Source of the DNA: a virus
Taxonomy: Duplodnaviria; Heunggongvirae; Uroviricota; Caudoviricetes
IMG/VR virus record: IMGVR_UViG_2541047430_000021
Length of the DNA: 12,502 bases
Direction: 5' to 3' (one strand)
Shown: in pieces, positions 1 to 12,502 of the stretch
How positions within the stretch are numbered: position 1 is the first letter of the stretch
How the letters are laid out: every line of letters starts with the position of its first letter
Notes under the pieces: model-generated
The model's input: the letters and a program-made list of their open reading frames with translations, nothing else
Told to the model about the DNA's origin: nothing
The model's database searches: none
Translations under genes and position numbers: made by a program

Positions 1-387
1 GTGGGCCCGTCGTCCGTCTGGCACCATCCATCACAGCGATAAAGGCTCTCAGTATGTGTCACTGGCCTATACGGAGCGACTAGAAGAAGCCGGATTACTG
101 GCATCAACAGGGAGTACAGGCGACTCGTATGACAACGCGATGGCTGAGAGCATCAATGGTCTTTACAAAGCGGAGGTAATACACCGTAAGAGCTGGAAAA
201 ACCGTGCAGAAGTGGAACTGGCCACACTAACGTGGGTGGACTGGTATAACAATCGACGATTGCTGGGAAGGCTGGGCCATACTCCTCCGGCAGAAGCAGA
301 AAAAGCTTATTATGCTTCCATCGGAAACGATGATCTGGCAGCCTGAGTTCACAGATAAAGCACTCTCCAGGAAACCCGGGGCGGTTC
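1..387 (+). mobile_element. IS3-family insertion sequence, right-hand portion (continues left of the window); right end approximately 385-390
   Basis: Transposase ORF ends at 346. The minus-strand rusA-like frame loses RusA-like sequence (DLDNILKAPLD then unrelated EPPRVSWRVLYL) at about 385-390, placing the IS/prophage junction there. The exact terminal inverted repeat cannot be confirmed without the left end. Confidence 0.65.
2..346 (+). CDS. IS3-family transposase (OrfB, DDE/integrase core), C-terminal part; 5' partial
   Basis: The frame is open from the window edge; translation WARRPSGTIHHSDKGSQYVSLAYTERLEEAGLLASTGSTGDSYDNAMAESINGLYKAEV... carries the HSD(K/R)GSQY and DxYDNA(x)AES motifs typical of IS3-family OrfB. 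Stop TGA at 344-346. Confidence 0.85.
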   Translation, partial: WARRPSGTIHHSDKGSQYVSLAYTERLEEAGLLASTGSTGDSYDNAMAESINGLYKAEVIHRKSWKNRAEVELATLTWVDWYNNRRLLGRLGHTPPAEAEKAYYASIGNDDLAA

Positions 388-624
388 ATCCAGTGGTGCT
401 TTCAGGATATTGTCCAGGTCACGACGGCGCTTATCCGGTGGCTCTGCAATAATCTTTATCACCAGCCTTCCGGACAGGTTTAATTTCAGCCGCTGCTGGC
501 GAACAATAAGTGCCACATCCCGGCGATAACGCTCACCGGCTTTTGATACAAAATATGTGCAGCCACGACGTCGCCAGTAGGTGTTCACCGTCGGCGGGTA
601 AGGCAAAACAAACACTATACGCAT
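349..624 (-). pseudogene. rusA: rusA-like Holliday junction resolvase, 3'-truncated by the IS insertion
   Basis: ATG at 624-622 with GAGG SD 7 nt upstream. N-terminal ~79 aa (LPYPPTVNTYWRRRG..., PDKRRRDLDNILKAPLD) resemble E. coli RusA (LPWPPSNNRYYR..., PDRRRRDLDNLQKAAFD); the last ~12 codons are IS-derived. Confidence 0.75.
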
Positions 625-636
625 CAGTAACCTCTT

Positions 637-1686
637 TTACCCGAGCACGCCGGTTGCAAAGGCGTGATCAAGAAAACGAAAAATTAAATCAACCTGGGAA
701 CCATGCTTTTCTTCGAACGCCAGCGGATCCGCATGAAGCTCGTTGTGATGCTCCCGACACAGCGGTAGCGTGAAAATATCGTGGGATTTTGTTCCCATTC
801 CGCCCTGACCATGACCAATCAGATGATGAGGATCGTCCGCTGGCTTACCACAACACGCACACGGCTGTGTCTTTACCCAGCGTGTGTATTTCTCATTTAC
901 CCAGCGGCGACGTTTAGGTCGTTTCATGAAGGATTCCGGAGACTCCGGATCAACGGCAATGCTGACCACCGTCTTTTCCTGTGGTGGGTTCTGTTGCTGG
1001 TGGGTGTGAGGCGGTAGCGCAATATTTTTTGTGCGCTGCTTCAGTACGCTGGTGGCGGTCTGTTCTCCCGGTATGATGTCGCTTTCACGGTATACGGAGC
1101 GGATTTTTTCCGCACGCAACCCCAGCGAACGACGTAATACCGCTTCCGGTAGCGCGTCCGCCACCTGATTGCGGACCGCCCACCAGGATAATTCAGCCAG
1201 AGATAATTCACGCTCCTGTGCGCCATTCATTGCGTGACGGATGATGTCAATCATCCAGGCGGCCAGATTCTGTTGAGCAAGTTGATCCAGTGAATCAGAT
1301 GTCTGCTCCCGCAGCTGGTTGTCGCAGTGCCAGCACAACACCATCGCGCCGGTACCGTAACGGTGAATGACGGTTTCGCTGTGATGATAATCACCGTGTA
1401 GCCACTGGCAGGATTTCACGTGACGTAATAACCAGTCAGACAGTGCACCAGCGCCACCCGCAGCACGGATCACCCGCTCATCGCTGAAAAATGGCAGTAG
1501 TGATTTATCTTCCGCCAGCGGCTGGTGAACGGCAGGTACAACCCCGGACGGCAGAGCTCGCATGCTTTTTGGTTCCGGCTCCACCAGTATTCTGCCGTTA
1601 TGGAATGCTGACATTGATTCACGGCCTGGCTTAACGATAACCAGACCGAGTTCCGGTACCAGAACAGGTCGAAGTAATACCCGCAC
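637..1686 (-). CDS. DUF968/YdfU-like prophage protein with C-terminal HNH-like zinc-finger motif
   Basis: 349-codon ORF, GTG start at 1686-1684 with GGAGG SD (1691-1695 on plus). C-terminus CACCGKPADDPHHL...LCREHHNELHAD resembles an HNH signature. Position upstream of rusA matches the ydfU position in Qin-type prophages (from memory). Confidence 0.7.
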   Translation of the reverse strand: MRVLLRPVLVPELGLVIVKPGRESMSAFHNGRILVEPEPKSMRALPSGVVPAVHQPLAEDKSLLPFFSDERVIRAAGGAGALSDWLLRHVKSCQWLHGDYHHSETVIHRYGTGAMVLCWHCDNQLREQTSDSLDQLAQQNLAAWMIDIIRHAMNGAQERELSLAELSWWAVRNQVADALPEAVLRRSLGLRAEKIRSVYRESDIIPGEQTATSVLKQRTKNIALPPHTHQQQNPPQEKTVVSIAVDPESPESFMKRPKRRRWVNEKYTRWVKTQPCACCGKPADDPHHLIGHGQGGMGTKSHDIFTLPLCREHHNELHADPLAFEEKHGSQVDLIFRFLDHAFATGVLG

Positions 1687-1687
1687 A

Positions 1688-1966
1688 TTACCTCCAGATC
1701 CGTTGCTGGAATGTGCGGGACGGACGCGGTGGCCGTTCGGAGTAAGGGAGCCTGACGGAGATTATCCAGTGACGGTAGTCGAGGCTAAGGGCTTTTTTAA
1801 CCTCGCATCCGCGCCTGCGGTAACACTGAATGAGCCATTCGGCCTGTTCTTCAGTGCATGGGGGATGCTGGTACCAGTCAGATTTGAATGCGTAAAAACA
1901 CCGTCCGCGCCTGCTGGCAAAGACGGCAGAATCATCAGAATTGTATAATTTGGTATCGTGCGCCAT
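1688..1966 (-). CDS. hypothetical prophage protein (92 aa), coupled to the downstream DUF968 gene
   Basis: ATG at 1966-1964; stop TAA at 1690-1688 lies 1 nt before the next gene's GTG. The longer TTG-initiated ORF (to 2047) would begin inside the hok terminator hairpin and is not favoured. Confidence 0.5.
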   Translation of the reverse strand: MAHDTKLYNSDDSAVFASRRGRCFYAFKSDWYQHPPCTEEQAEWLIQCYRRRGCEVKKALSLDYRHWIISVRLPYSERPPRPSRTFQQRIWR

Positions 1967-2035
1967 CGGTTGTCTCTGCTGGCGCAGCAGGTGCCAGTTG
2001 TTCAGGCTGGCGTGCGAATTGTAAACCAGAATGCC

Positions 2036-2063
2036 AGGAAAAAACAAAACCCGCCGAAGCGGG
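2036..2063 (-). terminator. Rho-independent terminator of the hok transcript
   Basis: On the minus strand: CCCGC-UUCG-GCGGG hairpin (plus 2050-2063) followed by UUUUGUUUUUU (plus 2036-2049), about 70 nt after the hok stop. Confidence 0.75.
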
Positions 2064-2133
2064 TTAAGTGCGGGTGCGTTGAGGATGCCTGATTCATCAG
2101 AGGTGGCGAGGGATTTCTCCCTCGCCGGGTCTC

Positions 2134-2289
2134 TTACTCCTCAGGTTCGTAAGCTGTGAAGACAGCGACCTCCGTCTGGCCGGTTCGGATTCGTACCTCG
2201 CAGAGGTCTTTCCTCGTTACCAGTGCCGTCACTATGACGGTAATACAGATGACGATCAGGGCGATTAACATCGCCTTTTGCTGCTTCAT
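2134..2289 (-). CDS. hok: Hok-family type I toxin (51 aa membrane peptide)
   Basis: Translation MKQQKAMLIALIVICITVIVTALVTRKDLCEVRIRTGQTEVAVFTAYEPEE is near-identical to HokD/RelF as I recall it. AGGAG SD 9 nt upstream of ATG at 2289-2287. An in-frame upstream ATG at 2346 with its own GAGG SD could be a mok-like start. Confidence 0.9.
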   Translation of the reverse strand: MKQQKAMLIALIVICITVIVTALVTRKDLCEVRIRTGQTEVAVFTAYEPEE

Positions 2290-2338
2290 AGCCTGCTTCT
2301 CCTTGCCTTTCGGCGCGTAAGAGGCTAACCTACATGTG

Positions 2339-2410
2339 TCTAGCATGAAATTGGCCTCAGATTAATGTTAGGCGTCTTGCAGGACGCGTAATGTTAACTG
2401 GGGCTTTTCT
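2339..2410 (+). ncRNA. putative Sok-like antisense RNA (hypothesis)
   Basis: Plus-strand region antisense to the SD and ATG at 2346-2362. Candidate promoter TTGCCT(2304-2309)-17 nt-TAACCT(2327-2332). Hairpins at 2372-2387 (GCGTC-TTGCAG-GACGC) and CCUCAG...CUGGGG, followed by a U-rich tail CUUUUCUCU. Boundaries are inferred, not measured. Confidence 0.3.
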
Positions 2411-2464
2411 CTGTCTGCCTTACGGTGGCATGCCCGAGGCAGACAGCCTCAAGCACCCGCAGCA

Positions 2465-2492
2465 ATTCTACTTAACTCTCGCTTTACCGCAA
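2465..2492 (-). promoter_or_regulatory. putative sigma70 promoter of the hok mRNA
   Basis: Minus strand: -35 TTGCGG (plus 2487-2492), 16-nt spacer, -10 TAGAAT (plus 2465-2470). Predicted start near 2457 gives a ~410-nt transcript ending at the terminator. Confidence 0.45.
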
Positions 2493-2534
2493 ACCGTTTT
2501 TACCCGATATGGGAATTCCCATATCGTAATGAAT

Positions 2535-2639
2535 TCAGTTCCCTAGTCGATCCATCAAAAACACAACCAGGCAGTAAACGCCCACAACAGCAATAACAGC
2601 CAGCGCACCTTCCATTGCCAGTGAAATATCATCCGACAT
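2535..2639 (-). CDS. small hydrophobic peptide (34 aa, single predicted transmembrane helix)
   Basis: ATG at 2639-2637 preceded by AAAGGAGGG SD; translation MSDDISLAMEGALAVIAVVGVYCLVVFLMDRLGN. Below the ORF-track size cutoff. Confidence 0.45.
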   Translation of the reverse strand: MSDDISLAMEGALAVIAVVGVYCLVVFLMDRLGN

Positions 2640-2754
2640 ATTCCCTCCTTTGGTGTGAATCCCGGCGAACGTTTTTACCCCCACCGACAAATAACATATA
2701 CTAAAAAATCAATAGCTATAGCAACGCCTGTAATTGCAAAGGCTTCAGGCCAGA

Positions 2755-3399
2755 TCATTGGCGCACCTCCTGCGGCGGTTCTGGTAGCGGCATCCAGTCG
2801 GTTACATTGCGGCTCTGTGTTTCGAAAAATTCATCACCATTACGGACTACATCAAAAAACTCACCGTCTCGATATTGCGCATAAAGAACGAATGCGCCAT
2901 CACATAAAATAATTACGTGCTGACCATCATCCGGCATTCGCTCACTACAGCTTATCCAATCATCCAGAGTTACCGGATAGTTGGTTGACGTTTCCGAGAT
3001 TTCCCGAAAATTATTGGTTGACGAACCCTTTTTTTCCCGAAAGTTTCCAGCCTGAAGCATGGCGGCGCTGTCTGGCGGGGCAGCATATAGCGGCACGTAT
3101 ATTTCCGGTTCCTTATCAGCACCGGGTTGCTCTTCCAGTGAGAATGTCTTTCCGGTAAATCGATTCATATAAAGCACGGGCTCTGCTTCCAGCGAAGCCT
3201 GAGCAACAAGGGCCAGTGCTAAATCCAACTCAATTGCCTCGAGAGAATTTTTGAATGCTGTCTGTTTTACTGCAAATTTCATCGCCTTTACATTTTCACT
3301 AACATGACTGATTAACTGCTCTTTTGTAAAAGTGGTCATCTCATTCTCCTTTGATGCGAATGCCAGCGACAATTGAAGCCTGATAGCTAATTCACTCAC
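2755..3399 (-). CDS. DUF551-like prophage protein
   Basis: C-terminal W/P-rich region (DDWISCSERMPDDGQHVIILC...WMPLPEPP) resembles DUF551. GTG at 3399 overlaps the upstream stop (GTGA) with an AGGAGG SD; an alternative ATG at 3339 has an AAGGAG SD (194 aa). Confidence 0.65.
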   Translation of the reverse strand: MSELAIRLQLSLAFASKENEMTTFTKEQLISHVSENVKAMKFAVKQTAFKNSLEAIELDLALALVAQASLEAEPVLYMNRFTGKTFSLEEQPGADKEPEIYVPLYAAPPDSAAMLQAGNFREKKGSSTNNFREISETSTNYPVTLDDWISCSERMPDDGQHVIILCDGAFVLYAQYRDGEFFDVVRNGDEFFETQSRNVTDWMPLPEPPQEVRQ

Positions 3400-3791
3400 A
3401 GTACCGCCTCCTGAAAATTGCCCTGATAGAACGCCAGTACACGCAGCATAACTTCACTCTTCCGGCACTCGCCACAGATTATGTTCTGTTGTCTGTCGTA
3501 GCGGCGTATTTCTCCGTCTGGTAACTTTCGAATCAATGTCTGGTCGGTTGCTTTCTCCGCTGCCTTACGCCATACGCGATACACCTGTTCTGATGTAAAA
3601 ACACCGTATTTACCGGGCATGTATAAATCGCCACAAGCCAGTACATCCACAAGGCAACGTCTGACTGAATGCCAGCCTGCTCCCGTCGCTCTCTCCAGTT
3701 GTGATATCGTCATGCGTTCATTTTTGCGTACCAGCCCGATAATTCGGGCCTTCAGTTCTTCACGCTGTTCGTGTGTAAAAGGTTTCGCCAT
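3396..3791 (-). CDS. hypothetical prophage protein (131 aa) with HTH-like segment and CxxC motif
   Basis: ATG at 3791-3789 with GGAGG SD; translation contains MTISQLERATGAGWHSVRRCL and ICGEC. Confidence 0.65.
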   Translation of the reverse strand: MAKPFTHEQREELKARIIGLVRKNERMTISQLERATGAGWHSVRRCLVDVLACGDLYMPGKYGVFTSEQVYRVWRKAAEKATDQTLIRKLPDGEIRRYDRQQNIICGECRKSEVMLRVLAFYQGNFQEAVL

Positions 3792-3806
3792 AAGCGCCTC
3801 CGGCTA

Positions 3807-4576
3807 TCACTTTTCCGATACAACACGGCGGGAAGAATCAGTAATCTGTCGAACAATATCCCGGTGCTTGTTCAGCTCCCGCAGCGCGGCGCAGACTCGC
3901 TCCCACTTCTGAACATCACTTTTCGCCCTGCGCAGCGCCAGGTTTGCCCTGCGCAGGGACGGAAAAATCAGCTCATCTGCTTGCGTTTCGGTAAACGATG
4001 GCAACGGCTGCACAATGTCCGCCACAGTTTCTGTTTTAATTTCTTCCTGTGTTGCGGCTTCCCGGACTGGTAACGCAGCACCTGCTGGCTGAGGAAAGGC
4101 CTTACCATCATTTTTCGTTACCGGCGCGGCTTTCGGATCTGCTGGTAAATTACCCCCCGACATGCAGTAACGAAATTTACCGTTCTGATTAACGCGTGCC
4201 AGCCGCCCCGTTGCGGTTACCACCGCCAGCGTGGAAGCAACCTTGCGAGTACTGACGCCGAACTTACCCGCCAGTTCCTCACACGTTTTAGCACCATCCT
4301 GACCGATAAACTCAACCATCATGTCTGCGGTAACTTTTGGAGCGACCTCTTCGGTTACCACATCCGGCGCTTCAGGTTGTAGTGCCTGCCCTTCGGTTAC
4401 CCCGGCTTCACCTTCGACAGCCAGAAACCAGGTGTGACCCGTTTTATCAACAACGCCATTTTTTTGAGTTCCCACAGTTCGTTAAGAACTTCTTCACGGC
4501 TGATATCAAGCCGCGCCGCCAGTTCAACAGAATTGGCTTTTCCCATCGCTTTCAGTGCATGCAATACAGTTTCCAT
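3807..4576 (-). pseudogene. tandem winged-helix protein gene split by a frameshift at an A7 homopolymer
   Basis: Frame A: ATG 4576 (GAGGT SD), [39 protein letters not shown]..., stop after 59 aa at 4397. Frame B (-1) continues [14 protein letters not shown]... to 3807. The junction is the A7 run (plus 4459-4465). The second domain (VEFIGQDGAKTCEELAGKFGVSTRKVASTL...NQNGKFRY) repeats the pattern of the first across the shift. Confidence 0.6.
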
Positions 4577-4601
4577 CGAAAATTTACCTCGTCAAAAATT
4601 C

Positions 4602-5342
4602 TCACATACCCTGACGTCCAACGTTTGACCGCCAGCTCTCCCAGTTAAAATTCACCCAACGACCACCATTCATGGTCATACGGTCCATCACCCGATCTCC
4701 GAGGAGTGTGCTCATCGCTGCGTGATTCAGGTTCGTCAGCATTCCGACACTACGCATCGAAGCCGTTCTGCGGTCGACTATCTGGTTCAGCGTGACCTGC
4801 TCGTTGCGCGTATCCCGCTGCATGCCAATTTCATCAAGGACCAGAAGGTCAACTCCACAAAGCTCCTGTAAAAATTTTTCCCCGGACTGGCCGTTGTCGT
4901 AGCCGTCATGCAACACGCTCATGACATCGGACACGGTGACGATAATCACGCTTCTCCCCTTCGCCATCAGCCGATTGCCAATCGCTGCTGCCAGGTGATT
5001 TTTACCGGTACCAGGTTTACCGCTGAACACGAAGTTTGTACATCCGGTCATCAATTCATCGGCAATGGATTTCGCCTGGCTCAGAGCATGGCGCTGACCG
5101 TCGTTCTGCACCCGGTAGTTCCCGAATGAGCACTTCCTGTGAAGCGGCTGGATGCCCGCACGGTTCAGGATTTTTTCAACCCGCACCTGATGATTCAGGC
5201 GGTTAATCTCCTCGCTGCGTTTTCGTCCTTCAGCAAGTTGCCATTCCCGCCACTCCTCCACCGTCCGGTACGGTGGAACCGCCCCCTGTGGTGCAAGTCT
5301 GCGAATACGTTCAAGAACCCCAACTGCCGCAATGTTTTTCAT
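4602..5342 (-). CDS. DnaC/IstB-like AAA+ helicase loader (phage replication protein, YdaV-like)
   Basis: Walker A GKPGTGKNHLAAA and Walker B LLVLDEIG. ATG at 5342-5340 with GGGGGTGA SD. The 246-aa length matches Rac YdaV (from memory). Confidence 0.9.
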   Translation of the reverse strand: MKNIAAVGVLERIRRLAPQGAVPPYRTVEEWREWQLAEGRKRSEEINRLNHQVRVEKILNRAGIQPLHRKCSFGNYRVQNDGQRHALSQAKSIADELMTGCTNFVFSGKPGTGKNHLAAAIGNRLMAKGRSVIIVTVSDVMSVLHDGYDNGQSGEKFLQELCGVDLLVLDEIGMQRDTRNEQVTLNQIVDRRTASMRSVGMLTNLNHAAMSTLLGDRVMDRMTMNGGRWVNFNWESWRSNVGRQGM

Positions 5343-5348
5343 GACACG

Positions 5349-6311
5349 TCACCCCCTGAATCCCGGCGGTATTTCAGTGTCCGGTTCAGAAATGTGATTC
5401 ACGCAACGCTGCGCGGGCGAACGCCCCAGGCGGATAACCAGTTCATCCCATTTTTCCCGGAGTTTTGCCGGACTCATGATGTTTTTTACCCAGAACGAAT
5501 CCCGCTGGAGACGCCCAAACATTTCACAAATTTGTCTGTGAGTTCTGCCATCCAGCATCCGCATTGTCCGCACGTCATTGGCCCATGCAGTCCAGTTGGG
5601 TTCTTTCGGTCTCGTGATCTCGCCATCATCGCTGGCCGCCTGCTCGTAAAGACTCACGATTCGTCCCCAGATCCACTGTGCGCACACCAAATCTTCCTGA
5701 CTTCCCCACTGGCGTTTTTTCGCACTGAACACAACCGCGTCAGGGTGTCGGGTTAAAAAATTCTGTTCAGCCGTCTGCGGGTCCGGTTGCGAAGCGTCCG
5801 GACAAGAAGATCTTTTATCTGACGGATCAGGTTTTAATACTGACGGATCGGGGTCAATCATCGCCCCCCTAATCGGCAGTTTGTTATCAACAGTTGATCC
5901 ATCAAAATTTGACGGGTCAACCGTTGAGGGGGCAATATTTGACGGGTCAACTGTTAACGGGTCATTTTTTGCCGGGCTAATTTTTCTTTTCGGTTTATAT
6001 GACTCACGCGCCGCCGCAGCAGCTGCTTCGAGTTTTTCCACATTAAGCCGATAGATATTGCTTACATTACGCCCACCGACCTTACGCTCTTCCTTCGTCA
6101 GCCAGCCCTCTTTCGCCAGTTCTGCAATAGCCGATTTCACTGTGGATTCACTTCTTGCACCGATCTGACGCCGGATAGTTTCAATGGCAGGCCATGACAC
6201 GCCCTCGTCATTGCTGTAGTCTGCAAGACGGGCCATAACCGCCACCCTGGATAAGATCATGCCGGTGAAGGCGCACCCTTCCCAGACAAGACCATGAAGC
6301 TTGCTGCTCAT
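5349..6311 (-). CDS. replication initiator (O-like/YdaU-like) with N-terminal winged-helix domain
   Basis: N-terminus LHGLVWEGCAFTGMILSRVAVMARLADYSNDEGVSWPAIETIRRQIG...AIAELAKEGWL is an HTH typical of phage replication initiators. Lies immediately upstream of the DnaC-like gene. ATG at 6311; alternative GTG at 6326. Confidence 0.8.
   Translation of the reverse strand: MSSKLHGLVWEGCAFTGMILSRVAVMARLADYSNDEGVSWPAIETIRRQIGARSESTVKSAIAELAKEGWLTKEERKVGGRNVSNIYRLNVEKLEAAAAAARESYKPKRKISPAKNDPLTVDPSNIAPSTVDPSNFDGSTVDNKLPIRGAMIDPDPSVLKPDPSDKRSSCPDASQPDPQTAEQNFLTRHPDAVVFSAKKRQWGSQEDLVCAQWIWGRIVSLYEQAASDDGEITRPKEPNWTAWANDVRTMRMLDGRTHRQICEMFGRLQRDSFWVKNIMSPAKLREKWDELVIRLGRSPAQRCVNHISEPDTEIPPGFRG
5820..5965. 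repeat. iteron-like direct repeats (putative prophage origin) inside the initiator gene
   Basis: TGACGGATCAG (5820-5830), TGACGGATCGG (5841-5851), TGACGGGTCAA (5910-5920), TGACGGGTCAA (5940-5950), AACGGGTCAT (5956-5965); an AT-rich stretch follows at 5962-6000. They encode the repeated peptide DPLTVDPSNIAPSTVDPSNFDGSTVD. Confidence 0.55.
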
Positions 6312-6333
6312 AAAACCCCCGAACACCGTGCTT

Positions 6334-6759
6334 TTAGTGCATCACCACAGCATTCCCTGCCGGGCCGCCGCGATTCATCTGGTCATACAAAACAACCGCT
6401 GACGCAACAAAATCATCGACATCCTTCACCAGCCGATCCCTCCGTTCGACGATCTCACGGTAATATTCAGAACTGTGGCTGCGCATACGGGCCACCAGCA
6501 AAGGCGGCATCGCCTTTTCGATCGCCGGTAACAGAGCCTGCATTTTTTCAACAGCATCAGGGGTGTCTTTATCCAGCCAACGGAAAATTTTCTGGGTATT
6601 ACGGGCCAGGGCTTCCGGATGGCTGTCGTCATACAGTTCCGGGAACGTCATTCCCAGCTCGAAATACGCTTTGGTAATTTTCGCAGCCGGTACTTTTTCG
6701 CCGTCCGGATGCGCCCAGACATTCATCGCCATGCGGATGTGTTCATGCTTGATTTTCAT
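6334..6759 (-). CDS. YdaT-like (CII-like) prophage regulator
   Basis: Begins MKIKHEHI..., as I recall Rac YdaT does; 141 aa. ATG at 6759 overlaps the upstream stop (ATGA); GGAG SD. Confidence 0.75.
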   Translation of the reverse strand: MKIKHEHIRMAMNVWAHPDGEKVPAAKITKAYFELGMTFPELYDDSHPEALARNTQKIFRWLDKDTPDAVEKMQALLPAIEKAMPPLLVARMRSHSSEYYREIVERRDRLVKDVDDFVASAVVLYDQMNRGGPAGNAVVMH

Positions 6760-7058
6760 GAATCAACTCCATCAGATAAGCATGCACTACAATCACCTTC
6801 AGCATGAACTACATGTGTTTGCCCCAAACGAATGCCGCTCGCATACTCAGGCCAAATAAGCTCCCAATCATGGGGTCGTAGCTCCGCCCTACTTACTTGG
6901 CCTTCCGTCGCAGATTCGATCATAAGGGCGCGGGTTGGAGATATAGCTGTTCGTCCAGACGCCATTTGCGATAAGTAAGATGGCGATACACCAAGTCTGG
7001 CCGCGAATTTCTTAGCATCACCAACCCTTAATGATTTAATAAACTCTTTTAATGTCAT
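6756..7058 (-). CDS. Cro-like HTH protein (YdaS-like), first gene of the early-right operon
   Basis: Translation MTLKEFIKSLRVGDAKKFAARLGVSPSYLSQMASGRTAIS... is a Cro/CI-type HTH. GAGGAAGG SD before ATG at 7058. Divergent from the regulator gene. Confidence 0.8.
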   Translation of the reverse strand: MTLKEFIKSLRVGDAKKFAARLGVSPSYLSQMASGRTAISPTRALMIESATEGQVSRAELRPHDWELIWPEYASGIRLGQTHVVHAEGDCSACLSDGVDS

Positions 7059-7064
7059 ACCTTC

Positions 7065-7150
7065 CTCGGTTTAGTGTTTTTTTGCGAGTTTAGTGTTTAA
7101 TAAACCATTAAGTCAAGTATTTGCTTGTTTAGTGATTACTAAAGATAATT
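7065..7150. promoter_or_regulatory. OR-like divergent promoter/operator region
   Basis: Minus-strand promoter: -35 TTGACT (plus 7111-7116), -10 TAAACT (about 7087-7092). Plus-strand promoter: -35 TTGCTT (7121-7126), 17 nt, -10 GATAAT (7144-7149). GTTTAGTG motifs at 7069, 7088 and 7127; near-palindromes GTTTAATAAAC (7094-7104) and TTTAGTGATTACTAAA (7128-7143). Confidence 0.5.
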
Positions 7151-7155
7151 ACCAC

Positions 7156-7527
7156 ATGCAAAAAAAAGAAATTCGCCGTTTACGTCTCAAGGAGTGGTTT
7201 AAAGATAAAACTCTGCCACCCAAAGAGAAGAGCTACCTATCTCAACTAATGAGTGGGAGAGCCTCGTTTGGAGAAAAGGCTGCCAGAAGAATAGAGCAAA
7301 CATACGGGATGCCGGAAGGGTATCTGGATGCGGAATACGCAGAACAACCGGGGGGTTCTCCACCACATGCAGGGTTAACGTCTAATCAACTGGAATTATT
7401 GCAGATTTTTTCAGCCTTCCCTGAGGATGAGCAACGCCAGATAATCAGCGAGTTAAAGCAGAAAAAAGAATCAATGGAAGATCTCATAGCGAGATGGATT
7501 GCGGCGCAAAAATGCCGCCGCGCCTGA
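7156..7527 (+). CDS. CI-position HTH regulator (PaaR2-like), probably leaderless
   Basis: ATG at 7156 lies ~7 nt after the GATAAT -10 and has no SD. HTH-like segment KSYLSQLMSGRASFGEKAARRIEQTYGMPEGYLD. The ORF-track start at 7093 is a GTG inside the operator region. Confidence 0.65.
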   Translation: MQKKEIRRLRLKEWFKDKTLPPKEKSYLSQLMSGRASFGEKAARRIEQTYGMPEGYLDAEYAEQPGGSPPHAGLTSNQLELLQIFSAFPEDEQRQIISELKQKKESMEDLIARWIAAQKCRRA

Positions 7528-7547
7528 GTTATAAAACCGGAGGAAAC

Positions 7548-7739
7548 ATGAATAGAGCCCTTTCACCAATGGTTTCTGAATTTGAAACCATTGAACAAGA
7601 AAACAGTTACAACGAATGGCTGCGTGCGAAAGTAGCAACGAGCCTTGCAGATCCGCGCCCAGCAATTCCCCATGACGAAGTTGAGCGCAGAATGGCAGAA
7701 CGCTTTGCTAAGATGCGCAAGGAACGGAGCAAGCAGTAA
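7548..7739 (+). CDS. paaA2: ParE-associated antitoxin (PaaA2-like, 63 aa)
   Basis: GGAGG SD 5 nt before ATG 7548; 63-aa product directly upstream of the ParE toxin gene (1-nt gap). Length and arrangement match my recollection of the three-component paaR2-paaA2-parE2 system; the symbol is assigned from memory. Confidence 0.7.
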   Translation: MNRALSPMVSEFETIEQENSYNEWLRAKVATSLADPRPAIPHDEVERRMAERFAKMRKERSKQ

Positions 7740-7740
7740 A

Positions 7741-8019
7741 ATGTTACCCGTGTTATGGCTTGAAAGCGCAGATACCGACCTAGATGATATAACTAGTTAT
7801 ATTGCTCGTTTCGACATAGATGCGGCTGAACGCTTATGGCAGCGATTAAGGGGTTGTGTGCTGCCGTTATCCGAACATCCGTATTTATACCCACCAAGCG
7901 ACAGAGTACCTGGCTTGCGTGAGATTGTAGCCCACCCTAACTATATAATTCTATACCGCGTAACAACATCAAGCGTTGAAGTAGTAAACGTGATCCACGC
8001 AAGACGCCAGTTTCCCTAA
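7741..8019 (+). CDS. parE2: ParE/RelE-superfamily toxin (92 aa)
   Basis: Translation MLPVLWLESADTDLDDITSYIARFDIDAAERLWQRLRGCVLPLSEHPYLYPPSDRVPGLREIVAHPNYIILYRVTTSSVEVVNVIHARRQFP shows the ParE/RelE pattern (PG-RE-V--P-YIILYRV----V-V--V-HARR). Confidence 0.85.
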   Translation: MLPVLWLESADTDLDDITSYIARFDIDAAERLWQRLRGCVLPLSEHPYLYPPSDRVPGLREIVAHPNYIILYRVTTSSVEVVNVIHARRQFP

Positions 8020-8043
8020 CTTTCACTACCAATAGAAACATAA

Positions 8044-8101
8044 CAACCGCAACGACTTTATCAAAAGCGTTGTGTTTGTTATGTCCCGCGGTTTAGTTTT
8101 T
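8044..8101 (+). terminator. possible terminator of the regulator-TA operon (tIMM-like), weak
   Basis: Imperfect 13-bp stem AACAACCGCAACG / CGTTGTGTTTGTT (one mismatch, one G-U) with a 13-nt loop, followed by the T-rich GTTTAGTTTTTA. Confidence 0.3.
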
Positions 8102-8135
8102 ACTTGACTTAAGTTTAATGTTTATTAAACTAAAA
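8085..8135 (+). promoter_or_regulatory. OL/PL-like promoter-operator for the plus-strand early-left operon
   Basis: -35 TTGACT (8104-8109), 16 nt, -10 TAAACT (8126-8131). Palindrome GTTTATTAAAC (8120-8130) and GTTTAGT/GTTTAATG motifs (8090, 8113) echo those in the OR-like region. Confidence 0.45.
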
Positions 8136-8449
8136 ATACCAACCCACCCCGCCCCACAGAACGCAGGGAAATACTTCGAGTTACCCGGCAGTGGTCAGGG
8201 GTTAAGTAGCCAGCCCGAGGCGTATGAACATGACGGCAGGGTTCAACTTTAATAACTATGCAGCAGTTTTTTGTTCCGCTACCCCGGCGTTAAGGGGAAA
8301 CAGAGGGTTTCTCAGTGGGCGAAGTCAAACATCAGAATGGAAGGCATCCCGGGATCGGCAAAGAAGCAGCAATGGCGCTTTATATTGACATCAGCGCCAT
8401 TGCAGGACAGGTAAGAGTTATCAGAGCGGTAACTAAGCGGTATGCGCCT

Positions 8450-8650
8450 TTACTTCAGAAAGTCTCTGGTGAGTGCACCGAAGATATTGTCAACGATTTC
8501 GTCATCGAACTGCGAGGACTCATCTTCAGTTACAAGGTGACCACAATTTTTGCAGATGGCTCCCGCGAAACTGTCAGAGCCCTGCGGCTTAAAGGATGTG
8601 TCAAAGACTTCGCCACCACATTCTGGGCAAGAAAACTTGATTGTATTCAT
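8450..8650 (-). CDS. small zinc-ribbon protein (66 aa)
   Basis: ATG at 8650 with GAGGA SD 8 nt upstream; MNTIKFSCPECGGEVFDTSFKPQGSDSFAGAICKNCGHLV... carries two CxxC pairs. Oriented opposite to the surrounding early-left genes. Confidence 0.55.
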   Translation of the reverse strand: MNTIKFSCPECGGEVFDTSFKPQGSDSFAGAICKNCGHLVTEDESSQFDDEIVDNIFGALTRDFLK

Positions 8651-8742
8651 AACCAATTTCCTCTCGAGTAACAGACCCCTCAGAGGATACCACCTCGCCT
8701 GACGTGGTTAAAAGCAGGCAACGCTAACCACAAGGAGCCGAC

Positions 8743-8961
8743 ATGCAGAAACGAGAACCCGTCATCATCGCGCCAGACTATACCGATGATGAACTTTATG
8801 AGTGGATGCACCAGAAAATTAATGCAGCGCAGGATCTGAAATGGGCCAATGAAGCCAGGGCTAAGCAGGCTGAAAATCTGTCCGCTCTGGAGCAGGATAT
8901 CACCAATCTGGAAAAAGCAGCGGCATTAAGCATTGCCAGAATGATTACATACCCGCGTTAA
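8743..8961 (+). CDS. hypothetical early-left protein (72 aa)
   Basis: AAGGAG SD 5 nt before ATG 8743; translation MQKREPVIIAPDYTDDELYEWMHQKINAAQDLKWANEARAKQAENLSALEQ... is predicted helical. Confidence 0.6.
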   Translation: MQKREPVIIAPDYTDDELYEWMHQKINAAQDLKWANEARAKQAENLSALEQDITNLEKAAALSIARMITYPR

Positions 8962-9317
8962 TAGCTAACCAACGAAGCTAAGGTTGGTAATTAAGGAGTT
9001 CTCCACGGGTGAGGTGGAGTGCGTGCGCCGGACACGGGTGAGCATACGGCACTGACAGTTTACTGAAAGGATATTTCCCTGAAAAGTCAGACCATAACGC
9101 GAAAGCGCACGGCGAGGTAGCTGGTTCATAGATAGCCTGTCGTTAAATTTTCGTCGACCGTGCGCTTCCGGTTGTGGCAATCCGCGAAATGGCGCGGCGG
9201 TAAGTATGGAGGGGTTATTCCTTCCCCCGTTGAGGACACCGGGTTGTCAGGTTGACCATACGCTTAAGTGACAACCCCGCTGCAACGCCCTCTGTTATCA
9301 ATTTTCTGGTGACGTTT

Positions 9318-9360
9318 GGCGGTATCAGTTTTACTCCGTGACTGCTCTGCCGCCCTTTTT
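9318..9360 (+). terminator. terminator-like hairpin plus T5 run (tL-like), weak
   Basis: GGCGG (9318-9322) ... CCGCC (9350-9354) with inner CAG/CTG pairing, followed by TTTTT (9356-9360). The loop is long, so efficiency is uncertain. Confidence 0.3.
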
Positions 9361-9364
9361 AAAG

Positions 9365-9512
9365 TGAATTTTGTGATGCGGTGAATGCGGCTGAGCGCAC
9401 GCGGAACAGTTAAAACCAAAAACAGTGTTATGGGGGGATTCTCTGTATCCGGCGTTAATTGTTAACTGGTTAACGTCACCTGGAGGCACCAGGCACCGCA
9501 TCACAAAATTCA
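9365..9512. repeat. 19-bp perfect inverted repeat flanking a 110-bp spacer
   Basis: TGAATTTTGTGATGCGGTG (9365-9383) is the exact reverse complement of CACCGCATCACAAAATTCA (9494-9512). The spacer contains GTTAACTGGTTAAC. Confidence 0.8.
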
Positions 9513-9529
9513 TTGTTGAGGACGCGATA

Positions 9530-9718
9530 ATGGAAACGTTATTACCAAACGTTAATACGTCTGAAGGTTGTTTTGAAATTGGTGTCACTATCAGTAACCC
9601 TGTATTTACTGAAGATGCCATTAACAAGAGAAAACACGAACGGGAGCTATTAAATAAAATATGCATTCTTTCAATGCTGGCCCGTTTACGTCCGATACAA
9701 AAAGGATGCTGGCAATGA
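9530..9718 (+). CDS. hypothetical early-left protein (62 aa)
   Basis: GAGGA SD 7 nt before ATG 9530; stop TGA 9716-9718 overlaps the next start (ATGA). Confidence 0.5.
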   Translation: METLLPNVNTSEGCFEIGVTISNPVFTEDAINKRKHERELLNKICILSMLARLRPIQKGCWQ

Positions 9719-9906
9719 ATACAGCATTTGCACTTGTTCTGACAGTTTTTCTTGTTTCCGGAGAGCCAGTTGATATTGCAGTCAGTGTTCACAGGACAAT
9801 GCAGGAGTGTGTGACTGCAGCAACCGAACAGAAAATTCCCGGTAACTGTTACCCGGTCGATAAAGTTATTCACCAGGATAATAACGAAATCCCGGCAGGT
9901 CTTTAA
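9715..9906 (+). CDS. hypothetical small protein (63 aa) with signal-peptide-like N-terminus
   Basis: ATG 9715 with AAGGA SD 8 nt upstream; MNTAFALVLTVFLVSGEPVD... has a hydrophobic N-terminus and two Cys in the mature part. Confidence 0.5.
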   Translation: MNTAFALVLTVFLVSGEPVDIAVSVHRTMQECVTAATEQKIPGNCYPVDKVIHQDNNEIPAGL

Positions 9907-9998
9907 AACAGTTCCGTAATAAACATCCGATTTCATTCTTATATGCCAGCAATGGCAGGGATTTGTTCACCCTTAAATCTGTAATGAGGTAAAACAAA

Positions 9999-12470
9999 AT
10001 GAGTAAAGTCTTTATTTGCGCCGCCATTCCGGACGAACAGGCAATAAAGGAAGAAGGTGCCGTCGCTGTAGCCACTGCCATTGAAGCCGGTGATGAACGT
10101 CGCGCCCGCGCAAAATTTCACTGGCAATTCCTGGAACATTATCCGGCTGCTCAGGACTGCGCTTATAAATTTCTTGTTTGCGAGGATAAACCCGGTATAC
10201 CCCGCCCTGCCCTCGATTCCTGGGATGCTGAATATATGCAGGAAAACCGCTGGGATGAGGCGTCTGCTTCCTTTGTCCCGGTCGAGACTGAATCCGATCC
10301 GATGAACGTCACTTTTGACAACCTGGCCCCTGAAGTACAGAACGCTGTCATGGTTAAGTTCGACACATGTGAAAACATCACTGTTGATATGGTGATTAGC
10401 GCACAGGAATTGTTGCAGGAAGACATGGCAACATTCGACGGCCATATCGTTGAAGCGTTGATGAAAATGCCAGAAGTTAACGCTATGTATCCGGAGCTTA
10501 AGCTGCATGCCATCGGGTGGGTTAAGCATAAATGTAAGCCTGGTGCCAAATGGCCCGAAATTCAGGCAGAGATGCGCATCTGGAAAAAACGTCGCGAAGG
10601 TGAACGCAAGGAAGCCGGAAAATACACGTCTGTTGTTGATCTCGCCCGCGCCAGAGCCAATCAACAGCACACTGAAAATTCAACAGGAAAAATCAACCCG
10701 GTCATTGCTGCCATTCATCGCGAATACAAGCAGACATGGAAAACACTGGATGACGAACTGGCCTACGCTCTCTGGCCTGGTGATGTGGATGCCGGAAACA
10801 TTGACGGCAGCATCCATCGCTGGGCAAAAAATGAAGTTATCGACAACGGCCGCGAAGACTGGAAGCGTATCTCGGCATCAATGCGCAAACAGCCTGATGC
10901 CCTTCGCTACGACCGCCAGACTATTTTTGGCCTTGTCCGTGAACGTCCGATCGACATTCACAAAGACCCTGTGGCACTGAACAAATACATTACTGAATAC
11001 CTGACTACAAAGGGCGTGTTTGAAGATGAAGGAACAAATCAGAGCGCAACTGACACTCTCTCGTCGCCAGTACCAGAAACTGATGCAGTGGAAACGGCAA
11101 TTCCGGACAACGAAAAAACCGAATGCAAAGTGGAAGTCGAACCATCTGTAGAGCGTGAGGGGCCGTTCTACTTCCTCTTCACCGACAAGGATGGCGAAAA
11201 ATACGGTCGCGCAAACAAACTTTCTGGTCTGGATAAGGCGCTGGCTGCCGGGGCTACTGAAATCACAAAAGAAGAATATTTTGCCCGAAAAAATGGCACA
11301 TACACAGGCTTACCGCAAAATGCAAATACCGCACAAAATTCTGAACAACCAGAACCGGTAAAAGTTACCGCTGACGAAGTAAAGAAAATTATGCAGGCAG
11401 CCAATATCAGCCAGCCTGACGCCGAGGAACTGCTTGCAGTATCACGTGGTGAATTTGTTGAAGGGATTAGCGACCCGAATGATCCGAAATGGGTTAAGGG
11501 GATCCAGACCCGCGATTCTGTGAACCAGAACCAGCAAGAAACGGAACAGAACGACCAGAAAGCGGAACAAAACAGCCCAAATACGCAACAAAACGAGCCA
11601 GAAACGAAACAACCTGAACCAGTAGTGCAACAGGAACCGGAAAAGATCTGCACCGCCTGCGGTCAGAGCGGTGGCGGCAACTGCCCTGATTGTGGTGCGG
11701 TGATGGGTGACGCAACATACCAGGAAATATTCGATGGAGAGAATCAGCCTGAAGTTCAGGAAAATGATCCGGAGGAAATGGAAGGTACTGCACATCAGCA
11801 CAAGGAGAACACTGGCGGCAATCAGCATCATGCCAGCGATAGTGAAACTGGCGAGGCGTCAGATCCCTTAATTAAGGCGAACGGTCATCATAATCTCACA
11901 TCCACCAGCAGAGCGGGGATTCATCTGATGATCGATCTTGAAACCATGGGAAAAAATCCCGATGCCCCGATTATCTCAATAGGTGCAATATTTTTCGATC
12001 CGCAAACCGGAGATATGGGACCGGAATTTAGTAAGACTATCGATCTGGATACTGCTGGCGGAGTCATTGATCGGGACACCATGAAATGGTGGCTTAAACA
12101 ATCACGCGAAGCGCAATCTGCCATTATGACCGATGAAATCCCGTTAGATGATGCACTGTTACAATTGCGGGAATTTATCGACGAAAACTCCGGTGAATTT
12201 TTTGTTCATGTCTGGGGAAATGGAGCCAACTTCGACAACACGATTTTGCGCCGTTCATACGAACGGCAGGGGAGCCCCTGCCCGTGGCGTTACTACAACG
12301 ATCGCGATGTACGCACAATCGTTGAGCTGGGGAAAGCCATAGACTTCGATGCCAGAACGGCTATTCCATTCGAAGGTGAGCGCCATAATGCACTTGATGA
12401 CGCCCGTTACCAGGCAAAATACGTTTCAGCTATCTGGCAAAAACTGATCCCGAGTCAGGCTGATTTTTAA
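9999..12470 (+). CDS. prophage exonuclease (RecE position) with C-terminal DEDDh/DnaQ-like 3'-5' exonuclease domain
   Basis: 823-aa ORF with GAGG SD. C-terminus has the three DEDDh motifs: IDLETMG, VWGNGANFDNTIL, HNALDDARYQAKY. Internal CTACGQSGGGNCPDCG zinc-ribbon-like motif and a Q/E/N-rich low-complexity linker. Confidence 0.85.
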   Translation: MSKVFICAAIPDEQAIKEEGAVAVATAIEAGDERRARAKFHWQFLEHYPAAQDCAYKFLVCEDKPGIPRPALDSWDAEYMQENRWDEASASFVPVETESDPMNVTFDNLAPEVQNAVMVKFDTCENITVDMVISAQELLQEDMATFDGHIVEALMKMPEVNAMYPELKLHAIGWVKHKCKPGAKWPEIQAEMRIWKKRREGERKEAGKYTSVVDLARARANQQHTENSTGKINPVIAAIHREYKQTWKTLDDELAYALWPGDVDAGNIDGSIHRWAKNEVIDNGREDWKRISASMRKQPDALRYDRQTIFGLVRERPIDIHKDPVALNKYITEYLTTKGVFEDEGTNQSATDTLSSPVPETDAVETAIPDNEKTECKVEVEPSVEREGPFYFLFTDKDGEKYGRANKLSGLDKALAAGATEITKEEYFARKNGTYTGLPQNANTAQNSEQPEPVKVTADEVKKIMQAANISQPDAEELLAVSRGEFVEGISDPNDPKWVKGIQTRDSVNQNQQETEQNDQKAEQNSPNTQQNEPETKQPEPVVQQEPEKICTACGQSGGGNCPDCGAVMGDATYQEIFDGENQPEVQENDPEEMEGTAHQHKENTGGNQHHASDSETGEASDPLIKANGHHNLTSTSRAGIHLMIDLETMGKNPDAPIISIGAIFFDPQTGDMGPEFSKTIDLDTAGGVIDRDTMKWWLKQSREAQSAIMTDEIPLDDALLQLREFIDENSGEFFVHVWGNGANFDNTILRRSYERQGSPCPWRYYNDRDVRTIVELGKAIDFDARTAIPFEGERHNALDDARYQAKYVSAIWQKLIPSQADF

Positions 12471-12502
12471 TGTTCAACCGTCGCCAGTTGTCGTTGATAT
12501 TC
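12470..12502 (+). CDS. possible start of next early-left gene (3' partial)
   Basis: ATG at 12470-12472 overlaps the exonuclease stop (TAATG); only 11 codons (MFNRRQLSLIF) are visible. Confidence 0.2.
   Translation, partial: MFNRRQLSLIF

Follow-up and report, generated by a model that had tools for sequence, protein, structure and literature searches.

Hok systems described so far

The hok mRNA of plasmid R1, studied by the Gerdes laboratory, has a two-state design: a closed form, in which the tac element is paired with fbi, and an open form, in which tac is paired with ucb. The R1 hok/sok system stabilizes plasmids and mildly excludes phage T4 at high copy number. Closer to the locus described here is hokW-sokW, carried by Sakai prophage 5 and by Stx2 and Stx1 converting phages, where HokW is toxic and is neutralized by Sok expressed from its own promoter (Takada et al., 2021; PMC8621323). 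In that study, a mutation in the -10 hexamer of sokW abolished the antitoxin activity, and a partial dependence on RNase III and Hfq was seen. Moreover, mitomycin C led to a RecA-dependent loss of Sok and the appearance of HokW, and about two-fold more phage was released after induction with hokW-sokW (PMC8621323). The HokD peptide is also toxic in published assays. Regarding their distribution, surveys report 14 Hok/Gef genes in the Sakai strain and up to 18 in O157:H7, as well as a 4-fold enrichment of hok genes in prophages, and in EDL933 the Rfam 'sok' hits have been catalogued, several of them with RNA-seq reads.

Due to the hokW-sokW study, the hok surveys and the EDL933 catalogue, the kind of element, the prophage location and the hokD name of the present locus are already known. 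What such a cassette does for its carrier is less uniform, as the functional precedents (R1, the chromosomal hokA/B/C and hokW) disagree.

Organization of the cassette

The locus lies in a DNA stretch of 12,502 nucleotides from a tailed phage (IMG/VR record IMGVR_UViG_2541047430_000021), hereafter called the window. Positions 2039-2492 of its minus strand very probably hold a complete and seemingly undamaged hok/mok/sok cassette of the HokD/HokW subgroup, located in a lambdoid prophage of O157:H7 and most likely working in the manner of R1. It is a real, intact-looking and ordinary type I toxin-antitoxin cassette, and this structural reading is supported by the Rfam match, by folding, by a comparison of 39 loci and by the near-identity to the experimentally dissected hokW-sokW. 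The initial annotation, made from the sequence alone, had proposed a self-contained hok locus with its own promoter, a leader of about 170 nt, an in-frame upstream ATG with a Shine-Dalgarno sequence, a terminator with a UUCG tetraloop and a plus-strand region (2339-2410) that could encode a Sok-like antisense, and all of these features were found where it had placed them or at most 1-2 nt away (Table 1).

Table 1. Features of the hok/mok/sok cassette and their positions in the window
Feature	Positions	Strand	Basis and remarks
hok promoter, -35 TTGCGG	2487-2492	-	read from sequence; 3/6 to consensus; common to hokW, the PPompW prophage copy and related locus L036
hok promoter, -10 TAGAAT	2465-2470	-	16-nt spacer; 6 nt before the GGG start at 2458
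Predicted full-length hok mRNA (~415-420 nt)	2039-2458	-	5' end placed by Rfam model start and promoter geometry, 3' end by the terminator
tac, 5' box GGGUGCUUGAGG	2447-2458	-	pairs with fbi in the full-length fold, with ucb once the 3' end is gone
ucb AAGCCCC, alternative partner of tac	2400-2406	-	3'-truncated and leader folds; agrees with the Rfam consensus structure
Sok-target hairpin GAGGC...GCCUC	2321-2358	-	forms in 3'-truncated and leader-only folds; present in the Rfam consensus
mok-like ORF, 70 codons, in frame with hok	2134-2346	-	ATG 2344-2346; GAGG 2355-2358, eight nt upstream
hok Shine-Dalgarno AAGGAG	2299-2304	-	9 nt before the ATG; within a block invariant across related loci
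hok CDS, 51 aa, HokD-type toxin	2134-2289	-	PF01848; PGAP hokD
fbi, 3' fold-back box CCUCAACGCACCC	2072-2084	-	48 nt past the stop codon; family range +45 to +55
Intrinsic terminator	2039-2065	-	7-bp stem AACCCGC-UUCG-GCGGGUU (2048-2065) and U-run; identical in K-12 hokD and PPompW
sok promoter	2303-2331	+	-35 TTGCCT (2303-2308), 17-nt spacer, -10 TAACCT (2326-2331); both hexamers as in sokW, one base different in the spacer
Predicted Sok RNA (~71-75 nt)	2338-2412	+	fold; ends inferred

The likeness of the peptide to HokD/RelF, noted in the initial annotation, holds for 50 of the 51 amino acids of K-12 HokD, the sole change being I16 for L16. The toxin scores 83.2 bits with the Hok/Gef family (PF01848, cutoff 22), while it stays under the cutoff of the NCBIfam Hok subfamily model (48 vs. 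73). In the identical O157 locus, PGAP calls the gene hokD, and the RefSeq/PGAP annotation there comprises the 51-aa CDS only, with mok and sok omitted. As a separate observation, the codon of Hok Tyr47 (UAC, 2149-2151, minus strand) lies inside CUUACGAA, in a UACG context like that of TadA A-to-I editing sites. Such editing (Tyr to Cys) has been reported for hokB and is mentioned for hokC/D/E in the introduction of a preprint (bioRxiv 10.1101/2025.08.07.668861); if true for Tyr47, it would give Hok a third cysteine.

The mok ATG occurs at the same position in most of the 39 loci compared below, 20-22 nt before GCCTCTTAC, and in most of them it is in frame with hok, giving an extended Hok of 69-71 aa. 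In four plasmid-type hokD-like copies (L006, L007, L012 and L013), mok is out of frame (68 codons), which fits a role for the translation of mok and not for its product.

Regarding the promoters, a consensus scan flagged neither that of hok (8/12) nor that of sok (7/12), both being under its threshold, and their support is therefore comparative, together with the identity to sokW. For the hok -10 hexamer, 35 related loci have an equivalent of the form TAnnnT, always equally far from the 5' box.

The leader and the two predicted alternative pairings of the mRNA

A covariance-model search, proposed beforehand as a check, gave a match of the full RF01794 model to positions 2458-2284 of the minus strand (116.9 bits, cutoff 59, E = 1.2e-26), covering the leader, which measures 170 nt. 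This family is named 'sok antitoxin', but its match runs on the hok sense strand, from the 5' end of the mRNA to the hok AUG. From this position and strand it follows that the family models the hok leader, of which the true Sok is a partial complement; consequently, strand-specific counts based on it, such as those of the EDL933 tables, report reads of the hok leader and not of Sok.

The 419-nt mRNA folds with -176.7 kcal/mol (z = -8.3), and in this minimum-energy structure GGGUGCUUGAGG is paired to CCUCAACGCACCC. Fold-back complementarity between the mRNA ends, whose absence had been named in advance as counting against a functional locus, is therefore present. The tac-fbi duplex reaches -21.5 kcal/mol, compared to -14.8 ± 2.1 kcal/mol for dinucleotide-shuffled UTRs, a value matched by 8 of 1000 shuffles. 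Without its last ~50 nt, the mRNA is predicted to switch its structure: GGG-UGCU would then pair with AAGCCCC, and GAGGC...GCCUC would close the target hairpin. This hairpin contains the mok Shine-Dalgarno GAGG, the mok AUG and the loop CUAGACA (2337-2343), with CUAG of the YUNR type.

The Sok antisense candidate

The plus-strand candidate extends slightly beyond the region first suggested and folds into a free 9-nt 5' tail (GUCUAGCAU), one long hairpin and a CUUUUCUCU tail, with -32.9 kcal/mol and z = -6.2. Its 5' tail is complementary to the loop of the target hairpin, so that the predicted RNA has the promoter, the free complementary 5' tail and the terminator hairpin of a Sok gene. The same tail is found in the isolated temperate phage HannyBb.

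The window copy could not be matched to any of the 'sok_n' RNA-seq entries of EDL933, as the spacing from DicF to sok (7211 vs. 6897 nt) and the listed motifs disagree. For this reason, no locus-specific expression is claimed for it.

Comparison with hokW-sokW, R1 and hokC

The nearest relative, hokW-sokW, has approximately 91% nucleotide identity to the window locus over 441 nt and comes from the same strain background. The 5' box, the -35 and -10 hexamers of sok, the Sok hairpin and the fbi box are identical, mok is in frame in both, and both loci are carried by prophages, each in the orientation of an early operon. [quoted passage not shown] Besides these similarities, there are differences in the Sok 5' tail and target loop (GUCUAGCAUGA in the window, GUUCAGCAUGG in sokW; 3 of 11 positions), in the C-terminus of the toxin (TAYEPEE compared to VDYESEK in HokW) and in the terminator with the UUCG loop, which hokW lacks. 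In addition, the window locus is placed on the PR/nin side and hokW on the PL/ea side.

The R1 system (hok/mok/sok, parB) is similar in the order and spacing of its elements, in the predicted two-state fold of the mRNA and in the design of Sok. However, its toxin is only distantly similar to that of the window (HokW and R1 Hok share 44% identity), the boxes are GGCGC/GCGCC instead of GGGUGC/GCACCC, and the Sok hairpin of the window is approximately 19 nt longer, with an RNA of ~75 nt compared to ~64 nt; the in-frame mok is a further difference from the R1 type. The hokC/mokC/sokC system (gef) resembles the window locus in its in-frame mok with a 69-70-aa extended product, its 5' box and a similar toxin core, but it is chromosomal and not prophage-borne, and its Sok hairpin is short (56 nt). 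Moreover, an insertion sequence sits at the 3' end of the K-12 hokC copy, where fbi, kept in the window locus, has been lost.

Conservation and covariation across related loci

A pattern scan with one genome per species gave 42 loci, which, together with phage, plasmid and K-12 copies, resulted in 39 distinct full-length loci from approximately 15 genera, carrying HokD/W-, HokC- and R1-type toxins. Of the 35 loci scored, 27 combine the 5' box GGGUGC with a 3' box of the GCACCC type, and in the other eight, of the R1 type, both boxes are altered to GGCGC/GCGCC. Within these compensatory classes (32 loci), the tac-fbi duplexes of the own class are 2.7-5.6 kcal/mol better than the swapped ones. 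The 3' box always lies 45-55 nt past the stop codon and is lost exactly where an insertion sequence occupies the 3' end (K-12 hokC and pPK8217); unlike those loci, which have no fbi, the window locus is uninterrupted.

The Sok design of tail, hairpin and U-tail is found in all 39 loci, with hairpins that vary in sequence and length yet still pair. One stem position shows a compensatory exchange, being G-C in 17 sequences and A-U in 12. When 29 Sok sequences were aligned, RNAalifold recovered the lower stem alone, because indels at the tip of the hairpin break the alignment, and the folds of the single sequences were used instead. In a set of 12 close relatives, there is almost no variation in the hok CDS or the Sok hairpin, and hypervariability within the transcript is limited to two spots, the target loop with the Sok tail (2348-2337) and the loop at the apex of the 5' hairpin. 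Loci that share a genome differ at 3-10 of the 11 Sok tail positions.

This hypervariability could be a selected specificity, or it could equally be drift, because a cis-antisense pair remains complementary after any mutation. A strict orthogonality of Sok between co-resident prophages was considered and is rejected as a rule because of two copies of O157:H7, that of the Stx2 phage (L003, 2501-2941) and that of the Stx1 phage (L056, 301-741), which are identical over 441 nt; one Sok specificity can therefore be shared by two co-resident prophages.

Such redundancy is also what speaks for regarding the cassette as intact but physiologically silent, a selfish prophage passenger whose Sok is always in excess, so that Hok is never made naturally, as has been proposed for chromosomal hok loci. 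With 14-18 copies in O157:H7, and identical ones on the Stx1 and Stx2 phages, cross-protection by the same Sok would blunt any killing triggered by loss. However, all the regulatory elements are maintained from genus to genus, with changes that compensate each other, close relatives show hardly any variation in the hok CDS, and hokW, with its 91% identity, becomes active upon induction and alters the phage yield approximately two-fold. Silence is thus a possibility that we regard as doubtful, though not far-fetched. In any case, the window locus is one more of these 14-18 copies, and it would matter only if the copies proved to differ in Sok specificity or to take part in prophage induction.

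As a side observation, a hok locus of the E. coli type with 94% identity occurs in L046 (PP818812.1), labelled as a phage of Actinobacillus pleuropneumoniae. This host label looks odd, as the cassette is otherwise confined to Enterobacteriaceae.

Genomic setting and relation to hokD of K-12

In a similarity search, 561 bases around the locus were 100% identical to chromosomes of E. coli O157:H7. According to PGAP, the genes follow each other on the hok strand in the order transcriptional regulator, YdaT, replication genes, DUF1627, DUF977, DUF551, a 34-aa ORF, hokD, a hypothetical gene, DUF968, RusA and Q. With the replication genes on one side and Q on the other, hok thus lies in the nin-like region of a lambdoid prophage, in line with the nin region named in the initial annotation. 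It had likewise been seen correctly that the locus is not downstream of relBE, as its upstream neighbours are the 34-aa ORF and the DUF551 gene. What was overstated is the novelty implied by this, since the relBE-hokD arrangement of K-12 is the exception: complete loci, counted as matches over 80% or more of the query, are present in 2866 of the 5426 complete genomes of E. coli.

K-12 genomes match only positions 2303-2040 of the window, with 97.4% identity, and the alignment joins 14 nt before the hok ATG, with relE upstream of the join. Therefore, K-12 hokD (relF, Qin prophage) is a truncated derivative. From that point, the DNA similarity runs through fbi and the terminator, so that K-12 hokD keeps the hok Shine-Dalgarno sequence, the CDS, the 3' box and the terminator, followed by the same downstream genes (a 92-aa hypothetical gene, YdfU/DUF968 and Q). 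Meanwhile, relE stands in place of the hok promoter, tac, ucb, the mok start, the sok promoter and the Sok gene. As read from this alignment, the K-12 gene appears as a remnant fused behind relBE and the window copy as the complete form. The two can be regarded as orthologues, as the window locus has both the HokD peptide and the hokD 3' flank beside the YdfU/Q block of a Qin-type prophage. The textbook hokD of K-12 is thus the truncated form of a full cassette common in E. coli, and the chief value of this result is for annotation.

Upstream of the cassette, a perfect 22-bp palindrome (CGATATGGGAATTCCCATATCG, positions 2505-2526), with an EcoRI site inside, lies in the gap that separates the small upstream ORF from the hok -35 hexamer. 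The PPompW prophage copy has this palindrome too and hokW does not, and in many genomes its edge is precisely where the similarity to the locus sets in (query positions 56-60). It may serve as an operator or mark a recombination boundary. The 34-aa ORF itself (MSDDISLAMEGALAVIAVVGVYCLVVFLMDRLGN, positions 2535-2639, minus strand), immediately 5' of the hok promoter, is hydrophobic, has no match in Pfam or NCBIfam and is annotated by PGAP as hypothetical.

On the other side, at positions 1-348 and 349-624 (minus strand), the end of an IS1203 element, of the IS3 family, abuts a truncated rusA, which is a 91-aa ORF in the window compared to a 360-nt CDS (~119 aa) in strain PV15-279. This junction is found in one piece in only a few O157:H7 genomes.

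With IS1203 in rusA, the prophage looks partly defective, and this has a bearing on prophage retention by post-segregational killing, in which Sok would disappear first upon prophage loss and Hok made from the stable mRNA would kill the cell. On plasmids, this is what R1 hok/sok classically does, and the cassette has its own promoters and terminator, being therefore independent of phage transcription. However, the chromosomal hokA/B/C gave no post-segregational killing when tested, and other copies with the same or a similar Sok can share the genome. Considering also the state of the prophage, we find retention unlikely as the function of this copy.

Proposed mode of action and its trigger

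Following the R1 mechanism, the weak hok promoter would give a stable mRNA of ~419 nt, closed by the pairing of tac with fbi. A slow trimming of its 3' end would then remove fbi, and tac would pair with ucb, bringing the mok ribosome-binding site and AUG into the hairpin whose loop would be the landing site of Sok. For as long as the DNA persists and is transcribed, Sok, a short-lived RNA of ~75 nt, would bind this loop through its free 5' tail, blocking the translation of mok and hence of hok, and the duplex would be cleaved. Once the supply of Sok ends, mok and hok would be translated, and the 51-aa Hok would damage the inner membrane.

By analogy with the described systems, a production of Hok triggered by induction or by transcriptional shut-off through this R1 mechanism is the favoured reading, and in the prophage setting the trigger would most likely be prophage induction, as for hokW. 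The initial annotation had suggested instead post-segregational killing or abortive infection, which departs from what the nearest experiments suggest, as hokW-sokW aids phage release.

In an abortive infection or exclusion, a superinfecting lytic phage would stop the transcription of the host, Sok would decay and Hok would kill the cell before burst. The only evidence of this kind comes from R1 hok/sok on a high-copy plasmid, which cut the plating of T4 by 42% and its plaque size by ~85%, and the 4-fold enrichment of hok genes in prophages is in agreement with it. However, this effect on T4 is modest and was obtained at high copy number, hok shows no enrichment near defence systems, and hokW helped the resident phage instead. 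A role in exclusion is consequently improbable in our judgement.

In all eight contexts examined, hok and the early operon have the same orientation. In the window, where this operon is the early rightward one, read-through upon induction would run head-on into the sok promoter. This co-orientation was rejected as statistical evidence, as the contexts mostly share the downstream YdfU/RusA/Q block and are not independent. A more speculative proposal, to which we give a low probability, is that prophage hok/sok is wired into the phage programme instead of being a stand-alone addiction module: upon induction, read-through from the antiterminated early operon would collide with the convergent sok promoter, shut off Sok and time Hok as a lysis accessory, and the hypervariable Sok tail and loop would set specificity classes, with some co-resident prophages having private antidotes (the window locus and hokW) and others sharing them (the Stx1 and Stx2 phages).

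Other elements of the window

Besides the cassette, the window contains a type II toxin-antitoxin pair (7548-8019, plus strand), formed by a PaaA2-type antitoxin (PF21217, 70.7 bits) and a ParE toxin (PF05016, 60.9 bits) and labelled by PGAP as belonging to the RelB/RelE-ParE family. It is preceded by a 144-aa ORF (7093-7527, plus strand), possibly encoding the regulator in a paaR-paaA-parE system of three components. An 823-aa ORF (9999-12470, plus strand) has a long, acidic and low-complexity N-terminal part without a family match, followed at its C-terminus by an Rv2179c-like 3'-5' exoribonuclease domain (PF16473, 222.7 bits). Finally, the DicF sRNA (9304-9355, plus strand; RF00039, 76.7 bits, full length) is followed by DicB (9533-9718, plus strand; PF05358, 123.5 bits), and both form the Qin-type pair of cell-division inhibitors, approximately 7 kb from hok.

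Follow-up and report, generated by a model that had tools for sequence, protein, structure and literature searches.

What is the short hydrophobic reading frame that lies directly upstream of hok in a lambdoid prophage of Escherichia coli: a second small toxin or an accessory membrane protein? The question arises from a preliminary description of a 12,502-nt stretch of viral DNA, here called the window, which reported an unannotated 34-aa ORF with a near-perfect Shine–Dalgarno (SD) sequence close to the hok promoter and offered these two identities for it. The window is identical in sequence to a lambdoid, Qin/Rac-like prophage found in E. coli O157:H7. Its genes are arranged on the minus strand in the order YdaS-like, YdaT, HTH replication protein, DnaC-like ATPase, DUF1627, DUF977, DUF551, the ORF in question (ORF34) and hokD, followed by a hypothetical gene, DUF968, RusA and Q. 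The other side of the prophage carries relBE, ydfC, dicB and an exonuclease gene truncated by an IS3-family element, so that the prophage is probably defective; the YdaS/YdaT pair, the type II toxin–antitoxin pair relBE, ydfC and dicB fall within window positions 6335–8020 and 9532–12502. The features at the centre of the analysis are as follows.

2643–2651, minus strand: Shine–Dalgarno sequence AAAGGAGGG of ORF34, read from the sequence
2535–2639, minus strand: ORF34 (clade A), encoding the 34-aa microprotein MSDDISLAMEGALAVIAVVGVYCLVVFLMDRLGN, which is WP_001278450.1, ECs_5710 and XECs145
2465–2492, minus strand: hok promoter, read from the sequence, with a −35 box TTGCGG (2492–2487), a 16-nt spacer and a −10 box TAGAAT (2470–2465)
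2284–2458, minus strand: hok mRNA leader and sok antisense region (Rfam RF01794, 116.9 bits, E 1e-27)
2134–2346, minus strand: mok (70 codons), with hok (hokD, 2134–2289) inside it (HOK_GEF, E 2e-23)

ORF34 begins with an ATG at 2639 and ends with a TGA at 2537–2535. The ATG is preceded at 3 nt by AAAGGAGGG (2651–2643), whose AGGAGG core is at 4 nt; the SD sequence is as near to perfect as had been described, and it is largely unpaired in the predicted minimum-free-energy fold. The peptide has a single hydrophobic helix at residues 11–29, GALAVIAVVGVYCLVVFLM, with a mean Kyte–Doolittle hydropathy of 2.72 over the 19 residues, and a computed net charge of −3, in keeping with the one helix and acidic N-terminus of the earlier account. 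The stop codon is 42 nt from the hok −35 box, and the ORF does end close to the hok promoter, as had been stated. The 5′ end of the hok mRNA is placed at about 2458, in agreement with the end of the Rfam match, and a promoter scan found a site equivalent to the hok promoter in phage Tritos. Just 3′ of hok, at the end of its transcript, there is a sub-threshold Rfam match to the Hfq-binding sRNA isrK (2044–2125, minus strand; 27.7 bits, where the gathering score is 50; E 9e-4).

The claim that this ORF is unannotated does not hold. RefSeq places a CDS on exactly 2535–2639 of the minus strand, the hypothetical protein WP_001278450.1, and in strain Sakai the identical peptide is ECs_5710 of prophage Sp6, situated between ECs_1518 (DUF551) and the mok gene. 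An annotated CDS underlies the ORF34 match in 30/30 rows sampled from 676 matching E. coli records, and the peptide is also present in UniRef and GenBank. Relatives belonging to clade B (see below) are labelled 'membrane protein' in several E. coli records and 'conserved hypothetical protein' in REL606 (ACT39199.1). The 126-nt segment comprising ORF34 and its SD sequence is found in 674 of 5426 complete E. coli genomes as 1469 copies, all of them full length, with a median of 2 and a maximum of 5 copies per carrying genome. A literal search of the literature for the peptide and its accession returned nothing from main texts; the match was to a supplement. As a gene call, ORF34 is already known from RefSeq and from published RIBOseq, and the genuinely unannotated small ORF of the locus is a different one, ORF27, which is described below.

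XECs145 appears as a translated candidate gene of E. coli O157:H7 Sakai in supplementary tables published by Hücker et al. (2017; PMC5597208), with 54 codons at 1550761–1550922 and the sequence MCYLSVGVKTFAGIHTKGGN-MSDDISLAMEGALAVIAVVGVYCLVVFLMDRLGN. Its coordinates differ from those of ECs_5710 in the current record by a constant offset of 144 nt, and it maps to that gene; XECs145, ECs_5710 and WP_001278450.1 are 100% identical in peptide sequence and occupy the same place between the DUF551 gene and mok/hok. The published values, which are not assignable to one locus or to the ATG at 2639 because Sakai has several identical copies and an upstream start was assumed, are an RNA RPKM of 79.1, a footprint RPKM of 346.1, an RCV of 4.35 and a coverage of 0.99 in LB; 121.3, 150.1, 1.14 and 0.84, respectively, in the BHI control; and 73.3, 1.1, 0.01 and 0.37 under cold and osmotic stress (PMC5597208). 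Ribosome footprints across ORF34 in culture, the signal by which the preliminary description had suggested that translation be checked, are therefore on record, with the reads mapping to multiple copies and the assumed start being a different one. The authors predicted an inner-membrane location, and their classifier returned the verdict 'real'; as XECs145 was defined with an upstream non-canonical start, no SD sequence was scored for it, and the same list includes many weakly supported ORFs (PMC5597208). Their treatment of XECs145 does not include the ATG with AAAGGAGGG, the family structure or the linkage to hok. Here, the true start of ORF34 is fixed as the ATG with its near-consensus SD sequence. 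From the hydropathy and the published prediction, we infer that the peptide is probably located in the inner membrane.

Homologous loci were drawn from IMG/VR, phage and plasmid collections and the species representatives of GTDB, using as queries a 51-aa extended ORF and a 74-aa fused allele (see below). The sample, which is highly redundant and contains few independent substitutions, comprises 205 copies that reduce to 30 haplotypes of a 26-codon core. No indels occur in this core, the position of the stop codon is fixed (TGA in all haplotypes except for one TAA) and the ORF34 frame is the sole one of the six that is open in 30/30 haplotypes. The pN/pS ratio is 0.16 within clade A and 0.29 within clade B, rising to 0.48 between clades at a pS of ~0.6. 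The other two forward frames give ratios of ~0.6–1.4 or undefined values; the lowest reverse frame, which shares third positions with ORF34, gives 0.27/0.42 but is interrupted by stop codons in 30/30 haplotypes. At the 13 codons that were unconstrained by the search pattern, variable sites are distributed over codon positions 1/2/3 as 10/2/11, which is the signature of a hydrophobic coding segment. Moreover, the SD sequence and the start codon are retained in all clades, and the 60-nt flanks are essentially unalignable between clades. The reading frame is thus conserved in homologous prophage regions, with the same core length, a fixed stop and pN/pS of 0.16–0.29 within clades, and the preliminary description is not refuted on this point. 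We conclude that ORF34 is a genuine protein-coding gene under purifying selection.

The family divides into clade A, which is ATG-started, has an acidic N-terminus and includes the member in the window, and a set of GTG-started, B-type clades. The clade B genes start with their GTG after a GGAG-type SD sequence; an example, MLVLKCALAIAAVMAIYCLAVVLMDRLSD, is found in phages Tritos, Evi, mEp460_ev081 and HannyBb and also in E. albertii, E. ruysiae and S. flexneri. A diverged form, MLAALKGFVAILAVVAIYCLVVVLMDRLSD (P0093), likewise has a GTG start and a GGAG-type SD sequence and lies 155 nt 5′ of mok/hok, and another, MLIIKGVLAIVIVVAIYCLVVTLWERLSD (P0094), is known here as a peptide alone. Conserved across the family are a YCL core in the helix and a C-terminal LMDRL motif. 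The N-terminal charge is opposite in clades A and B; proteins with one shared function would then be predicted to differ in membrane topology. At the DNA level, the cores of different clades are at most ~75% identical or cannot be aligned.

The host range of the family is narrow. A degenerate-pattern scan of 185,579 species genomes placed ORF34 only in Escherichia and Shigella and on three MAG contigs, whose sequence is the same E. coli-like one; this GTDB species scan gave mostly chance matches, and those in Kribbella and similar genomes were rejected by context. Among phage isolates, tblastn recovered only four clade B phages and no clade A member, and among plasmids, nine ORF34 matches, three of which are to clade A at 91–94% identity. 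Nothing beyond the ORF34 family came up when 1.84 billion representative proteins were searched with a profile. The clade A, B and B′ peptides have no Pfam match at E ≤ 10, and the best matches in NCBIfam, PHROG and PADLOC have E ≥ 0.02 and are to unrelated families. Comparison with the Hok protein of the window by BLASTP gave no alignment at E ≤ 100, and ORF34 has no match to HOK_GEF (PF01848). ORF34 belongs to a family of microproteins that is uncharacterised, confined to Escherichia and Shigella and under clear coding constraint.

Between ORF34 and the last large gene upstream of it lies a second small reading frame.

2755–3399, minus strand: DUF551 gene, the last large gene upstream; RefSeq places its start at 3339
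2675–2758, minus strand: ORF27, a 27-aa hydrophobic ORF, MIWPEAFAITGVAIAIDFLVYVICRWG, that is without RefSeq annotation

The ATG of ORF27 overlaps the stop codon of the DUF551 gene (ATGA), and ORF27 is translationally coupled to that gene. In the ORF27 family, which comprises 149 copies and 27 haplotypes with one in-frame 6-nt length variant, an ATGA or GTGA overlap with the stop codon of the upstream gene is present in all homologues, and the upstream genes contribute at least six unrelated C-termini. The pN/pS ratio of ORF27 is 0.29, against 1.0 and 1.9 in the other frames. ORF27 invariably precedes clade A ORF34, B-type ORF34 genes are usually without it, and in 933W an ORF27 homologue is found directly before hokW. 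The P0052-type DUF551 proteins were considered as possible ORF27 fusions, and this was rejected.

A hok leader follows within 500 nt of ~188 of ~200 ORF34 copies (~94%). The remaining copies are at contig ends or belong to a small 'MERLSD' group of variants that has hok replaced; a few ORF34-B copies are also without hok (L145, L321). In clade B, the conserved module starts just upstream of the SD sequence, and the genes further upstream differ. When hok loci were instead sampled by their leader sequence, 120 stretches were obtained, of which ~47 were ORF34-bearing loci found before, and a further 70 loci were analysable. Upstream of hok, these additional loci carry an ORF34 variant (4/70), only a 3′ remnant of ORF34 (20/70), only ORF27 (18/70), only the palindrome described below (4/70) or none of these (24/70). 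Overall, ~40–55% of hok loci of the ORF34-linked subfamily lack ORF34. The many hok loci with no ORF34, or with only its 3′ remnant, imply that the gene is dispensable, and we regard it as a common companion of this hok lineage that was probably present ancestrally.

The loci that retain only the last codons of ORF34 point to repeated deletions through the gene. The A-type remnants consist of GGTGAACTGA and the palindrome (L218, L214, L275); the B-type remnants, ..TTATGGATCACCTTTCTGATTGA (L209, L207, L204, L243), form a 6-codon mini-ORF behind AAGGAG, ~80 nt 5′ of the hok mRNA start. The hok/sok segment is 90–96% identical between clade A and clade B loci (window 2134–2480 compared with L003, L004 and L335), whereas the ORF34 alleles of the same loci are ~75% identical or undetectable by blastn. 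The high identity of hok set against the low identity of ORF34 indicates a sharp mosaic junction at the hok promoter. In the window, an 11-nt direct repeat is present on either side of the gene.

2670–2680, minus strand: direct repeat GGGTAAAAACG, upstream copy
2495–2505, minus strand: direct repeat GGGTAAAAACG, downstream copy

The two copies bracket a segment consisting of ORF34 and the palindrome, and GGGTAAAAACG is also the junction between the end of ORF27 and the hok promoter in loci without ORF34. This arrangement suggests insertion or recombination at that point.

With its coding status and its linkage to hok observed, the reading that we favour, with a probability of about 0.6, is that ORF34 is a real gene whose product is a single-pass inner-membrane microprotein serving as a non-toxic accessory of the prophage hok cassette. 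The peptide would insert into the inner membrane as a non-toxic accessory peptide of the cassette, and at native levels it would be harmless to the cell. Of the two identities offered in the preliminary description, a membrane-targeted accessory protein is the better fit to what has been found, a real single-helix membrane-peptide gene tied to the hok locus.

The alternative that survives best, unlikely as we judge it to be, is that ORF34 is translated but functionless and is carried along with hok, its apparent constraint reflecting hydrophobic codon bias and the close relatedness of the copies. The family is young, with a range limited to one pair of genera, and deletions have removed the gene repeatedly; the sample is highly redundant, with few independent substitutions, and the RIBOseq list also contains many weakly supported ORFs. 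The linkage itself could be mere hitch-hiking, only ~40–150 nt separating the gene from hok. Against this stand the three diverged clades, which share an open frame, core length, stop position, SD sequence and start codon across a between-clade pS of ~0.6 at a pN/pS of 0.48, a pattern of conservation that the alternative frames do not have. In addition, 1469/1469 E. coli copies are full length.

The expression of ORF34 bears on a further alternative, that the gene acts in cis. A sigma-70-like scan found no promoter of its own in the window on the minus strand within 260 nt upstream, even at 8/12 matches. Most likely, ORF34 would be the last gene on the transcript of the prophage early-right operon (…DUF977-DUF551-ORF27-ORF34), with independent translation from its own strong, unpaired SD sequence. 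RNA is detectable in uninduced cultures, which is unexplained if a repressed early promoter is the only one. In clade B, a motif TTGAA[T/G]-N17-CATATT ends 37 nt upstream of the ORF34 GTG, at 2457–2485 of the Tritos locus L003 and at other clade B loci. The CATATT hexamer is invariant in 52 haplotypes and the −35-like hexamer is present in 43/52, with at least five unrelated spacers of constant length. This suggests a real but weak candidate promoter, with a weak match to the consensus, from which ORF34-B transcripts would run into hok.

The segment between ORF34 and hok in clade A contains a further element.

2505–2526, no strand assigned: perfect 22-nt palindrome, CGATATGGGAATTCCCATATCG, between the ORF34 stop codon and the hok −35 box

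As RNA, the palindrome forms a 9-bp hairpin with a free energy of −14.5 kcal/mol and a z-score of −4.2, and a U tract follows it on neither strand. In clade A, the ORF34 stop codon is 8 nt from this hairpin. Other hok loci that have no ORF34 also contain the palindrome, with variable spacing to the hok −35 box; at L272, it carries a compensatory change. A 3′ stabiliser, a terminator, a protein-binding site and a recombination site are all possible roles.

It is these features that make a cis-acting role conceivable, in which the translation or transcription of ORF34 modulates read-through into hok or insulates the hok promoter and the peptide is incidental. In every clade, ORF34 lies immediately next to the hok promoter, the stop codon falling 12–42 nt before the −35 box; in clade B, there is no terminator between ORF34 and hok and the candidate promoter lies 37 nt upstream of the GTG, and in clade A, translation ends 8 nt from a stable hairpin. 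We nevertheless think a purely cis-acting role quite unlikely. It needs no conservation of amino acids, but second codon positions have been conserved, as have the YCL core and the LMDRL motif, between clades with DNA that is only ~75% identical or cannot be aligned. The clades differ in how far the stop codon lies from the −35 box and in whether they have the hairpin, and hok loci that have lost ORF34 retain a normal promoter. A cis effect may exist in addition to a role of the peptide.

The proposal that ORF34 is a second small-toxin gene, a type I toxin beside hok silenced by an antisense RNA from the plus strand, has fared worse than the accessory-protein reading and we judge it very unlikely. 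ORF34 is short and hydrophobic, has a single helix and adjoins a bona fide type I system, and it falls within the generic size and hydrophobicity range of type I toxins (membrane peptides of <~60 aa). Weak promoter-like sites are present on the plus strand at 2615–2642 and 2674–2702, the first of which could give an RNA antisense to the SD sequence. However, such sites are no more numerous than chance allows (3 in total, against an expectation of 1.5 ± 1.1), they lie in coding sequence, and the unalignable clade A and clade B flanks indicate that an antisense element is not conserved; the only RNA found by Rfam at the locus is sok. Membrane-active type I toxins are usually neutral to cationic, whereas ORF34 is anionic, with its net charge of −3. 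It matches neither HOK_GEF nor any other toxin family, its SD sequence is unpaired in the predicted fold, and its RCV of 4.35 in exponentially growing cells in LB is unlike that of silenced type I toxins.

The last alternative concerns the junction of ORF27 with ORF34.

2678–2682, minus strand: run of five G residues (G5) at the ORF27 stop codon

In rare alleles with six G residues (P0008, P0009), ORF27 and ORF34 are fused into one 74-aa ORF with two helices; these alleles may be real or may be homopolymer sequencing errors. The run is G5 in 21/21 haplotype groups that have this ORF27 end (IMG/VR and RefSeq), and in one further clade A haplotype, L056, ORF27 ends differently (..CRWE). The idea that a two-helix protein of 74 aa has ORF34 as its C-terminal half, split in O157 by the loss of 1 nt from the G run or joined by −1 ribosomal frameshifting at GGGGG-UAA, is made conceivable by the continuous ORF of the G6 alleles, by the invariable presence of ORF27 before clade A ORF34 and by the fact that a −1 slip on the run enters the ORF34 frame, but it is highly improbable given the uniformity of G5 and the rarity of the fused alleles, the occurrence of ORF27 alone next to hok with its own stop codon and a non-slippery TGGGGATAA end, the strong SD sequence and ATG that ORF34 itself possesses, and the usual absence of ORF27 from B-type loci.

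The preferred reading, a non-toxic accessory membrane peptide, can be set beside three known kinds of system. Like Hok/Gef with Sok (PF01848, RF01794), ORF34 encodes a small single-helix inner-membrane peptide, and it belongs to the same cassette; unlike Hok/Gef, to which it has no sequence similarity, it is translated in growing cells and is anionic, and neither an overlapping leader ORF like mok, nor a long folded leader, nor an antisense RNA was detected for it. The small inner-membrane regulatory proteins of E. coli, such as AcrZ, MgrB, MgtS and CydX, usually bind a larger membrane partner. ORF34 resembles them in having fewer than 50 residues, one transmembrane helix, its own SD sequence and no enzymatic domain, and differs from them in being non-homologous, prophage-borne, multi-copy and genus-restricted. 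It shares with prophage morons its dispensability, its mosaic distribution, its place beside the accessory gene hok and, in clade B, a candidate promoter; morons are defined by an autonomous transcription unit, and for the clade A gene in the window no promoter (within 260 nt) or terminator of its own was found, the hairpin being without a U tract.

For an accessory peptide of this kind, the most plausible role would be in tuning Hok-dependent membrane damage or the timing of lysis, or in some other membrane process of prophage life. A functional link to Hok is speculation; it is prompted by the hok linkage and by the part that a prophage hokW-sokW system plays in promoting phage release after induction, hokW-sokW having been found to aid the release of prophage Sp5 after induction (PMC8621323). 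A bolder version would hold that Escherichia prophage hok/sok is not a two-part system at all, one or two ancestral upstream microproteins (ORF34, and ORF27) binding Hok in the membrane, or assisting it, as a protein-level brake or helper that sets the timing of Hok-assisted lysis after induction; we consider this a long shot.

What the present analysis adds to the existing gene call is that the ORF34 family is tightly tied to a position 5′ of hok in prophages, as is ORF27, a second microprotein gene that is still unannotated. The two may be protein components of prophage hok modules. If they do not modulate Hok, ORF34 would be one more conserved small membrane protein without an assigned function. 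If they do, the textbook hok/sok system would gain a protein component in its prophage form, and this would bear on the timing of lysis and release by EHEC prophages.

Follow-up and report, generated by a model that had tools for sequence, protein, structure and literature searches.

A one-nucleotide deletion in an adenine tract probably inactivated a YdaW/DUF1627-family gene in an Sp12-type prophage of Escherichia coli O157:H7

The minus strand of the window, i.e., the whole 12,502-nt stretch of viral DNA analyzed here, carries a frameshifted gene of the YdaW/DUF1627 family at positions 3807 to 4576, which was recognized by its Pfam match and its 100% match to the corresponding locus of E. 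coli EDL933. The gene is split into two overlapping open reading frames (ORFs), one of 59 codons that is translated from an ATG at 4576 and ends with TAA at 4397 and one of 222 codons that, according to the ORF listing and its translation, extends from 4475 to 3807. The overlap falls at a homopolymer (4459 to 4465) that reads T7 on the plus strand and A7 in the sense of the gene. After addition of one A to this run in silico, an unbroken ORF of 256 codons is obtained, whose product is identical to the homologous protein P0001 along all 254 aa of the latter. The first-pass annotation had regarded the two ORFs as a single protein of about 256 aa across the A7 run, requiring a ribosomal shift of -1, and both the junction and the direction of the shift were confirmed; apart from such a shift, the ORFs can be joined by one A added by RNA polymerase. 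Its proposal that A6 or A9 would restore the frame was mistaken, because this is achieved by A8 (also by A5 or A11), and the A9 copy of strain MBT-5 is itself frameshifted.

The DUF1627 reading frame of the window is hence not intact, and the A7 run leads to a stop after 59 codons. In the ancestral A8 tract, the codons AAA AAA AAT specify K38, K39, and N40. The truncated frame (4397 to 4576, minus strand) begins with 39 native residues and continues out of frame for another 20; according to the translation and the structural model, it retains helices 1 to 3 of the first winged helix. Ancestral residues 40 to 256 are encoded by the second frame (3807 to 4460, minus strand). A start-codon scan for in-frame downstream ATG, GTG, and TTG codons revealed none with a usable Shine-Dalgarno sequence (best match, four of six positions), so that the remaining 217 codons now lack their own start. 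As for the GTG at 4475, it merely results from the way in which ORFs are listed.

Judged by its sequence, the window is an Sp12-type lambdoid prophage of E. coli O157:H7. Positions 387 to 12491 are 99.93% identical to the region annotated in strain Sakai as "prophage Sp12, lambda-like phage" (12.1 kb, 9 mismatches, no gaps), and the absence of gaps implies that Sakai carries A7, too. Sakai Sp10 had first been considered on the basis of the DnaC-type loader and an intact ExoVIII-type exonuclease, but the Sakai record gives Sp12. Hundreds of complete O157:H7 genomes match the gene region with 100% identity. At the identical locus of EDL933, the RefSeq/PGAP label is "DUF1627 domain-containing protein, frameshifted" (pseudogene EDL933_RS12290), and the frameshift is therefore already known from a public annotation. 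For Sakai, the downstream ORF only is annotated, as the coding sequence (CDS) ECs_2274, "hypothetical protein." The first 386 positions of the window (plus strand; ORF fragment, 2 to 346) represent the 3' end of a transposase gene of the IS3 family (rve_3, 46.3 bits) that ends with GGTTCA at 386, and the element interrupts rusA. This insertion is missing from Sakai, EDL933, LSU61, DEC5B, F3113, and PV15-279, whose alignments all end at window position 387, which indicates that the window originates from another O157:H7 strain that has an additional insertion sequence (IS).

The affiliation of the repaired protein is supported by profile searches and by gene order. It matches Pfam PF07789 (DUF1627) over the whole 155-position profile with residues 91 to 245 (331.6 bits, E = 7.5e-100, cutoff of 28.1) and phrog_630, whose function is unknown, with E = 2.8e-132. 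In EDL933, LSU61, DEC5B, JNE132847, MBT-5, and the Rac prophage of K-12, the gene is located after a DnaC-like loader gene and before a DUF977 gene, and the homologues have a full-length architecture of 249 to 256 aa. The copies in isolated phages, e.g., the Shigella phages POCJ13 and 75/02 Stx and phiSTEC1589-Stx1c, are annotated as a single gene, either "putative YdaW family protein" or "DUF1627 domain-containing protein," and in the literature search only incidental mentions of DUF1627 were found. Among the closest known counterparts is YdaW (b1361) of the K-12 Rac prophage, which shares 57% identity with residues 1 to 154 of the repaired protein and whose gene occupies a matching position, directly preceded by ydaS, ydaT, the gene of the replication initiator, and ydaV, which is DnaC-like. 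K-12 YdaW (186 aa) matches these residues only and, too, does not reach the full length of the family, but it is shortened C-terminally, whereas the lesion described here removes 1 nt from a homopolymer close to the N terminus. The sole functional hint for ydaW is a report that its overexpression blocked the toxicity of the retron-Sen2 toxin RcaT in a screen (bioRxiv 10.1101/2020.06.22.160242). The DUF977 gene downstream (3396 to 3791, minus strand) corresponds to Sakai ECs_2273, which is named "phage exclusion protein"; a weak PHROG match of residues 86 to 137, the second winged helix of the repaired protein, to "Ren-like exclusion protein" was also observed (phrog_142, E = 4.9e-6), in which no single stretch was significant.

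The full-length AlphaFold model of the repaired protein has a mean pLDDT of 55, and of this model the N-terminal domain alone is usable. This first winged helix-turn-helix (wHTH) domain (residues 1 to 52; 4422 to 4576, minus strand) is predicted with a pLDDT of about 80 and an H-E-H-H-E-E topology, superposes in Foldseek on the wHTH domains of Csa3, Z-alpha, ArsR, and IclR with a root mean square deviation of 1 to 1.7 A, and has weak profile matches to HTH_11, MntR, and ArsR. A second wHTH domain is predicted for residues of about 84 to 138 (4164 to 4328, minus strand), where the DUF1627 region defined by Pfam begins on its N-terminal side. Modeling of residues 78 to 150 on their own gave a pLDDT of 71.6 and an H-H-H-E-E topology, with TM scores of 0.6 to 0.74 to Z-alpha, FtsK-gamma, MarR, IdeR, and FeoC (Foldseek) and weak HTH_PafC/FeoC matches. 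A Pro/Ala-rich linker of low confidence precedes a long C-terminal helix (residues of about 197 to 252; 3822 to 3989, minus strand; pLDDT of 54 to 70), which might serve as an oligomerization element. Both predicted domains share the H-H-H-beta-beta arrangement of winged-helix domains of the MarR/ArsR/IclR type, Z-alpha, and FtsK-gamma and superpose on them at 1 to 3 A, but all sequence matches of the DUF1627 protein to known winged-helix families are below the family cutoffs, and sequence searches of the PDB returned only subthreshold wHTH matches and spurious designed repeat proteins. The first-pass view of a tandem winged-helix protein with two similar repeats therefore holds for the fold, which is predicted twice by topology and superposition, but not for the repeats. 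BLASTP of the two halves yielded no alignment, and an hhalign comparison of domains 1 and 2 was insignificant (E = 0.01, probability of 4%, 27 columns of the HTH motif), so that a repeat is not supported at the sequence level. The frameshift cuts the first domain at the end of helix 3, ahead of the beta-hairpin, and the truncated product accordingly lacks the wing.

An uninterrupted ORF of 249 to 256 aa is present in 77 of the 80 IMG/VR loci, and the three split ones are 99.6 to 100% identical to the window; apart from these near-identical copies, separate homologous genes with the same boundaries, which according to the first-pass annotation would have spoken against a single broken gene, were not encountered. 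A large protein search retrieved 2,240 homologues, and among the matches listed nearly all have 249 to 256 aa. All nine homologue sequences that were read out, including the 277-aa protein P0005, cross the junction in one frame with the motif ELK(K/R)(N/K)GVVDK. The greater length of P0005 reflects an internal tandem duplication that spans the second winged helix and the wing. In P0034 (403 aa) and P0080 (372 aa), DUF1627 is predicted to be fused to the neighboring DUF977 protein, and these fusions may be read-through or gene-calling artifacts.

These data bear directly on the idea of a gene fission, according to which the 59-aa peptide and possibly also the 222-codon ORF (ECs_2274) would be functional as separate products. 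The annotation of ECs_2274 as a CDS in Sakai is in agreement with it, as are two PHROGs families of fragments, i.e., phrog_16668 (residues 1 to 53, profile of 59 positions) and phrog_11856 (residues 95 to 252). Nevertheless, such a fission is highly improbable for several reasons: none of the start codons of the downstream ORF is accompanied by a ribosome-binding site, its GTG is located within the upstream coding sequence, the cut separates helix 3 from the wing and thus disrupts a folded domain, the last 20 residues of the peptide are read out of frame, and all split copies are near-identical O157 copies.

The A run might alternatively represent a recoding site, at which RNA polymerase adds an A or the ribosome slips by -1, deliberately providing a 59-aa and a 256-aa product, as the first-pass annotation had suggested with a slippage site for short and long isoforms. 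Either event, a single inserted A or a -1 slip of tRNA-Lys on the run, would indeed give the exact wild-type protein. Single-A insertions by E. coli RNA polymerase at A/T runs have been reported, with an exponential rise with run length (PMC5574713), and genes frameshifted in long A runs can be rescued by transcriptional slippage (PMC1088944). However, the runs at which transcriptional slippage is selected against or used comprise about nine nucleotides and sometimes eight (PMC1088944), i.e., they are longer than A7. The 0-frame sequence CTC AAA AAA ATG contains the heptamer C AAA AAA, and a canonical slippery heptamer of the type X XXY YYZ was not found in the 0 frame at the run. Folding of the 121 nt from 4360 to 4480 (minus strand), which cover the A run and about 100 nt downstream, resulted in -33.7 kcal/mol compared to a shuffle mean of -33.0 (z = -0.21), and hence the RNA of this segment folds no better than its shuffles.

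The run was compared in 85 loci, i.e., the 80 of IMG/VR and those of five fetched genomes: it is an in-frame A8 in 36, broken by a G (AAAAGAAAT, AAAAGAAAA, AAAGAAAAT) in 45, and A7 in 4 loci. The run is therefore not conserved, with AAAAGAAAT and similar variants at about half of the loci. Neither the conserved two-ORF arrangement in divergent homologues that would be expected for a programmed -1 frameshift nor the long run conserved with the frame split that would be expected for programmed transcriptional slippage was observed: the window has A7, the homologues have in-frame A8 or G-broken runs, the split is limited to one near-identical allele, the divergent homologues are all in frame, and so, simply, was the ancestor. 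The locus resembles E. coli dnaX (A AAA AAG, programmed -1 shift) as well as mxiE of Shigella and IS elements (A8 to A9, slippage) in that a shift at an A-rich tract would join two ORFs. It differs from all of these systems in that the split is not conserved, the tract is shorter, the heptamer is imperfect, a stimulatory structure is lacking, and the ancestor is in frame, and a deliberate use of the run is very unlikely.

The distribution of tract lengths was determined in 5,426 complete E. coli genomes with exact probes of 90 to 93 nt that have identical 42-nt flanks and differ in the A run. A7 was detected in 287 genomes, A8 in 164, A9 in a single one, and A6 in none. The sole A9 copy belongs to a different DUF1627 allele in strain MBT-5 (NZ_CP058682.2, locus 1432 to 2203), which is likewise flagged as frameshifted by PGAP. 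The tract is a mild, recurrent indel hot spot. The presence of at least two independent tract mutations, A7 in O157:H7 and A9 in MBT-5, would be compatible with a phase-variable contingency locus, i.e., reversible on/off switching at high frequency via slipped-strand mispairing, which was another reading offered by the first-pass annotation. A7 is short for a contingency locus. Moreover, the exact probes revealed no length variation of the A tract inside the O157:H7 clade among complete genomes, and the polymorphism among close isolates that characterizes contingency loci is thus not seen. A7 in 287 genomes is opposed to A6 in none and A9 in one unrelated genome, a G interrupts the run in many alleles, and the exact A8 allele occurs in six genomes only, of which the five that were examined in this region lie outside typical O157:H7. 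Phase variation is accordingly most unlikely as an explanation.

The comparison of A-run lengths in homologous prophages, which had been proposed in the first-pass annotation, points to the direction of the change. An intact orthologue of 771 nt (WP_000450876.1) is present in O55:H7 strain DEC5B and in the O157:H7 strains LSU61, F3113, and PV15-279, with the same neighbors on both sides, and the exact A8 allele was also found in O55:H7 DEC5E. It is 100% identical to the window across the gene except for the extra A and is located in the same prophage context, but with A8 instead of A7 it constitutes a continuous ORF of 256 aa. The A8-repaired query matches exactly six complete genomes, i.e., DEC5B, DEC5E, LSU61, F3113, PV15-279, and JNE132847; the last has the same module with the exact A8 allele in a different prophage mosaic. 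Five of these six were examined in this region, and none of them belongs to typical O157:H7. Over the shared 10.1 kb, DEC5B and the window differ by 14 mismatches and a single gap. In the published stepwise model (PMC6256406), O55:H7 is the ancestor from which typical O157:H7 descends by way of the beta-glucuronidase-positive O157:H7 lineage, to which PV15-279 belongs; LSU61 has been termed "ancestral" (PMC10758439). The polarity is based on this published phylogeny: given A8 in the outgroups and the lineage order, A8 is ancestral and A7 is derived. The lesion is consequently confined to one clade with intact outgroups (lineage order from PMC6256406), as expected for a frameshift pseudogene. 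No substitution has occurred in the gene since the frameshift, compared to about one expected at a divergence of 0.14% from DEC5B, so that a relaxation of selection cannot be shown from these data.

Some sequencing platforms are prone to errors in homopolymers, which would speak for a sequencing or assembly error as the cause of the missing A. Such an error is effectively refuted by the identical A7 in Sakai, EDL933, and 287 complete genomes from many laboratories, together with the consistent A8 in related lineages.

Overall, with a probability of about 0.88, a lineage-fixed deletion from A8 to A7 inactivated the YdaW/DUF1627 gene, which is an ordinary pseudogene in a decaying prophage. Among the readings of the first-pass annotation, the recent inactivating indel is the one that is borne out by outgroups with the same allele and A8 and by homologues that are single genes; the slippage site with two isoforms is contradicted by the unconserved split, the interruption of the run in roughly half the alleles, and the lack of a stimulatory structure, and the phase-variable homopolymer by the invariant tract length within the O157:H7 clade. 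The gene belongs to the early-right (replication) operon of the Sp12-type prophage, and its ancestral product of 256 aa is predicted to have consisted of two winged helices, a disordered linker, and the long C-terminal helix. This protein, whose gene immediately follows that of the DnaC-like helicase loader, probably bound DNA in an accessory or regulatory capacity. Most plausibly, replication slippage removed one A from the A8 tract, leaving the A7 at 4459 to 4465, and according to the strain distribution this deletion postdates the split of typical O157:H7 from O55:H7 and beta-glucuronidase-positive O157:H7, and A7 is fixed in typical O157:H7. Translation initiated at the ATG now ends at 59 codons, yielding three winged-helix helices and 20 foreign residues, and a loss of function would be the likely consequence.

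Further inactivating lesions in the same prophage are in line with such a pseudogene. The integrase gene intR of Sp12 is a pseudogene in the Sakai record, and rusA is interrupted by the IS3-family element in the window. In addition, the repressor and the integrase of Sp12 have been described as disrupted and its recombination, portal, head, and minor tail functions as defective, and neither circularization nor replication nor packaging of Sp12 was detected (PMC2669165).

A residual activity of the locus is conceivable in two ways. The A7 run might be leaky and provide a little wild-type YdaW-family protein, since the insertion rate of RNA polymerase climbs with run length and some leakiness at A7 is possible, which should however be small; or the 59-aa fragment, an HTH without a wing, might interfere with the intact DUF1627 paralogues of other O157 prophages. 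We consider either unlikely, but if true, the "pseudogene" would still be active in the cross-talk between prophages in O157:H7.

The inactivation of the YdaW/DUF1627 gene represents a clean case of a homopolymer deletion that was fixed on the branch to typical O157:H7 and that in itself matters little. The A7/A8 difference could mark lineages, i.e., typical O157:H7 versus O55:H7 and beta-glucuronidase-positive O157:H7. With respect to the Sakai annotation, ECs_2274 should be corrected to the 3' part of a broken gene instead of an independent gene. Of modest value is the prediction, based on structural models, that a very common protein family of lambdoid phages appears to consist of two winged helices and a long C-terminal helix.

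Some minor observations concern the remainder of the early region. A second homopolymer, an in-frame A8, is located at 7160 to 7167 (plus strand) in codons 2 to 4 (ATG CAA AAA AAA GAA) of the ORF from 7156 to 7527, a short CI-like repressor gene of 123 aa that is homologous to ECs_2279 and has no Pfam match; this run is as long as the ancestral tract in which the DUF1627 gene was broken. Between this repressor-like gene and a Cro/YdaS-like gene, which are divergent, the intergenic region (7059 to 7155) harbors a T7 run at 7077 to 7083 and three direct copies of TTTAGTG(T/A)TT at 7070 to 7079, 7089 to 7098, and 7128 to 7137, which are candidate operator repeats. Rfam searches identified the sok antitoxin RNA (2134 to 2458, minus strand; 116.9 bits), which overlaps hokD, and the small RNA DicF (9304 to 9355, plus strand; 76.7 bits) upstream of dicB. 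With sok/hokD, DicF/dicB, relBE (7548 to 8019), and ydfC, the early region resembles a module of the K-12 prophage Qin.

Follow-up and report, generated by a model that had tools for sequence, protein, structure and literature searches.

In bacteriophage lambda, the iterons and an AT-rich tract lie in the middle of the initiator gene O (PMC7466680). The Stx phages 933W and P27 likewise have a lambda-type origin inside O, with six iterons, and a variable number of iterons lengthens the linker peptide of the O protein (PMC7466680). For other Stx-phage replication modules, those with YdaT-like and HTH_36 proteins, a catalogue exists (types Eru8 and Eru11) that includes no origin analysis (PMC8951638). 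An active origin, oriJ, has been reported for the Rac prophage (PMC3945230), and the replication module of the Shigella phages SfII, SfIV, and SfV has been noted (PMC3851460). Here, we describe a replication module on a 12,502-nucleotide stretch of Caudoviricetes DNA (IMG/VR record IMGVR_UViG_2541047430_000021), which we call the window. Comparison of its sequence with relatives suggests that positions 5805 to 5980 are probably the replication origin of a lambdoid prophage, located inside the linker-coding part of the prophage's own initiator gene.

The replication operon and its initiator protein

The DNA of the initiator gene is 100% identical to that of an Escherichia coli O157:H7 lambdoid prophage by sequence comparison, and megablast found DNA related to the replication module in 2,232 of 5,426 complete E. 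coli genomes. The minus strand carries, in order, a YdaS-family gene, a YdaT/CII-like gene, the initiator gene, and the loader gene, followed by DUF1627, DUF977, DUF551, hokD/sok, DUF968, rusA, and Q (Table 1). The loader gene (4602 to 5342) has further matches to Pfam IstB_IS21 and Bac_DnaA and to phrog_50. A promoter-like site, recognized only by its match to the consensus, is present at 7116 to 7087 on the minus strand. The two genes at 6334 to 7058 form the upstream part of this rightward-type operon, and, by analogy with lambda, transcription from the cro-side promoter would pass through the candidate origin. Because the O157:H7 prophage copy is annotated with IS elements and truncated genes, the candidate origin may no longer fire in this particular prophage.

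The initiator matches phrog_391 ("replication initiation O-like") over residues 1 to 320 (E = 6.9e-115). From the N to the C terminus, it comprises a winged-helix HTH_36 domain, a linker predicted to be disordered, a helical C-domain, and a tail resembling that of DnaT. The N-domain matches Pfam HTH_36 (PF13730) with 27.8 bits, the cutoff for this family being 25 bits, and residues 1 to 104 adopt an H-H-H-H-beta-beta-H fold in the AlphaFold2 model. Foldseek listed dimeric MarR/PadR-type winged helices and the DnaD N-domain as the best matches to the N-domain, all of them generic and none at E ≤ 0.001, and a PDB sequence search with the initiator matched the DnaT-like tail only and gave no N-domain match. 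The N-domain (aa 1 to 104) is presumed to be the iteron-binding module. Residues 110 to 176, for which the repeats and the conserved block described below code, have a pLDDT of <50 and are predicted by AlphaFold2 to be disordered. The last 21 amino acids (SEPDTEIPPGFRG, residues 300 to 320) match those of host DnaT (PDB 2ru8, 6aep, and 9zbt) and also align to positions 159 to 179 of the NCBIfam DnaT profile; together, the C-domain and this tail presumably recruit the loader or the helicase. No lambda P-type loader was found as the partner, the gene downstream encoding a DnaC/IstB-type AAA+ ATPase. Because the initiator has no match to PF04492 (Phage_rep_O) at E ≤ 0.01, a profile to which lambda O itself scores 123 bits, it is a functional analogue of lambda O from outside the lambda O family.

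Table 1. Features of the replication module, in window coordinates
Feature	Position	Strand	Basis or remark
Cro-like YdaS-family gene, upstream part of the operon	6756-7058	minus	Pfam, PHROG, annotation
YdaT/CII-like gene, upstream part of the operon	6334-6759	minus	Pfam, PHROG, annotation
Initiator gene, 320 aa plus stop	5349-6311	minus	ORF and translation; same CDS in RefSeq
N-terminal winged-helix coding region, aa 1-104	6000-6311	minus	AF2 pLDDT 80-93
AT tract named first as part of the origin; Lys-rich peptide KPKRKISPAKN	5960-6000	minus	Relatives have a different, non-AT-rich sequence
Iteron array, about 8-9 12-bp dyad sites, TTGACCC(C/G)TCAA or its reverse complement	5846-5980	minus	15-bp register
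Two direct GATCCGTCAG(T/A)(A/T)(T/A)AA boxes, 5832-5849 and 5808-5828	5808-5849	minus	Cross-family conservation
Module junction	5804-5816	minus	Megablast matches H40-H46 cover only query 3-468, which is window 5351-5816
C-domain coding region	5349-5803	minus	C-domain from about residue 178
DnaC-like AAA+ helicase-loader gene, directly downstream in the same operon	4602-5342	minus	NCBIfam PRK12377 E = 9e-151, DnaC E = 2e-92

A phased array of dyad sites in the linker-coding sequence

When up to one mismatch is allowed, the motif TGACGGRTCA has eight matches in the 12.5-kb window, and six of these fall within 145 bp, at 5820 to 5964 (exact copies at 5820, 5910, and 5940; one-mismatch copies at 5841, 5895, and 5955). 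The number expected by chance in the whole window is 1.43, and none of 200 shuffles reached eight. A first-pass annotation of this DNA had pointed to a cluster of this motif within the initiator coding sequence, encoding a repetitive peptide. With six of the eight window matches at 5820 to 5964 against the 1.43 expected window-wide, the cluster is real; the repeats are in frame within the minus-strand ORF at 5349 to 6311, and the peptide is indeed repetitive (NDPLT VDPSN IAPST VDPSN FDGST VDNKL ... DPDPSVLKPDPSD). The same annotation described the spacing as irregular, which proved wrong, as both Tandem Repeats Finder and a repeat search gave a 15-bp period over 5887 to 5976. This period equals five codons, and a superperiod of 30 bp is present over the same interval.

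The unit of the array is a 12-bp dyad, TTGACSSGTCAA, in which the arms TTGA....TCAA are inverted repeats, and copies in the reverse-complement orientation also occur. Perfect copies lie at 5909 to 5920 and 5939 to 5950, and degenerate units are found at 5969 to 5980, 5955 to 5964, 5924 to 5935, 5894 to 5905, and 5879 to 5890. Comparison with close relatives added two units, at 5861 to 5872 and 5846 to 5857, which follow after an 18-bp step. The array thereby occupies approximately codons 111 to 155, between the N-domain (residues 1 to 104) and the C-domain (from about residue 178). Of 80 close relatives, 54 have an intact TTGACCCCTCAA as their third unit; the window allele has one unit mutated, from GAC to GCC, compared with most relatives. 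The motif matches at 5820 and 5841 are not part of this array but fall in two GATCCGTCAG boxes, 21 bp apart.

A conserved A/T-rich block with GATC sites beside the array

The two GATCCGTCAG boxes, about two helical turns apart, form a block just downstream of the repeats in the sense of transcription (5805 to 5850). Each box contains one GATC (5846 and 5825), and an additional AGATCT is present at 5809. The ~70 bp that follow the repeats hardly vary across genera ranging from Providencia through Escherichia to Rahnella, and neither GATC site is ever lost. Across 78 genes, the block is nearly invariant even at synonymous sites, as illustrated by the codons for D155 (GAT in 57/57), S157 (TCA in 47/47), V158 (GTA in 51/52), D162 (GAT in 52/52), and S164 (TCA in 48/48). 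At the protein level, the family segment that follows the pentapeptide units reads F-D/H-P-S-E-S-G-G-D-P-S-V-x-S-K-x-D-P-S-D-K-K.

The least stable 40-mer of the gene, at 5801 to 5840, ranks in the 2nd percentile of all 40-bp segments of the window. The conserved block at 5805 to 5850 as such is only moderately unstable (66% A+T over 41 bp) and is much weaker in this respect than the intergenic AT tracts of the window. The densest GATC cluster of the window is also found here, at 5808 to 5849. Considered in this window alone, the GATC enrichment (P of about 5e-4 per 100 bp, with ~125 such segments) is marginal after correction, and the argument from GATC sites rests on their conservation across species rather than on single-window enrichment. 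The sequence features of the block at 5808 to 5849 make it a candidate for the unwinding or loading region. The AT-rich stretch that had been named as part of the origin, at about 5960 to 6000, is on the wrong side of the repeats; it is only mildly unstable, at about the 5th percentile of 40-bp segments, and it is unconserved. Because the GATCCGTCAG boxes stay the same in clades whose iterons differ, the factor that binds them may be something other than the initiator.

The conservation of this block also allows a broader proposal, which we advance only tentatively. The 45- to 70-bp block (5805 to 5872 here; consensus TTTGACCCGTCAGAATCTGGnGGGGATCCGTCAGTAAAnTCAAAACAnGATCCATCAGATAAAAAACC) shows no synonymous variation over the range from Providencia to Escherichia, irrespective of iteron type and C-domain. 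It is possible that this block is a distinct origin-core element of all HTH_36-type prophage initiators, a Dam/SeqA-gated site of unwinding and helicase loading that would time when prophages fire and would double as a junction for module exchange.

Repeat type follows the N-domain of the initiator

Among related initiators, the type of repeat tracks the clade of the N-domain and not the type of the C-domain. Members of clade N1 (MSSKLHG..., which includes the window gene) have TTGASSSSYYAA sites, combined with either a window-type or a PF09524 C-domain, while members of clade N2 (SfII/SfIV/733R5-like, MS[TV]KL...) have CTGAYNCRTCA sites, again with either C-domain. Both the N1 and the N2 motifs are absent outside the linker in 76 of 78 genes, the exceptions involving only the N2-type motif in one group (mean of 0.06 per gene). 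Initiators in which an unrelated N-domain is joined to the window's C-domain or to a PPGFRG tail carry distinct repeats of their own at the corresponding place in the gene; the L004-type initiators, for example, contain four to five copies of a 23-bp unit, CATCnGnnCATTTTGACCnGATG. As a positive control, the same repeat search recovered the four annotated iterons of lambda O (Phage_rep_O). Past the module junction (Table 1), the C-domain DNA is common to initiators with unrelated N-domains and repeats, as seen in a protein comparison of L004 to L006. Because DNA homology to the L004 type starts at ~5804 to 5816, just past the last box, these sequence comparisons indicate that the N-domain, the repeats, and the block are one exchangeable module.

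Such a location also accommodates a cis-acting element that is bound by the initiator or by a host protein without being the origin proper, such as an operator or roadblock for autoregulation, which would limit transcription into the loader gene, or a recombination junction at which N- and C-modules are swapped. The invariant block is situated exactly at the module junction (~5804 to 5816), the GATCCGTCAG boxes remain constant across iteron types as would a shared recombination or host-factor site, and constraint at the DNA level implies a cis function while leaving the kind of function unspecified. However, a recombination linker fails to explain a phased array of 3 to 10 dyad sites that tracks the N-domain clade. 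It also fails to explain why unrelated initiators have repeats of their own at the same position, as is the case for the proven iterons of lambda. Moreover, the lambda origin itself lies at the domain junction of O, so the roles of origin and junction are not exclusive. We consider an element of this kind, in place of an origin, to be unlikely, although the invariant block taken alone may have such a role.

Codon usage indicates selection on the DNA of the linker

Homologous genes were fetched from 80 different Enterobacterales species. Their products share a layout consisting of the winged-helix N-domain, 3 to 10 x-D/E-x-S-x pentapeptide units, the conserved segment, and one of several unrelated C-domains. 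The Ser codon was TCA in 86% of 503 D/E-x-S units (78 genes), compared with 15% of the Ser codons elsewhere in the same genes. For linker Ser codons overall, TCA accounted for 47% and TCT for 32%, compared with 15% and 8%, respectively, elsewhere. In a set of 57 genes that are <90% identical in the N-domain, the normalized codon entropy of conserved residues averaged 0.83 over 69 N-domain columns but 0.21 over 30 linker columns (Mann-Whitney p = 1.8e-13). The same codons are thus used across lineages whose N-domains are synonymously saturated, which makes concerted evolution of a peptide repeat an inadequate explanation. The clade of the window gene contains the 12-mer in both orientations, TTGACCCCyCAA (encoding xDPPx) and TTGAGGGGTyAA (encoding xEGSx), and because the two orientations encode different peptides, it is the DNA site and not the peptide that is conserved. 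Taken from these alignments, the indication is that DNA rather than peptide is under selection in the linker. An overlapping reading frame was rejected as the source of the synonymous constraint: the ORF list contains no plus-strand ORF across 5757 to 5880, and stop codons interrupt the other sense frames of the block.

Constraint of this type could in principle act on the mRNA or on an antisense RNA, for example, through a structured element that serves translation of the C-domain or loader or that affects RNA stability. The mRNA strand of 5795 to 5985 does fold far better than shuffled sequences (z = -5.3), and the equivalent 150-nt segments of eight relatives give z-scores of -1.8 to -7.6. 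Arrays of dyad sites, however, are inevitably self-complementary. The predicted folds of nine family members are unrelated to one another, merely pairing neighboring palindromic units with no common architecture, and the near-invariant block gives no covariation support. An Rfam search of the window matched only sok (2284 to 2458) and DicF (9304 to 9355), with no match in the initiator gene, and no promoter-like site from which an antisense RNA could start was found in 5800 to 6000. An RNA-level explanation is therefore very improbable. The least probable reading, a peptide-only feature in which replication slippage produced a disordered linker of xDPSx pentapeptides that is kept for its flexibility or length, would suit a peptide that is repetitive and predicted to be disordered and whose unit number varies among relatives in five-codon steps, as slippage would give, but it is already strongly disfavored by a codon choice that is near-fixed across distant species while the rest of the gene is synonymously saturated and by opposite-orientation units that encode VEGST and IDPPT yet keep the DNA motif.

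A model for initiation at the candidate origin

The proposal of a lambda-like origin within the initiator gene, made in the first-pass annotation, is supported by the codon position of the repeats, the freezing of linker codons, the presence of both site orientations, and the covariation of the sites with the N-domain. In the model that we favor, dimers of the initiator N-domain would bind the dyad sites, with the TTGACCCGTCAA units as the presumed targets of the N-domain (aa 1 to 110). A spacing of 15 bp corresponds to ~1.4 helical turns, which would place neighboring dimers on roughly opposite faces of the DNA and would result in a compact nucleoprotein array resembling the lambda O-some. 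At the A/T-rich block (5805 to 5850), the duplex would then be destabilized and host DnaB would be delivered by the DnaC-like loader encoded by the adjacent gene, the loader being recruited through the C-domain and DnaT-like tail of the initiator. Through the two GATC sites, which are conserved without exception, firing might respond to Dam methylation or to SeqA. The disordered linker, for its part, would tolerate a coding sequence that is dictated by the DNA element.

No promoter-like or terminator-like site was found in 5800 to 6000. DnaA boxes are not enriched, with 22 matches to TTWTNCACA (up to one mismatch) in the window compared with 24 expected, and the one exact box, at 6034 to 6042, lies in freely varying coding sequence. 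We therefore rejected an iteron-plasmid-type origin with DnaA boxes, as there are no boxes beside the iterons and no enrichment. We also set aside, as evidence for autonomous replication, a 16-kb circular "plasmid" (NZ_CP148542.1). It contains nothing beyond a lambdoid early-to-lysis region that includes this module, the initiator gene has a frameshift in a C-run, and the record may be an assembly product.

Significance of the arrangement

Our literature search on iterons or origins of this family, oriJ, Eru-type Stx modules, and HTH_36 found catalogues and no mapping or description of an origin. The arrangement as such is already known from the lambda origin within O and its Stx variants; here, it occurs in an HTH_36 initiator family for which we found no origin description. 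Unusual details are the 12-bp sites at 15-bp phasing, their occurrence in both orientations, and the invariant GATC-bearing block. The N-domain family extends to the Shigella serotype-converting phages SfII and SfIV and to phages of Klebsiella, Yersinia, and Citrobacter, and some Stx phages have it as well (PMC8951638). A map of the candidate origin of ~180 bp defines sites to mutate, and synonymous recoding could separate DNA function from peptide function. Such a map could be used for constructing mini-replicons and for studying EHEC prophage induction and escape replication, incompatibility between coresident prophages, and control by Dam or SeqA. It would also provide a clean example of dual coding, in which the codons of a disordered linker are dictated by a cis-acting DNA array. 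Conceptually, the lambda paradigm is extended rather than changed.

Comparison with known origins

The iteron plasmids (with initiators such as RepA, pi, and RepE) have a winged-helix initiator that acts on phased direct repeats beside an unwinding element, and in the Dam/SeqA-sensitive origins oriC and P1 oriR, the unwinding region contains a cluster of GATC sites. The present element has no sequence relationship to any of these and, unlike them, is located inside a gene. The conservation of its two GATC sites suggests that Dam or SeqA may have a role here.

The Rac prophage has the same operon layout, ydaS-ydaT-ydaU-ydaV, with a DnaC-like YdaV and with a YdaU that ends in the same PPGFRG tail. 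Its ydaU gene contains, at the corresponding position, four AAGCAGATGTTCAA-type repeats that are unrelated in sequence to those of the window, and the YdaU N-domain is DUF1376 and not HTH_36. The Stx phages 933W and P27 are, like the phage described here, EHEC lambdoid prophages. They differ in that their initiators are close homologues of lambda O with lambda-like iterons, whereas this module combines YdaS/YdaT, HTH_36, and DnaC-like proteins.

The phages of clade N2 (Shigella SfII, SfIV, and SfV, Citrobacter phiNP, Yersinia YeP1 to YeP3, and Klebsiella prophage-like phages) have N-domains that are 62 to 67% identical to that of the window initiator. They share with it 15-bp-phased repeats, TCTGAC(G/A)CGTCAAAA, followed by the same GATCCGTCAG block. 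Their iteron core is TGACRCGTCA, compared with TTGACCCSTCAA in the window, and their units are mostly in one orientation. Several N2 phages have other C-domains (PF09524) or are without the DnaC-like gene.

In lambda, as here, the dyad repeats are found within the initiator ORF where the N-domain gives way to the C-domain (approximately codons 117 to 145 of O for the lambda iterons and codons 116 to 155 for the repeats compared with them here). The polarity is also the same, proceeding from N-domain coding sequence through iterons and an A/T-rich segment to C-domain coding sequence, within an operon of the cro-cII-O-P type, and in both cases the N-domain and the repeats travel as one specificity module. 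The differences lie in the components. The lambda N-domain is Phage_rep_O and the one described here is HTH_36; the sites are 12 bp long at 15-bp spacing in both orientations, compared with 18 to 19 bp at 20 to 24 bp in lambda, and number about eight or nine compared with four. The partner is a DnaC-type AAA+ loader in place of lambda P with its P-mediated loading of DnaB, and the downstream block is less AT-rich than that of lambda and contains two conserved GATC boxes.

Other features of the prophage segment

Several further features accompany the replication module in the window. The repressor-like gene and the RelB-family antitoxin and RelE/ParE-family toxin genes that follow it resemble the paaR2-paaA2-parE2 system, which has been described for a cryptic prophage of O157:H7 (work cited in PMC11014345). 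The position of DicF upstream of dicB identifies a Qin-like dic region in the prophage. The window also contains a tandem repeat of a 21-bp unit (GAAACAAAACGAGCCAGAAAC), present in 4.3 copies within an 823-amino-acid open reading frame (ORF); the RefSeq counterpart of this ORF is a truncated exonuclease gene.

Positions of features in the window
Feature	Position	Strand	Remarks
hokD toxin gene and sok antisense RNA	2133-2458	-	sok, Rfam RF01794, 116.9 bits
Palindrome TGACACGTCA	5342-5351		
DnaT-like tail of the initiator	5349-5411		Residues 300-320
Third iteron unit	5924-5935		TTGCCCCCTCAA
Repressor-like, RelB-family and RelE/ParE-family genes	7156-8019	+	Divergent from cro-like gene
DicF small RNA	9304-9355	+	Rfam RF00039, 76.7 bits
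dicB	about 9531-9719	+	
823-amino-acid ORF	9999-12470	+	
21-bp tandem repeat	11522-11612		

Variation in the initiator module

In the window the third iteron unit encodes Ala. Of 80 near-identical relatives from viral contigs, 54 carry an intact TTGACCCCTCAA (Asp) as the third unit; the window allele therefore has a weakened site. Unit number varies widely among relatives: L089, from Edwardsiella anguillarum, has 10 motif-A sites (1816-2060 of that record) with a duplicated 45-bp super-repeat, and in L103, from Providencia, the SVPSKPDVSESVASK array is expanded. These differences indicate that the iteron array is still expanding and contracting. The palindrome spanning the stop codon of the initiator and the start codon of the loader is identical to the iteron core of N2, the other N-domain clade, and may be a chance occurrence here.

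The last 21 residues of the initiator (AQRCVNHISEPDTEIPPGFRG) match the extreme C-terminus of the host primosomal protein DnaT (PDB 2ru8, 6aep, and 9zbt; NCBIfam DnaT positions 159-179), and a PxGFRG ending is common to the initiator, YdaU of the Rac prophage, and many PF09524-type relatives. With its neighboring DnaC-like gene, the tailed initiator mirrors the host dnaT-dnaC operon.

The same module occurs in a circular, 15,977-bp record typed as a nonmobilizable plasmid (L170; NZ_CP148542.1). A frameshift within a C-run of its initiator gene raises the possibility that the record is an artefact of sequencing or assembly. The content of the record, solely a lambdoid segment running from repressor, cro, initiator, and loader to Q and lysis genes, is reminiscent of lambda-dv.

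Follow-up and report, generated by a model that had tools for sequence, protein, structure and literature searches.

[quoted passage not shown] Taking identity and mechanism as a whole, it is almost certainly the OR-type control region of that prophage, working as a bistable switch, and no evidence contradicting this explanation was found. The switch, its leaderless paaR2 mRNA and its operators are already known, having been published in 2021 (Jurenas et al. 2021, mBio, PMC8630535). New here is the recurrence of the control cassette, as recognised by sequence comparison, in prophages of Gamma- and Betaproteobacteria.

The control region of CP-933P

The window, which is the whole 12,502-nucleotide stretch of DNA that was analysed, matches E. 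coli O157:H7 chromosomes at 99.9% identity over 12.49 kb, and the 901 bp around the site (6700-7600) are 100% identical to many of them. The plus strand carries paaR2, paaA2 and parE2 in that order and the minus strand ydaS and ydaT (Table 1). According to RefSeq and Pfam, the neighbours are a Q antiterminator, RusA and hokD, then an O-like HTH protein and a DnaC-like ATPase (replication); ydfC, dicB and an exonuclease lie past the PaaA2/ParE genes. The exonuclease ORF is intact in the window (823 aa, 9999-12470) and is the site of an IS element in some O157 strains, which has no bearing on the switch.

The published CP-933P switch and the window agree in the 97-bp intergenic region, the MQKKE N-terminus, the flanking genes, the repeats of the GTTTAGT type, PL933P with OL past parE2 and the YdaT operator, and they differ in nothing of substance. 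Within E. coli the locus is near-clonal, with at least 99% identity over 6990-7230 in 580 of 613 genomes. Distant homologues were used for comparison because this variation is too slight. The control region of phage Evi carries one substitution, T7081C, which lies outside all elements, and its paaR2 has a synonymous change in codon 2.

Table 1. Genes, promoter elements and operators of the control region (positions counted from the first base of the window)
Feature	Position	Strand	Basis or remark
ydaT, lambda CII analogue	6334-6759	-	Pfam YdaT_toxin, 2.8e-10; RefSeq 'toxin YdaT family protein'
YdaT operator OM, TTGATTTTCATGAATCAA	6749-6766		ydaS/ydaT junction, PRE933P region
ydaS, Cro analogue, 100 aa, HTH	6756-7058	-	Pfam YdaS_toxin, 3.3e-12; HTH_3, 6e-7
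Shine-Dalgarno sequence GGAAGG of ydaS	7060-7065	-	Read from sequence: ccttcc one base from the ATG
IR4, left half GTTTAGTGT perfect, right half degenerate	7069-7086		In the ydaS 5' untranslated region
PR933P -10, TAAACT	7087-7092	-	Promoter scan; PL has the same hexamer
IR3, GTTTAGTGTTTAATAAAC, 18-bp palindromic operator	7088-7105		One mismatch to GTTTAGT-N4-ACTAAAC
IR2, degenerate (ATTAAGT, 5/7)	7107-7124		Coincides with both -35 hexamers; placement approximate
PR933P -35, TTGACT (plus-strand AGTCAA)	7111-7116	-	Promoter scan
PRM933P -35, TTGCTT	7121-7126	+	Read from sequence
IR1, GTTTAGTGATTACTAAAG, 18-bp palindromic operator	7127-7144		One mismatch to GTTTAGT-N4-ACTAAAC
PRM933P -10, GATAAT	7144-7149	+	Read from sequence
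paaR2, CI analogue, 123 aa	7156-7527	+	Translation begins MQKKE; full start MQKKEIRRLRLKEW
paaA2, antitoxin	7548-7739	+	Pfam PaaA2, 1.7e-19; coordinates from RefSeq CDS
parE2, toxin	7741-8019	+	Pfam ParE_toxin, 4.8e-16; RefSeq CDS
PL933P and OL operators	8091-8135	+	Inverted repeats at 8091-8108 and 8113-8130

Two divergent promoters with adjoining -35 elements

Two sigma-70 promoters fire in opposite directions from -35 hexamers 4 bp apart. PR933P was recovered by the promoter scan as TTGACT, 18 nt and TAAACT, directed toward ydaS and scoring 9/12; the assignment of its hexamers rests on the scan together with the published statement that the PL and PR hexamers are identical (PMC8630535). PRM933P has a spacer of exactly 17 nt (7127-7143) and scores 8/12, with just 3/6 in the -35 element, which leaves it under the scan threshold; this score fits a weak, activator-dependent promoter. 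Both promoters had been predicted, both starts have been mapped by 5' RACE and PR is the stronger of the two (Jurenas et al. 2021, mBio, PMC8630535). The divergent promoters proposed in the initial annotation are therefore found where it had placed them, PR933P by the scan and PRM933P by reading of the sequence. Its distance of 5 bp between the -35 elements is the start-to-end difference, but the actual gap is four bases (7117-7120).

Transcription from PR933P gives a ydaS-ydaT mRNA with a short leader and a normal Shine-Dalgarno sequence. The ATG of ydaS is read as CAT at 7056-7058, and ydaS is thus a leadered Cro-like gene. The hexamers of PR recur in PL933P (TTGACT at 8104-8109, a 16-nt spacer and TAAACT at 8126-8131), a promoter described past parE2 with three operators (PMC8630535). 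At the other end of the locus, TTGATTTTCATGAATCAA is an exact match to the published YdaT operator TTGATT-N6-AATCAA (PMC9986795), and YdaT activates PRE933P at this junction (PMC8630535). A transcript from PRE933P, the start of which is predicted near 6800, would bring paaR2 a leader of about 360 nt that has no Shine-Dalgarno sequence.

The paaR2 mRNA is leaderless

Transcription of paaR2 starts at the A at 7156, which also opens its start codon. Six bases (TACCAC, 7150-7155) separate the -10 element GATAAT from the ATG, so that this A is the seventh base after the -10, in keeping with the distance of about 7 nt given in the initial annotation. No GGAG, GAGG or AGGA is present in the 18 nt upstream of the ATG, which bears out the claim that the start codon has no Shine-Dalgarno sequence. 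The 5' RACE start of PRM933P coincides with the predicted translation start of paaR2, and the protein expressed from a leaderless construct has the N-terminus MQKKE by Edman sequencing and an intact mass of 15,081 Da, which confirms translation from this ATG (PMC8630535). The likeness to lambda cI transcribed from PRM, on which the claim of a leaderless transcript had been modelled, is borne out by these data, and the geometry in 67 loci (see below) agrees independently.

The first 22 nt of the paaR2 mRNA are predicted to be unpaired in both the MFE and the centroid fold, and the overall fold is unremarkable (z = -1.1). A predicted unpaired, A-rich 5' end of this kind fits recognition of a 5'-terminal AUG by ribosomes. 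Lacking a leader, the paaR2-paaA2-parE2 mRNA requires ribosomes to load on that AUG. A 9-nt inverted repeat formed by TTTTTTTGC (7077-7085) and GCAAAAAAA (7158-7166) was considered as a structure and rejected: its arms are homopolymer runs, no PRM or PR transcript holds both of them, and the folding of the paaR2 5' end is ordinary.

The reading that paaR2 is instead leadered, translated from an in-frame GTG at 7093 on a transcript initiated upstream into a protein of 144 aa in which the ATG at 7156 is an internal methionine, is very improbable. A mechanical ORF does span 7093-7527 from this GTG, and the long form is frequent in automated public calls (P0001, 144 aa, with 231 member sequences; P0002, 150 aa). 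Published protein sequencing refutes the GTG as the start, together with the matching intact mass and the 5' RACE start at the ATG (PMC8630535). The 123-aa form is also the one in RefSeq, and homologues from many genera start within two residues of the paaR2 methionine. The 21 extra codons are promoter and operator DNA, in which conservation tracks the hexamers and half-sites and not the codons.

The Pfam scan of PaaR2 returned no family match. Its N-terminal domain matches PDB 7nkv at 5e-41 in a search of PDB sequences, and the structures of this domain (7nkv, 8c3k and 8c3l) are deposited as 'Phage repressor protein CI'. An S24 autopeptidase domain is absent by Pfam and by alignment with relatives, and neither a peptidase motif nor a response to mitomycin C was found for the protein (PMC8630535). 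For these reasons PaaR2, which acts like CI, is placed outside the S24 repressor family, whereas relatives that share its N-terminal domain are inside it.

Operator repeats within the 97 bp

Exact copies of GTTTAGTG start at 7069, 7088 and 7127 and nowhere else in the 12.5-kb window, and the near-palindrome TTTAGTGATTACTAAA occupies 7128-7143 as part of the 18-bp inverted repeat GTTTAGTGATTACTAAAG; the three copies and the near-palindrome are as first noted. A longer unit, GTTTAGTGTTT or GTTTAGTGATT, recurs at the same three positions, and a 24-nt unit is repeated at 7081 and 7120 with 83% identity. The initial annotation had put these repeats in the promoter spacers. This is right for the third copy and its palindrome, since IR1 takes up the whole PRM spacer (7127-7143) and shares its final base with the start of the -10, but not for the other two. 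In copy 2 (7088-7095) the overlap is with the PR -10, and its palindromic partner (7099-7105) falls within the spacer of PR; copy 1 (7069-7076) belongs to the 5' untranslated region of ydaS, downstream of the PR -10. A second palindrome, GTTTAGTGTTTAATAAAC, a degenerate site near 7107 and the reappearance of the motif at 8091-8135 had gone unnoticed.

The repeat starts at 7069, 7088, about 7107 and 7127 are spaced by 19, 19 and 20 bp (about 19.5 bp), matching the published description of four equally spaced 18-bp inverted repeats with the half-site consensus GTTTAGTAA (PMC8630535). In that description IR1 lies on PRM and IR3 on PR, one half each of IR2 and IR4 is degenerate, and overlapping pseudo-symmetric operators form a second class of repeats (PMC8630535). 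In the window, IR3 overlaps the PR -10 and spacer and falls inside the published footprints (PMC8630535). Among the papers listed by a full-text search for the motif strings GTTTAGTAA, GTTTAGTG and ACTAATCAAAAT, all matches were unrelated and of primer type, and the 'PAAR2' of a BMC Genomics 2026 paper is unrelated, belonging to a type VI secretion cluster.

A chance or compositional origin of the repeats, in AT-rich intergenic DNA and with no regulatory role, has next to no likelihood. The region is indeed AT-rich, and the 8-mer with one mismatch allowed is not enriched across the window (12 against 8.65 expected). Its exact form is found 3 times against 0.27 expected, a count reached in 1 of 200 shuffles, and all three copies lie inside 66 bp. 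The palindrome GTTTAGT-N4-ACTAAAC with up to three mismatches has four matches against 0.37 expected, at 7088, 7127, 8091 and 8113 only, and is thus confined to OR and OL. Half-sites matching at 6/7 positions or better number six in the 97-bp region, five at 8091-8135 and about 26 across the other 12.3 kb. Conservation of the repeats reaches from Escherichia to Burkholderia and Nitrosomonas, and the published footprints and repression assays refute the chance explanation (PMC8630535).

Protein binding and the switch

The repeats are operators for the repressor and the Cro-like protein, as the initial annotation had supposed. DNase I footprinting and EMSA have both been done on the PaaR2-YdaS control region; in the footprints PaaR2 protects about 78 bp and YdaS 27 and 32 bp of the 97-bp region, and both proteins overlap both promoters (PMC8630535). 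In gfp fusions each protein represses both promoters; at low PaaR2, PRM is stimulated about 4-fold while PR is already repressed, and the locus is bistable in single cells (PMC8630535). The 5' RACE and footprinting that had been proposed as checks were thus already in print, with the results predicted. The proposed comparison across related prophages was carried out here, and the halves of IR1 and IR3 proved to be conserved among 25 non-redundant loci.

PaaR2 and YdaS bind overlapping sites across both promoters, with mutual repression (PMC8630535), and compete for operators built of GTTTAGT half-sites. Low PaaR2 shuts PR and the distant PL and stimulates PRM, high PaaR2 shuts PRM as well, and YdaS favours the PRM side. 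Both proteins would bind the 18-bp inverted repeats as dimers, and the repeat that each of them fills first is inferred. Occupancy of IR3 would cover the PR -10 and block PR, that of IR1 would fill the PRM spacer and block PRM, and PaaR2 bound near the pair of -35 elements may activate PRM in the manner of lambda CI at OR2.

The model of dimers on inverted repeats is not settled, because a second class of pseudo-symmetric repeats has been noted (PMC8630535). The units could alternatively be direct repeats (GTTTAGTGTTT, or the 24-nt TTTGC..GTTTAGTG..A.TAAA) bound head-to-tail by octameric PaaR2, an arrangement that would leave the switch unchanged and give it a protein-DNA geometry unlike that of lambda. 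There are three perfect direct copies of GTTTAGTG(T/A)TT, the two copies of the 24-nt direct repeat are spaced by 39 bp, and IR2 and IR4 are without a second half-site. PaaR2 is moreover reported to form octamers and protects one continuous stretch of DNA, and the authors say that both repeat types may be used (PMC8630535).

Among relatives, however, both halves of IR1 (GTTTAG...TACTAAT) and of IR3 (AGTTTA...ACTAAAC) are kept, including halves that lie in promoter spacers and are free of promoter constraint, and for the third direct copy (IR4) there is no conservation of position. HTH repressors of the PaaR2 class are normally dimers on two-fold symmetric sites, as are CI and Cro of lambda and 434. 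Since the spacer-located right half of IR3 and halves of IR1 are conserved, the alignment favours recognition of palindromes, and the direct-repeat geometry appears unlikely, though by a lesser measure than the alternatives discussed above.

The cassette in relatives of PaaR2

The protein search returned two kinds of relatives, namely PaaR2-like proteins of about 120-130 aa and repressors with an S24 peptidase domain, about 210 aa long, in which the N-terminal domain is 56-83% identical to that of PaaR2. Sixty-four genomic loci were retrieved, of which 63 were usable for geometry; with three from annotated collections, the total is 67 including the window. In 41 of the 67, a -10-like hexamer ends 5-7 nt (usually 6) before the ATG, with no Shine-Dalgarno sequence, and a TTGCTT-type -35 lies 16-18 nt (usually 17) before the -10. 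The start codon is ATG in 41/41. Among the background ATGs of these loci, taken at the head of ORFs of 60 codons or more, 9.7% show the same geometry. The leaderless assignments in relatives are read from sequence, and the loci are homologous, so that the counts are not independent events.

When 25 non-redundant loci were aligned on the ATG, the consensus was GTCAAGtaTTTGCTTGTTTAg..atTACTAATCAaAaT, then 6 nt, then ATG. Per position, the information content is 1.83 bits for the -35, 1.29 for the spacer with IR1 and 1.52 for the -10, and it falls to 0.19 in the gap between the -10 and the ATG, the length of which is fixed at 6 nt. Selection on the spacing between the -10 and the AUG would be expected to leave such a pattern, a fixed-length gap of low information. 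Relatives hardly vary in the GTCAAG of the PR -35 (about 1.66 bits per position), and the AGTTTA of the PR -10 is conserved; the hexamer aligned to the PRM -10 is CAAAAT, CACAAT or CAAACT. The order of the cassette is the reverse complement of the PR -35, 3-4 nt, TTGCTT, a 17-nt spacer with the GTTTAG..TACTAA(T/A) palindrome, the -10, 6 nt and the ATG.

Short repressors (118-140 aa) and long ones (206-252 aa) alike occur with the leaderless geometry. Pfam identified the S24 domain in seven of seven long repressors, five with leaderless geometry and two leadered. Hosts of the cassette include Escherichia, Klebsiella, Yersinia, Proteus, Erwinia, Pantoea and Arsenophonus, and also Burkholderia, Caballeronia, Pandoraea, Massilia, Nitrosomonas and Dechloromonas. 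In Photorhabdus and Xenorhabdus the promoter and operator are kept and the leader is about 54 nt (85 nt in one locus); in Pasteurellaceae and Orbaceae the leader is 19-40 nt, with an AGGAG-type Shine-Dalgarno sequence in most. Geometry was ambiguous in seven loci of the 67. Relatives with predicted leaderless geometry include Yersinia aleksiciae 159, Proteus mirabilis ATCC 29906, Burkholderia phage vB_E177 and Klebsiella phage 5 LV-2017, and among the leadered ones are Gilliamella, Pasteurella canis and Photorhabdus luminescens.

We lean toward the view that the cassette is an old module that tracks the PaaR2-type N-terminal domain, whether this is joined to the PaaR2 tail or to S24, and that two lineages have turned leadered. 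Its range would cover prophages of Enterobacterales, Burkholderiales, Nitrosomonas and Dechloromonas. If this is true, the leadered lineages form a natural series on why repressor mRNAs from maintenance promoters stay leaderless.

Implications

The reading made from sequence alone matches, nearly to the base, an architecture that experiments have verified. About the switch itself there is little new; the family-wide leaderless cassette and the mis-annotations that go with it are a modest by-product. The gap of 6 nt is fixed while its sequence is free, in two proteobacterial classes and with two repressor architectures. This constancy of length amid varying sequence speaks for leaderless expression of the maintenance repressor having been selected and not accidental, and the leadered variants are natural comparators.

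The annotation of leaderless repressor genes goes wrong in a systematic way. The repressor gene is absent from the record of Klebsiella phage 5 LV-2017, that of Burkholderia phage vB_E177 is annotated so short that the whole DNA-binding domain is lost, and paaR2 is extended to the upstream GTG in many automated calls. The leaderless module would account for the frequent failure of gene callers to find these repressor genes or to give them in full. Such mis-annotation bears on predictions of lysogeny and immunity in phage genomics.

Comparison with known systems

Among the closest known systems are those with S24-type repressors, in Yersinia, Serratia, Proteus, Erwinia, Burkholderia phage vB_E177 and others, which have a PaaR2-like N-terminal domain, the same cassette and the 6-nt gap. 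They differ in their C-terminal autopeptidase, in place of which PaaR2 has a short helical oligomerisation tail. Because they carry this domain, the S24-type relatives are presumably SOS-inducible; a search for experimental studies of them found none.

RacR-YdaS/YdaT of the Rac prophage and DicA-DicC of Qin, both in E. coli K-12, are likewise control regions of cryptic lambdoid prophages in which a repressor gene diverges from a Cro-like one. YdaS and YdaT of Rac are in the same Pfam families as those of CP-933P, and identities of 26-31% have been reported for YdaS and YdaT (PMC8630535). The Rac and Qin repressors are proteins different from PaaR2, to which regulators of the DicA type give weak tblastn matches (27% identity).

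The CP-933P region resembles the OR region of lambda in that divergent promoters placed back to back share operators. In both, the maintenance promoter is weak and self-activated and its transcript starts at the AUG of the repressor, and the lytic promoter is strong and serves a leadered gene of the cro type. Both also have a further cluster of operators at PL, and an activator of the CII type that drives a PRE promoter inside the rightward operon. The proteins and operators of CP-933P, however, have no sequence similarity to those of lambda, and its Cro and CII analogues, YdaS and YdaT, belong to different folds. CP-933P has four repeats at a spacing of about 19.5 bp where lambda has three 17-bp operators, its repressor of 123 aa is without the S24 autopeptidase domain, and paaA2-parE2 occupy the position that rexA-rexB hold in lambda.

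Start-site annotation of paaR2 and its relatives

Many public automated gene calls take the in-frame GTG at 7093 as the start of paaR2, the CI analogue whose leaderless mRNA begins with the ATG at 7156. This form is represented by the 144-residue entry P0001, which comprises 231 member sequences, and a second entry of 150 residues, P0002, reaches beyond the GTG. Promoter and operator DNA (7093–7155) is thus translated in the extended calls; the correct 123-residue form is present in RefSeq. Two phage relatives with leaderless geometry illustrate further annotation losses. In Klebsiella phage 5 LV-2017 (KY271399.1; locus L002, positions 1501–1857), no CDS was deposited for the repressor gene, whose product is a PaaR2 homologue with 45% identity. 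The 220-residue S24 repressor gene of Burkholderia phage vB_E177 (PQ789817.1; locus L003, positions 1501–2163) has a deposited CDS that begins only at locus position 1768, and the entire DNA-binding domain is therefore lost.

The paaR2 start itself features a run of eight A residues (7159–7166) directly after ATGC. This run is broken in phage Evi (CAG AAA AAA). The equivalent run in Morganella psychrotolerans (locus L016, about 1185–1205) contains one extra A, so that the ATG, which follows CAAAAT at a distance of 6 nt, is not in frame; the additional base could be a sequencing error, mark a pseudogene or reflect slippage.

Leadered and diverged relatives

The same promoter and operator are kept in Photorhabdus and Xenorhabdus (L005–L012 and L020), where the repressor gene has a leader that measures 85 nt in L012 and about 54 nt in the other loci, and in Pasteurellaceae and Orbaceae (L035, L040, L043, L050, L052 and L058–L063), where the leader is 19–40 nt and in most cases carries an AGGAG-type Shine-Dalgarno sequence. 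Judged from their sequences, the loci of both groups appear to be natural examples of a switch between the leaderless and the leadered form. E. coli SCU-171 (L004, positions 1554–2866) harbors a diverged variant of the locus, with a repressor about 75% identical, an IR1 operator reading GTTTTGCAATTACTAAAG, and an additional HTH-domain gene that separates the paaR-like gene from the relB/parE pair.

Predicted placement of the YdaT-activated promoter PRE933P

The YdaT operator covers both the ydaS stop and the ydaT start. A good plus-strand -10 element, TACAAT, is located ∼22 nt downstream of the operator, and no recognisable -35 accompanies it. With this spacing, a transcript predicted to begin around 6800 would have the operator centred near -42, where class II activators typically bind. 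If a PRE933P transcript with this predicted start extends into paaR2, its leader would be about 360 nt long and, like the leaderless mRNA, it would have no Shine-Dalgarno sequence before the ATG; such a transcript is the supposed route of PaaR2 establishment.

Positions of regulatory and other prophage features in the window
Feature	Position	Strand	Remark
YdaT operator, TTGATTTTCATGAATCAA	6749–6766		Matches published site (PMC9986795)
TACAAT (-10)	6788–6793	+	
PL933P promoter, TTGACT-16-TAAACT	Within 8091–8135	+	Published PL933P/OL region (PMC8630535)
sok antisense RNA adjoining hokD	2284–2458	-	Rfam, 116.9 bits
DicF small RNA upstream of dicB	9304–9355	+	Rfam, 76.7 bits
RecE-like exonuclease ORF, 823 residues	9999–12470		Intact

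The sok and DicF RNAs are ordinary for such a prophage. The exonuclease gene is split by an IS3-family element in strain PV15-279 and annotated there as a pseudogene.

The second operator cluster

Five GTTTAGT-type half-sites form the second operator cluster, OL (8091–8135), which is separated from OR by about 1 kb. Such a distance is well suited to looping by an octameric repressor, as found in lambda.

Follow-up and report, generated by a model that had tools for sequence, protein, structure and literature searches.

Within the window, by which we mean the whole 12.5-kb stretch of DNA that was analysed, we identified three plus-strand genes that encode a helix-turn-helix regulator, a small antitoxin and a toxin (Table 1). 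Their positions were read from the list of open reading frames and from the sequence itself, and they bear out exactly the regulator-antitoxin-toxin order described in the first-pass annotation, with 20 nucleotides separating regulator and antitoxin (7528-7547) and a single nucleotide separating antitoxin and toxin (7740). Gene families were assigned with Pfam, and the identity of the proteins was established by comparison with PDB sequences.

The annotated surroundings are those of a lambdoid prophage. On one side of the regulator lie Q, rusA, a DUF968 gene, hokD, O/P-like replication genes, ydaT and ydaS, from which the regulator gene diverges; on the other side the antitoxin and toxin genes are followed by ydfC, dicB, ydfD, an exonuclease gene, xis, an integrase gene and ynfA. 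The integrase gene, which lies beside ynfA, is a frameshifted pseudogene. The exonuclease gene is intact and an IS1203 element is inserted in rusA; relative to some O157 strains, the positions of IS1203 are the sole difference of the window outside the interval 6300-8300.

Table 1. Features of the locus, in window coordinates.
Feature	Position	Strand	Description
ydaT	6334..6759	-	CII functional analogue; Pfam PF06254 YdaT_toxin, 2.8e-10
YdaT primary operator OM	6749..6766	.	TTGATTTTCATGAATCAA, across the overlap of the ydaS stop and the ydaT start
ydaS	6756..7058	-	Cro functional analogue (HTH_XRE), divergent from paaR2; Pfam PF15943 YdaS, 3.3e-12, and HTH_3, 6e-07
OR region	7059..7155	.	97 bp, ydaS-paaR2 intergenic; three exact GTTTAGTG repeats at 7069, 7088 and 7127
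PR933P	7116 to 7087	-	TTGACT (starts 7116), 18-nt spacer, TAAACT (ends 7087); promoter scan
PRM933P	7121-7149	+	TTGCTT 7121-7126, 17-nt spacer, GATAAT 7144-7149, +1 = A of ATG 7156; read from sequence
paaR2	7156..7527	+	123-aa HTH repressor, CI analogue, leaderless mRNA; residues 1-66 identical to PDB 7NKV/8C3K
paaA2	7548..7739	+	63-aa antitoxin without a DNA-binding domain; Pfam PF21217, PDB 3ZBE/5CW7
parE2	7741..8019	+	92-aa ParE-family toxin; Pfam PF05016, PDB 5CW7_B/5CZE
Hairpin	8038..8084	+	Inverted repeat between the parE2 stop and PL; 22-nt arms, 3-nt loop
OL-like operators	8086..8131	+	One-mismatch repeats GTTTAGTT at 8091 and GTTTAATG at 8113
PL933P	8104-8131	+	TTGACT 8104-8109, 16-nt spacer, TAAACT 8126-8131; points away from parE2 towards ydfC, DicF and dicB

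The matching PDB entries of the regulator are named 'Phage repressor protein CI' and represent the N-terminal domain of PaaR2. A Pfam search with all 123 residues matched no family and revealed no S24 peptidase domain. The mechanical ORF list starts this gene further upstream, at a GTG at 7093; the start used here is the ATG at 7156 (MQKKE...), and N-terminal sequencing of PaaR2 has given MQKKE, with a leaderless mRNA mapped by 5' RACE (PMC8630535). The GATAAT hexamer of PRM933P ends 6 nucleotides before this ATG, and no Shine-Dalgarno sequence can be read there. PaaR2 occupies the place of lambda cI, and a missing peptidase motif as well as insensitivity to mitomycin C have been reported for it (PMC8630535). 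It works like CI, yet on these grounds, together with the missing S24 domain and Pfam match, it is not a member of the CI family.

Over residues 2-63, the antitoxin has the same sequence as PaaA2 in 3ZBE and 5CW7. Its sole Pfam match is the PaaA2 family (1e-19, a 33-position model), and no ParD, RelB or RHH family was matched at E<=0.01. The published account of PaaA2 likewise gives it no DNA-binding domain (PMC8630535). A GGAGG sequence at 7540-7544 lies 5 nucleotides 5' of its ATG. The toxin is identical over 92 of 92 residues to ParE2 in 5CW7_B and 5CZE (E 7e-60), matches the ParE_toxin family above the cut-off (1.9e-16), and has weak PDB matches to 3KXE, 6X0A, 5CEG and 8C24. With its ATG one nucleotide past the paaA2 stop, parE2 may be translationally coupled to paaA2. 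The first-pass annotation had called the pair ParD/ParE-type; the ParE half of this label holds, and the ParD half does not, as the antitoxin matches the PaaA2 family only and has no DNA-binding domain. It had also named PaaR2, PaaA2 and ParE2 as proteins for comparison, and these turned out to be the proteins themselves (toxin, 5CW7_B; antitoxin, 3ZBE; regulator residues 1-66, 7NKV).

The DNA from 6300 to 8300 is 100% identical to that of many E. coli O157:H7 chromosomes, and the window as a whole is colinear and 99.9% identical with strains such as F7349. Because of this DNA identity and of the protein identity to solved structures, we identify the region, with a probability of about 96%, as paaR2-paaA2-parE2, the operon that the cryptic lambdoid prophage CP-933P (Sp12) carries in E. 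coli O157:H7 and in which PaaR2 is a CI-like repressor that controls the toxin-antitoxin (TA) pair. We found no observation within the window that contradicts this explanation. The three-component PaaR-PaaA-ParE family has this locus as its type example. The literature of 2010-2023 already contains the structures of the three proteins, the operators and promoters of the locus and the control of a TA pair by a CI analogue in the rexAB slot; it includes Hallez et al. (2010 Mol Microbiol 76:719), Sterckx et al. (2016 JMB) and Jurenas et al. (2021 mBio, PMC8630535).

Hallez et al. (2010) defined paaR2-paaA2-parE2 as a three-component TA operon with PaaR2 as its transcriptional repressor, and published expression studies place the three genes in one operon. 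For sequences identical to those in the window, the work of Hallez et al. covers the toxicity of ParE2, its neutralisation by PaaA2, the degradation of PaaA2 by ClpAP/ClpXP and post-segregational killing that depends on these proteases and through which the locus stabilises plasmids. ParE2 is described there as co-localising with the nucleoid and inducing the SOS response. Public annotation of the locus is poor: in RefSeq, PaaR2 goes by 'hypothetical protein', YdaT by 'toxin YdaT family protein' and PaaA2 by 'RelB family antitoxin'.

The intergenic region between ydaS and paaR2 contains all three exact copies of GTTTAGTG in the 12.5-kb window, and these fall within 66 bp. When one mismatch is allowed, the same word occurs 12 times window-wide against 8.65 expected, which is no excess over chance. 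The operator signal comes not from the number of 8-mers but from the clustering of the exact copies and from the longer blocks that the two regions share. Only one-mismatch variants of GTTTAGTG are found 3' of parE2. The two regions nonetheless align across about 55 columns, share repeat families of 21-24 nucleotides and include a perfect 12-nucleotide inverted match (7108-7119 with 8101-8112). The proposal of the first-pass annotation that the cassette sits between OR-like and OL-like regions is borne out by the exact repeats upstream and by the one-mismatch copies and alignment downstream. The published description of the OR array is of four inverted repeats and three pseudosymmetric operators, with the repeat consensus GTTTAGTAA (PMC8630535). 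In EMSA and DNase I experiments on the 97-bp region, the protected stretch measures about 78 bp with PaaR2 and about 65 bp with YdaS (PMC8630535).

The OR region carries two divergent promoters. The hexamers of PRM933P are consistent with the start mapped by 5' RACE in PMC8630535, and its sequence fits a weak, activatable, leaderless promoter. PaaR2 and YdaS each repress both PRM933P and PR933P, PRM933P is activated at low PaaR2, and the region is bistable; the published work includes gfp reporters for PRM, PR, PL and PRE (PMC8630535). For YdaS, EMSA, footprinting and reporter data have been published (PMC8630535). YdaT is a regulator rather than a toxin (PMC8630535, PMC9986795), and it activates the PRE-type promoter PRE933P, an alternative start for transcription of paaR2-paaA2-parE2 (PMC8630535). 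The YdaT site TTGATTN6AATCAA, mapped by DNase I footprinting (Prolic-Kalinsek et al. 2023, PMC9986795), has one exact match in the window, the OM site of Table 1.

The hexamers of PL933P, found by promoter scan, are identical to those of PR933P. This promoter has been described beyond parE2 with the same hexamers and with operators OL1-3, and in reporter assays both PaaR2 and YdaS repress it about 100-fold (PMC8630535). The first-pass annotation would have been refuted by a regulator that failed to bind either flanking region; published work shows binding of PaaR2 at OR by EMSA and DNase I and its repression of PL in reporter assays (PMC8630535), so that this does not refute it. Between the parE2 stop and PL933P lies an inverted repeat whose RNA is predicted to fold with -24 kcal/mol (z = -4.8), a stability equalled by none of 200 shuffled sequences. 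A plus-strand scan found no canonical intrinsic terminator 3' of parE2, and this hairpin has no T-tract. It probably marks the end of the operon on its 3' side or serves there as a terminator element. At the matching position, two heteroimmune relatives of the locus, in strains A8 and 23CRST049, have canonical terminators with a GC stem and a T-run.

The explanation that we favour follows the published mechanism. PaaR2 is made from a leaderless mRNA that starts at PRM933P and binds repeated candidate operators of the GTTTAGT(G/A) type within the 97 bp of OR. There it represses PR933P, and with it ydaS-ydaT, and activates or represses its own promoter according to dose. It also represses PL933P directly 3' of parE2, and octameric PaaR2 may loop OR to OL. 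Cro-like YdaS competes for the operators of PaaR2, which yields a bistable switch. CII-like YdaT, bound at the ydaS/ydaT junction, turns on PRE933P and opens a second route to transcription of paaR2-paaA2-parE2. PaaA2 and ParE2 are co-transcribed behind the repressor, in the position of lambda rexA-rexB, and because PaaA2 has no DNA-binding domain, the transcriptional control of the TA pair lies wholly with the immunity regulators of the prophage. PaaA2 is degraded by ClpAP/ClpXP. Loss of the locus frees the stable ParE2, which associates with the nucleoid and induces the SOS response. The module is therefore addictive and would stabilise the immunity region or the prophage. For proteins identical to those encoded here, with the match of PaaR2 verified over residues 1-66, the literature provides experimental evidence of DNA binding, repression, leaderless translation, bistability and post-segregational killing, as well as the three structures.

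The central suggestion of the first-pass annotation, that the immunity regulator and the TA regulator may be one protein, had already been confirmed by the experiments of Jurenas et al. (2021, PMC8630535), and its placement of the cassette in the cI-rexAB slot is the same description that has been published for this locus (PMC8630535, PMC9986795). Its further idea that toxin expression is tied to lysogeny is partly right. Transcription of the TA genes goes on in either state of the switch, with neither SOS induction nor ParE2 activity seen, and it did not release active toxin (PMC8630535). That a reading of the raw sequence recovered the correct, rather subtle published interpretation makes the case a useful calibration point.

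Among 5,426 complete E. coli genomes, paaR2 is found at a coverage of at least 80% in 608 and paaA2-parE2 in 686, or about 11-13%, and the cassette is conserved in heteroimmune prophages as well. O157 genomes have a second paaA-parE place, and a published homologue, paaR1-paaA1-parE1, sits in CP-933M (PMC8630535). The cassette also occurs, 98.5% identical, in the GenBank record of Escherichia phage Evi (LR597642), whose ParE2 equals that of the window and whose PaaR2 has 2 changed residues out of 123 (about 98% identity). The Evi record leaves parE2 unannotated.

The five-gene layout, ydaT-ydaS divergent from an HTH regulator followed by PaaA and ParE, is kept in the heteroimmune relatives of strains A8 and 23CRST049. 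Compared with the window, identity in these two loci is 65-67% for PaaA, 66-68% for ParE, 79-87% for YdaT and 57-64% for the last 47 residues of the regulator, and only 15-17% for the N-terminal, DNA-binding part of the regulator. The C-terminal 18 residues of PaaA also differ. The operator words are AAAAACTGT and ACAGTTTTT in strain A8 and ACTTTTAAAGT in strain 23CRST049. Each OR region has 8-15 8-mers in common with the post-parE region of its own locus, compared with 0-4 in common with that of another locus. This sharing of 8-mers and the divergence of the regulator N-terminal domain indicate that the specificity of the regulator changes in step with both operator sets, while the TA pair that they surround is conserved. 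To judge from these sequences, such a joint change is what would be expected of an immunity repressor that doubles as the TA regulator.

Two other readings of the regulator and antitoxin can be weighed against this evidence. PaaR2 might be a dedicated TA regulator, the DNA-binding half of a 'split antitoxin' rather than a prophage repressor, with its adjacency to ydaS-ydaT incidental. The authors of PMC8630535 raise this idea in their discussion, and it would agree with a PaaA2 that has no DNA-binding domain and with a PaaR2 that has no S24 autocleavage domain like that of CI. However, neither PR933P nor the distal PL933P is a TA promoter, yet PaaR2 represses both, and it competes with Cro-like YdaS in a bistable switch (PMC8630535); moreover, the heteroimmune relatives exchange the DNA-binding domain and the OR/OL words together while the TA pair is conserved. 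We regard this reading as very improbable, and the published PL and PR reporter data largely refute it (PMC8630535). Even less credence can be given to a canonical two-gene ParD-ParE system that is autoregulated by its own antitoxin and preceded by an unrelated gene. The RefSeq names 'RelB family antitoxin' and 'hypothetical protein' would suit such a system, but Pfam assigns the antitoxin to PaaA2 alone, and the published expression studies place all three genes in one operon. The Pfam result and the published data refute this reading, and we rejected a canonical ParD antitoxin.

A different question is what the TA pair is for. Its main function could be anti-phage, in superinfection exclusion or abortive infection as a functional replacement of rexAB, with ParE2 set free once an incoming phage stops the transcription of host or prophage or brings about the degradation of PaaA2. 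The rexAB position of the pair points this way, as do the conservation of the cassette in E. coli (about 11-13% of complete genomes) and among heteroimmune prophages and the protease-lability of PaaA2, by which a shut-off of transcription would free the toxin. TA systems in general are increasingly linked to phage defence (PMC10440598). Against this, the PADLOC defence models gave 0 matches for PaaR2, PaaA2 and ParE2, and Jurenas et al. propose a role in stabilisation and in limiting rearrangements and demonstrated post-segregational killing; the whole region stabilises a mini-F plasmid (PMC8630535). We found no phage-challenge test of PaaA2-ParE2 in the literature on ParE2 and phage defence, where PMC11980606 mentions ParE2 just in a family table. 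A mainly anti-phage function appears unlikely to us, although the two roles are not mutually exclusive. We suggest, quite tentatively and as a rather doubtful possibility, that in addition to its role in addiction the pair may serve as a rexAB-like guard against incoming, heteroimmune lambdoid phage. Shut-off of transcription or replacement of the immunity region would then stop PaaA2 synthesis and free ParE2, and the infection would be aborted or the recombinants killed. If so, the pairing of the TA genes with many repressor and operator specificities, as well as their occurrence in Evi, would reflect selection for exclusion and not for retention alone.

A PaaR2-controlled operon in which the immunity repressor also governs the TA pair is best compared with the immunity region of lambda (PL/OL - rexB - rexA - cI - PRM/OR/PR - cro - cII), which it resembles in architecture and logic. 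Both have a repressor made from a leaderless mRNA, which for paaR2 is known from published 5' RACE and N-terminal sequencing (PMC8630535), a divergent Cro-like gene with a multi-operator region between the two, two accessory genes after the repressor followed by a second set of operators and promoter, and a CII-like activator with a PRE-type promoter. The lambdoid traits observed in the window itself are the divergent repressor and Cro-like genes, repeated operators over two promoters and the second operator/promoter set. According to an explicit statement in PMC9986795, paaA2-parE2 stand in for rexA/rexB and PaaR2 for CI. By Pfam, the three proteins show no homology to CI or RexAB. In contrast to lambda CI, PaaR2 lacks the S24 peptidase domain, and it is reportedly unresponsive to mitomycin C; repeats of the GTTTAGTAA type serve as operators where lambda has three 17-bp palindromes, and a ParE TA pair takes the place of RexAB as accessory cargo.

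The second comparison is with canonical ParD-ParE systems, such as RK2 ParDE, Caulobacter ParDE1 (3KXE) and Vibrio ParDE2. A toxin of ParE fold and family (PF05016) and stabilisation by post-segregational killing are common to both. Unlike the antitoxins of those systems, PaaA2 has no RHH domain and does not autoregulate, and regulation falls to a third protein. A ParE-family toxin, a PaaA-type antitoxin and an HTH regulator gene placed first in the operon were all found here, and these are the traits of the PaaR-PaaA-ParE family.

The paaR2-paaA2-parE2 cassette is also present in a deposited 40-kb phage genome, that of Escherichia phage Evi (LR597642, 6117-6980). The Evi cassette is 98.5% identical to that of the window at the DNA level, with ParE2 100% identical and PaaR2 differing at 2 of 123 residues. 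In the Evi record, no annotation is given for the parE2 ORF.

Other E. coli prophages carry heteroimmune versions of the cassette, which we identified in strains A8 (locus L003, 2574-3479) and 23CRST049 (locus L004, 2573-3473). PaaA and ParE of both loci are approximately 66% identical to those of the window, and the C-terminal 18 residues of PaaA are replaced. The regulators retain the C-terminal 47 residues, whereas their N-terminal domains are unrelated, and each locus has its own particular operator words, which are repeated on both flanks of the operon. Between the parE2 stop codon and the rightward promoter PL933P, the window contains a strong hairpin (z = -4.8) without a T-run. The heteroimmune relatives carry ordinary terminators, consisting of a GC-rich stem followed by a T-run, at this position.

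Annotation of window positions 6334-8019 in the RefSeq genomes holding this locus (L001 and L005) trails published knowledge. PaaR2 is listed as 'hypothetical protein' and PaaA2 as either 'RelB family antitoxin' or 'hypothetical protein'. YdaT is named 'toxin YdaT family protein', although it has been demonstrated to be a CII-like regulator and no toxin (PMC8630535).

The same prophage also holds a second toxin-antitoxin module (2134-2458, minus strand) of a different type from paaA2-parE2, which consists of a Hok toxin and a sok RNA. Coordinates of this and the other features of the window are as follows.

Features of the window outside the paaR2-paaA2-parE2 cassette
Feature	Position	Strand	Details
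3' end of IS1203/IS629	1-348		IS3 family; transposase C-terminus, ORF 56-346
rusA	349-624	-	truncated
hokD-type Hok toxin ORF	2134-2346	-	the hokD annotation covers its 3' 156 nt
sok antisense RNA	2284-2458		full-length Rfam match, 116.9 bits
DUF1627 gene	3807-4576	-	overlapping ORFs 3807-4475 and 4397-4576
Hairpin after parE2	8038-8084		22-bp arms
DicF sRNA	9304-9355	+	full-length, Rfam RF00039, 76.7 bits
dicB and ydfD	9530-9718	+	
Exonuclease gene	9999-12470		intact

The window begins within an IS3-family element whose insertion in rusA truncated the RusA gene. In O157 strains TR01, EC4115 and TW14359, rusA is intact and the exonuclease gene is interrupted by the same element instead. The DUF1627 gene is broken into two ORFs, and RefSeq lists it for O157 strains as a pseudogene with a frameshift. 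This is consistent with the cryptic prophage being in decay.

The ORFs immediately 3' of PL could not be assigned a function in the published work on this system (PMC8630535). Further downstream we found DicF, followed by dicB and ydfD. Because all three lie downstream of PL933P and on the same strand, this promoter, which is controlled by PaaR2 and YdaS, may drive the DicF-DicB cell-division inhibitors. Such an arrangement would resemble that of the Qin prophage.

What the first reader, a model, noticed from the sequence alone, without database searches (positions are those of the whole stretch)
8085..8135. Second operator/promoter sharing motifs with the OR-like region, bracketing the immunity cassette
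TTGACTTAA followed by the palindrome GTTTATTAAAC occurs here on the plus strand and, reverse-complemented, at 7094-7116 (minus-strand TTGACTTAATGGTTTATTAAAC). The same operator logic therefore flanks the regulator-TA cassette on both sides, the hallmark of a lambda-type immunity region. No N-like antiterminator or boxA/boxB nut site could be recognised downstream.
Basis: seen in the sequence. Interest (0 to 1): 0.45.

Follow-up and report, generated by a model that had tools for sequence, protein, structure and literature searches.

The report
Known prophage early-left promoter and operators
The motif is real and is the already published, repressor-controlled "PL/OL" promoter of the E. coli O157:H7 cryptic prophage CP-933P, so the finding is ordinary; the transcript it launches, however, begins with a widespread, apparently undescribed structured RNA.

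Summary
TACTTGACTTAA occurs only twice in the window, at 8101-8112 (+) and 7108-7119 (-). Each copy lies next to an 18-bp GTTTARTGTTTAWTAAAC block. Local AT-matched shuffles reach this similarity about 1 time in 1000.

The window is the immunity region of prophage CP-933P/Sp12. It holds ydaT and ydaS on the minus strand and paaR2-paaA2-parE2 on the plus strand. Primers from Jurenas et al. 2021 (mBio, PMC8630535) map exactly. Their "PL933P" reporter fragment is window 8020-8137. They report -35/-10 boxes identical to PR933P, three OL operators, and about 100-fold repression by PaaR2 (CI-like) and YdaS (Cro-like).

Homology among heteroimmune relatives starts at the predicted PL +1 (8136-8138) and runs to about 8300. 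This leader is unannotated, has no Rfam match, and occurs in 69% of complete E. coli genomes behind about 60 different operator types. Its 5' half is a three-tier hairpin with strong covariation. In Arsenophonus-type phages it precedes canonical boxA/boxB and an N-like gene. Its function is unknown; my leading guess is elongation or termination control.

The parts
8104..8131 (+). PL933P core promoter: -35 TTGACT (8104-8109), 16-nt spacer, -10 TAAACT (8126-8131)
   Evidence: Consensus scan. The hexamers are identical to those of the minus-strand promoter at 7116-7087. The published PL933P GFP fragment is 8020-8137.
8091..8108 (.). OL operator-like 18-mer GTTTAGTTTTTACTTGAC, overlapping the -35
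   Evidence: 12/14 match to GTTTAGTNNNNACTAAAC and one of only four such sites in the window. Member of repeat family D1.
8113..8130 (.). OL operator-like 18-mer GTTTAATGTTTATTAAAC, covering the spacer and -10.
   Evidence: It is 16/18 identical to the OR 18-mer at 7088-7105.
8101..8112 (+). 12-mer TACTTGACTTAA, shared in inverted orientation with 7108-7119
   Evidence: Exact, and the only two copies in the window. Inverted repeat I6.
8136..8138 (+). Predicted transcription start of PL933P (inferred; not mapped in the paper)
   Evidence: It lies 5-7 nt after the -10. Homology to heteroimmune phages begins here. In Rac the same conserved sequence starts 7 nt after a TATAGT -10.
7087..7116 (-). 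PR933P: TTGACT-18-TAAACT, driving ydaS-ydaT
   Evidence: PR933P activity and its +1 were shown by 5' RACE in PMC8630535.
7088..7105 (.). OR operator 18-mer GTTTAGTGTTTAATAAAC, over the PR spacer and -10
   Evidence: 13/14 match. It lies inside the PaaR2/YdaS DNase I footprints reported for the 97-bp intergenic region.
7127..7144 (.). OR operator 18-mer GTTTAGTGATTACTAAAG, in the spacer of the PRM-like promoter
   Evidence: 13/14 match. The published IR1 overlaps PRM933P.
7069..7086 (.). Half-conserved OR repeat (GTTTAGT left half only)
   Evidence: It agrees with the published statement that two of the four IRs are conserved on one half only.
7121..7156 (+). PRM933P (TTGCTT-17-GATAAT, read by eye) and the leaderless start of paaR2 (ATG at 7156)
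   Evidence: Sequence. The published 5' RACE start coincides with the start codon, and the published N-terminus MQKKE matches the translation.
7156..8019 (+). paaR2 (7156-7527), paaA2 (7548-7739), parE2 (7741-8019): CI-like repressor plus toxin-antitoxin pair
   Evidence: RefSeq annotation. Pfam PaaA2 PF21217 and ParE PF05016. Primers map exactly.
6334..7058 (-). ydaS (7058-6756, Cro-like) and ydaT (6759-6334, CII-like). A perfect YdaT box TTGATTTTCATGAATCAA lies at 6749-6766.
   Evidence: Pfam YdaS PF15943 and YdaT PF06254. The published YdaT site pattern (abstract of PMC9986795) is found once with 0 mismatches.
8038..8084 (+). Long imperfect hairpin between the parE2 stop and OL; possible end of the immunity transcript (tIMM-like). 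This role is inferred.
   Evidence: Inverted repeat I3. MFE -24 kcal/mol, z = -4.8, 0 of 200 shuffles fold as well. No U-tract follows directly.
8138..8300 (+). Conserved PL leader RNA. It has a 5' hairpin domain at 8146-8202: P1 8146-8150/8198-8202, P2 8154-8157/8191-8194, P3 8162-8168/8184-8190, apical AAU/GUU stem with loop ACUUCGA at 8173-8179. An invariant block follows at 8204-8237. The 3' motifs are GCAGCAG (8260-8266), GUUCCGC (8273-8279) and a hairpin at 8282-8297.
   Evidence: Sharp conservation boundaries. Covariance model hit at 8144-8237, 105 bits. Covariation statistics. Independent MFE folds. The 3' hairpin stem covaries.

Best explanation
Window 8091-8137 is PL933P/OL, the early-left promoter and operator cluster of the cryptic lambdoid prophage CP-933P (Sp12) of E. 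coli O157:H7. A sigma-70 promoter (TTGACT-16-TAAACT) fires rightward in window coordinates, away from the paaR2-paaA2-parE2 cassette and into the ydfC-dicF-dicB-recE operon. Two to three GTTTAGT-N4-ACTAAAC-type repeats overlap its -35, spacer and -10. The same repeats overlap PR933P and PRM933P about 1 kb away at OR.

Shown in print: the CI-like repressor PaaR2 and the Cro-like YdaS both repress this promoter about 100-fold.

Inferred: repression works by occluding RNA polymerase at the operator-covered hexamers. Octameric PaaR2 may bridge OL and OR, which lie about 1.0 kb apart, as lambda CI does.

Shown here: the immunity-specific DNA ends at the predicted transcription start. What follows is an immunity-independent, conserved leader RNA.
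For: Motifs and promoter geometry. Similarity beyond chance in AT-matched shuffles.

Identity of the locus: 100% identity to O157:H7 chromosomes with matching annotation. All 15 published primers tested map exactly. The PaaR2 N-terminus is MQKKE. Pfam finds PaaA2, ParE, YdaS and YdaT. There is a perfect YdaT box at 6749-6766.

Published experiments: PL933P has -35/-10 elements identical to PR933P, has OL1-3, and its GFP fusion is repressed about 100-fold by PaaR2 and YdaS but unaffected by YdaT (PMC8630535).

Module boundary: heteroimmune phages share 88-96% identity from 8136-8138 onward but nothing upstream. About 61 different promoter/operator types precede the same leader, most showing a TTGAC-like -35 upstream of the leader start by my reading. 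By my reading of the sequence, Rac and pPE4 carry their own operator words at both OL and OR.
Against: The paper shows DNase I footprints only for OR. Binding at OL is inferred from repression of the reporter and from sequence similarity. The PL transcription start was not mapped; my +1 is a prediction. The spacers (16 and 18 nt) are not optimal and the -10 TAAACT matches the consensus at 4 of 6 positions. I could not view Fig. S2, so my operator coordinates may not coincide exactly with the authors' OL1-3.
Confidence: 0.95

Rival explanations
1. The resemblance between 8085-8135 and 7060-7140 is a chance by-product of AT-rich intergenic DNA, with no shared regulation.
For: Both segments are about 70% A+T. 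The generic half-site pattern TTTAGTN4ACTAAA with up to 3 mismatches is not enriched window-wide.
Against: Local dinucleotide shuffles reach the observed inverted 12-mer in 2 of 2000 trials and the 16/18 direct block in 5 of 2000. The four best palindrome matches in 12.5 kb all lie in these two segments. The published reporter is repressed by the two regulators.
Confidence: 0.02
2. The segment is mainly the 3' end of the paaR2-paaA2-parE2 operon (a terminator or a toxin-antitoxin autoregulatory site), and the promoter-like hexamers are incidental.
For: A very stable hairpin (8038-8084, z = -4.8) sits just upstream, inside the cloned PL fragment. Classical type II toxin-antitoxin operons are autoregulated at operators.
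Against: The hairpin is separate from the motif block at 8091-8131. PaaA2 has no DNA-binding domain, and regulation is by PaaR2, YdaS and YdaT. The fragment drives GFP. Across about 60 immunity types a TTGAC-type -35 sits at a similar distance upstream of the conserved leader.
Confidence: 0.03

Closest known systems
Phage lambda OL/PL together with OR/PR/PRM (CI-Cro switch)
   Same: Outward-facing early promoters flank a leftward repressor cassette. The same operator repeats occur at both sites and overlap the -35 and -10. The repressor mRNA is leaderless. Both the repressor and a Cro-like protein repress PL. An accessory 'moron' sits downstream of the repressor gene (rexAB in lambda, paaA2-parE2 here). 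The repressor forms octamers.
   Different: The operator word is GTTTAGT-N4-ACTAAAC. Four IRs are reported at OR. OL and OR are about 1.0 kb apart rather than about 2.4 kb (lambda figure from my own knowledge). PaaR2 lacks the autocleavage domain and is not SOS-inducible. No N gene or boxA lies downstream; a 160-nt conserved structured leader takes their place.
Qin prophage dicA/dicC control of the dicB operon promoter (E. coli K-12)
   Same: The operon downstream of the left promoter has the same content (ydfC, DicF RNA, dicB, ydfD). The repressor gene occupies the same position (stated in PMC8630535).
   Different: The repressor family (DicA versus PaaR2) and the operators differ. K-12 carries only one copy of the leader, and it is in Rac, not Qin.
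Rac prophage racR / ydaS / ydaT immunity region
   Same: Same architecture, YdaS and YdaT homologues, and the same PL leader directly after the repressor gene (L003 6001-6155).
   Different: The repressor (RacR) and the operator word (TTAGGC-N3-GCCTAA type) differ, there is no toxin-antitoxin insert, and the first PL gene is ydaG.
HK022 putL (polymerase-utilisation antiterminator RNA)
   Same: Applies to the leader only. Both are structured RNAs at the very 5' end of the PL transcript of a lambdoid phage that lacks an N protein (PMC9378689).
   Different: The covariance model finds no detectable homology in the HK022 region. The architecture differs: one three-tier hairpin plus a conserved tail, versus two stem-loops with a triplex. 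There is no second copy on the PR side. The 5' domain also occurs in phages that do have boxA, boxB and an N-like gene.

Membership tests
Lambda-type immunity region (OL/PL plus OR/PR/PRM flanking the repressor) | Two early promoters pointing away from the repressor cassette | tested here: met
   TTGACT-16-TAAACT at 8104-8131 (+) and TTGACT-18-TAAACT at 7116-7087 (-).
Lambda-type immunity region (OL/PL plus OR/PR/PRM flanking the repressor) | The same operator repeats are present at both sites and overlap the promoter hexamers | tested here: met
   The four best matches to GTTTAGTNNNNACTAAAC in the window are at 7088, 7127, 8091 and 8113.
Lambda-type immunity region (OL/PL plus OR/PR/PRM flanking the repressor) | The repressor and the Cro analogue bind the operators and repress PL | not testable with these tools
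   Published: the PL933P-gfp fusion is repressed about 100-fold by PaaR2 and by YdaS. Footprints were done at OR only (PMC8630535).
Lambda-type immunity region (OL/PL plus OR/PR/PRM flanking the repressor) | The immunity module is exchangeable, with homology between heteroimmune phages breaking at the operators | tested here: met
   Homology resumes at 8136-8138. About 61 upstream operator types precede one leader. Rac and pPE4 have their own words at both sites.
Lambda-type immunity region (OL/PL plus OR/PR/PRM flanking the repressor) | nutL (boxA plus boxB) and an N gene immediately downstream of PL | tested here: not met
   No YGCTCTTTAA with up to 1 mismatch anywhere in the window. The first ORFs after the leader in E. 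coli-type loci show no arginine-rich motif.
HK022 put RNA | Located at the 5' end of the PL transcript | tested here: met
   The leader begins at the predicted +1.
HK022 put RNA | A second, related copy downstream of PR | tested here: not met
   The covariance model with filters off finds a single hit in the window (8144-8237). The next best hit has E = 0.23 and is a fragment.
HK022 put RNA | Sequence and structure homology to putL/putR | tested here: not met
   The model gives no hit at HK022 putL in L004. No Rfam family matches.
HK022 put RNA | Protein-independent antitermination through the RNA polymerase beta-prime zinc-binding domain | not testable with these tools
   This needs terminator read-through assays and rpoC mutants.
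Lambda nutL | A boxB hairpin with a GNRA-like A-rich loop, bound by an arginine-rich N peptide | tested here: inconclusive
   The 3' hairpin (8282-8297) has a covarying stem. Its loop is GGCGUUAA here, and GAAAGA or GGAAGA in Serratia-type copies. No N-like partner was identified in E. coli types.

The most novel reading that the evidence does not exclude
The promoter itself is known, but its immediate product may be a new class of cis-acting leader RNA. In N-less Rac/CP-933P-type prophages, the conserved 160-nt structured leader (8138-8300) occupies the place of nutL or putL. It would control elongation, termination or Rho access on the early-left transcript, for example to read through the DicF terminator towards dicB, recE, xis and int.

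That a conserved, structured RNA with no Rfam family and no trace in the paper library I searched exists here is well supported (my estimate about 0.9). The probability given below is for the elongation/termination-control function specifically.
Probability: 0.3. Interest if true: 0.7.

Novelty: already known. Interest (0 to 1): 0.15.

Why it matters
The finding as given adds nothing new. PL933P/OL and its repression by PaaR2 and YdaS were published in 2021, and the lambda-like logic is textbook.

Its practical value is as an anchor. It fixes the start of the early-left transcript and shows that the published PL reporter fragment stops at 8137. That is the base before the conserved leader, so the leader has never been assayed from that reporter.

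The leader is present in about two thirds of complete E. coli genomes, including K-12 Rac, and in several other Enterobacterales. It is unannotated and has strong covariation. If it governs read-through of the early-left operon, it would explain how the large group of N-less Rac-like prophages express the toxic kil and dicB genes and the recombination genes. It would also add a second RNA-based solution beside HK022 put.

Tried and rejected
1. Chance similarity: rejected by local shuffles.

2. HK022 put homology: I extracted putL from AF069308. Shared words such as AUGAAC and GGGUUCA are scrambled in order, and the covariance model finds nothing there.

3. A putR-like second copy on the PR side: none found.

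4. boxA: none found.

5. A conserved small ORF in the leader (ATGAACATGACG...): rejected. The ATG is lost in the pPE4 type, and the reading frame and stop differ between Rac and CP-933P.

6. Known RNA families: no hit in the leader, even with a 231-nt query and permissive filters.

7. Single-sequence folding of the whole 165 nt: not better than shuffles (z = +1.5). The structure only became visible through comparison across lineages.

8. A target complementary to the apical loop within the window: none above chance.

9. Pairing of the apical loop with the OmrA/B seed: considered from memory and dropped, because the loop positions involved are the variable ones.

10. The metagenome scan with GAGTTAYT...AGTAGCCAGCC returned mostly random hits; only 2 of 37 were real.

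11. A literature trace of the leader: none among papers on racR/ydaG or nutL, and no paper prints its sequence. The Rho-dependent terminator 'trac' of Rac lies inside racR on the PRM transcript, so it is a different element.

12. Supplementary Fig. S2 and Table S1, which hold the authors' OL1-3 drawing, are images or empty in the held text.

Full report
OBSERVATION. The sequence is as described. TTGACTTAA lies at 8104-8112 (+) and GTTTATTAAAC at 8120-8130 (+).

The shared exact word is in fact 12 nt long, TACTTGACTTAA. It occurs only at 8101-8112 (+) and 7108-7119 (-). Next to it, in the same orientation at both sites, is an 18-mer, GTTTAGTGTTTAATAAAC at 7088-7105 and GTTTAATGTTTATTAAAC at 8113-8130.

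To test it I shuffled only the two intergenic segments, preserving dinucleotides. The inverted 12-mer was reached in 2 of 2000 trials, 19/24 inverted identities in 2 of 2000, and 16/18 direct identities in 5 of 2000. Scoring every 18-mer of the window against GTTTAGTNNNNACTAAAC gives four sites at 12/14 or better: 7088, 7127, 8091 and 8113. Everything else scores 9 or less.

WHAT IT IS. A consensus scan finds two promoters with identical hexamers facing outward. They are TTGACT-16-TAAACT at 8104-8131 (+) and TTGACT-18-TAAACT at 7116-7087 (-).

The window is 100% identical over 6700-8400 to many E. coli O157:H7 chromosomes. RefSeq annotates, from left to right: an antiterminator Q gene, replication genes, a YdaT-family gene and a transcriptional regulator on the minus strand; then a hypothetical protein, relB and a RelE/ParE toxin on the plus strand; then ydfC, dicB and an exonuclease. 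Pfam identifies PaaA2 (PF21217), ParE, YdaS and YdaT. Rfam finds DicF at 9304-9355 and sok at 2284-2458.

This is the immunity region of the cryptic lambdoid prophage CP-933P/Sp12, drawn flipped relative to the lambda map.

PRIOR WORK. Jurenas et al. 2021 (mBio 12:e02947-21, PMC8630535) studied exactly this locus. They showed that PaaR2 is a CI-like repressor translated from a leaderless mRNA with N-terminus MQKKE. That matches my translation of 7156-7527. PaaR2 and YdaS footprint the 97-bp paaR2-ydaS intergenic region. That region contains four equally spaced 18-bp inverted repeats with half-site GTTTAGTAA.

[quoted passage not shown] They named it PL933P. A PL933P-gfp fusion was repressed about 100-fold by PaaR2 or YdaS and was unaffected by YdaT.

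All fifteen of their primers that I tested map exactly to the window. The PL fragment is 8020-8137, the EMSA fragment 7059-7155, and the PRE fragment 6731-6850. The published YdaT box TTGATT-N6-AATCAA occurs once, perfectly, at 6749-6766. The finding is therefore real, correctly interpreted, and already known.

MECHANISM. Shown in print: the promoter is active, and both regulators repress it. Read from the sequence: the 8091-8108 repeat overlaps the -35, and the 8113-8130 repeat covers the spacer and -10. The corresponding OR repeats cover the PR -10 and spacer (7088-7105) and the spacer of the PRM-like promoter TTGCTT-17-GATAAT (7127-7144). The -10 of that promoter ends 7 nt before the paaR2 ATG. 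Inferred: repression works by promoter occlusion. Octameric PaaR2 may loop the roughly 1.0 kb between OL and OR, a possibility the authors raise by analogy.

Between the parE2 stop and OL lies a long hairpin (8038-8084; -24 kcal/mol, z = -4.8). It has no U-tract. It may mark the end of the immunity transcript, but that is conjecture.

MODULE BOUNDARY. Heteroimmune phages share nothing with 8020-8135. They match 8136/8138 to about 8300 at 88-96% identity, and a phage recorded from Actinobacillus matches at 75%. In 108 unique viral-contig copies, identity to the window jumps from 0.3-0.6 to 0.8-0.98 at 8140 and collapses at 8300.

Across all loci collected, about 61 different promoter/operator types precede this conserved stretch. 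By my reading of the listed sequences, most have a TTGAC-like -35 at a similar distance upstream of its start. By my reading of the sequence, Rac has TTAGGC-N3-GCCTAA-type repeats both between racR and ydaS and downstream of racR. Phage pPE4 has TCAC-N5/6-GTGAG-type repeats at both places. This independently supports reading the segment as OL/PL of an exchangeable immunity module.

Window 8138-8300 is unannotated. It occurs in 3752 of 5426 complete E. coli genomes, with up to 7 copies per genome. In K-12 it sits directly after racR and before ydaG. It has no Rfam match, no conserved ORF and no boxA.

A pattern scan of one genome per species finds it in Arsenophonus (many copies), Phlomobacter, Symbiopectobacterium, Serratia, Pectobacterium, Winslowiella and Superficieibacter. 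Further lineages appear in viral contigs.

Unconstrained MFE folds of 14 of the 18 lineages tested give the same three-tier hairpin. Its stems differ completely in sequence, for example CACGAAG/CUUCGUG, CGCUGAG/CUCAGCG and CCGGGA/UCCCGG. They close a conserved apical loop, CAAUACNNCGAGUUA.

On a gap-free alignment of 43 distinct sequences, 77.8% of cells pair, against 22-42% when the 3' partners are slid. Eighteen of 22 pairs show changes on both sides. None of 500 shuffles reach the observed values. A covariance-model-guided alignment of 59 distinct sequences gives 83.5% paired and 19 of 22 pairs with double changes. That alignment is fitted to the model, so it is the weaker evidence.

The hairpin is followed by an invariant block, AAGUAGCCAGCCYGAGGC....GAACAUGAMGGC.

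In 22 of 106 unique copies, mainly Arsenophonus and Symbiopectobacterium, a canonical boxA (CGCUCUUUAAC) comes next. In the Arsenophonus loci I inspected, a boxB (CGCUGAAAAAGCG) and a lambda-like GGGGUGUGUG...CACACACC stem follow, and then an ORF with an arginine-rich N-like start such as MCNFHGYDNARRRRHERRKAKQ.

In 73 of 106 copies, including this window, that position is taken instead by GCAGCAG...ACGUUCYGNC plus a hairpin. Its stem covaries (CCCC/GGGG, GCCG/CGGC, GCCAG/CUGGC, GCC/GGC). Its loop is GGCGUUAA, GAAAGA or GGAAGA. The hairpin sits just before the Shine-Dalgarno sequence of a variable first gene.

There is only one copy in the window and none on the PR side. HK022 putL is not a homologue. 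Only about a dozen isolated phages carry the leader, and none is a model phage. I found no paper that prints the sequence or describes it.

Its function is unknown. The leading hypothesis is control of elongation or termination of the early-left transcript. This rests on three observations: the leader sits at a fixed +1 position, its 3' module is mutually exclusive with boxA/boxB, and a known internal terminator (DicF) lies downstream. The DicF terminator is from my own knowledge of Faubladier et al. 1990. Against a pure N-substitute role for the 5' domain, that domain coexists with an N-like gene and a nut site in Arsenophonus-type phages. RNA stability, translational control of the first gene, and binding of a host factor remain open.

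VERDICT. Novelty: already known. Interest in the finding as given is low. The leader RNA is the item worth a separate look.

Noticed in passing
window 8138-8300 (+): A conserved, unannotated leader of about 160 nt starts at the predicted PL +1. It has a three-tier hairpin with strong covariation, a conserved apical loop CAAUACNNCGAGUUA, an invariant block AAGUAGCCAGCCYGAGGC....GAACAUGAMGGC, and a 3' hairpin before the first gene. It is present in 69% of complete E. coli genomes behind about 61 operator types. It has no Rfam family, and no paper was found.
   Followed up: yes
L126 (5301-5413 and 7158-7270, minus strand), L135 (3367-3479), L142, L140 and other Arsenophonus/Symbiopectobacterium loci: In these genomes the same 5' RNA domain is followed by a canonical boxA CGCTCTTTAAC. 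In the Arsenophonus loci it is also followed by a boxB-like CGCTGAAAAAGCG, a lambda N-leader-like GGGGTGTGTG...CACACACC stem, and ORFs with arginine-rich N-like N-termini. The domain can therefore sit 5' of a bona fide nutL. Many copies occur per genome, sometimes two within about 2 kb.
   Followed up: partly
window 8038-8084 (+): A 22-bp-arm imperfect hairpin lies immediately after the parE2 stop and before OL (-24 kcal/mol, z = -4.8). No U-tract follows. It may be the end of the immunity transcript (tIMM-like). It lies inside the published PL reporter fragment.
   Followed up: partly
window 8315-8671 (+) versus 8450-8650 (-): The annotations conflict. The phage Evi record calls a 118-aa plus-strand ORF, while RefSeq calls a 66-aa minus-strand CxxC...CxxC zinc-ribbon protein (ECs_2282 family). 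All three distinct substitutions seen in the overlap are synonymous in the minus frame and non-synonymous in the plus frame. This favours the minus-strand gene, but n = 3. If so, PL transcription runs antisense through it.
   Followed up: partly
window 9304-9355 (+), 9353-9562 (+), 2284-2458 (-), 2044-2125 (-): Rfam hits: DicF RNA (76.7 bits) in the PL operon; an STnc100-like match below the gathering score across the dicB region; sok antitoxin RNA (116.9 bits) next to hokD; and a weak isrK-like match (27.7 bits, below threshold).
   Followed up: no
window 6749-6766: A perfect copy of the published YdaT recognition site, TTGATTTTCATGAATCAA, straddles the ydaS stop and ydaT start. It lies inside the published PRE933P fragment (6731-6850).
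   Followed up: partly
window 9999-12470 (+): The recE-like exonuclease ORF (823 aa) is intact in this window. In strain TR01 the same gene is interrupted by an IS1203 element.
   Followed up: no

Follow-up and report, generated by a model that had tools for sequence, protein, structure and literature searches.

The locus and its two reading frames

The window, that is, the whole stretch of 12,502 nucleotides analysed here, is the Escherichia coli O157:H7 Sakai prophage Sp12 (= CP-933P), in which the plus strand at the ECs_2282 locus runs in the early-left (PL) direction. Two open reading frames (ORFs) share the same bases on opposite strands, and the segment that carries them is present in two copies per O157 genome. 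The features of the locus are as follows.

8104-8131, plus strand: early-left promoter PL933P (TTGACT-16-TAAACT), with an operator palindrome at 8120-8130
8315-8371, plus strand: candidate N-terminal extension of the plus-strand gene, from GTG 8315, with AGAGGG at 8302-8307
8372-8671, plus strand: plus-strand gene, 99 aa from ATG 8372, first ORF of the PL933P early-left operon; phrog_21318
8450-8650, minus strand: ECs_2282, 66-aa putative C4 zinc-ribbon protein (ORF, NF047912 match, annotation, 10/10 lineages)
8658-8665, minus strand: Shine-Dalgarno (SD) sequence of ECs_2282 (GAGAGGAA), 7 nt before the ATG
8684-8711, minus strand: promoter-like element of ECs_2282, with -35 TTAACC at 8711-8706, a 16-nt spacer, TG at 8692-8691 and -10 TATCCT at 8689-8684
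8697-8719, both strands: conserved inverted repeat GCCTG-N13-CAGGC around the -35 element
8611: natural allele C>A, zinc-ribbon E14*, plus-strand F80L
8521: natural allele C>A, zinc-ribbon E44*, plus-strand L50L (silent)

The hexamers of PL933P are identical to those of the cro-side promoter at 7116-7087, and operator half-sites are clustered only at PL933P and at OR. Transcription from PL933P in the plus sense has been demonstrated in the literature, with an active gfp fusion that is repressed ~100-fold by PaaR2 and YdaS, and the authors of that work on the bistable PaaR2/YdaS switch of CP-933P left the downstream ORFs without an assigned function (PMC8630535). The earlier note on this DNA had placed a zinc-ribbon ORF antisense to the early-left operon, with a good SD and two CxxC pairs, and this description is borne out by the tested promoter and by the ORFs themselves, which lie where it had put them.

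On the minus strand, the ORF spans 8450-8656 at its full extent (68 aa from a TTG start), and the ATG at 8650 gives a 66-aa protein (MNTIKFSCPECGG...CKNCGH...) with CPEC at residues 8-11, CKNC at residues 33-36, and an acidic helix in its C-terminal part. The homology search of both translations that the earlier note had recommended returned one family for each. The NCBIfam profile NF047912 matches ECs_2282 with 57.3 bits (E=1e-15; curated cutoff 37 bits), residues 4-59 falling on positions 1-56 of 60, and the window protein, NP_310309.2, is the namesake of this family (ECs_2282 family putative zinc-binding protein). From the cysteine motif alone, the protein is a putative zinc binder. A further resemblance, moderately good (E=1e-9), is to the zinc ribbon at the N-terminus of phrog_4852, a phage family of larger, unrelated proteins. 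Pfam returned sub-threshold zinc-ribbon matches only, profile searches of the PDB found no relative, and the AF2 model is poor (pLDDT 53.5) and unusable as a structure-search query. No significant similarity to the Lar-like restriction alleviation proteins emerged: the match to phrog_6422 (E=0.0098) has no stretch that is significant by itself, and the Lar family is not among the Pfam matches at E<=0.01. The zinc-binding protein YdaE of Rac, considered as a relative of ECs_2282, gave no BLAST match, and PADLOC returned nothing significant for exclusion or defence (best E-value 0.002).

On the plus strand, the ORF from the GTG occupies 8315-8671 (118 codons), and the in-frame ATG at 8372 gives a protein of 99 aa, which corresponds to the whole of phrog_21318 (E=3.9e-67; residues 20-118 of the 118-codon form aligned to all 99 profile positions), a family also matched by the divergent member P0040 (E=3.3e-16). 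The N-terminal extension is open in the E. coli-type homologues, with a highly variable sequence (P0019-P0025), and is missing in the other lineages. In the alignment, ATG 8372 lies no more than two codons from the ATG starts of lineages L084, L085, L088, and L091, each of which is preceded by an SD, and starts of this kind are found in most lineages. The plus-strand protein has no match in Pfam or in the profile searches of the PDB, nor any relatives beyond the module, with eight representatives among 1.8 billion proteins. Neither of the two proteins has any similarity to YdaE, YdaF/G, YdfA/B, or KilR of K-12.

The two ORFs move jointly, as one module, between early-left and early-right contexts. 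In most prophages, the module is the first gene past PL, and in L084 and L085 it lies directly behind cro, in the early-right operon; in every case of either placement, the zinc-ribbon gene is oriented against the operon. The zinc-ribbon ORF was always paired with the plus-strand ORF among 204 pooled loci from several collections. It was never found apart from this partner, and so the earlier suggestion of a moron, in the classical sense of an independently inserted cassette, does not fit.

Upstream of ECs_2282, an extended -10 sequence (TGnTATCYT) lies ~35 nt before the ATG and is conserved in eight of the ten lineages, while L084 and L085 have a differently built promoter-like sequence (TTGGTG-16-TATATC) at the same place. 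The element scores below the threshold of the promoter scan, and no PaaR2/YdaS operator half-site was found near it. Of the promoter of its own that the earlier note regards as typical for a gene in this position, what stands is a conserved promoter-like block with no nearby operator, which we infer from its sequence may act as a promoter. The inverted repeat around the -35 element is kept in the E. coli, L088, L090, L091, and L003 lineages and takes the form GCCGGG-N14-CCCGGC in L204, a compensatory change; its candidate roles are a protein-binding palindrome or a hairpin of the plus-strand mRNA. The only terminator-like site seen for ECs_2282, at 8163-8145, is weak.

Conservation and purifying selection in both frames

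The zinc-ribbon ORF is wholly embedded in the plus-strand ORF, with an overlap of ~200 bases and the codons in register (the first zinc-ribbon position is the third of the plus frame, and the second positions coincide). The chance of an open antisense frame in such a register is about 0.03-0.19 per lineage, on the window's own codon usage, which is not rare, and a single sequence therefore cannot tell which strand codes. The comparison covered ten diverged lineages from E. coli, Citrobacter, Klebsiella, Enterobacter, Serratia, and metagenomes, among which the identity of the plus-strand protein goes down to ~38%. The scan of genome contigs returned one locus only, from Serratia, and the viral-contig scans with the P0039 and P0040 queries gave no match.

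Both ORFs are open in all ten lineages. All ten lineages share C8, C11, C33, and C36 with the window protein, in keeping with the two CxxC pairs expected of NF047912 proteins, which are about 60-66 aa long, the cysteine codons keeping the required base in 40/40 cases, by way of toggles between TGT and TGC, and the stop of the zinc-ribbon ORF is kept by way of a switch between TAA and TAG. Its ATG is conserved, even where the plus-strand ORF is already over, and an SD of the AGGA/GGAGG type precedes it by 7-9 nt in every lineage, despite diverged flanks, at a position where the plus-strand ORF has already ended in most of them. Variation by zinc-ribbon codon position follows the order third > first > second. 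The seven invariant four-fold wobble sites of the plus frame face zinc-ribbon C8, C11, G30, C33, C36, G37, and H38, while Trp85 (TGG) of the plus-strand protein holds the wobble of zinc-ribbon Pro9 at CCA in the nine lineages that keep the Trp, L204 having Leu.

For the selection tests, the 10 lineages were placed on a UPGMA tree and compared under a simplified codon model, with 25 codons as the control. In plus codons 2-26, which lie outside the zinc-ribbon ORF, pS was 0.24-0.69 versus a pN of 0.06-0.30, that is, an omega of about 0.1-0.4 (from the L084, L085, L088, L090, and L091 lineages), compared with 0.8-2.2 for the same DNA read antisense. Per site, the wobble positions of the plus frame accumulated 2.68 changes where this frame runs alone and 1.21 where it overlaps ECs_2282 (p<1e-4), whereas the first positions were alike (1.48 and 1.65, respectively), and the wobble sites of the zinc-ribbon frame, at 1.65, were depressed relative to the 2.68 of the free wobble sites (p=0.0009). 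Changes that are silent in the plus frame and non-synonymous in the zinc-ribbon frame were at 0.57 outside the overlap and at 0.31 within it; zinc-ribbon-silent changes were steady at 0.41-0.43, and doubly silent sites were saturated (0.76-0.85). These comparisons show conservation of both frames, with purifying selection acting on each. Ratios of the OLGenie type (pNN/pSN and pNN/pNS) gave apparent significance for both frames, and were set aside because the control region yielded 0.59 [0.34-0.98] for a non-ORF frame; the contrast of wobble sites inside and outside the overlap, together with simulations along the tree, was used in their place.

Within E. coli, zinc-ribbon-silent variants are three-fold more frequent per site than plus-silent ones (0.42 versus 0.14), and many plus-frame amino-acid changes in the overlap are tolerated. 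The E14* allele is found in ~20% of the E. coli copies, with the plus-strand ORF intact, and deletes the greater part of the zinc ribbon, which indicates that some prophages can do without this protein and that it is not essential. According to the earlier note, the zinc-ribbon gene would be called into question by homologues that conserve the plus frame, with synonymous-site variation, and disrupt the CxxC pairs. Only half of this is borne out. The plus frame is indeed conserved in this manner, and the CxxC pairs are never disrupted by missense changes, but the E14* nonsense allele does truncate the zinc ribbon.

Rival readings of the locus

Public records carry one ORF or the other, and never both. 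Depending on the genome, RefSeq names either the zinc ribbon or the protein of the opposite strand, and sometimes the two copies of one O157:H7 genome differ in this respect: ECs_2282 is the only one of the pair that PGAP and NCBIfam recognise in Sakai and TR01, while the plus-strand ORF is annotated as WP_001240336.1 and WP_042046576.1, in phages Evi and vB_EcoS-640R1, and as the only one of the two in the second copy of EDL933. A single database holds a family for each strand, the two being unlinked. These annotations conflict because both strands most likely code. Among the expression records, the Sakai Ribo-seq study (Hücker 2017) lists no novel gene at the ECs_2282 coordinates, a weak negative, because the segment occurs twice per O157 genome and its reads are ambiguous, and the EDL933 transcription start site (TSS) supplements hold no match to the promoter sequence of ECs_2282. 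The "ECs2282" of Hücker 2017 is another ORF of an old annotation (window 8224-8388, plus strand), and the Zehentner preprint contributes a single line of a bulk BLAST table, which concerns a truncated copy.

We favour, with a probability of roughly 0.65, the reading that each strand of this DNA carries a genuine protein-coding gene, the two forming a conserved, antiparallel, and fully embedded pair, and each of the one-gene alternatives has part of the record on its side. If only the zinc-ribbon gene codes, as in the current RefSeq view for Sakai, the plus-strand ORF would be a shadow ORF, open because the zinc-ribbon gene happens to avoid TTA, CTA, and TCA codons. The naming of ECs_2282 alone in Sakai and TR01 is consistent with this, as are the per-lineage frequency of shadow ORFs in the register and the tolerance of plus-frame changes within E. 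coli. The reading is improbable, given that purifying selection acts on the 25 plus codons beyond the zinc-ribbon ORF, which are continuous, in frame, with the overlap in all lineages, that SD-preceded plus-strand starts are conserved, that the zinc-ribbon wobble is depressed, and that the plus-strand ORF is intact where E14* or E44* kills the zinc ribbon. When only the zinc ribbon was simulated as coding, 2.2 of the ten plus-strand ORFs were expected to be open, and 10/10 arose in 0/600 runs; the expected plus-strand identity was 0.47±0.02, against 0.58 observed (z=5.5). At half the calibrated rate, this excess of identity over the null was gone (z=0.5), but the integrity of the ORFs was still significant (0/600). 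The converse, that only the plus-strand gene codes and that the zinc-ribbon ORF is a shadow with accidental CxxC pairs, is the view taken in the second EDL933 copy, in Evi and vB_EcoS-640R1, and in PHROGs. It can draw on the records that annotate the plus-strand ORF alone, on the existence of phrog_21318, on a common and apparently tolerated nonsense allele of the zinc ribbon, and on the failure to find evidence of zinc-strand expression in Hücker 2017 and the EDL933 TSS supplements. It would have to account, however, for a plus-frame wobble depressed more than two-fold only inside the overlap, for the seven invariant wobble sites, for a zinc-ribbon ATG, SD, and stop that are conserved outside or independently of plus-strand coding, and for the three-fold excess of zinc-ribbon-silent variants, all of which make it unlikely. 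In the corresponding simulation, 2.0 of the ten zinc-ribbon ORFs were expected to be open (10/10 in 0/600 runs), with an identity of 0.45±0.02 versus 0.65 observed (z=10), and the cysteines were kept in 23 of 40 cases on average and 36 at most, as opposed to the 40/40 observed.

The minus strand might also be the source of a non-coding antisense RNA that regulates the plus-strand gene, much as OOP of lambda and sar of P22 regulate their targets, its conservation stemming from the RNA and not from a protein. The conserved promoter-like element does point into the plus-strand gene, the L084/L085 module lies behind cro, where OOP acts on cII, and a nonsense allele would spare the function of an RNA. 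A cis-antisense RNA, being complementary by construction, needs no conservation of its sequence, and this explanation accounts neither for the TGT-TGC toggles, the TAA-TAG switch, and the conserved ATG and SD, nor for the ordering of variation by zinc-ribbon codon position and the zinc-ribbon-silent excess, which renders it highly improbable. The earlier note had asked which of the two strands codes; the selection tests and simulations indicate that the plus-strand ORF is a real gene as well, so that the strands do not compete for a single coding role.

Known systems and biological meaning

The reading of two embedded genes would have consequences for their expression. By their geometry, the two transcripts would be convergent and fully complementary, and the promoter-like element of the zinc-ribbon gene has no repressor operator, so that this gene is probably expressed in the lysogen, with PL off, where its transcription or its RNA would probably also damp leaky expression of the plus-strand gene. 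Upon induction, strong transcription from PL would override that of the zinc-ribbon gene, and the plus-strand protein would be made. Going by geometry alone, we infer mutually exclusive expression, of the zinc ribbon in lysogeny and of the plus-strand protein on induction. It is also conceivable, as a tentative proposal which we consider rather doubtful, that one of the genes was born de novo by antisense overprinting and that both have been retained ever since as a single two-protein module. In this case, the 99-aa plus-strand protein may be the newcomer, as hinted by the phrog_4852 match of the zinc ribbon and the lack of outside relatives of the plus-strand protein.

Antisense embedded genes have been described in enterohemorrhagic E. 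coli (EHEC) and Pseudomonas (ano/ECs2385, laoB, asa, pop/ompA, and olg1/olg2), and are reportedly supported by ORF structure, by promoter and SD signals of their own and, in some cases, by purifying selection. They are similar to the present pair in that one ORF is fully embedded antisense to another and that pipelines keep only one of them. The evidence for those cases is reported to consist mainly of RNA-seq, Ribo-seq, and phenotypes, whereas that for the ECs_2282 pair comes from an unusually deep sequence comparison. Most of those cases are young and taxonomically narrow. The ECs_2282 pair, by contrast, has both frames kept across at least five genera, at ~38-50% protein identity, each member is already a database family of its own (NF047912 and phrog_21318), and the embedded gene encodes a recognisable protein of the Cys4 zinc-ribbon type, rather than an orphan peptide.

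The OOP RNA of lambda acts against cII and the sar RNA of P22 against ant, both being non-coding. The likeness lies in a small promoter within an early operon and directed against it, giving a transcript complementary to an early gene, and extends, in L084 and L085, to the position right behind cro where OOP acts; the antisense transcript here would, however, carry an SD-preceded ORF of 66 codons with codon-level conservation. As in the accessory genes that lambdoid prophages express in the lysogen, namely morons and exclusion genes such as sieB and rexAB, ECs_2282 is a small, immunity-proximal early-left gene with a promoter-like element free of repressor operators, but it is not a separate cassette between genes and has no significant match to an exclusion or defence family in PADLOC. 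The same slot, that of the first small early-left genes past a CI-like repressor, is occupied in K-12 by ydfA-ydfB (Qin) and ydaG-ydaF (Rac), upstream of ydfC-dicF-dicB or kilR, although these are tandem same-strand genes with no similarity to either protein of the pair.

The coding of proteins by both strands of the same bases is rare in bacteria, and only a small number of long antisense overlaps between protein genes have been reported from bacteria and phages, many of them contested, since the majority were built on expression measurements in one strain. Confirmation would make the ECs_2282 pair an example in which deep comparative evidence backs both frames, and a concrete demonstration of how "one gene per locus" rules yield inconsistent records. 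The question is directly testable, given that single-base alleles, both natural and designable, can abolish one frame and leave the protein of the other unchanged. Should the plus-strand protein be the newcomer, it would represent a well-conserved example, from bacteria or phages, of a folded protein born antisense to an existing gene, and an overprinted pair, for which natural one-frame knockout alleles come along, might be a self-contained toggle between lysogeny and lysis. As a convergent pair at the first early-left position, beside the PaaR2/YdaS switch, the two genes are a candidate for an additional layer of the lysis-lysogeny decision.

The overlapping pair and its prophage

Both ORFs were found as the earlier note had described them, on the minus strand at 8450-8650 (66 aa from an ATG, with CPEC at residues 8-11, CKNC at residues 33-36, and GAGAGGAA 7 nt upstream of the start) and on the plus strand at 8315-8671 (118 codons from a GTG, or 99 aa from the in-frame ATG at 8372). 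The zinc-ribbon ORF lies wholly within the plus ORF with the codons in register, position 1 of the former facing position 3 of the latter and position 2 facing position 2, an arrangement in which antisense stops arise only from TTA, CTA or TCA codons. From codon usage in the window itself, the probability that the antisense frame stays open by chance was put at 0.03-0.19 per lineage, whichever strand is taken as sense, so a single sequence cannot decide the coding strand. A GGAG-type motif precedes the ATG start of the plus gene in five lineages (L084, L085, L088, L091 and L003), whose starts align within two codons of ATG 8372. In the window, GTG 8315 is preceded by a better SD than the ATG but opens a poorly conserved 19-codon extension; either start is thus possible.

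The region 8050-9000 is 100% identical to prophage Sp12 of E. coli O157:H7 Sakai and to many further O157 genomes; according to PMC8630535, Sp12 and the EDL933 prophage CP-933P are identical.

Features of the two early regions
7058-6756, minus: ydaS (cro analogue), early-right
6759-6334, minus: ydaT (cII analogue), early-right
minus: O-like and DnaC-like replication genes, early-right
7156-7527, plus: paaR2 (CI analogue), early-left
7548-7739, plus: paaA2, early-left
7741-8019, plus: parE2, early-left
between parE2 and ydfC: the zinc-ribbon/plus ORF pair, early-left region
8743-8961, plus: ydfC, early-left
9304-9355, plus: DicF sRNA (Rfam, 76.7 bits)
9530-9718, plus: dicB, downstream of ydfC
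plus: ydfD, early-left, listed with dicB after DicF
plus: 823-aa exonuclease gene, early-left

The early-left operon is Qin-like (ydfC-dicF-dicB-ydfD), but its first cassette differs from that of Qin; the same slot is filled by ydfA/ydfB in the Qin prophage of K-12 and by ydaG/ydaF in its Rac prophage, both unrelated to this pair. Between ydfC and dicF, RefSeq places a small hypothetical gene against the operon (ECs_5735, 54 aa, 8965-9129, minus). Elsewhere in the window, a hok/sok-type type I toxin-antitoxin locus occupies 2134-2458 (minus), where an Rfam sok match (2284-2458, 116.9 bits) overlaps a Hok-like ORF (2134-2346, MKQQKAMLIALIVICITVIVTALVTRKDLCEV...), and at the left edge, judging from the translations, a truncated IS3-family-like transposase C-terminus adjoins a RusA-like ORF (56-346, plus; 349-624, minus).

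A promoter-like sequence, TTGACT-16-TAAACT, is found at 8104-8131, with hexamers identical to those of the cro-side promoter at 7116-7087. The published PaaR2/YdaS half-site GTTTAGTAA, searched with at most one mismatch, gave nine matches against 1.8 expected by chance, which cluster only at 7036-7144 and 8120-8130. The operator cluster and the promoter-like site together match the early-left promoter PL933P; a gfp fusion to this promoter is active, and PaaR2 and YdaS repress it about 100-fold (PMC8630535). The plus ORF is the first ORF downstream of this verified, repressor-controlled promoter.

Homologues and conflicting annotation

The minus-strand ORF is ECs_2282, the namesake of NCBIfam NF047912 (57.3 bits against a cutoff of 37), and the plus ORF belongs to phrog_21318 (E=3.9e-67). 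The zinc ribbon is annotated in Sakai and TR01, and the plus ORF in CP027582, CP173573 (where the zinc-ribbon ORF is nevertheless intact), the second EDL933 copy, and the phages Evi and vB_EcoS-640R1; none of the public records compared annotates both. In the old Sakai annotation, "ECs2282" denoted a different plus-strand ORF of 54 aa (window 8224-8388; old coordinates 2249591-2249755, old-to-new offset +136), and the tag was later transferred to the zinc-ribbon ORF (NP_310309.2), so older expression tables labelled "ECs2282" concern the leader of the early-left transcript and neither gene of the pair. The O157:H7 genomes carry two copies of the module (segment 8300-8700) in different prophages, which renders short-read expression data ambiguous.

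The zinc-ribbon protein has homologues of 53-84% identity in Citrobacter, Klebsiella, Enterobacter, Serratia and metagenomes. The profile search with the plus protein, run against 1.8 billion proteins, recovered just eight representatives (50% clustering); the family is small and belongs to enterobacterial prophages. At most loci, the module comes first after a CI-type repressor in the early-left direction. In two prophages of Citrobacter and Klebsiella (L084 4001-4285 and L085 4001-4285), it directly follows cro in the early-right operon and precedes the replication genes, a cII-like position. In every locus, these two included, the zinc-ribbon ORF is directed against the operon.

The Pfam, PADLOC and PDB searches with both proteins gave no usable match. 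The structural model of the plus protein (pLDDT 69.7, helix-helix-helix-strand-strand-helix) recovered only generic helical bundles, and that of the zinc-ribbon protein was too poor for use. The latter protein matches the N-terminal zinc ribbon of phrog_4852 (E=1e-9), which hints that its gene may be the older partner of the pair.

Conservation and selection in both frames

Both opposite-strand ORFs are conserved and under selection. The plus ORF is open in all ten diverged lineages, and its protein alignment is nearly gapless, with one 4-codon deletion (L003) and one extra codon (L204), even through the approximately 26 N-terminal codons beyond the zinc-ribbon stop. Opposite the most divergent plus-family member (P0040, ~38% identity to the plus protein of the window) lies an intact 66-aa zinc-ribbon ORF with four cysteines and the ribosome-binding site GAAGGAAG, missed by gene callers.

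In plus codons 2-26, which are free of the overlap and were compared among the L084, L085, L088, L090 and L091 lineages, pS was 0.24-0.69 against a pN of 0.06-0.30 (omega ~0.1-0.4), while the same DNA in the antisense frame gave an omega of 0.8-2.2. Within the overlap, the zinc-ribbon wobble sites are also depressed (1.65 against 2.68 changes per site at free wobble sites, p=0.0009), and plus Trp85, retained in nine lineages, fixes the codon of zinc-ribbon Pro9 as CCA there, L204 having leucine.

Parsimony changes per site, by plus-frame codon position
Position 1: outside overlap 1.48; inside 1.65; p 0.55
Position 2: outside 1.48; inside 0.65; p 0.004
Position 3 (wobble): outside 2.68; inside 1.21; p <1e-4

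When pairwise differences per site were classed by their effect in each frame, changes silent in plus and non-synonymous in the zinc ribbon fell from 0.57 outside the overlap to 0.31 inside, while the opposite class (0.41 and 0.43) and changes silent in both frames (0.76 and 0.85) did not; given that only zinc-ribbon-altering changes are depleted, the overlap is not simply younger. Seven four-fold plus wobble sites never change, and these face C8, C11, G30, C33, C36, G37 and H38 of the zinc ribbon. The earlier note had set against this gene a plus frame conserved with synonymous variation together with disrupted CxxC pairs; the former was found, but missense disruption was not, the cysteines being retained 40/40 while their codons toggle between TGT and TGC. 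The zinc-ribbon stop persists across a TAA-TAG switch, and the ATG and SD (7-9 nt upstream) are conserved, though the plus ORF of most lineages stops short of them.

Null simulations were run with the protein of one frame fixed at the tips, an ancestor with both frames intact, and synonymous turnover calibrated on non-overlapped codons; the models are simplified (UPGMA tree, redraw model, 25 calibration codons only).

Expected and observed values under the two nulls
Plus-only null, zinc-ribbon frame open: 2.0 expected, 10 of 10 observed; P(10/10) 0/600
Plus-only null, zinc-ribbon identity: 0.45+-0.02 expected, 0.65 observed (z=10)
Zinc-ribbon-only null, plus frame open: 2.2 expected, 10 of 10 observed; P(10/10) 0/600
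Zinc-ribbon-only null, plus identity: 0.47+-0.02 expected, 0.58 observed (z=5.5)

Under the plus-only null, approximately 23 of the 40 cysteines would be expected (maximum 36), against 40 observed. With the calibrated rate halved, ORF integrity remains improbable (P=0.005 under plus-only, 0/600 under zinc-ribbon-only), and the excess of plus identity is gone (z=0.5).

Coding by both strands, with a probability of about 0.8, is the preferred reading. That the plus frame alone codes is improbable, being contradicted by the wobble depression, the simulation, and the conserved cysteines, ATG, SD and stop, and the converse, a zinc ribbon facing a fortuitous plus frame, is equally so, in view of the non-overlapped plus codons and of a plus ORF intact across the lineages. 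It is more improbable still that the minus strand yields a non-coding antisense RNA, which would leave the codon-patterned conservation unexplained.

In a set of 36 distinct E. coli-type sequences, 16 variants within the overlap alter plus and are silent in the zinc ribbon (0.42 per site) and six are of the opposite kind (0.14 per site), while the two classes are balanced outside it (0.24 and 0.29), so recent constraint on the overlap has been mainly on the zinc-ribbon frame. The pooled set of 204 loci, duplicates included (45 distinct sequences), contains no intact zinc-ribbon ORF with a broken plus ORF, two sequences with both frames broken (L092 and L173), and several groups with only the zinc ribbon interrupted. 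One substitution, 8611 C>A (TTC>TTA), converts zinc-ribbon E14 to a stop and causes merely F80L in the plus protein; of the 204 pooled loci (duplicates included), 39 carry this allele, as do PPompW-type and Stx2a-phage records and the second EDL933 copy (L209, NZ_CP008957.1 1848502-1848801), where the annotated gene is the plus-strand one; in the Sp12/CP-933P copy the zinc ribbon is intact. Together with a rarer E44* allele, silent in plus, these stops indicate that the zinc ribbon is dispensable in some prophages, many of them cryptic.

Proposed working and place among overlapping genes

Upstream of the zinc-ribbon ATG, a conserved minus-strand block of the extended -10 type is common to eight of the ten lineages, L084 and L085 having a different promoter-like sequence in the same position.

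Elements of the putative zinc-ribbon promoter
8711-8706, minus: -35, TTAACC
8692-8691, minus: TG
8689-8684, minus: -10, TATCCT

Its conservation suggests a promoter function, although a consensus promoter scan did not flag the site; the half-site search of the window found no PaaR2/YdaS operator near it. Around the -35, in the interval from the plus-ORF stop to ydfC, lies an inverted repeat (GCCTG-N13-CAGGC, 8697-8719). Most lineages share it, L204 with a compensatory change to GCCGGG-N14-CCCGGC, and it may serve as a palindromic protein-binding site or form a hairpin in the early-left transcript.

Tentatively, the zinc-ribbon gene would be transcribed from its own unrepressed promoter and its product made in the lysogen while the early-left promoter is silent, when convergent transcription and the fully complementary RNA may damp leaky expression of the plus gene; on induction, early-left transcription would override that of the zinc ribbon and lead to synthesis of the plus protein. 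Dual coding and this regulatory scheme, taken as one account, are considered fairly probable.

The literature search found no paper on this ORF pair. A Ribo-seq study of Sakai lists no novel gene here, a weak negative because the segment is present in two copies, and in an EHEC overlapping-gene preprint the sole trace of the pair is one bulk BLAST row, which concerns the truncated EDL933 copy. Each ORF is already known as a database family; what appears to be new is that both families correspond to a single stretch of DNA, with both frames under selection. The comparative support for the pair, drawn from sequence comparison, is unusually deep, and the pair would belong with the antiparallel overlapping protein-coding genes, which are known but rare.

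Follow-up and report, generated by a model that had tools for sequence, protein, structure and literature searches.

The question raised by this locus is what is encoded by a stretch of about 570 nt that is strongly structured, lacks a convincing gene and carries a perfect inverted repeat near its end. The stretch covers positions 8962-9529 of the window, by which we mean the whole 12,502-nucleotide piece of phage DNA that was analysed. Its folding energy is far below that of shuffled sequences (z = -5.7 over the whole 574 nt). The prophage is Qin-like and belongs to E. coli O157:H7, and the ydfC-dicF-dicB spacer found in it is already known and well studied. Sequence identity of the region is 100% to O157:H7 chromosomes and 97.7-99% to K-12 Qin. 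Positions 8962-9529 are therefore the spacer that runs from ydfC through dicF to dicB in a lambdoid prophage of the Qin kind. Here the polycistronic dicBF transcript is very probably processed, with the 19-bp repeat lying within a second RNase III substrate, the helix P1. The preliminary description was right that this is a structured non-coding stretch, but DicF, ydfC and dicB were not recognised in it, so that a textbook locus was described as unknown.

The gene setting can be read from both ends. The 72-aa upstream neighbour is annotated as 'protein YdfC' in a RefSeq record of an O157:H7 genome with 100% identity. Downstream, Pfam PF05358 (DicB, E = 6e-37) matches residues 36-97 of the ORF at 9425-9718, which places the dicB start at the internal ATG at 9530; the RefSeq annotation is likewise dicB. 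This gene is followed by ydfD and an exonuclease gene, in an operon of the early-left type. The order ydfC, dicF, dicB, ydfD is that of the dicF locus of K-12 Qin (Faubladier, Cam & Bouché 1990; Balasubramanian 2016; Ragunathan 2023), which also shares the two long helices and the terminator. Differences from K-12 are that relBE and a zinc-binding gene stand upstream in place of ydfA/ydfB, and that the P1 arms are fully Watson-Crick paired in the window, whereas two changes in K-12 (C9379U and C9497U) give two adjacent G·U pairs. The promoter dicBp is located between dicA and ydfA. The 5' part of the spacer is mosaic. In Qin-type copies it is structured and helps to make the folding energy of the region low, and together with ydfC it is swapped or missing in other DicF-bearing phages, with the junction at the motif GTGGTTAAAAGCAGG (window position 8704). 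The features to which the following discussion refers are listed here.

8743-8961, plus strand: ydfC, 72 aa, upstream neighbour (ORF list and RefSeq)
8962-9091, plus strand: mosaic, variable and structured 5' part of the spacer
9092-9177, plus strand: hairpin 1, the helix for upstream processing by RNase III (fold and arms), with basal helix 9093-9115 / 9154-9176 and a variable apical loop
9166-9302, plus strand: leader of the 190-nt pre-DicF RNA, with hairpins at 9182-9197 and about 9208-9228 and hairpin 2
9241-9277, plus strand: hairpin 2, GGGUUGUCA / UGACAACCC, arms 9241-9249 / 9269-9277
9298-9306, plus strand: RNase E cleavage region AUCAAU/UUUCUGG, cut at 9302/9303 as mapped from the K-12 annotation
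9303-9360, plus strand: DicF sRNA, with 53-nt core 9303-9355, terminator stem 9318-9322 / 9350-9354 and U-run 9356-9360
9363-9514, plus strand: STnc100/PasD-type RNA domain with helices P1-P5, in the spacer and dicB 5' UTR (Rfam, covariance model and fold)
9363-9383, plus strand: 5' strand of P1, holding the left repeat arm 9365-9383; putative RNase III cut at about 9374/9375
9407-9413, plus strand: segment X (CAGUUAA), with its complement in the P4 loop (UUAACUG, 9462-9468)
9451-9460 / 9468-9477, plus strand: P4 hairpin, 8 of 10 pairs doubly changed
9479-9483 / 9489-9493, plus strand: P5 hairpin with loop AGGCA; one pair switches between G-C (28 sequences) and U-A (27)
9494-9514, plus strand: 3' strand of P1, holding the right repeat arm 9494-9512; staggered RNase III cut expected at about 9504/9505
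9518-9522, plus strand: dicB Shine-Dalgarno sequence GAGGA
9530-9718, plus strand: dicB coding sequence

The middle of the spacer is occupied by the small RNA DicF. Positions 9303-9360 are identical to K-12, including dicF (100%) and the seed of the characterised DicF, and the K-12 dicF annotation (1649382-1649434) maps to 9303-9355. Rfam model RF00039 matches 9304-9355 with 76.7 bits (gathering score 48) over model positions 1-52 of 52. The pairing of GGCGG (9318-9322) with CCGCC (9350-9354), followed by U5 (9356-9360), constitutes the Rho-independent terminator of DicF; this hairpin had been noted before with the right coordinates as GGCGG...CCGCC plus T5. A simple consensus terminator scan, which is uninformative here, missed it owing to a loop of more than 8 nt, and the scan gave no promoter on the plus strand. 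In K-12, DicF binds Hfq and represses ftsZ and other mRNAs. Its action blocks FtsZ synthesis and alters sugar metabolism, and in EHEC it activates the virulence regulator PchA.

Processing of DicF has been studied in K-12, where the 5' end of the 53-nt form is made by RNase E and its 3' end lies at the terminator. A 190-nt precursor, detected by Northern blotting and dependent on RNase III as well as on RNase E, has a 5' end made by RNase III, while a 72-nt species derived from the full-length mRNA has a 3' end made by RNase III. The corresponding sites in the window were placed by means of secondary sources and size arithmetic, which gives an accuracy of about ±3 nt and assumes a common numbering origin. 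Counting 137 nt upstream from the start of DicF then puts the 5' end of the 190-nt precursor at about 9166, within the hairpin-1 helix and on its 3' strand. The 3' end of the 72-nt species (9303 + 71) falls at 9374, which is position 12 of the 21-bp P1 helix and the centre of the 19-bp left arm. The published '1,146-nt ydfABC-dicF' species would end at about 9498 in the right arm if it is on the 813/814 cleavage scale; with dicBp positioned between dicA and ydfA, this species must end past the DicF terminator. Table S1 of Gordon 2017 lists a difference in coverage between an rnc mutant and the wild type both for dicF-dicB and for kilR-sieB. For dicF-dicB, which the authors mark as a site already known, the coverage is 26 reads in the rnc mutant and zero in the wild type. 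The mutant/wild-type ratio peaks at about 9391, 8 nt beyond the left arm, in data that are coarse (sites at least 400 bp apart).

The two upstream hairpins fit into this scheme. A hairpin at 9106-9166 was part of the preliminary description and is indeed present as hairpin 1, which by transfer from K-12 holds the RNase III cut for the 190-nt precursor. Its perfect arms (9100-9112 / 9158-9170) belong to a longer RNA helix (about 22 bp), which is interrupted by a single bulge and a single 1x1 loop. Among 42 distinct sequences the basal helix is 93-100% paired; changes are one-sided and mostly to U·G, and the loop varies. The leader at 9166-9302 is nearly invariant among 98 distinct DicF loci. 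Hairpin 2 within it is also real, with arms that are complementary at 9 of 9 positions and paired in the MFE fold, although its true end is 9277 and the end first given (9279) is 2 nt too far. It adjoins the RNase E site on the upstream side, is almost invariant in relatives, and could set a structural limit to cutting by RNase E. Despite this conservation neither hairpin shows compensatory changes among relatives.

The 19-bp inverted repeat is where the locus becomes less familiar. The arms at 9365-9383 and 9494-9512 are complementary at 19 of 19 positions around a spacer of 110 nt, just as had been reported. When the whole window was shuffled 200 times with its dinucleotides preserved, the longest perfect inverted repeat measured 11.1 nt on average and never exceeded 17 nt, so the repeat is beyond chance. 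As RNA, the pairs A9363-U9514 and G9364·U9513 extend the helix to the 21 bp of P1, with the 19-bp Watson-Crick repeat inside. P1 is 95.4% paired in 23 distinct kil-linked relatives, with 13 of 21 pairs doubly changed, while slid registers are only 36-47% paired. Arm variants linked to dicB are nearly all wobble-compatible or compensatory, and the G·U wobbles fit the plus strand only. Independent arm sequences with helices of 17-22 bp occur in six relatives (L014, L020, L302, L308, L269 and L075), and identical arms are found upstream of dicB genes whose products share only 55-63% identity with the DicB of the window. A few natural variants carry mismatches in P1, namely the L152 type with A9368·C9509 (9 instances) and also L188 and L180. 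The arm pairing, the strand-specific wobbles and the covariation indicate that the repeat is an RNA helix and not a DNA site, and the check for covariation across related prophages that had been proposed gave a P1 that is kept paired by compensatory and wobble changes. P1 (21 bp) and the hairpin-1 helix (about 22 bp) both have the length of about two turns, or some 20 bp of double-stranded RNA, that characterises an RNase III site. Most likely the repeat forms a stem that is cut by RNase III and parts DicF from the dicB message.

In view of the above, the following order of events is probable. By homology to the K-12 experiments, RNase III would cut the hairpin-1 helix at about 9166 to give the 190-nt precursor, RNase E would cut at 9302/9303 to form the DicF 5' end, and the terminator at 9318-9360 would stop most transcripts and yield the 53-nt sRNA. 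Transcripts that read through would fold the 152-nt STnc100-type domain, and its 21-bp closing helix P1 would be the second RNase III substrate. Cuts near 9374/9375 and 9504/9505, the latter placed by the rule of a 2-nt 3' overhang, would leave three products, namely the DicF species of 72 nt, an RNA of about 130 nt that comprises the domain with 9 bp of P1 remaining, and a dicB mRNA of its own that begins with a leader of some 25 nt. Cleavage of P1 would in this way uncouple the DicF sRNA from the toxic dicB message. The published 53-, 72- and 190-nt species map onto the structures listed beforehand, each of which has its counterpart in a published step of DicF biogenesis. Of the interpretations first offered, those of a structured leader, an sRNA and a processing or termination element agree with this, as the region consists of DicF, its terminator and two RNase III helices. 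The absence of discrete transcript ends and of conserved structure had been named as what would speak against such readings; discrete ends are published for K-12, and both structure and repeat are conserved in related prophages and inducible phages.

The sequence enclosed by the repeat is itself structured. The 152-nt domain bounded by the repeat has a fold z-score of -6.7 relative to shuffles. Rfam model RF02076 (STnc100) matches 9353-9562 over its full length with 39.7 bits, which is under the gathering score of 47, at E = 4e-7. A covariance model built from 60 main-type domains only matches 9375-9502 with 72.9 bits (E about 2e-17). For comparison, RF02076 gives 67-90 bits with the main-type relatives and 47.8 bits with one kil-type relative (L015), while the Rfam scan gave no match in a relative from an Stx2c phage (L317). 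Covariation backs P1, P4 and P5. A near-invariant core motif, CACCNGGAGGCACCNGGCACC, at 9477-9497 is present in at least 120 loci across Enterobacterales. In P2 the window has the variant GCGGCUGAGCGCACGCGG, where the family has CCCCC...GGGG with loop UNNGCGG; cmscan flags non-standard pairs at this point, and the variant is common to the whole subgroup. The 3' third of the RF02076 model aligns to the ribosome-binding site and start codon of dicB. The window copy has no 3' terminator of its own after the domain, and the dicB ribosome-binding site follows directly. A tRNA-like reading, based on a 7-bp P1 and a 5-bp P5 abutting it, was considered and dropped, as there is neither a T-loop nor a CCA; ARAGORN, applied to the 200 nt downstream of each domain, found genuine flanking tRNAs only.

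Segment X and the P4 loop may form a pseudoknot that the Rfam consensus line displayed by cmscan does not contain. With narrow anchored windows in the 60 main-type domains, Watson-Crick helices between cognate segments are longer than those between non-cognate ones (mean 5.23 versus 3.64), and helices of at least 6 bp are found in 40% of cognate but 5% of non-cognate combinations. A test with broad windows was not convincing (helix length 7.0 for real and 6.07 for control). Within the kil-linked subtype both segments are invariant.

Like STnc100 and PasD of EPEC/EHEC prophages, the window domain is prophage-associated and has a P1 closed by GGUG/CACC, the helices P4 and P5 with a putative P2, and the CACCNGGAGGCACCNGGCACC core. 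It differs from STnc100 in the P2 variant (AAUGCGGCUNAGCGCACGCGG instead of AAUCCCCCUNNGCGGNGGGGC), in the length of P1 (21 bp against the 6-10 bp usual for the family), in having an mRNA start instead of a 3' seed or terminator, and in being embedded in an operon directly behind another sRNA. A parallel in gene order is the cryptic prophage Rac of K-12, where the KilS sRNA (b4833; Bar et al. 2021), an STnc100-type domain and kilR follow each other as DicF, the domain and dicB do in the window. KilS has a DicF-like terminator (GGCGGCAUCAG...CUGAUGUCCGCCCUUUUU), the left arm of its domain is identical to that of the window, and kilR is, like dicB, a small gene for an FtsZ inhibitor located after the domain. 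However, the sRNA body and seed of KilS differ from those of DicF, the payload is kilR, and the Rac P1 consists of 10 bp, a 1-nt bulge and 9 bp including a G·U, where the window has 21 continuous pairs. An own promoter has been suggested for KilS. In the type of payload a further regularity is seen. Where a Shine-Dalgarno sequence and an ORF follow within about 15-45 nt, P1 is long, with a median arm duplex energy of -31.7 kcal/mol against -17.5 kcal/mol where a terminator follows in the same subtype, a statistic that is dominated by closely related dicB copies.

Helices of about 20 bp that are cut by RNase III within a polycistronic transcript are well known from phage and host, as in the N leader, cIII and sib of the early-left operon of lambda and the intergenic sites of rpsO-pnp and metY-nusA, where cleavage separates functional RNAs and resets the fate of the downstream message. 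These sites have no homology to the window P1 in sequence or structure, but the way of working would be alike. A difference is that the window helix closes a conserved complex domain and not a simple hairpin.

On these grounds we tentatively suggest that the spacer may be a cis-embedded, deeply conserved and possibly pseudoknotted STnc100/PasD domain, a modular 5' cassette that enterobacterial prophages would reuse before sRNA bodies, tRNAs and toxin genes. Before kil-type genes (dicB, kilR and others) its closing helix would have been extended from about 7-9 to about 21 bp, making it an RNase III-gated insulator that uncouples sRNA and toxin output and releases a functional RNA of about 130 nt. 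A somewhat less probable option, compatible with the processing scheme described above, is that the domain is mainly the gene for a stable RNA of the STnc100/PasD kind that acts in trans or autonomously; the long P1 would then only excise it, and effects on DicF and dicB would be by-products. This would be in agreement with the main-type relatives, which are stand-alone Rfam STnc100 sRNAs in the same 67-90 bit range and often have their own terminator, and with the literature on PasD and STnc100, which bind Hfq and have RIL-seq targets. It would also account for a core that is extremely conserved across genera and maybe pseudoknotted, and for a predicted RNase III product whose 9-bp P1 has the usual family length. 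However, the window copy has no 3' part with seed and terminator, no spacer RNA of about 130 nt is reported in the literature examined, and the zero reads of the wild type against 26 of the rnc mutant suggest decay after cleavage and not accumulation. We consider it rather unlikely that the domain mainly serves cis control of dicB translation, with a weak helix next to P1, stacking on it, that would sequester the Shine-Dalgarno sequence until RNase III cuts or binds, as in lambda N and cIII. Partition-function folding does give a probability of being unpaired for GAGG (9518-9521) of 0.02-0.12 in the read-through transcript, which rises to 0.35-0.67 once the predicted cut is made, P1 is long in those copies that are closely followed by a Shine-Dalgarno sequence and ORF, and RNase III is known from the literature to act on lambda cIII translation. 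Yet the predicted opening is modest, the same calculation for Rac kilR yields no opening after cleavage, the proposed anti-Shine-Dalgarno partner overlaps the DicF terminator stem, and the payload statistic leans on closely related dicB copies.

Two further explanations are very improbable. The repeat could be a DNA element, either for looping or CRP binding or as the terminal repeats of a decayed miniature mobile element, as the preliminary description considered. A perfect 19-bp repeat around some 110 bp with TGTGA/TCACA in its arms invites this idea, and the block 9350-9514 is also found upstream of kilR and on P1-like plasmids. These other contexts are, however, homologous operon positions or STnc100 genes and not random insertion sites; variants break the DNA symmetry yet keep the RNA pairing through plus-strand G·U; and the sequence between the arms is an RNA domain of several helices that covary. 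The CRP-like half sites exist as letters, but TGTGA (9372-9376) and TCACA (9501-9505) are 124 nt apart where the consensus has a spacer of 6, and they are simply parts of the arms. Their spacing and the strand-specific wobble pairs likewise leave long-range looping without support. With respect to a MITE, the search for further copies that had been advised found the arm in the window only at its two sites, even with 3 mismatches (0 expected by chance), and AAAG and TTGT, which flank the repeat, form no direct repeat, so there is no target-site duplication; a conserved covarying domain at the same operon position in the loci examined gives no support to the relic of a small mobile element. Equally remote is a hidden small protein gene, either the 'hypothetical protein' of RefSeq on the minus strand at 8965-9129 (WP_001331716.1, in a few genomes) or a 97-aa in-frame extension of dicB. 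ORFs of 51-201 aa do exist on both strands, but the start of the DicB domain coincides exactly with the internal ATG at 9530, the place is without annotation in most RefSeq records, and conservation follows RNA helices and not codons. The ORFs of at least 40 aa on the minus strand at 8965-9180, 9264-9419 and 9331-9936 have no Pfam match, and the original statement that the region has no convincing ORF holds.

The locus serves mostly as a calibration, as a reader without tools rightly singled out the region of DicF processing for its unusual degree of structure. What is modestly new is the STnc100 homology of the spacer, a closing-helix length that tracks the downstream payload, and the possible pseudoknot. 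Together with the KilS-kilR parallel these points may guide work on how dosing of the DicB and KilR toxins is set against the upstream sRNA, and they also bear on the role of the widespread STnc100/PasD domain.

The window belongs to a lambdoid prophage carried by E. coli O157:H7. Many O157:H7 chromosomes are 100% identical to it over the 568 nt at 8962-9529, and 4725 out of 5426 complete E. coli genomes contain matches to this stretch, at a median of two places per genome. One identical RefSeq record places the stretch between 'protein YdfC' and 'cell division inhibition protein DicB', with ydfD and an exonuclease gene further on. A scan of the whole window at Rfam gathering thresholds found two RNAs, sok and DicF. 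These and other features are:

2284-2458, minus strand: sok (Rfam RF01794, 116.9 bits)
~7548-8019, plus strand: relB/relE toxin-antitoxin pair
8450-8650, minus strand: 'ECs_2282 family zinc-binding' gene
8965-9129, minus strand: 54-aa ORF, 'hypothetical protein' WP_001331716.1 in a few RefSeq genomes
9304-9355, plus strand: DicF (Rfam, 76.7 bits; gathering score 48; full model length)
9331-9936, minus strand: 201-aa ORF, antisense to dicB-ydfD
9999-12470, plus strand: intact exonuclease ORF, 823 aa

The K-12 MG1655 sequence aligns to the window with 97.7-99% identity, and its annotated dicF (1649382-1649434) equals window 9303-9355 without a difference. Together with the Rfam match, this identifies the hairpin of GGCGG (9318-9322) and CCGCC (9350-9354) plus T5 (9356-9360) as the DicF terminator and the stretch as the ydfC-dicF-dicB spacer, a region already established as the site of DicF processing. 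The dicB gene begins at 9530 (within the 9425-9718 ORF, Pfam DicB covers residues 36-97), and the absence of a convincing ORF from the spacer was borne out, as every ORF except that of dicB was without a Pfam match. The 201-aa and 54-aa ORFs, which likewise have none, overlap conserved RNA structure and are probably spurious. The sok gene lies in a hok/sok type I toxin-antitoxin locus (2131-2458, minus strand), with hokD annotated in the identical record. The exonuclease gene is whole, whereas strain TR01 has it broken by an IS1203 insertion. K-12 Qin carries ydfA/ydfB where the window has relB/relE and the zinc-binding gene, so the promoter for ydfC-dicF-dicB is not obvious in this prophage.

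Three sources that cite Faubladier et al. 1990 for DicF biogenesis (Balasubramanian et al. 2016, Ragunathan et al. 2023 and a 2022 review) describe an RNase III cut of the polycistronic dicBF transcript that gives a 190-nt species, formation of the 5' end of 53-nt DicF by RNase E, Rho-independent termination at its 3' end, and a further RNase III cut of full-length mRNA that gives a 72-nt DicF. Published sizes were converted to window coordinates by arithmetic, which is good to about ±3 nt. The 190-nt species would then begin at 9166, 137 nt upstream of 9303, inside the 3' strand of a hairpin at 9092-9177 (hairpin 1) whose predicted RNA fold is a ~22-bp helix (9093-9115 / 9154-9176) interrupted by one bulge and one 1x1 loop. 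The 72-nt DicF would end at 9374, position 12 of the 21-bp repeat helix. Since the dicBp promoter lies between dicA and ydfA, the published '1,146-nt ydfABC-dicF' species must end past the DicF terminator; on the scale that places the upstream cut at '813/814', its end falls near 9498, in the right arm. In RNA-seq of wild type and an rnc mutant (Gordon 2017), a dicF-dicB entry at K-12 1649470 (~window 9391), flagged by the authors as a known site, has 26 reads in the mutant and 0 in the wild type; a kilR-sieB entry is in the same table. RNase III cleavage in hairpin 1, RNase E cleavage at 9302/9303 and termination at 9356-9360 to yield DicF have been shown in K-12 and are transferable to the window by identity.

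All hairpins and the repeat listed in the preliminary description are present, although hairpin 2 (9241-9277) ends at 9277. Folding is stronger than in shuffles (z = -5.7 for 8962-9535, -6.7 for 9363-9514). Among 98 distinct DicF loci, hardly any variation is seen in the basal helix of hairpin 1 or in the entire 190-nt leader with hairpin 2, and the apical loop of hairpin 1 varies freely. Changes in these upstream stems are one-sided and mostly to U·G; the stems show conservation, not covariation. The first ~125 nt of the spacer (8962-9088) and ydfC form a mosaic block missing from some DicF phages. They act as an optional cassette (8685-8722 and 8962-9088), and in other DicF phages the sequence ending in CCTGACGTGGTTAAAAGCAGG (window 8704) directly abuts hairpin 1.

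The inverted repeat (9365-9383 / 9494-9512) is complementary at 19 of 19 positions and longer than any repeat obtained when the window was shuffled 200 times with dinucleotides preserved (longest repeat per shuffle: mean 11.1, maximum 17). It is an RNA helix, P1, of 21 bp (9363-9383 / 9494-9514). The K-12 arms differ by C9379U and C9497U, which give two adjacent G·U pairs on the plus strand; read on the opposite strand, they would leave C·A mismatches. Viral and genome collections supplied ~100 distinct copies linked to dicB, in which arm variants C9379U, C9497U, C9496U and A9495G are all wobble-compatible, C9379U with G9498A is a compensatory pair, and only a few copies have a mismatch. Long helices are kept in lineages of quite different arm sequence (22 bp in the relative loci L014 from Lelliottia, L020 from Scandinavium and L302; 17 bp in L308; 10 bp, a bulge and 11 bp in L269; 19 bp with one mismatch in L075). 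The expectation of conserved structure in related prophages thus held: in an alignment of 23 distinct long-stem elements P1 is 95.4% paired with both-sided changes at 13 of 21 pairs, a covariation reached by none of 500 shuffles, and registers slid by 1-3 columns pair at only 36-47%. Identical arms stand before DicB proteins sharing only 34-39 of 62 residues with that of the window, so the helix is better conserved than the gene downstream.

In a permissive Rfam scan, 9353-9562 aligns with the entire RF02076 (STnc100) model, whose outer stem coincides with the inverted repeat, at 39.7 bits (gathering score 47, E = 4e-7). The 3' terminator that the family has of its own is missing from the spacer, which accounts for the score below threshold. 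At least 120 loci across Enterobacterales carry the core motif CACCNGGAGGCACCNGGCACC, the majority being bona fide STnc100 (67-90 bits). A covariance model built from 60 such main-type domains only matches window 9375-9502 at 72.9 bits, and K-12 Qin, Rac and five other elements before kil-type genes at 64-76 bits. Covariation in 55 sequences backs P1 and the inner helices P4 and P5, one P5 pair alternating cleanly between G-C (28) and U-A (27). The full-length alignment, the model match and the covariation make the spacer a divergent domain of the STnc100/PasD family. STnc100 and PasD are prophage-associated Hfq-binding sRNAs of unknown function according to the STnc100 literature, and the STnc100 papers cited do not link them to DicF. 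A candidate pseudoknot would pair 9407-9413, just after helix P2, with 9462-9468 in the P4 hairpin loop. In 60 STnc100-type domains these segments are complementary and covary, e.g. ACTGGATA/TATCCAGT and GAGCCACAA/TTGTGGCTT, with at least six Watson-Crick pairs in 40% of cognate versus 5% of non-cognate combinations; the candidate is absent from the Rfam STnc100 consensus line of cmscan.

STnc100-type domains also alternate with tRNA genes in the tRNA arrays of prophages and phage-plasmids, at the loci L083 (Citrobacter braakii, 3717-5512), L004 (P1-like plasmid, 3034-4121) and L092, where a tRNA in places begins a few nt past P1. Another prophage cluster of structured RNAs is found in Shigella flexneri (L024, 2995-3424), where isrK (61.5 bits) and C4 antisense RNA (75.7 bits) lie within 250 nt downstream of a kil-type long-stem domain.

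Over 217 distinct domains P1 usually measures 6-10 bp. Domains of the GCGGCU subtype with a Shine-Dalgarno/ORF within ~15-45 nt (dicB, kilR and others; 85 distinct) have a median contiguous P1 of 21 bp and a median arm duplex energy of -31.7 kcal/mol; the subtype before a terminator has 9 bp and -17.5 kcal/mol, and main-type domains have -13 to -15 kcal/mol. Before phylogenetic correction, closing-helix length tracks the downstream payload. Related dicB copies predominate in the sample, and the association depends on about 8-10 independent arm lineages.

K-12 Rac (L125 480-1120, minus strand) carries the annotated sRNA KilS (b4833) in the place of DicF, with a terminator homologous to that of DicF; L003 4001-4187 has the same arrangement. 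It is followed by an STnc100-type domain whose left arm is identical to that of the window and whose right arm has one bulge and one G·U, and then by kilR, an FtsZ inhibitor gene, instead of dicB. As the terminators are homologous and the same domain precedes kilR, KilS-kilR and DicF-dicB look like paralogous modules; the KilS paper (Bar et al. 2021) does not mention DicF. The leader at 9171-9278 (upstream RNase III cut to hairpin 2) reappears in the Stx2c phage LC727877.1 (L317, 1201-1365), the cdtI phage and others, where it is not accompanied by DicF. The L317 copy precedes a different DicF-like terminator hairpin (GGCGGUACCAG...CUGGUACCGCUAUUUUU) without a match to an Rfam family, and may be an unnamed DicF-like sRNA.

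In view of the above, read-through transcripts would fold the STnc100-type domain, and RNase III would cleave P1 at about 9374/9375 and, given its usual 2-nt stagger, at about 9504/9505. This would release DicF-72, a ~130-nt domain RNA that still has 9 bp of P1, and a dicB mRNA beginning with a ~25-nt leader. Two further roles are possible and compatible with this processing. The excised domain RNA could have an autonomous function, or the domain could control translation: in the window a predicted Shine-Dalgarno-masking helix opens after cleavage, but the same opening was not found in Rac.

The suggested structured leader, sRNA, and processing or termination element fit the DicF processing region; long-range looping and a mobile-element relic fail. 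The CRP-like pentamers exist, yet their spacing of 124 nt does not suit a CRP site, and the arm has no further copy in the window with up to 3 mismatches, contrary to MITE-like behaviour. These DNA-level readings are contradicted by the spacing, by wobble pairs that fit one strand only, by the distribution of copies and by the missing target duplication, and hidden ORFs found no support.

The processing region itself being known, what is added is minor: homology of the spacer to STnc100, the relation of helix length to payload, the candidate pseudoknot and the KilS/DicF parallel. The shared layout makes 'sRNA, long-stem domain, division-inhibitor gene' a conserved module of early-left operons, present also in inducible phages, among them PhiR42_1, vB_EcoS-640R1, Evi and the PPompW phages.

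What the first reader, a model, noticed from the sequence alone, without database searches (positions are those of the whole stretch)
9999..12470. RecE-position exonuclease with a DEDDh C-terminal domain, internal zinc ribbon and Q/E/N-rich linker
The protein occupies the recombination-exonuclease position, but its C-terminal ~190 aa carry DnaQ-like DEDDh motifs (DLE..., FD..., H-x4-D) rather than a PD-(D/E)XK nuclease core, preceded by a CxxC-x10-CxxC ribbon and a low-complexity acidic/glutamine tract (about 11500-11640). That implies 3'-5' exonuclease chemistry at a locus usually annotated as exonuclease VIII.
Basis: partly seen in the sequence, partly recalled or inferred. Interest (0 to 1): 0.45.

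Follow-up and report, generated by a model that had tools for sequence, protein, structure and literature searches.

The report
Prophage RecE-like protein with 3'-5' exonuclease head
This is the intact form of the E. coli prophage gene ydfE: a RecE-like scaffold carrying a DnaQ/DexA-type 3'-5' exonuclease where RecE has its 5'-3' nuclease. It has no annealing-protein partner, is very common and already catalogued in databases, and its role has not been tested.

Summary
ORF 9999-12470 encodes 823 aa. Its last ~180 aa are a Pfam PF16473 (Rv2179c-like) DEDDh exonuclease domain (E 3.6e-66). The catalytic residues D646, E648, D746, H796 and D801 are conserved in homologues. The closest solved structure is the phage T4 DNA exonuclease DexA. 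No PD-(D/E)XK domain is present.

Residues 474-624 are 70-80% identical to the central region of Rac RecE. This block holds the Q/N/E tract and the zinc ribbon, which is CxxC-x7-CxxC, not x10. Similarity stops exactly where RecE's nuclease begins. Residues 1-256 are 96% identical to the K-12 pseudogene ydfE.

Across relatives the scaffolds and nuclease heads are shuffled. All 5 PD-(D/E)XK versions are followed by recT. None of 86 DEDDh versions is; those are followed by xis and int. So this is not a RecET-type recombinase.

The gene lies in about 65% of complete E. coli genomes. NCBI names it 'exonuclease' or "3'-5' exoribonuclease", Pfam has YdfE_N/YdfE_C families, and a 2025 paper noted DnaQ-type nucleases next to int in lambdoid phages.

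Its biological role (defence, DNA processing or RNA processing) is untested. Verdict: correct, already catalogued, moderate interest.

The parts
9999..12470 (+). Complete CDS, 823 aa: the intact ydfE-family gene (RecE-like scaffold plus DEDDh exonuclease).
   Evidence: It is 99.8% identical in DNA to E. coli O157:H7 WP_000048458.1 'exonuclease'. PHROG 2082 matches end to end.
9986..9989 (+). Shine-Dalgarno-like GAGG, 9 nt before the ATG.
   Evidence: Read directly from the sequence.
9999..10613 (+). N-terminal alpha/beta plus helical domain (aa 1-205, YdfE_N type). It is not the PF06630 domain of RecE.
   Evidence: AF2 pLDDT >95. 96% identical to the K-12 ydfE pseudogene over aa 1-256. Precomputed Pfam PF27430 YdfE_N in near-identical proteins. 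No structural relative found. dN/dS 0.16.
10731..11018 (+). Helical domain (aa 245-340), shared at low identity with RecE residues ~278-355.
   Evidence: AF2 pLDDT 91-98. BLASTP to RecE. phmmer module map.
11160..11294 (+). Small beta-hairpin/helix domain (aa 388-432).
   Evidence: AF2 pLDDT 93-97. dN/dS 0.08.
11418..11870 (+). Block that is 70-80% identical to Rac RecE residues ~454-590 (aa 474-624).
   Evidence: partial NF007259 match, aa 452-626.
11511..11639 (+). Q/N/E-rich low-complexity linker (aa 505-547), predicted disordered.
   Evidence: pLDDT <50. dN/dS 0.35.
11649..11693 (+). Zinc ribbon CTAC-x7-CPDC (C551, C554, C562, C565).
   Evidence: Conserved in both RecE variants. Present in only 5 of 47 long family representatives. 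dN/dS 0.10.
11709..11912 (+). Acidic and His-rich disordered linker (aa 571-638). It includes the mosaic joint: RecE homology ends near 11873, and homology to stand-alone exonucleases starts at 11925.
   Evidence: dN/dS 0.74.
11922..12437 (+). DEDDh 3'-5' exonuclease domain (aa 642-813), Pfam PF16473, T4 DexA-like.
11934..11942 (+). Motif I codons: D646, L647, E648.
12234..12236 (+). Motif II codon: D746.
12384..12401 (+). Motif III: H796-x4-D801.
   Evidence: Both residues are invariant in 139 homologues.
9304..9906 (+). Upstream genes on the same strand, with no promoter-like site between them and the CDS: DicF sRNA (9304-9355), dicB (9530-9718) and ydfD/DUF1482 (9715-9906). The order is the same as in the K-12 Qin dicB region.

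Best explanation
The gene is the intact version of ydfE, which survives in E. coli K-12 only as an IS2-truncated pseudogene in the Qin prophage. It is the last long gene before xis-int. It lies on the same strand as DicF, dicB and ydfD, in the position of the early-left operon of a Qin/CP-933P-type lambdoid prophage. The protein is a mosaic. It has three small folded N-terminal domains of unknown function, then long disordered linkers and a zinc ribbon shared with Rac RecE, then a DEDDh (DnaQ-superfamily, T4 DexA/Rv2179c-like) domain in the place of RecE's PD-(D/E)XK 5'-3' nuclease. Shown here: the domain identity, the catalytic residues, the fold, the mosaic boundaries, purifying selection on every folded part, and the absence of an adjacent annealing protein. 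Inferred: it removes nucleotides from 3' ends by two-metal catalysis. The substrate is more probably DNA than RNA, because its only solved sequence relative is the DNA exonuclease DexA. It works alone rather than as half of a RecE/RecT-type recombinase. The RecE-type scaffold would tether or target the nuclease. My best guess for its role is a conflict nuclease. It would act on 3'-ended DNA of competing phages (as reported for the DexA homologue EcD) or on host or defence-derived DNA, not in strand-annealing recombination.
For: Domain, residues and fold: (profile against the PDB finds only T4 DexA, E 1.2e-14). Mosaic with RecE. ydfE identity: (PF27430 YdfE_N, PF27432 YdfE_C). No annealing partner: in 86 DEDDh-ended loci there is no RecT. 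In 75 of them the integrase ORF starts 220-424 nt downstream, which leaves room for xis only. All 5 PD-(D/E)XK-ended relatives overlap a RecT gene. Selection: dN/dS is 0.08-0.30 in folded parts and 0.57-0.74 in the two most relaxed linkers. The ORF is intact in most loci. [quoted passage not shown] DexA homologues are common in Escherichia, Citrobacter and Klebsiella, and one of them, EcD, digests 5hmC T4 DNA and protects cells (PMC12153337). The motif (F/Y)(W/Y)N(D/Q)RD(V/I)RT is shared with DexA around its W152.
Against: No activity, polarity or substrate was measured. Pfam names the domain an exoribonuclease, and the structural neighbours RNase T and Orn act on RNA. I could not confirm that EcD belongs to this subfamily. 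The query has Y766 where DexA has W152, and DexA D169 could not be mapped. The gene has no promoter-like site of its own. It sits behind dicB, in what in K-12 Qin is the repressed dicB operon (operon status from my own knowledge), which fits poorly with a defence expressed in the lysogen. The context sample is dominated by closely related E. coli prophages, so the 86 loci are far from independent. Only RecT was searched for in all loci; for other annealing-protein families I relied on the annotation of two records.
Confidence: 0.75

Rival explanations
1. It is a recombination nuclease after all: a RecE analogue that processes DNA ends for host RecA/RecBCD or for a distant annealing protein, using 3'-5' instead of 5'-3' resection.
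For: It shares the RecE central block and the RecE gene position. Some lambdoid Rec modules do contain DnaQ-type nucleases packed among recombination genes (PMC12315714). RusA is encoded elsewhere in the prophage.
Against: None of 86 DEDDh-ended loci has RecT, whereas 5 of 5 PD-(D/E)XK-ended loci do. No annealing protein is annotated between repressor and int. 3' exonucleases usually inhibit recombination, as the same paper notes. The window holds 4 Chi sites against 0.41 expected, which fits the 'no Rec module, uses RecBCD' class of lambdoid phages.
Confidence: 0.12
2. It is a prophage-borne anti-phage defence nuclease. It would be either HREX-like (degrading modified DNA of T-even phages) or TONDO-like (a DEDDh exonuclease with an auxiliary domain that trims RNA-phage 3' ends).
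For: EcD, an E. coli DexA homologue, protects against T4 (PMC12153337). DEDDh exonucleases with auxiliary domains from prophages and plasmids defend against MS2 and Qbeta (preprint PMC13344964). The gene stays intact and under purifying selection in many prophages, including defective ones.
Against: PADLOC gives only a generic Cas-associated DEDDh match at E 3e-5. There is no promoter of its own, and it occupies an early-left, normally repressed position. The sequences of EcD and the TONDOs were not available for comparison.
Confidence: 0.25
3. It is an exoribonuclease, as the Pfam and NCBI names say. It would trim or degrade RNA: phage or host transcripts, small RNAs, nanoRNAs or nucleotide signals.
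For: The PF16473 founder Rv2179c is a 3'-5' exoribonuclease (my own knowledge: Abendroth et al., J Biol Chem 2014). RNase T, Orn, REXO2 and 3'hExo are close structural neighbours.
Against: By sequence and by fold the nearest solved protein is the DNA exonuclease DexA, and a family profile finds nothing else in the PDB. Many DEDDh enzymes cut both DNA and RNA, so the name is not evidence.
Confidence: 0.2
4. It is a decaying remnant with no current function, a by-product of illegitimate recombination between a recE gene and a stand-alone exonuclease gene.
For: K-12 carries only a truncated copy. A few loci have frameshifts (L015, L031, L032, L034, L046). The joint falls in a disordered linker.
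Against: dN/dS is well below 1 in every folded domain. The catalytic residues are conserved. The full-length ORF is intact in most of about 80 loci, and at least 80% of the gene is present in 3534 of 5426 complete genomes.
Confidence: 0.05

Closest known systems
RecE (exonuclease VIII) of the Rac prophage
   Same: Same position in the prophage: the last large gene of the early-left operon before xis/int. Residues 474-624 are 70-80% identical to RecE ~454-590, including the Q/N/E linker, the CxxC-x7-CxxC ribbon and the acidic/His tract. The helical domain aa 245-340 is weakly similar to RecE 278-355.
   Different: No PF12684 PD-(D/E)XK nuclease and no PF06630 N-terminal domain. It scores 273.8 bits against the NCBIfam equivalog cut-off of 1269. 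No RecT follows. The expected polarity is opposite.
Phage T4 DexA (exonuclease A; PDB 8kel/8ken) and its bacterial homologue EcD ('HREX')
   Same: DexA is the only solved sequence relative of the C-terminal domain (profile E 1.2e-14) and the best structural match. All DEDDh residues and the motif around DexA W152 are shared.
   Different: DexA (227 aa) is a stand-alone protein, and EcD appears to be one too (the paper places its DexA-D90 equivalent at residue 78). Here the domain is the C-terminal head of an 823-aa multidomain protein. Y766 replaces W152. Identity is only about 20%. Specificity for modified DNA is untested.
Stand-alone Rv2179c-like exonucleases of enterobacterial prophages (for example ST64B Sb30 and PhiR55_1 'exodeoxyribonuclease VIII')
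   Same: 57-87% identical to aa 643-823. They are also encoded immediately upstream of xis/int.
   Different: They lack the whole 640-aa scaffold.
K-12 ydfE (b1577, Qin prophage pseudogene); Pfam YdfE_N and YdfE_C
   Same: 96% identical over aa 1-256, with the same upstream genes ydfC, dicF, dicB and ydfD.
   Different: The K-12 copy is cut by IS2 after codon 256 and has lost everything downstream, including the exonuclease.
'RecE-2' proteins and DnaQ-type nucleases of lambdoid phages (Zheng et al., Genome Res 2025, PMC12315714)
   Same: That survey reports DnaQ-like 3'-5' nucleases in or beside lambdoid early-left operons, often next to int. It also reports RecE-related proteins without a nuclease domain. 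Both kinds appear among this protein's relatives.
   Different: The text I could read treats the two as separate items. It does not describe the fusion of a RecE/YdfE scaffold to a DnaQ-type head. Its supplementary tables were not available.

Membership tests
RecE / exodeoxyribonuclease VIII (NCBIfam NF007259; Pfam PF06630 + PF12684) | C-terminal PD-(D/E)XK nuclease domain (PF12684/DUF3799) | tested here: not met
   No hit in the query. The same scan finds it in both RecE controls.
RecE / exodeoxyribonuclease VIII (NCBIfam NF007259; Pfam PF06630 + PF12684) | Whole-protein score above the equivalog cut-off (1269 bits) | tested here: not met
   273.8 bits. The best matched stretch covers only aa 452-626.
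RecE / exodeoxyribonuclease VIII (NCBIfam NF007259; Pfam PF06630 + PF12684) | N-terminal Exonuc_VIII domain (PF06630) | tested here: not met
   Absent from the query. Present in RecE and in relative P0248.
RecE / exodeoxyribonuclease VIII (NCBIfam NF007259; Pfam PF06630 + PF12684) | Adjacent, translationally coupled recT | tested here: not met
   The window ends 32 nt after the stop codon. In near-identical loci xis and int follow. 0 of 86 DEDDh-ended loci have RecT, against 5 of 5 PD-(D/E)XK-ended loci.
RecE / exodeoxyribonuclease VIII (NCBIfam NF007259; Pfam PF06630 + PF12684) | Central linker/zinc-ribbon region | tested here: met
   70-80% identity to RecE ~454-590.
DEDDh (DnaQ-like) exonucleases, Pfam PF16473 Rv2179c-like | Score above the Pfam gathering threshold | tested here: met
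   222.7 bits against 27, profile positions 2-177 of 177.
DEDDh (DnaQ-like) exonucleases, Pfam PF16473 Rv2179c-like | Four acidic residues plus His in three motifs (DxE, D, Hx4D) | tested here: met
   D646, E648, D746, H796 and D801, conserved in 134-139 of 139 homologues.
DEDDh (DnaQ-like) exonucleases, Pfam PF16473 Rv2179c-like | RNase H-like DnaQ fold | tested here: met
   AF2 pLDDT about 90. Foldseek probability 1.00 to DexA, RNase T, Orn, Cap18 and 3'hExo.
DEDDh (DnaQ-like) exonucleases, Pfam PF16473 Rv2179c-like | Mg-dependent 3'-5' exonuclease activity | not testable with these tools
   Needs a biochemical assay.
T4 DexA / HREX (EcD) exonucleases | Sequence relationship to DexA | tested here: met
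   phmmer E 2.3e-5 and family profile E 1.2e-14. DexA is the only PDB relative found.
T4 DexA / HREX (EcD) exonucleases | Residues reported for 5hmC recognition (DexA W152, D169) | tested here: inconclusive
   W152 aligns with Y766, where the family consensus is W. D169 lies beyond the alignable part.
T4 DexA / HREX (EcD) exonucleases | Selective digestion of modified phage DNA and protection from T4 | not testable with these tools
   The EcD sequence (HAK9828821.1) was not retrievable. Needs an assay.
YdfE family (Pfam PF27430 YdfE_N, PF27432 YdfE_C) | Matches to both Pfam families | tested here: met
   Precomputed hits in proteins 91-96% identical to the query over aa 1-470. These families are missing from the local Pfam copy, so the query itself could not be scored.
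YdfE family (Pfam PF27430 YdfE_N, PF27432 YdfE_C) | Orthology with K-12 ydfE | tested here: met
   96% identity over 256 aa and the same gene neighbourhood.
TONDO defence exonucleases (preprint PMC13344964) | ISG20-like DEDDh domain plus auxiliary domain conferring defence against RNA phages | not tested
   The architecture is analogous, but no TONDO sequences were available.

The most novel reading that the evidence does not exclude
The RecE/YdfE N-terminal region is a general targeting platform on which enterobacterial prophages mount interchangeable heads. The heads are a 5'-3' PD-(D/E)XK nuclease (always with RecT), a 3'-5' DEDDh nuclease (never with RecT), or no recognisable nuclease. The DEDDh form, present in about two thirds of E. 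coli genomes, would then be an uncharacterised stand-alone conflict nuclease. It would work in defence against modified-DNA or RNA phages, or in counter-defence, and not in recombination. Studying it could also reveal what the long-unexplained N-terminal 600 residues of RecE do.
Probability: 0.25. Interest if true: 0.6.

Novelty: already known. Interest (0 to 1): 0.3.

Why it matters
The label 'exodeoxyribonuclease VIII' on these genes is wrong in chemistry and probably in biology. Correcting it matters for annotating E. coli, Shigella and STEC prophages, where the gene occurs in most genomes, often in several copies.

The module-swap pattern is a testable lead to two open questions. One is what the N-terminal ~600 residues of RecE do. 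They are dispensable for nuclease activity, but from my own knowledge they affect linear-linear recombination (Fu et al. 2012). The other is what a 3'-5' exonuclease is for at the int-proximal end of lambdoid early operons.

If the DEDDh head behaves like the reported DexA homologue EcD, a very widespread prophage gene would be a defence factor.

Tried and rejected
- **Defence-system models.** PADLOC gave only a generic Cas-associated DEDDh match.
- **EcD identity.** I tried to tie EcD (HAK9828821.1) to this subfamily by listing cluster members.
- **Supplementary tables.** Those of the two most relevant papers are not held.
- **Locus search.** The narrower A5 worked, but the viral set it returned is highly redundant.
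- **Wasted literature search.** One search was lost because 'RecE' matched 'receptor'.
- **Rv2179c.** It was not found in the PDB sequence searches, neither with the single protein at E <= 0.01 nor with the family profile at E <= 1, so I cannot rank it against DexA.
- **Own promoter or terminator.** I considered an own promoter or an internal terminator and rejected it: there are no plus-strand promoter-like sites, and terminator-like hits are at chance level.
- **Zinc ribbon as family hallmark.** Rejected: only 5 of 47 long representatives carry it.
Full report
**The observation**

Window 9999-12470 (+) is a single 823-codon ORF with a GAGG 9 nt before its ATG. Pfam assigns aa 642-813 to PF16473, the 'Rv2179c-like 3'-5' exoribonuclease' domain. 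The match has E 3.6e-66 and 222.7 bits against a cut-off of 27, and covers profile positions 2-177 of 177. There is a weak RNase_T match and no PD-(D/E)XK family.

- MIDLETMG carries D646 and E648.
- NFDN carries D746.
- HNALDD carries H796 and D801.

In 139 non-identical homologous domains (52-99% identity) these five residues are kept in 134, 134, 135, 139 and 139 sequences.

A full-length AlphaFold2 model gives the domain pLDDT of about 90. Its best PDB matches by Foldseek are all DEDDh enzymes, led by phage T4 DexA (8kel, E 9e-9) and followed by RNase T, Orn, Cap18 and 3'hExo.

The Q/N/E-rich tract is at aa 505-547 (nt 11511-11639). A four-cysteine ribbon follows at nt 11649-11693. Its spacing is CxxC-x7-CxxC, not x10.

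**What the rest of the protein is**

The NCBIfam equivalog for exonuclease VIII matches only partially. Its best stretch covers aa 452-626, and the score is 273.8 bits against a cut-off of 1269.

Direct comparison with two Rac-type RecE proteins shows 70-80% identity over query aa 474-624 against RecE ~454-590. This block includes the low-complexity linker, the ribbon and the acidic/His-rich tail. A weaker match covers a helical domain, query aa 262-336 against RecE 278-352.

Similarity stops where RecE's PF12684 PD-(D/E)XK domain begins. At the DNA level RecE homology ends near nt 11873. Homology to stand-alone prophage exonucleases such as ST64B Sb30 begins at nt 11925, which is the start of their reading frames.

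The N-terminal 256 residues are 96% identical to the K-12 pseudogene ydfE (b1577), which IS2 cuts at that point. K-12 has the same upstream genes: ydfC, DicF, dicB and ydfD. Newer Pfam releases have families YdfE_N (PF27430) and YdfE_C (PF27432) that cover near-identical proteins.

**Where it sits**

The window is 99.8% identical to a prophage at the ynfA (Qin/CP-933P) site of E. coli O157:H7. There the gene is annotated 'exonuclease' and is followed by an excisionase and an integrase. The inducible phage mEp460_ev081 (97.9% identical) has the same order, as does vB_EcoS-640R1.

I found no plus-strand promoter-like site in front of the gene. It is on the same strand as DicF, dicB and ydfD, in the position of the early-left operon.

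At least 80% of the gene is present in 3534 of 5426 complete E. coli genomes. Genomes that have any match carry a median of two matching places.

**Module shuffling, and the link between head type and RecT**

A search of 1.84 billion representative proteins with aa 1-640 found only 245 clusters, so the scaffold family is narrow. I mapped modules onto the long representatives with phmmer and Pfam. The mapping shows free recombination of parts:
- P0248 has the genuine RecE N-terminus (PF06630) plus the DEDDh head.
- P0252, P0315 and P0343 have the YdfE-type N-terminus plus a PD-(D/E)XK head.
- About ten others have the scaffold but no recognisable nuclease.

I then collected 104 loci and classified them in Python:

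| Head type | Loci | With RecT | Downstream |
|---|---|---|---|
| DEDDh | 86 | 0 | In 75, the integrase ORF starts 220-424 nt downstream (room for xis only) |
| PD-(D/E)XK | 5 | 5 | An overlapping RecT gene (PF03837 confirmed for one) |
| Nuclease-less or truncated | 13 | 0 | Integrase ORF starts 440-1914 nt downstream in 9 |

A Rac-like prophage (L006) makes the point clearly. It has kilR, ydaE, then a RecE N-terminus fused to the DEDDh head, then xis and int, with recT gone.

Two caveats apply. The E. coli loci are closely related, so they are not 86 independent events. Only RecT was searched for systematically. For other annealing-protein families I rely on the annotation of two records.

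**Selection**

I compared the query with 51 alleles more than 3% diverged:

| Region | dN/dS |
|---|---|
| N1 (aa 1-235) | 0.16 |
| Helical domain (aa 236-345) | 0.28 |
| Beta domain (aa 385-436) | 0.08 |
| Zinc ribbon (aa 548-570) | 0.10 |
| DEDDh head (aa 639-823) | 0.30 |
| Two most relaxed linkers (aa 346-384, 571-638) | 0.57 and 0.74 |

The pairs share the query and so are not independent. Even so, the pattern argues that the whole multidomain protein is maintained, and against a decaying remnant.

**How it most likely works**

The established part is this: a DEDDh active site, complete and conserved, sits on a flexible tether behind a RecE-type scaffold.

The rest is inferred. Catalysis would be two-metal 3'-5' exonucleolysis. 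DNA is a more likely substrate than RNA, because DexA, a DNA exonuclease, is the only solved protein that either the single sequence (E 2.3e-5) or a family profile (E 1.2e-14) can find. The family also shares with DexA the motif (F/Y)(W/Y)N(D/Q)RD(V/I)RT around DexA W152.

It never travels with RecT, and 3' exonucleases generally oppose recombination (PMC12315714). I therefore do not think it is a RecE substitute. The window has 4 Chi sites where 0.41 are expected. That resembles the lambdoid phages which lack Rec modules and lean on RecBCD, as described in the same paper.

My preferred role is a conflict nuclease. Two reports make this plausible:
- Kang et al. (NAR 2025, PMC12153337) report that DexA homologues are abundant in Escherichia, Citrobacter and Klebsiella. 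One of them, EcD, digests 5hmC-containing T4 DNA and protects cells.
- A 2026 preprint (PMC13344964) reports prophage and plasmid DEDDh exonucleases with auxiliary domains that block RNA phages.

Neither link could be verified by sequence here. The gene's position in an operon that is normally repressed in the lysogen counts against a constitutive defence.

**Comparison with what is known, and novelty**

The protein fails the membership tests for RecE: nuclease domain, N-terminal domain, equivalog score and RecT partner. It passes those for PF16473/DEDDh and for YdfE.

Databases already reflect this:
- NCBI names near-identical proteins 'exonuclease' or "3'-5' exoribonuclease".
- PHROG 2082 is 'exonuclease'.
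- Pfam has YdfE_N and YdfE_C families.

Zheng et al. (Genome Res 2025) already noted DnaQ-type nucleases beside int in lambdoid phages, and RecE-related proteins without a nuclease. The old label 'exodeoxyribonuclease VIII' nevertheless persists in many GenBank phage records, even for 190-aa stand-alone DEDDh proteins.

I therefore rate the finding as correct but already known as an object. The function is untested. The strict pairing of head type with RecT is a modest new observation that is worth an experiment.

Noticed in passing
window 11902-11909 (- strand): A Chi site (GCTGGTGG) lies inside the ~50-nt joint between the end of RecE homology (~11873) and the start of stand-alone-exonuclease homology (11925). 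The related fusion in L006 has a mismatch there. This may be coincidence.
   Followed up: partly
window 996, 1048 (+), 6492, 11902 (-): There are four Chi sites in 12.5 kb against 0.41 expected from shuffles. This is roughly E. coli chromosomal density and unlike lambda. It fits the 'no Rec module, Chi-rich' class of lambdoid phages described in PMC12315714.
   Followed up: partly
window 9304-9355 (+): DicF small RNA (Rfam RF00039, 76.7 bits) lies upstream of dicB (9530-9718) and ydfD/DUF1482 (9715-9906). The order is the same as in the K-12 Qin dicB region.
   Followed up: yes
window 2284-2458 (-): A Sok antitoxin RNA (RF01794, 116.9 bits) forms a hok/sok-type module. hokD is annotated at the matching place in O157:H7.
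   Followed up: no
window ~7548-8019 (+): A RelB/RelE(ParE)-type toxin-antitoxin pair sits between the repressor region and ydfC, going by the annotation of the near-identical O157:H7 locus (L001 9550-10021).
   Followed up: no
window 8450-8656 (-): A small ORF has two CxxC pairs (CPECG ... CKNCG). In O157:H7 it is annotated 'ECs_2282 family putative zinc-binding protein', and it lies antisense to the early-left direction.
   Followed up: no
L009, L010, L016-L023; proteins P0245, P0250, P0254, P0258, P0274, P0286, P0302, P0308: These relatives have the YdfE/RecE scaffold but a 250-330 aa C-terminal region with no Pfam match and no nuclease signature. One has a weak Ead/Ea22-like hit. They may correspond to the 'RecE-2' proteins of Zheng et al. 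2025. Their C-termini could be a third kind of head.
   Followed up: partly
L105 5079-5999 (E. coli K-12 ydfE, b1577): The K-12 'ydfE' pseudogene is the first 256 codons of this gene, truncated by IS2E. K-12 has therefore lost the exonuclease head, while most other E. coli keep it.
   Followed up: yes
L107 4495-5067 (phage PhiR55_1); L106 3172-5613 (phage vB_EcoS-640R1): GenBank phage records annotate both a 190-aa stand-alone DEDDh protein and the 813-aa fusion as 'exodeoxyribonuclease VIII'. This is a propagated misannotation.
   Followed up: yes
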